This document shows positions 1 to 221 of a stretch of DNA of 221 nt, one piece after another. The DNA lies in the sequence record M10695.1. One strand, written 5' to 3'. The notes beneath the pieces were generated by a model. That model had not been told where the DNA came from, did not search any database, and worked only from the letters and a program-made list of their open reading frames with translations. The translations under genes were made by a program, and so were the position numbers. Source of the DNA: a phage. The first letter of the stretch is position 1. Every line of letters begins with the position of its first letter.

Positions 1-7
1 GGGGAAC

Positions 8-20
8 CCCCCTTCGGGGG
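8..20 (+). other. 5'-proximal stem-loop: C8-C12 pairs with G16-G20 around loop TTC, or equivalently C9-C12/G17-G20 closing a C(UUCG)G tetraloop
   Basis: Direct complementarity CCCCC/GGGGG. Positions 12-17 read CTTCGG, the classic UUCG tetraloop context. An alternative pairing G1-G4 with C9-C12 is possible, so the 5' GGGG may be paired or free. Confidence 0.7.
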
Positions 21-25
21 TCACC

Positions 26-45
26 TCGCGCAGCGGGCTGCGCGA
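26..45 (+). other. Stem-loop: 8 bp stem (26-33 TCGCGCAG with 38-45 CTGCGCGA), loop CGGG (34-37)
   Basis: Perfect inverted repeat read from the sequence; 27-34 CGCGCAGC is the exact reverse complement of 37-44 GCTGCGCG. Confidence 0.75.
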
Positions 46-49
46 AGGG

Positions 50-72
50 GCCACGCTGCGAAGCAGCGTGGC
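50..72 (+). other. Stem-loop: 10 bp stem (50-59 GCCACGCTGC with 63-72 GCAGCGTGGC), triloop GAA (60-62)
   Basis: Perfect inverted repeat; the longest and most GC-rich stem in the window. Confidence 0.8.
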
Positions 73-77
73 GGTTC

Positions 78-100
78 TCGTGCGTTACCGAAACGCACGA
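78..100 (+). other. Stem-loop: 9 bp stem (78-86 TCGTGCGTT with 92-100 AACGCACGA), loop ACCGA (87-91)
   Basis: Perfect inverted repeat read from the sequence. Confidence 0.8.
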
Positions 101-106
101 AGGTCG

Positions 107-123
107 CGCCTCTTCACGAGGCG
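107..123 (+). other. Stem-loop: 6 bp stem (107-112 CGCCTC with 118-123 GAGGCG), loop TTCAC (113-117); possible extra G106-U124 wobble pair
   Basis: Perfect inverted repeat read from the sequence. Confidence 0.7.
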
Positions 124-134
124 TCACCTGGGAG

Positions 135-148
135 AGCGCGAAAGCGCT
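135..148 (+). other. Stem-loop: 5 bp stem (135-139 AGCGC with 144-148 GCGCT) closed by a GAAA (GNRA-type) tetraloop at 140-143
   Basis: Perfect inverted repeat with a GAAA loop. GGG 130-132 could also pair with CCC 151-153 across a small internal loop, but that competes with the next hairpin. Confidence 0.7.
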
Positions 149-151
149 AGC

Positions 152-167
152 CCGTGACTCGTCACGG
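152..167 (+). other. Stem-loop: 6 bp stem (152-157 CCGTGA with 162-167 TCACGG), loop CTCG (158-161)
   Basis: Perfect inverted repeat; 152-158 CCGTGAC is the exact reverse complement of 161-167 GTCACGG. Confidence 0.7.
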
Positions 168-179
168 TCGAACTCCCGT

Positions 180-199
180 ACGAGGTGCCCGCACCTCGT
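180..199 (+). other. Stem-loop: 8 bp stem (180-187 ACGAGGTG with 192-199 CACCTCGT), loop CCCG (188-191)
   Basis: Perfect inverted repeat read from the sequence. Confidence 0.75.
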
Positions 200-215
200 C
201 CCCCCTTCCGGGGGG
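200..215 (+). other. 3'-proximal stem-loop: 6 bp stem (C200-C205 with G210-G215), loop TTCC (206-209)
   Basis: Direct complementarity CCCCCC/GGGGGG. It is followed by an unpaired 3' tail, TCCCCA. Confidence 0.7.
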
Positions 216-221
216 TCCCCA
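216..221 (+). promoter_or_regulatory. Single-stranded 3'-terminal TCCCCA tail: candidate replicase initiation site (C-cluster) plus a terminal A
   Basis: The tail lies outside every local hairpin found. Qbeta replicase templates are known to end in a 3' C-cluster with an extra non-templated A, and to start with 5' G residues; this window does both. Confidence 0.55.

Follow-up and report, generated by a model that had tools for sequence, protein, structure and literature searches.

What is this 221-base stretch?

The stretch of 221 bases analysed here (the window, at its full length) raises the question of whether it is a piece of a phage or bacterial genome or a complete replicating unit in its own right. 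A reading made from the letters of the sequence had favored the second answer, proposing that the window is MDV-1 (midivariant-1), a template RNA of Qβ replicase. The same reading described it as non-coding and about 70% GC. Both descriptions proved accurate: the measured GC content is 70.1%, an ATG or a Shine-Dalgarno-like motif occurs on neither strand of the 221-base window, and the only two open reading frames of at least 20 amino acids, which are 25 and 29 residues long, both start with GTG.

To look for related sequences, we searched genome collections by BLAST and by exact string scans. BLAST against 50,697 phage records returned no full-length match, and a match to the 5'-end of Qβ was the only informative one. 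No match was obtained when the same search was run against 72,556 plasmids and 5,426 complete E. coli genomes. Exact scans with two internal stretches of 26–45 bases found nothing in 2.9 million viral contigs, and nothing in 241 million metagenome records and 185,579 species genomes. As the window was found in none of these collections, we conclude that it belongs to no sampled natural genome. The proposal that it is not a fragment of a cellular or phage genome agrees with this result, as no embedding in any bacterial or phage genome was found. Full-text literature searches with internal MDV-1 strings, written in both the DNA and the RNA alphabets, retrieved primers only, plus the small template MNV-11. 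Literature matches to GGGGACCCCCC were TNF-promoter primers or toy sequences.

High GC content and dense hairpins would by themselves also be compatible with a structured non-coding RNA or a repeat that occurs naturally in some unsampled bacterium or phage, and the window has weak, sub-threshold matches in Rfam. No Rfam family reached its gathering score, the best match being 18.6 bits against a threshold of 45 and confined to a single UUCG hairpin. Together with the missing 26- to 45-mers in the viral, metagenome and species-genome sets and the lack of any E. coli or plasmid match, this makes a natural origin of that kind exceedingly improbable. We rejected it because the genome and metagenome searches were empty and because the window matches a laboratory replicon over its full length, a match that accounts for everything.

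This full-length match came from RNAs used in a laboratory evolution study. Furubayashi et al. 2020 (PMC7378860) name MDV-1 as the source of the end regions of both their host and their parasitic RNAs, and supplementary file 1 of that eLife 2020 paper prints the full sequence of Parasite-α13 (222 nt). The full sequences in this source are given in the same orientation as the window. In a global alignment of the window with Parasite-α13, 216 of 224 columns are identical and both ends are aligned with no flank left over. The 8 non-identical columns comprise 3 substitutions, 3 one-base differences in homopolymer length and 2 terminal bases. The 5' flank of the host RNA from the same source matches window positions 1–156 with 4 substitutions, and its 3' flank matches positions 163–193 exactly.

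Primers provide an additional set of comparisons. Five primer segments that Usui et al. designed on the MDV-1 plasmid pUC-MDV-LR are all exact and tile positions 140–177 of the window. Primer 4 of PMC7378860 is exact at positions 18–34, and the forward and reverse primers for Parasite-α13 are exact at 86–103 and 165–182. Primer 3 of the same study mismatches the window solely through the length of a G-run, which has 7 G in the primer and 6 in the window. The length of the window, 221 bases, is also that given in an independent paper ("MDV (midivariant RNA, 221 nt)"). MDV-1 plasmid transcripts are 222 nt long, and the run-length and terminal differences account exactly for the discrepancy between the two.

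The window is almost certainly a complete MDV-1 RNA in minus-strand orientation, with 220 templated bases and a 3'-terminal A spanning positions 1–221 (+ strand). This identification is based on comparison with MDV-1-derived laboratory sequences, the termini of which were set by cloning or by primers. The 216/224 alignment, the exact primers and the 221-nt length all point to the molecule that the sequence-only reading had named. That reading had also called the window exactly one unit long, in line with the end-to-end alignment without flank and with the finding that no larger genome contains it. Of two observations that would have spoken against MDV-1, the lack of a near-full-length match and a colinear embedding in a larger genome, neither was made: the former match is present, and the latter arrangement was not found.

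MDV-1 originates from Mills, Kramer and Spiegelman (Science 1973). Its reference sequence is to be found in that paper (Mills et al. 1973) and, as a revision, in Kramer and Mills (PNAS 1978). In NCBI taxonomy, "other sequences" includes "midivariant sequence" as a node of species rank (taxid 31896), which the PCAWG virus pipeline handles as potential contamination. MDV-1 is thus a long-known laboratory replicon that has been studied since 1973, and there is no new genetic element here. On this point too the earlier description of a well-known laboratory replicon, as opposed to a new system, is upheld by the match to the MDV-1 backbone. The practical value of the identification lies in provenance, in the flagging of contaminants and in curation; biologically it adds nothing new. 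Genome scans should flag the MDV-1 record as a laboratory replicon and drop it from searches for new natural elements.

Strand orientation, termini and predicted folds

The window had been suggested to run opposite to the strand that is usually drawn as plus. The numbering of the classical insertion site allowed us to examine this point. Usui et al. place this site at "63-64". The primers that flank it adjoin at window position 159/160, which is 61/62 if numbering starts at the 5' G of the complementary strand, and becomes 63/64 when the 2 extra bases of the C7 and G7 runs are included. Because the published number fits only a count along the complementary strand, the window is the conventional minus strand, and the suggested orientation is correct.

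Both strands open with GGG(G) and close with CCC(C). The window reads GGGG...CCCCA, so that both termini listed in the sequence-only reading (5' GGGG and 3' CCCCA) are present, and its complement starts with GGGG and ends with CCCC. The 3'-end of the window is an A, yet there is no U at its 5'-end. De novo initiation by Qβ replicase uses GTP opposite a 3' C-run, and the enzyme adds one A that is neither templated nor copied, which explains a terminal A without a 5' U. This asymmetry is in keeping with synthesis of the strand by the replicase. Records of the Qβ genome have the same asymmetry, in that they start with GGGG and end with CCCA.

Folding calculations were controlled with 200 dinucleotide-preserving shuffles. 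The minimum free energies are −142.1 kcal/mol for the + strand (shuffle mean −99.6, z = −8.39) and −143.9 kcal/mol for the − strand (shuffle mean −102.2, z = −8.45), and none of the 200 shuffles reached this stability on either strand. The predicted folds contain 9 or 10 local hairpins that are mirrored on both strands, and several of these are perfect inverted repeats. The impression of a hairpin-dense molecule gained from the letters alone is borne out by z-scores near −8.4 on both strands and by these 9–10 mirrored hairpins.

Along the + strand of the window, the map begins with a 5' terminal module (1–34) that consists of GGGG and a C6-UUCG-G5 hairpin (7–20) and resembles the 5'-end of the Qβ plus strand. 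The complement of this module forms the 3' initiation end of the opposite strand. The next hairpin, at 24–48, is composed of helices 24–26/46–48 and 27–33/38–44 and appears in both the minimum free energy and the span-limited folds. It is followed by a perfect 10-bp hairpin with the loop GAA (50–72; inverted repeat I5) and a perfect 9-bp hairpin with the loop ACCGA (78–100; inverted repeat I9), both of which are 100% complementary and recur in the folds. A two-hairpin module derived from Qβ (95–148, with hairpins at 101–129 and 135–148), assigned by Qβ homology and covariation, occupies the center. Downstream of it lie the insertion-site hairpin (152–167), in the loop of which (158–161) the flanking primers abut at 159/160, and an 8-bp hairpin (180–199; inverted repeat I10) seen in the folds. 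In the eLife 2020 host RNA (PMC7378860), the gene insert sits in the hairpin that corresponds to window 152–167. The map closes with a 3' terminal module (200–221) made up of a C6-UUCC-G6 hairpin, UCCCC and the terminal A. Synthesis of the complementary strand would start from this module.

The two ends of the molecule can be folded in two ways. In the equilibrium fold computed in silico, the termini are paired with each other through helices 1–5/216–220 and 7–12/210–215, in agreement with an inverted repeat 2–12/210–220 that is 91% complementary. The terminal A is unpaired in the predicted ensemble. In the span-limited fold, the local terminal hairpins form and the 3' UCCCCA is free, at a cost of about 12 kcal/mol. 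The terminal hairpins at 7–20 and 200–213 (CCCCCCUUCGGGGG and CCCCCCUUCCGGGG) are near-identical direct repeats (93%). Since these hairpins repeat each other and the extreme termini are complementary, local hairpins and terminal helix constitute two competing folds. Access to the 3'-end would then depend on kinetics or on the enzyme, because the equilibrium fold pairs CCCC with GGGG. A helix between the 5' and 3' termini is, reportedly according to Ugarov and Chetverin in 2008, characteristic of "legitimate" replicase templates, and the terminal pairing predicted for the window in silico would place it among them.

A weak direct repeat (74%) was also observed between positions 17–35 and 120–138 (GGGGUCACCUCGCGCAGCG and GGCGUCACCUGGGAGAGCG). 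It joins the module that resembles the Qβ 5'-end and the module that resembles the Qβ 3'-end, and may reflect chance or a shared GUCACCU motif.

Relation to Qβ and to other replicase templates

Two segments of the window resemble the genome of phage Qβ. Positions 1–34 match Qβ 1–34 on the same strand with 88% identity by BLAST (30/34). Positions 95–142 are identical to Qβ TW18 (4091–4138) at 39 of 48 bases and to the laboratory strain Qβ Anc (4090–4137) at 42 of 48. The local score of the latter segment against Qβ is 51, whereas shuffled sequences score 22.4 ± 2.1 with a maximum of 32. The remainder of the window, 35–94 and 143–221, scores 18–23 against Qβ, which is shuffle level (mean 22.4). 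Both Qβ-like segments lie on the plus strand and are colinear with the order of the Qβ genome. From their polarity it follows that the strand of MDV-1 called "minus" by convention is the counterpart of the Qβ plus strand. Nishihara, Mills and Kramer reportedly described a polarity in 1983 that agrees with this assignment, and the central module (95–148) would, as the same work reportedly indicates, be the internal replicase-binding site.

In Qβ, the counterpart of the central module reaches across the replicase stop codon into the beginning of the 3' UTR. The structure extends further than the matched bases (95–142), into a second hairpin at window 135–148. The two-hairpin module is kept across Qβ, MX1, M11, SP and NL95, where 11 of 19 pairs show compensatory changes, and in this comparison across Qubevirus the window is nearest to Qβ proper. 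In Qβ Anc, the hairpin at 4096–4124, equivalent to window 101–129, encloses the replicase stop UAA (4119–4121), with the coding sequence ending at 4121. This stop has become UCA (TCA) in the window and the partner base has changed as well, resulting in a C·C mismatch in the stem. The other differences between window and Qβ in the 101–129 stem preserve pairing.

These similarities support, at the level of sequence comparison, the view that MDV-1 is a mosaic derived in part from the two ends of Qβ RNA. That MDV-1 is a partial mosaic of this kind was reported decades ago; the Qβ ancestry of the two parts is re-derived here with statistics and family-wide covariation. An origin of two MDV-1 parts from the ends of the Qβ genome would explain why the replicase accepts this RNA as a template. 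Qβ (Qubevirus durum) and the window share GGG...CCCA termini and the same replicase, along with about 88% identity over 1–34 and 81–88% over 95–142. They differ in that Qβ is 4.2 kb long and encodes four proteins, whereas the window contains no Qβ coding sequence. The S-site and M-site regions of Qβ are probably missing from the window as well.

The colinear plus-strand matches to Qβ 1–34 and 4090–4137 and the CCCA-like 3'-end, as in Qβ, could also be read as the signature of a Qβ genome fragment or of a defective-interfering deletion product in which the two genome ends are joined. Only about 82 of the 221 bases are Qβ-like, and these at 81–88% identity; the stretches 35–94 and 143–221 stay at shuffle level (18–23 versus 22.4), and the last 80 nt of the Qβ genome are missing from the window. 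We consider such a product highly improbable. We rejected straightforward derivation by deletion from any sequenced Qβ because colinearity does not extend over the whole length, a result that stays compatible with partial Qβ ancestry of MDV-1.

The window was also compared with other small RNAs amplified by the same enzyme, using the sequences of MNV-11 (86 nt) and further small templates printed in PMC5986701. The complement of window 1–48 is identical to the 3' 49 nt of MNV-11 (38–86) at 42 of 49 positions. In the 24–48 stem, the differences from MNV-11 are compensatory (GCGCAGC...GCUGCGC against GCGUAGC...GCUACGC). Judged from these sequences, the shared 49-nt two-hairpin terminus points to a selected initiation module that independent small templates have in common. 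MNV-11 resembles the window in being small, rich in GC and hairpins and non-coding, and in its GGG/CCC termini as well as the 49-nt terminal module; it differs in its length of 86 nt and cannot be aligned to the window beyond this module. RQ157 (RQ135-type) shows no similarity to the window, with a score of 17 that is at noise level.

Shared end modules, such as the 42/49 match to MNV-11, might indicate that the window is a different small Qβ-replicase template (MNV-11, RQ135-type, nanovariant or others) with only these modules in common with MDV-1. The probability of this explanation is vanishingly small, since MNV-11 is unaligned beyond the module, the RQ157 score of 17 is noise, and the MDV-1 backbone matches the window over its whole length. 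It was rejected on the strength of this full-length alignment. As expected for a replicase template such as MDV-1, the window has GGG/CCC(A) ends on both strands, strong structure on both strands, and a sequence that lies outside all the genomes searched.

On the basis of these features and of established knowledge about Qβ replicase, the following mechanism can be proposed. MDV-1 is small and non-coding, and is known only as a template of the RNA-dependent RNA polymerase of phage Qβ. The replicase would bind the central two-hairpin module (95–148), initiate with GTP at the 3' C-run and copy the strand. The stable local hairpins would keep product and template from annealing into an inert duplex. 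Self-folding of replicase templates is known to prevent such a duplex, and the strands are released single-stranded. If intrastrand folding keeps the two MDV-1 strands apart in this way, each could template the other and amplification would be exponential. Exponential amplification of MDV-1 by Qβ replicase is indeed reported in the literature. The hairpin loop at 158–161 tolerates insertions, which is what has made MDV-1 a carrier for probes and genes.

Sequence version and the origin of parasite-α

The sequence-only reading had recommended a count of mismatches and indels, including those in the terminal C and G runs. This count was made against MDV-1-derived sequences. At position 49, the window has G where Parasite-α13 and the plasmid-borne backbones (pUC-MDV-LR lineage) have A. 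Position 67 is C in the window and U in Parasite-α13, where the pair survives as G-U in the 50–72 hairpin, and position 158, in a hairpin loop, is C in the window and U in Parasite-α13. The G-run at 16–20 (5 G), the C-run at 200–205 (6 C) and the G-run at 210–215 (6 G) are each one base longer in Parasite-α13 and the plasmid lineage (6 G, 7 C and 7 G); RT-PCR Primer 3, with its 7 G, bears out the plasmid-lineage value for the last of these. At the ends, GGGG and CCCCA in the window correspond to GGG and CCCC in Parasite-α13 and the plasmid lineage. Each of the three internal differences in length amounts to one base in a G- or C-run of a terminal hairpin. Such runs were prone to compression in the RNA sequencing of the 1970s, and slippage of the replicase in them is plausible.

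The differences also bear on the possibility that the window is an engineered recombinant MDV-1 construct, or a cDNA- or plasmid-derived version instead of the natural RNA. MDV-1 is widely used as a carrier, and the nearest sequences compared here are plasmid-derived. Against this stand the lack of an insert or polylinker, with the 152–167 loop unbroken, and the terminal untemplated A, which is a mark of replicase-made RNA. Plasmid, T7 and SmaI versions are moreover 222 nt long, start with GGG, end with CCCC without A and carry G6/C7/G7 runs, whereas the window has GGGG, the terminal A and G5/C6/G6. A recombinant or plasmid version is thus quite unlikely, and was rejected because the window has no insert, has the classical run lengths and retains the terminal A. 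With run lengths that sum to 221, the window seems to represent the classical version of MDV-1. The 3–4 substitutions and the three G/C-run differences may stem from natural variation or from ambiguities of early sequencing, or may be what the reference itself reads. That precisely this version (G49, U86 and G5/C6/G6 runs) is a distinct natural variant of MDV-1 and not an ambiguity of 1970s sequencing is conceivable, but we hold it to be rather doubtful.

As a by-product, the analysis provides a position-by-position list of differences between the 221-nt version and the plasmid-borne MDV-1 backbones in current use. Parasite-α, a parasitic RNA from Ichihashi's translation-coupled replication system (PMC7378860), has the same backbone as the window from end to end; an evolution experiment either gave rise to it or propagated it. 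Parasite-α13 shares the window bases G40, A46 and U86 as well as an uninterrupted loop, CCGUGA[U]UCGUCACGG, without an insert or polylinker scar. Host-0/N96, the stated ancestor in PMC7378860, differs from both in having A40, G46 and C86, and its loop is interrupted between ...AGCAU and CACGG. Some of the "parasite-unique mutations" of PMC7378860 may, by this comparison, be ancestral MDV-1 states. If the window is a true natural variant and is used as an outgroup, the parasite-α of about 222 nt would retain the ancestral MDV-1 states at 40, 46 and 86. Parasite-α would then have come from unevolved MDV-1 RNA or from an unevolved backbone, and not by deletion from the evolved host RNA (N96).

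Follow-up and report, generated by a model that had tools for sequence, protein, structure and literature searches.

Same-sense terminal hairpins beside the G/C clusters of MDV-1 RNA as a probable source of its end-to-end complementarity

The window analyzed here, that is, the whole 221-nt stretch of sequence record M10695.1, is, judged by its sequence, the minus-sense form of MDV-1 (midivariant) RNA, and it includes the 3' A that is added without a template. Its two ends are quasi-complementary, so that the two strands begin almost alike. The explanation that we favor, with a probability of about 0.72, is that both ends of this MDV-1 minus strand combine the G/C-cluster signals of Qbeta replicase with a hairpin of the Qbeta 5' type, and that panhandle and local hairpins are closely balanced at these ends, with the hairpins forming first. 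The end-to-end complementarity would then be largely a by-product of placing one self-complementary hairpin at both ends.

Identification of the molecule is based on ~130 nt of exact primer matches and on homology to Qbeta. Exact matches were obtained for seven published primers of MDV-1 constructs, four of them on the window strand (CGTCACGGTCGAACTCCC, CGAAAGCGCTAGCCCGTGAC, TCGAACTCCCGTACGAGGTGCC and TACCGAAACGCACGAAGG) and three on its complement (ACGGGCTAGCGCTTTC, AGTCACGGGCTAGCGCTTTC and CGTACGGGAGTTCGACCGTG). Together with the homology to Qbeta, these matches bear out the original prediction, which had been made from the letters alone and had guessed at a template of Qbeta replicase. As for polarity, Usui et al. 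swapped a loop "at position 63-64 of MDV-1" between two flanking primers. Since the four bases that separate these primers are positions 63-66 of the window's reverse complement, it is the complement that corresponds to the conventional MDV-1 plus strand. Among the templates of Qbeta replicase, MDV-1 is a classic one (Mills, Kramer and Spiegelman 1973, cited by PMC6913131 and PMC10013734), and PMC4652763 and PMC6913131 report that this enzyme amplifies it exponentially in vitro.

The window has a G+C content of 70% over its 221 nt and reads GGGGAACCCCCCUUCGGGGGU... at the 5' end and ...GUCCCCCCUUCCGGGGGGUCCCCA at the 3' end. It contains no ORF longer than 29 aa; coding potential was rejected, the sole ORFs being of 25 and 29 aa with GTG starts, and the window is regarded as non-coding. 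In Rfam, searched with a permissive E-value, no family reached its gathering threshold. The best match, PhotoRC-I, was discarded since its score of 18.6 bits fell short of the threshold (45) and it covered only the C/UUCG/G hairpin at 5-21. No counterpart or natural source of MDV-1 was found among plasmids by megablast, the interior of the window had no match in 5,426 E. coli genomes by blastn, and exact-pattern scans of viral, metagenome and genome contig collections returned no match to the window, as would be expected of an RNA that is known from replicase reactions alone. Full-text matches to terminal and internal MDV-1 strings were mostly unrelated TNF-promoter primers, and one was a toy sequence. 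The CGGUAACG variant is common to the window, to the MDV-1-derived parasitic RNAs of the Ichihashi laboratory lineage and to a primer for that laboratory's "parasite-alpha" RNA; classical MDV-1 presumably has a G at the variant position. Window positions 86-103 are identical to the "Parasite-alpha13 forward" primer, TACCGAAACGCACGAAGG, listed in the supplement of a 2020 eLife paper on host-parasite RNA evolution.

The window strand is homologous to the Qbeta plus strand both at its 5' end and internally. The terminal block, at 1-34, was aligned by blastn at 88% with positions 1-34 of the Qbeta record (four records), with 30 of 34 bases identical. The internal block, at 95-142, is homologous to Qbeta plus-strand positions 4091-4138 (39/48 identities) and is situated 79-80 nt from the 3' end in the window RNA and in Qbeta alike. 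Having no 11-mer in common with the phage, it was missed by blastn (word size 11, phages) and recovered by a Smith-Waterman alignment, whose score of 51 compares with 28 for the best of 300 shuffles. It is absent in M11, MX1, SP, NL95 and MS2. This block lies outside the terminal feature, and it fixes both the identity and the polarity of the molecule. An internal replicase-binding region of MDV-1, reportedly described by Nishihara, Mills and Kramer (1983), corresponds to window 95-142. In Qbeta, 4091-4138 runs from the last part of the replicase gene into the 3' untranslated region. For the remainder of the window, 143-221, a relationship with the 3' tail of the Qbeta plus strand was rejected as marginal (P=0.03). 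A direct repeat at 17-35 and 120-138 (74%; GGGGTCACCTCGCGCAGCG and GGCGTCACCTGGGAGAGCG) connects the stretch that directly follows the 5' hairpin with the internal block resembling Qbeta.

The termini of the window can be read as two layers, the first of which consists of the GGGG...CCCC(A) clusters. Their role as start and finish signals of the replicase comes from the literature, and the clusters themselves are directly visible in the sequence. Qbeta replicase starts de novo by placing GTP opposite the penultimate C, which is the first templating base, and it adds a terminal 3' A without a template, which is not copied; both Qbeta strands have a 5'-GG and a CCA-3' end (PMC4200798). In the window strand, the 5' G-cluster GGGG (1-4) complements the templating 3' CCCC of the other strand and can pair with C217-220. 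The latter, within the 3' tail UCCCC (216-220), form the templating C-cluster for GTP initiation, and they are followed by the 3'-terminal A (221), which is of the untemplated, uncopied kind (PMC4200798) and is unpaired in every predicted fold. Both strands thus start with GG(G), the complement reading GGGG once the untemplated A is dropped, and both end with CC(C), as CCCCA at 217-221 in the window strand and as CCCC in the complement. With GTP starting opposite the 3' cytidines, every product begins with GGG and ends in the CCC copied from the template's 5' GGG, to which one untemplated A is added. Since autocatalysis needs both strands as templates, both have to start with GGG and end with CCCA.

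Known template requirements include a 3'-terminal oligo(C) and terminal stems, and MDV-1 has been called a legitimate template meeting all requirements (PMC6913131). The original prediction that both polarities need a 5' G-cluster and a 3' C-cluster is therefore in line with the literature (PMC4200798, PMC6913131). Its stronger wording, that a replicase copying both polarities "would need exactly this," holds in general for the G/C clusters only and not for the 20-nt similarity, since the two strand starts have only GGG in common in Qbeta, M11, MX1, SP, NL95, MNV-11, RQT157 and RQ11+12, and GGGTGG in MS2. MDV-1 is an outlier in the ~16 nt of similarity that extend beyond the clusters, and these ~16 nt are no general requirement.

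Base-by-base comparison confirmed that the three pairings first proposed between the ends are exact, namely, G1-4 with C217-220, C7-12 with G210-215 and G16-20 with C201-205, the 3' C-run being in fact six residues long (200-205, instead of 201-205). In addition, A5 can pair with U216, A6 forms a one-base bulge, and U13-U14-C15 lies opposite U206-U207-C208-C209 in a 3x4 internal loop. The end-to-end complementarity ends at 20/201. An independent repeat search returned the inverted pair 2-12/210-220 at 91%. That both strands begin alike is true once the complement of A221 is dropped, which gives GGGGACCCCCCGGAAGGGGGG for the reverse complement and GGGGAACCCCCCTTCGGGGGT for the window strand, but the full reverse complement has a T in front. 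The strand starts show 15 identities over 21 positions when compared ungapped, and their global score is 9; with the 3' A ignored, the pattern GGGGA(A)CCCCCC-loop-GGGGG is found on both. The two ends are complementary once more at 19-28/181-190, where the register is shifted (90%; GGTCACCTCG and CGAGGTGCCC). The 7-mer CACCUCG occurs twice: at 22-28 it forms the 5' arm of the second hairpin from the 5' end, and at 192-198 it is the 3' arm of the last hairpin but one before the 3' end.

How surprising this resemblance is depends on what is held constant. The similarity of the strand starts had a P of 1e-4 against mononucleotide shuffles of the whole molecule, 4e-4 against dinucleotide shuffles, and 5e-5 against shuffles inside the two 21-nt ends only. 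When homopolymer runs were kept intact and only their order was permuted, P was 0.066, and it was 0.15 when the terminal G4 and C4 were fixed as well. Base composition thus falls far short of explaining the similarity, but the idea that the similarity also exceeds what G/C-run composition alone would give is not much supported, the run-preserving null giving P=0.07-0.15. The reverse complement of a C6-loop-G6 element is again C6-loop'-G6, so that two homopolymer hairpins of the same polarity are automatically complementary to each other. The nonrandom signal is the presence of two same-polarity C-run/G-run hairpins at both ends and not their mutual complementarity.

These hairpins would form the second layer, the anatomy suggesting that the same short element, C6-pyrimidine loop-G5-6, adjoins each cluster. 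The 5'-terminal G:C hairpin (6-21, window strand) pairs A6 with U21 and C7-G20 to C11-G16 around the loop C12-U13-U14-C15, and it is homologous to the 5'-terminal hairpin of the Qbeta plus strand. The 3'-terminal G:C hairpin (200-215, same strand) pairs C200-G215 to C205-G210 around the loop U206-U207-C208-C209. Folded in isolation, the 5' end reaches -11.2 kcal/mol and the 3' end -14.0 kcal/mol, and terminal hairpins overall fold at -11 to -17 kcal/mol. The mismatch between the loops is not incidental, the loops being same-sense: they read UUC and UUCC on the window strand (hence GAA and GGAA on the complement), and when the two hairpins are aligned with one another, the direct match (score 14) beats the inverted one (score 10). 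The direct repeats between the ends comprise 7-20 and 200-213 at 93%, and 16-25 and 211-220 at 90%.

Because the reverse complement of a hairpin stem is the stem itself, repeating one hairpin at the two ends makes these ends complementary and all four strand ends alike. Each strand would thereby present a 3' end of the form hairpin-U-CCCC(A), imitating the 3' end of the Qbeta minus strand. Indeed, C5-6-loop-G6-U(N)-CCCC is the 3' end of the window strand, of its complement, of the Qbeta minus strand and of MNV-11. Natural phage genomes keep a 5' GC hairpin (PMC3561173), which we found in the Qubevirus genomes examined (n=5) and in MS2, the SP record excepted. When the eight aligned terminal hairpins were analyzed with RNAalifold, the C:G core was invariant with zero compensatory changes, so covariation neither supports nor rejects the hairpin. 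In the SP record (X07489), the first 26 nt, GGGGGTAGGGGGGATAAAGGGGGCCT, form no stable 5' hairpin (-1.4 kcal/mol, versus -16 to -18 kcal/mol in the other five). The corresponding 5' sequence in NL95, a close relative of SP, is GGGGGTAGGCCCCATAAGGGGCCT, and the 5' end of the SP record may be an old sequencing error.

Structure prediction presents the whole molecule as a chain of ~8 G:C-rich hairpins. The minimum free energies of the two strands are -142.1 and -143.9 kcal/mol (z=-8.4 and -8.45), and none of 200 dinucleotide shuffles folded as well, for either strand. Template structure that limits the formation of template-product duplexes is the subject of PMC4652763. The panhandle, which had been thought possible in principle, is the predicted minimum-free-energy fold of both strands, and its supposed competition with the local hairpins is seen in constrained ensembles, where the two are predicted to be near-isoenergetic. 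The difference is 0.7-0.8 kcal/mol in favor of the panhandle (0.3-2.1 kcal/mol across dangle and temperature settings), which lies within the error of the energy model. The extended panhandle accounts for 0.57 of the predicted ensemble and the local hairpins for 0.18, and a direct path between the two states (findpath) has a barrier of 18.7-19.4 kcal/mol. In a perfect copy-back variant made in silico, the panhandle was favored by 17.5 kcal/mol. In the actual molecule, the helix between the ends is broken by the A6 bulge and by the same-sense loops, which is why the panhandle is better by only 0.3-2 kcal/mol and not ~17. When the polarity of the 3' hairpin was flipped in silico, the flipped G-run found other partners, with P(200:215)=0.38.

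Minimum-free-energy folds of a growing chain contain the 5' hairpin from 20-22 nt until ~218 nt and the 3' hairpin at 215 nt. Because the 5' hairpin comes first in synthesis and the barrier is ~19 kcal/mol, fresh strands should be trapped in local hairpins, which the model predicts to be closed by a short G1-5/U216-C220 terminal helix. The G1-4/C217-220 part of this helix, with A5-U216, is present in both conformers (P=0.996-0.998, or 0.986-0.998 across settings), and opening the last three nucleotides (3' CCA) is predicted to take ~7 kcal/mol. In these models, it thus appears that the local hairpins would not keep the 3' tail accessible, as had been proposed, since G1-4/C217-220 persists whichever conformer is formed and freeing the CCA has that cost. 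Other templates have a predicted 5'-3' closing helix that is weaker and more variable (P from 0.04 to 0.87). The 3' cytidines of MDV-1 are reportedly chemically accessible, which conflicts with their predicted pairing. A paired 3' CCCC, as modeled, would also be at odds with the free 3' end needed at initiation, when a single-stranded CCA is in the active site (PMC4200798).

The predicted closing helix fits the proposal of cooperating termini in genuine templates. In another reading, functional circularity, end-to-end pairing itself was selected, the terminal helix holding the termini together for a closed, processive complex and its extension strengthening that helix. We regard this as unlikely. 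The panhandle is the best predicted fold of both strands and ranks first at equilibrium (0.57 versus 0.18), and G1-4/C217-220 has a P of at least 0.986 under all settings tried; a closed conformation is specific to legitimate templates (PMC5762825), and cooperation of the 5' and 3' termini via a terminal helix has been proposed (Ugarov and Chetverin 2008, as cited in PMC6847885), so that pairing of the ends may itself have a function. However, other efficient templates share only 3 nt at their strand starts and pair their ends with probabilities of just 0.04-0.87, and the loops of the window are same-sense and noncomplementary, with a direct match that beats the inverted one. Moreover, the site of initiation would be hidden in a long terminal duplex, and the stable long hairpin of SV-11 is inactive. 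Selection for the extended panhandle itself is thus less probable than the reading based on hairpins.

The near-balance of the two conformers also allows a more speculative view, to which we give a rather small chance, that the same-sense near-copies are kept in order to tune a near-degenerate two-state system of open hairpins versus closed panhandle. The two states in question are at most ~2 kcal/mol apart, with a barrier of ~19 kcal/mol between them and a terminal helix of 4-5 bp common to both. If this were true, the replicase could switch between an initiation-competent form and a closed, "circular" form, which would explain in structural terms the proposed functional circularity of legitimate templates.

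An origin by copy-back (snap-back), in which the replicase turned on the nascent strand and copied its 5' end, the loops diverging later, seems improbable. It would account for both ends resembling the 5' hairpin of Qbeta (reverse-complemented, the 3' end agrees with Qbeta 2-20 at 16 of 19 positions) and for the lack of relationship between window 143-221 and the Qbeta 3' tail. SV-11 is said to be a recombinant of MNV-11 plus and minus strands, which implies that the enzyme does make such molecules. A copy-back event nevertheless predicts exact complementarity, loops included, whereas UUC and UUCC would need three to four loop substitutions in addition to indels, and the complementarity stops at 20/201 to resume only in the shifted register of 19-28/181-190. 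The ends of the window are not an exact inverted terminal repeat, given their same-sense loops, one bulged A and the stop at 20/201. Finally, chance arising from a G/C-rich, run-rich composition is highly improbable, since despite the run-preserving permutations (P=0.066, or 0.15 with terminal G4/C4 fixed), P does not exceed 1e-4 when mononucleotides or the ends alone are shuffled and is 4e-4 for dinucleotide shuffles, the runs form stable hairpins at both ends, and the same motif recurs in Qbeta and MNV-11, which are independent templates.

Returning to the reading that we prefer, cluster signals plus one Qbeta-5'-type hairpin at both ends, the essentials of this terminal design are already known for MDV-1 itself from work of the 1970s-2010s. 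Our additions are modest: the complementarity comes mostly from one hairpin placed at both ends, and panhandle and hairpins are predicted to differ little in energy. The main interpretation originally put forward is right for the G/C clusters, overstated for the 20 nt and, in the models, wrong on the accessibility of the 3' tail. The design shows how a primer-independent RNA replicase keeps a template and its complement equally copyable. On this equal copyability rest exponential RNA amplification, evolution experiments of the Spiegelman type and the present-day artificial RNA replicators that are based on MDV-1.

When the window is set beside known systems, the closest is MDV-1, with which it shares a length of 221-222 nt, the primer sites, the insertion-site loop at ~63-64 of the complementary strand, the Qbeta-homologous 5' and internal blocks, the GGGG...CCCCA ends and a very stable fold of both strands. 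No difference was detected over the parts compared, that is, the primers and these features. In Qbeta, the 3' end of the minus strand is the complement of the genomic 5' hairpin and the end from which the replicase copies most readily. It is built like that of the window, with C5-6, a short loop, G6, a U and a terminal CCCC. Unlike MDV-1, which has the hairpin at both ends, Qbeta has it at one end only: the 3' end of its plus strand (...CUCUCCUCCCA) is unrelated to the hairpin, and its two strand starts share just GGG. The 3' end of the window's complement is matched almost exactly by that of MNV-11 (...GGUGACCCCCCGAAGGGGGGUGCCCC), but MNV-11 too differs from the window in having the hairpin at a single end.

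SV-11 offers a parallel for the folding. Its metastable hairpin form is the active template, and its stable long hairpin blocks the termini and is inactive (bioRxiv 10.1101/2020.07.10.196972). As in the window, a stable end-to-end long hairpin competes with a form made of local hairpins. In contrast to the window, in which the forms are at most ~2 kcal/mol apart, the stable form of SV-11 is better by ~32 kcal/mol (-95.9 versus -63.6 kcal/mol). The panhandles of segmented negative-strand viruses and copy-back defective interfering RNAs resemble the window in that inverted termini give both polarities the same polymerase-recognized 3' end. Their termini are true inverted repeats whose mutual pairing is the promoter, whereas the ends of the window fold on themselves, have same-sense loops and 4-5 terminal pairs common to the conformers, and serve another polymerase family.

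Follow-up and report, generated by a model that had tools for sequence, protein, structure and literature searches.

Perfect hairpins on both strands of MDV-1 RNA, and a predicted competition between its terminal hairpins and 5'/3' end pairing

Introduction

The chain of hairpins in MDV-1 RNA, and the role of that chain, have been studied since the 1970s and feed into design rules such as 'fewer unpaired G/C in loops'. The RNA itself (midivariant-1) is said to have been described by Mills, Kramer and Spiegelman in 1973 as a template of Qβ replicase. A CCC(A) 3' end is required by this enzyme (PMC4652763; PMC4200798), and further template features are cited in PMC4652763, which attributes a stable 5'-terminal stem with an unpaired 3' terminus on both strands to Biebricher and Luce (1993), an internal C/U-rich domain to Brown and Gold (1995), and a 5'-3' long-range interaction needed for efficient replication to Ugarov and Chetverin (2008). 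Other small replicons, including RQ135, MNV-11 and the nanovariants, have GG.../...CCA ends, internal structure on both strands and a 5' stem in common with MDV-1, as well as co-operation of their termini and an exponential amplification that is limited by +/- duplex formation (PMC4652763; PMC6847885), but they are unrelated to it in sequence. By analogy, MDV-1 also appears to resemble the copy-back defective-interfering RNAs of negative-strand viruses, which likewise carry an inverted terminal repeat, and this repeat provides both strands with one and the same 3' initiation end and lets the two ends of a strand pair. These RNAs differ from MDV-1 in virus class and polymerase, and the terminal repeat units of MDV-1 are also hairpins themselves.

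Protein components act on the separation of template and product as well. The C-terminal wedge of the replicase β-subunit splits the nascent duplex together with EF-Tu (PMC4200798, which also describes a template exit tunnel), and S1 is the release factor for the single-stranded product (PMC5762825). Chetverin's group still regards the maintenance of single-strandedness as an 'unsolved mystery' (PMC5762825), which implies that RNA structure alone is not accepted as sufficient. With regard to the RNA, the summary of Axelrod (1991) in PMC4652763 states that stem-forming inserts in MDV-1 lower the dsRNA fraction and that G/C-rich loops raise it.

Results and discussion

The window examined in the present study is the whole 221-nt stretch of record M10695.1, with GGGG...CCCA ends. 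Judged by its sequence it is MDV-1 (midivariant) RNA in the minus sense, 38 of the 221 nt having been matched to published sequence; we take the remainder to agree with the published minus strand. The matched part comprises 38 contiguous nucleotides (140-177) identical to the primers of pUC-MDV-LR, a vector use of MDV-1 (PMC4652763). Nothing substantive appears to distinguish the window from published MDV-1, which likewise forms many hairpins on both strands. Counted on the complement of the window, the insertion junction lies at 62|63, as compared with '63-64' in the 222-nt numbering of PMC4652763, an offset pointing to a difference of 1 nt, either in a homopolymer run or at an end. The only two open reading frames are GTG-initiated, encode 25 and 29 aa and are without support; a coding capacity was therefore rejected and the RNA treated as non-coding. 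A tRNA/tmRNA scan of the window found none, and no Rfam family reached its gathering threshold (evalue mode), the best matches covering only the terminal GC hairpins. The top match, PhotoRC-I, scored 18.6 bits against a threshold of 45 and covered only the 5' hairpin, and the others scored below 18 bits.

A preliminary description, made from the sequence, had listed nine consecutive perfect hairpins with 5-10 bp stems covering about three quarters of the molecule. All nine are perfect Watson-Crick inverted repeats at the coordinates given there, with stems, counted from the ends inward, of 5, 9, 10, 9, 6, 5, 7, 9 and 6 bp for hairpins 1 to 9, and their intervals cover 162 of 221 nt (73%). Under a uniform hairpin definition the window contains 9 hairpins covering 165 nt, whereas 5000 dinucleotide-preserving shuffles averaged 1.6 hairpins and 24 nt (maxima 7 hairpins and 107 nt), and the z-score for folding of the whole molecule is -8.4 on each strand. 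Three of the repeats (26-45, 152-167 and 180-199) cannot form stems of the length described, since these would leave sterically impossible 2-nt loops; the stems are really 8, 6 and 8 bp with the 4-nt loops CGGG, CUCG and CCCG, respectively. The loops of all hairpins are 3-5 nt long with at most 4 G/C. In the predicted ensembles of either strand, the seven internal hairpins are the prevailing structures, with pair probabilities of 0.89-1.0. The depiction of hairpins separated by short linkers also needs qualification, in that the minimum-free-energy (MFE) structure adds the helices 101-104/126-129, 130-134/171-175 and 24-26/46-48 and is not simply beads on a string (Table 1).

The description had further pointed to two thermostable tetraloops. 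Of these, C(GAAA)G at 139-144 is borne out: it caps its own stem as a GNRA tetraloop on 5 bp with a pair probability of 0.99. The string CUUCGG is present at 12-17 but is not the loop of the 8-20 stem, because a 5-bp stem at those positions implies a UUC triloop. The favoured register of hairpin 1 is instead 6-21, in which 6 bp close a CUUC loop (-11.1 kcal/mol, versus -8.8 for 8-20 and -7.2 for the 4-bp cUUCGg register). As the loop is CUUA or UUUA in the homologous 5' hairpins of Qβ, UUCG is not the conserved feature; nor is GAAA conserved, being AAUAU in the Qβ homologue and UUUC on the complement. The tetraloop argument is thus weak, with the UUCG register unfavoured and both tetraloops absent from the complementary strand and from the Qβ homologues.

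Table 1 Features of the MDV-1 window, with coordinates from its first letter
Feature	Position	Strand	Description
5'-terminal GGGGA leader (G cluster)	1..5	+	Homologous to Qβ(+) nt 1-5; unpaired or weakly paired in local fold; pairs with 216-220 in MFE panhandle
Qβ(+) nt 1-34 homologous segment	1..34	+	88% identity
Hairpin 1	6..21	+	6 bp, A6-U21 to C11-G16; loop CUUC; homologue of Qβ 5'-terminal hairpin; 8-20 is a poorer register; absent from full-length MFE
Hairpin 2	26..45	+	8 feasible bp; loop CGGG; mean pair probability 0.94; 5' arm homologous to Qβ 26-34, 3' arm without Qβ counterpart
Hairpin 3	50..72	+	10 bp; loop GAA; pair probability 0.998 on both strands
Hairpin 4	78..100	+	9 bp; loop ACCGA; pair probability 0.98
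Qβ(+) ~4091-4146 homologous segment	95..148	+	End of replicase ORF and start of 3'UTR
Hairpin 5, extended	101..129	+	Core 107-123, 6 bp, loop UUCAC, pair probability 1.00; outside core G106·U124, C105·C125 mismatch and helix 101-104/126-129; homologue of Qβ hairpin ~4097-4125, which spans the replicase stop codon
Enclosing helix 130-134/171-175 (GGGAG/CUCCC)	130..175	+	Three-way junction with hairpins 6 and 7 inside; in MFE and centroid of both strands; retained in span<=50 fold
Hairpin 6	135..148	+	5 bp; GNRA loop GAAA, C-G closing; pair probability 0.99; same position as Qβ 3'UTR hairpin GGCGCC-AAUAU-GGCGCC
Hairpin 7	152..167	+	6 feasible bp; loop CUCG; pair probability 0.89; loop (159|160) is the foreign-sequence insertion site in MDV-1 recombinants, where the PMC4652763 primers abut
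Hairpin 8	180..199	+	8 feasible bp; loop CCCG; pair probability 0.98
Hairpin 9	200..215	+	6 bp; loop UUCC; pair probability 0.19; near copy of hairpin 1 (7-20 vs 200-213, 93% identical); displaced in full-length MFE through pairing with 5' end
3' tail UCCCCA	216..221	+	Carries CCC(A) initiation end; single-stranded in local fold; pairs with G1-A5 in MFE

The two strands fold as near mirror images of each other. The MFE structures of the + and - strands overlap with a Jaccard index of 0.81 (0.18 ± 0.15 in shuffles), and the + strand structure contains a single G·U pair, as compared with 7.0 ± 2.2 in shuffles. Folded separately, the strands have energies of -142.1 and -143.9 kcal/mol (sum -286), and the full +/- duplex has an energy of -551.3 kcal/mol. 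Since the duplex is by far the more stable, any separation of the strands can only be kinetic. The proposal that mirror-image hairpins on both strands prevent a template-product duplex is supported by these computations together with published experiments, and the anti-duplex mechanism is in agreement with published work (Axelrod 1991; Usui 2015).

The explanation that we consider highly probable is that MDV-1 carries hairpins selected on both strands, which trap template and product kinetically in single-stranded form. Both complementary strands would have to serve as templates, and this would select for inverted repeats made of Watson-Crick pairs only, because a G·U pair in one strand is a C·A mismatch in the other; we infer that the perfect repeats arose through such selection. 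As the replicase copies its template, the β-subunit wedge and EF-Tu would open a nascent duplex of ~9-14 bp, and the emerging stretches of template and product would each snap shut as short, stable hairpins whose loops are small and poor in G/C. Few unpaired nucleotides would then be left to nucleate annealing of template and product, so that the strands would be kinetically trapped as single strands even though their duplex is far more stable. RNA structure is part of the mechanism and not the whole of it, as the wedge with EF-Tu and S1 also act. The hairpins, their mirror symmetry, their excess over shuffles, the energetics and the Qβ homology were computed in the present study; the wedge, S1 and the effects of stems and loops are taken from the literature.

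Two segments of the window are homologous to the Qβ genome. Positions 1-34 match Qβ 1-34 (E = 9e-7, ~88% identical) and positions 95-142 match Qβ 4091-4138 (E = 1.7e-8; 81% identity to strain TW18 and 42/48 to AY099114), both in single-genome searches, and the homology was also recovered in a search of a phage collection. The replicase stop codon, TAA in Qβ, reads TCA in the window. MDV-1 would on this basis be a 221-nt non-coding parasite of Qβ replicase assembled partly from Qβ genomic pieces, with >95% of the genome and all coding capacity lost. Hairpins 1, 5 and 6 lie in the same positions as hairpins of Qβ, whereas 3, 4, 7 and 8 are without a Qβ counterpart; the loops differ between MDV-1 and Qβ (CUUC versus CUUA, and GAAA versus AAUAU), and the 3' end is like that of Qβ(-) and unlike that of Qβ(+). 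Among Qβ isolates the homologues of hairpins 5 and 6 show compensatory changes. In a sample of six phage sequences, 98.8% of cells in the hairpin 5 homologue are paired and two pairs have compensatory double changes. A distant-mode search for further Qβ-like phages returned only Qβ isolates, with at least 91% identity.

Some hairpins would have further roles. Hairpin 1 would supply the 5' stem that characterises Qβ templates; the region of hairpins 5 and 6 descends from a structure conserved in Qβ and probably takes part in binding of the replicase. Both strands of the window have a 5' G cluster and a 3' CCC(A): the window reads GGGG...UCCCCA and its complement GGGG...UUCCCC, disregarding the partner of the added 3' A. 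At the level of strings, C/U-rich domains are found at 109-115 (CCUCUUC) and 199-209 (UCCCCCCUUCC), and on the complement opposite 130-136 (CUCUCCC). Conceivably, the hairpins serve Qβ replicase chiefly as recognition elements (5' stem, internal domain and free 3' CCCA) and are not anti-duplex devices, their mirror symmetry following merely from the need of both strands to be recognised; we regard this as possible, though less than an even prospect. It is consistent with the derivation of hairpin 1 and the hairpin 5/6 region from Qβ, the compensatory changes that have kept the homologues of the latter, the pyrimidine tracts on both strands, and the template requirements for a 5' stem, a 3' CCC and an internal C/U-rich domain (PMC4652763). 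However, Qβ homology extends to only three of the nine hairpins, arbitrary inserts in the loop of hairpin 7 still replicate, and the dsRNA fraction tracks the structure of an insert and not its identity (PMC4652763). Recognition complements kinetic trapping by hairpins and does not exclude it.

A source was sought for two parts of the window without Qβ homology (35-94 and 149-199). None of 5,426 complete E. coli genomes contained a match, plasmids yielded only chance-level matches, and the phage collection yielded only Qβ and chance matches. Scans for exact words of the non-Qβ parts in IMG/VR, JGI metagenomes and GTDB genomes were empty except for one 23-mer. This exact 23-mer of hairpin 3, on a metagenome contig (L007), was rejected as a chance match on account of its differing flanks. 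On the contig it resembles an unrelated terminator-type hairpin followed by UUUU.

Such palindromes might also be relics of copy-back or template-switching synthesis, which would have duplicated segments in inverted form without selection on folding. We judge this improbable as an account of the hairpins, although hairpin 2 has a 5' arm derived from Qβ and an exactly complementary 3' arm for which Qβ has no counterpart, the termini form an inverted repeat as in copy-back defective RNAs, and the searches of E. coli, plasmids, phages, GTDB genomes and metagenomes gave no source for 35-94 and 149-199. Origin and maintenance are separate questions, and MDV-1 comes from conditions that selected strongly for rate of replication. 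Moreover, hairpins 5 and 6 are inherited structures and not new palindromes, copy-back alone does not predict uniformly small, G/C-poor loops, and manipulating the stems alters the dsRNA yield according to work cited in PMC4652763.

The ends of the molecule depart from the picture of selected local hairpins. Folding of both strands, which the preliminary description had proposed as a check, bears out the seven internal stems, but long-range pairing, which the description had named as refuting evidence, replaces both terminal hairpins. The repeats at 8-20 and 200-215 are missing from the MFE structures of both strands; the window strand gives them pair probabilities of 0.005 and 0.19, and its complement 0.04 and 0.00. 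They are replaced by 1-12/210-220 and 16-20/201-205, because the ends form an inverted terminal repeat. This preference was found in 24 of 24 combinations of four parameter sets, three dangle models and two strands. The end helix comprises 16-17 bp on both strands under all parameter sets, and the best local fold lies 3.6-17 kcal/mol (ΔΔG) above the structure that contains it. Competition of the terminal hairpins with 5'/3' end pairing on both strands is a clear, model-independent prediction. When the pairing span is limited to 50 nt, the best fold has 5' hairpins at 6-21 and, on the complement, 7-22, with the 3' tail free; in the global MFE of both strands the ends pair mutually, and there is no 5' stem with a free 3' tail.

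The functional fold could be a closed panhandle that confers 'functional circularity', the terminal hairpins being co-synthetic intermediates or an inactive alternative. Published drawings of MDV-1 depict terminal hairpins, and we hold the panhandle to be unlikely as the functional fold. It would accord with the consistency of the end helix across models, with a low estimated barrier from the local fold (~7.3-7.5 kcal/mol) and with the 5'-3' interaction that PMC4652763 cites from Ugarov and Chetverin (2008). At equilibrium, however, the 3' CCCC would be fully paired (P(unpaired) ~0 for 216-220), whereas the 3' end has to reach the active site for initiation (PMC4200798), and the emphasis of Biebricher and Luce (1993), as cited in PMC4652763, is on a 5'-terminal stem. 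When 5' prefixes of increasing length are folded by MFE, the ends do not pair until the prefix has reached 218-219 nt or more, and the energies of the 7-way junction multiloop are poorly parameterised. The prefixes of the + strand also show transient alternatives for hairpins 1, 4 and 7.

A more speculative reading, to which we assign a low probability, is that the two end elements constitute a bistable switch derived from a copy-back-like inverted terminal repeat. Each end would form its own hairpin during synthesis, giving an active template with a free 3' CCCA, and the ends of the released full-length RNA could re-pair into a panhandle of ~17 bp. Such a panhandle would serve either to switch off free RNA or to bring about the co-operation between 5' and 3' ends that legitimate templates show. 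A loop-loop contact of hairpins 2 and 8 (CGGG/CCCG) might aid the switch; as a kissing interaction it was rejected as not significant, with contacts of equal length in 15% of loop-letter shuffles. Within a limited literature search we found no published statement of a bistable end switch for MDV-1.

Conclusions

The hairpin chain of MDV-1 and its anti-duplex role are already known and long established, and their confirmation here adds nothing new. MDV-1 is the historical model of a single-stranded RNA that is copied repeatedly without ending as an inert duplex. Avoiding that duplex is a central problem both for scenarios of replication in an RNA world and for the engineering of RNA replicons. 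The competition predicted between its terminal hairpins and end pairing is the one point that specialists might still find useful.

The hairpin array and its registers

The window comprises 221 nt with a G+C content of 70%, beginning 5' GGGG and ending 3' CCCA. It had been described as carrying nine consecutive perfect local hairpins over about three quarters of its length, and perfect Watson-Crick inverted repeats are indeed present at all nine intervals, covering 162 nt in total (73%; Table). Hairpins were also scanned de novo, defined as at least 5 perfect bp around a central gap of 2-6 nt, non-overlapping, with 5000 dinucleotide-preserving shuffles as control. By this definition the window has nine hairpins covering 165 nt, compared with shuffle means of 1.6 hairpins and 24 nt and maxima of seven hairpins and 107 nt; since it exceeds every shuffle maximum, the array is real and far above chance.

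The observation required only minor corrections of coordinates and register. The repeats are perfect, but at hairpins 2, 7 and 8 the stems had been drawn too long, leaving 2-nt loops. The reading of C(GAAA)G at 139-144 is correct. The string CUUCGG does occur at 12-17, but a C(UUCG)G tetraloop there clashes with the 8-20 register, whose 5-bp stem would close on a triloop, UUC. The best register of hairpin 1 is 6-21 (6 bp, CUUC loop, -11.1 kcal/mol), against -8.8 kcal/mol for 8-20 and -7.2 kcal/mol for a 4-bp cUUCGg hairpin, and its Qβ homologue also adopts 6-21, its loop being CUUA or UUUA. Three short perfect palindromes do not belong to the hairpin scheme: AGCGCT (143-148) and GCTAGC (146-151), which overlap the 3' side of hairpin 6 and the linker behind it, and CGTACG (177-182).

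Table. Coordinates and dimensions of hairpins and predicted helices in the window
Feature	Coordinates	Perfect bp, ends inward	Remarks
Hairpin 1	8-20	5	terminal
Hairpin 2	26-45	9	physical stem 8 bp, loop CGGG (34-37)
Hairpin 3	50-72	10	
Hairpin 4	78-100	9	
Hairpin 5	107-123	6	
Hairpin 6	135-148	5	
Hairpin 7	152-167	7	physical stem 6 bp, loop CUCG
Hairpin 8	180-199	9	physical stem 8 bp, loop CCCG (188-191)
Hairpin 9	200-215	6	terminal
MFE helix	24-26/46-48		absent from the preliminary description
MFE helix	101-104/126-129		prolongs hairpin 5 beyond one G·U pair and one C·C mismatch; absent from the preliminary description
MFE helix	130-134/171-175		three-way junction around hairpins 6 and 7; absent from the preliminary description
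MFE end pairing	1-12/210-220 and 16-20/201-205		in place of hairpins 1 and 9

Identity of the molecule

The molecule is most probably MDV-1(-) RNA, an assignment based on a primer match over 140-177 and, for the remainder of the window, on apparent agreement with the MDV-1 sequence. PMC4652763 gives two primers, CGTCACGGTCGAACTCCC and AGTCACGGGCTAGCGCTTTC, for opening the plasmid pUC-MDV-LR at the site where MDV-1 receives inserts; these match window 160-177 (+ strand) and 140-159 (complement), respectively, and abut at 159|160. The window is the minus sense because genes inserted in this plasmid are in sense with the second primer (same paper). The junction corresponds to 62|63 of the 221-nt complement, while the paper's text places it at '63-64' in 222-nt numbering; given this 1-nt offset the window is probably a length variant, in a C/G homopolymer run or at an end. 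Rfam contained no family for the window, a search for tRNA-like elements found none in it, and its only two ORFs (25 and 29 aa) are unsupported.

Segments shared with Qβ RNA

Window 1-34 is homologous to Qβ(+) 1-34 (88% identity) and window 95-142 to Qβ(+) 4091-4138 (81% to strain TW18, 42/48 to AY099114). Given a loop indel, the second similarity continues to ~148 (FJ483840 4091-4146, alignment A1 of the window with Qβ); this internal block, 95-148, corresponds by homology to the last part of the replicase gene plus the first part of the 3'UTR. At the 3' end, window 202-220 is similar to Qβ 2-20 in reverse complement, a stretch that forms the 3' terminus of Qβ(-) RNA. The two MDV-1 strands are thus alike in having a 5' hairpin of Qβ(+) type and a 3' terminus of Qβ(-) type, which accounts for the inverted repeat of the termini (2-12 versus 210-220, 91% complementary). 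Because each terminal unit is itself palindromic, the two are also near-identical direct copies (7-20 versus 200-213, 93%). Copy-back defective RNAs have an architecture similar to this inverted terminal repeat (1-21 and 200-221).

The homologue of hairpin 5 straddles the stop codon of the Qβ replicase gene; the window (124-126) reads TCA where the phage has TAA. At 105/125 every Qβ isolate has a T-A pair and the window a C·C mismatch. Across six Qβ isolates and the window, 98.8% of alignment cells in this helix are paired, with compensatory double changes at two pairs (C-G to U-A in BZ1, G-C to A-U in TW18). At the position of hairpin 6, Qβ has the hairpin GGCGCC-AAUAU-GGCGCC, with a compensatory C-G to U-A change in BR12 and U·G in VK. 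Hairpins 1, 5 and 6, at least, are inherited, selected structures. In hairpin 2 the 5' arm, UCGCGCAGC, equals Qβ UCACACAGC apart from two A-to-G changes (26-45 versus Qβ 26-48, alignment A2), and its perfectly complementary 3' arm had no Qβ counterpart in that alignment; together these suggest that hairpin 2 arose or was perfected once MDV-1 had diverged from the phage RNA, with copy-back synthesis as a possible route.

No source of 35-94 and 149-199 was found in E. coli genomes, plasmids, phages, IMG/VR, JGI metagenomes or GTDB genomes. An exact 23-nt copy of hairpin 3 (GCCACGCTGCGAAGCAGCGTGGC) at 1394-1416 of the unrelated metagenome contig Ga0187784_10064742 is intergenic and flanked AAAG...CTTTTCC, like an intrinsic terminator; its flanks are unlike the window and it is most likely a coincidence. 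Two imperfect direct repeats could be traces of internal duplication: 17-35 versus 120-138, which share the motif GGNGUCACCU (once behind hairpin 1, once within the 3' arm of hairpin 5) also carried at both corresponding places in Qβ, and 150-163 versus 187-200 (GCCCGYGACYUCGUC-like, 79% identity). The loops of hairpins 2 and 8 are perfectly complementary (6 nt with closing pairs) and could form a kissing contact on both strands; an equally long loop-loop match arises in 15% of loop-letter shuffles.

Folding of the two strands and their separation

RNAfold minimum free energies (MFE) were -142.1 kcal/mol (window strand) and -143.9 kcal/mol (complement), each with z ~ -8.4 against shuffles. On both strands the MFE and centroid structures contain all seven internal hairpins (2-8), whose mean pair probabilities are 0.89-1.00. 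Local stems thus dominate, as expected from the preliminary description, for seven of nine hairpins, but the two terminal ones are displaced by long-range pairing; the seven are predicted to be robust on both strands and the terminal two to compete with end pairing.

The proposal that both strands fold into mirror-image hairpins instead of a long duplex is supported by the predicted folds: the Jaccard index of mirrored base pairs is 0.81, against 0.18 ± 0.15 in shuffles. The MFE structure contains one G·U pair, compared with 7.0 ± 2.2 in shuffles; such scarcity is expected under selection for folding of both strands, since a G·U pair reads as C·A on the opposite strand. The fully paired +/- duplex (-551.3 kcal/mol) lies far below the sum of the separately folded strands (-286.0), so that release as single strands must be kinetic. 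Published insert effects agree: in PMC4652763, stem-forming inserts lowered and large or G/C-rich loops raised the dsRNA fraction of MDV-1 derivatives, and its authors' proposal is that strands begin to anneal where a template loop meets its complementary counterpart on the nascent strand. This rule still applied when an MDV-1-based replicon evolved in vitro (PMC6913131), and the loops of all nine hairpins are 3-5 nt long with at most four G/C. According to PMC4200798, the nascent duplex is split after ~9-14 nt by EF-Tu and the C-terminal wedge of the β-subunit, which also guide the template into an exit tunnel of its own; S1 promotes single-stranded product release (PMC5762825). In the best-supported picture, strand separation would be the enzyme's task, and the separated strands would be held apart by the dense array of local, Watson-Crick-only hairpins. 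The mechanism put forward initially is the accepted, established view of MDV-1 and was already known.

Terminal hairpins versus end pairing

In the MFE structures the terminal hairpins give way to a panhandle joining the 5' and 3' ends. For the local terminal stems, pair probabilities were 0.005 and 0.19 (window strand) or 0.04 and 0.00 (complement). The best local fold (pair span ≤50) has all nine hairpins and a free 3' tail, and is less stable than the MFE structure by 11.6 and 12.2 kcal/mol on the respective strands. End pairing was preferred in all 24 combinations of four parameter sets (Turner 2004, Turner 1999, Andronescu 2007, Langdon 2018), three dangle models and both strands, with ΔΔG of 3.6 to 17 kcal/mol, and a direct-path estimate of the barrier from local fold to panhandle is only ~7.3-7.5 kcal/mol. 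In MFE folds of growing 5' prefixes, the terminal hairpins yield to end pairing only at ≥218-219 nt, and on the window strand hairpins 1, 4 and 7 transiently give way to alternatives. This behaviour fits the account in PMC8632103 of work by Kramer & Mills (1981), in which metastable structures rearrange while Qβ replicase is synthesising the RNA.

The choice between terminal stem and 5'-3' end pairing is the sole aspect of residual interest. Template requirements quoted in PMC4652763 include a 5'-terminal stem and also a long-range 5'-3' interaction; the MDV-1 termini can form either, never both together, and the end helix, favoured by every energy model tested, would bury the 3' CCCC needed for initiation.
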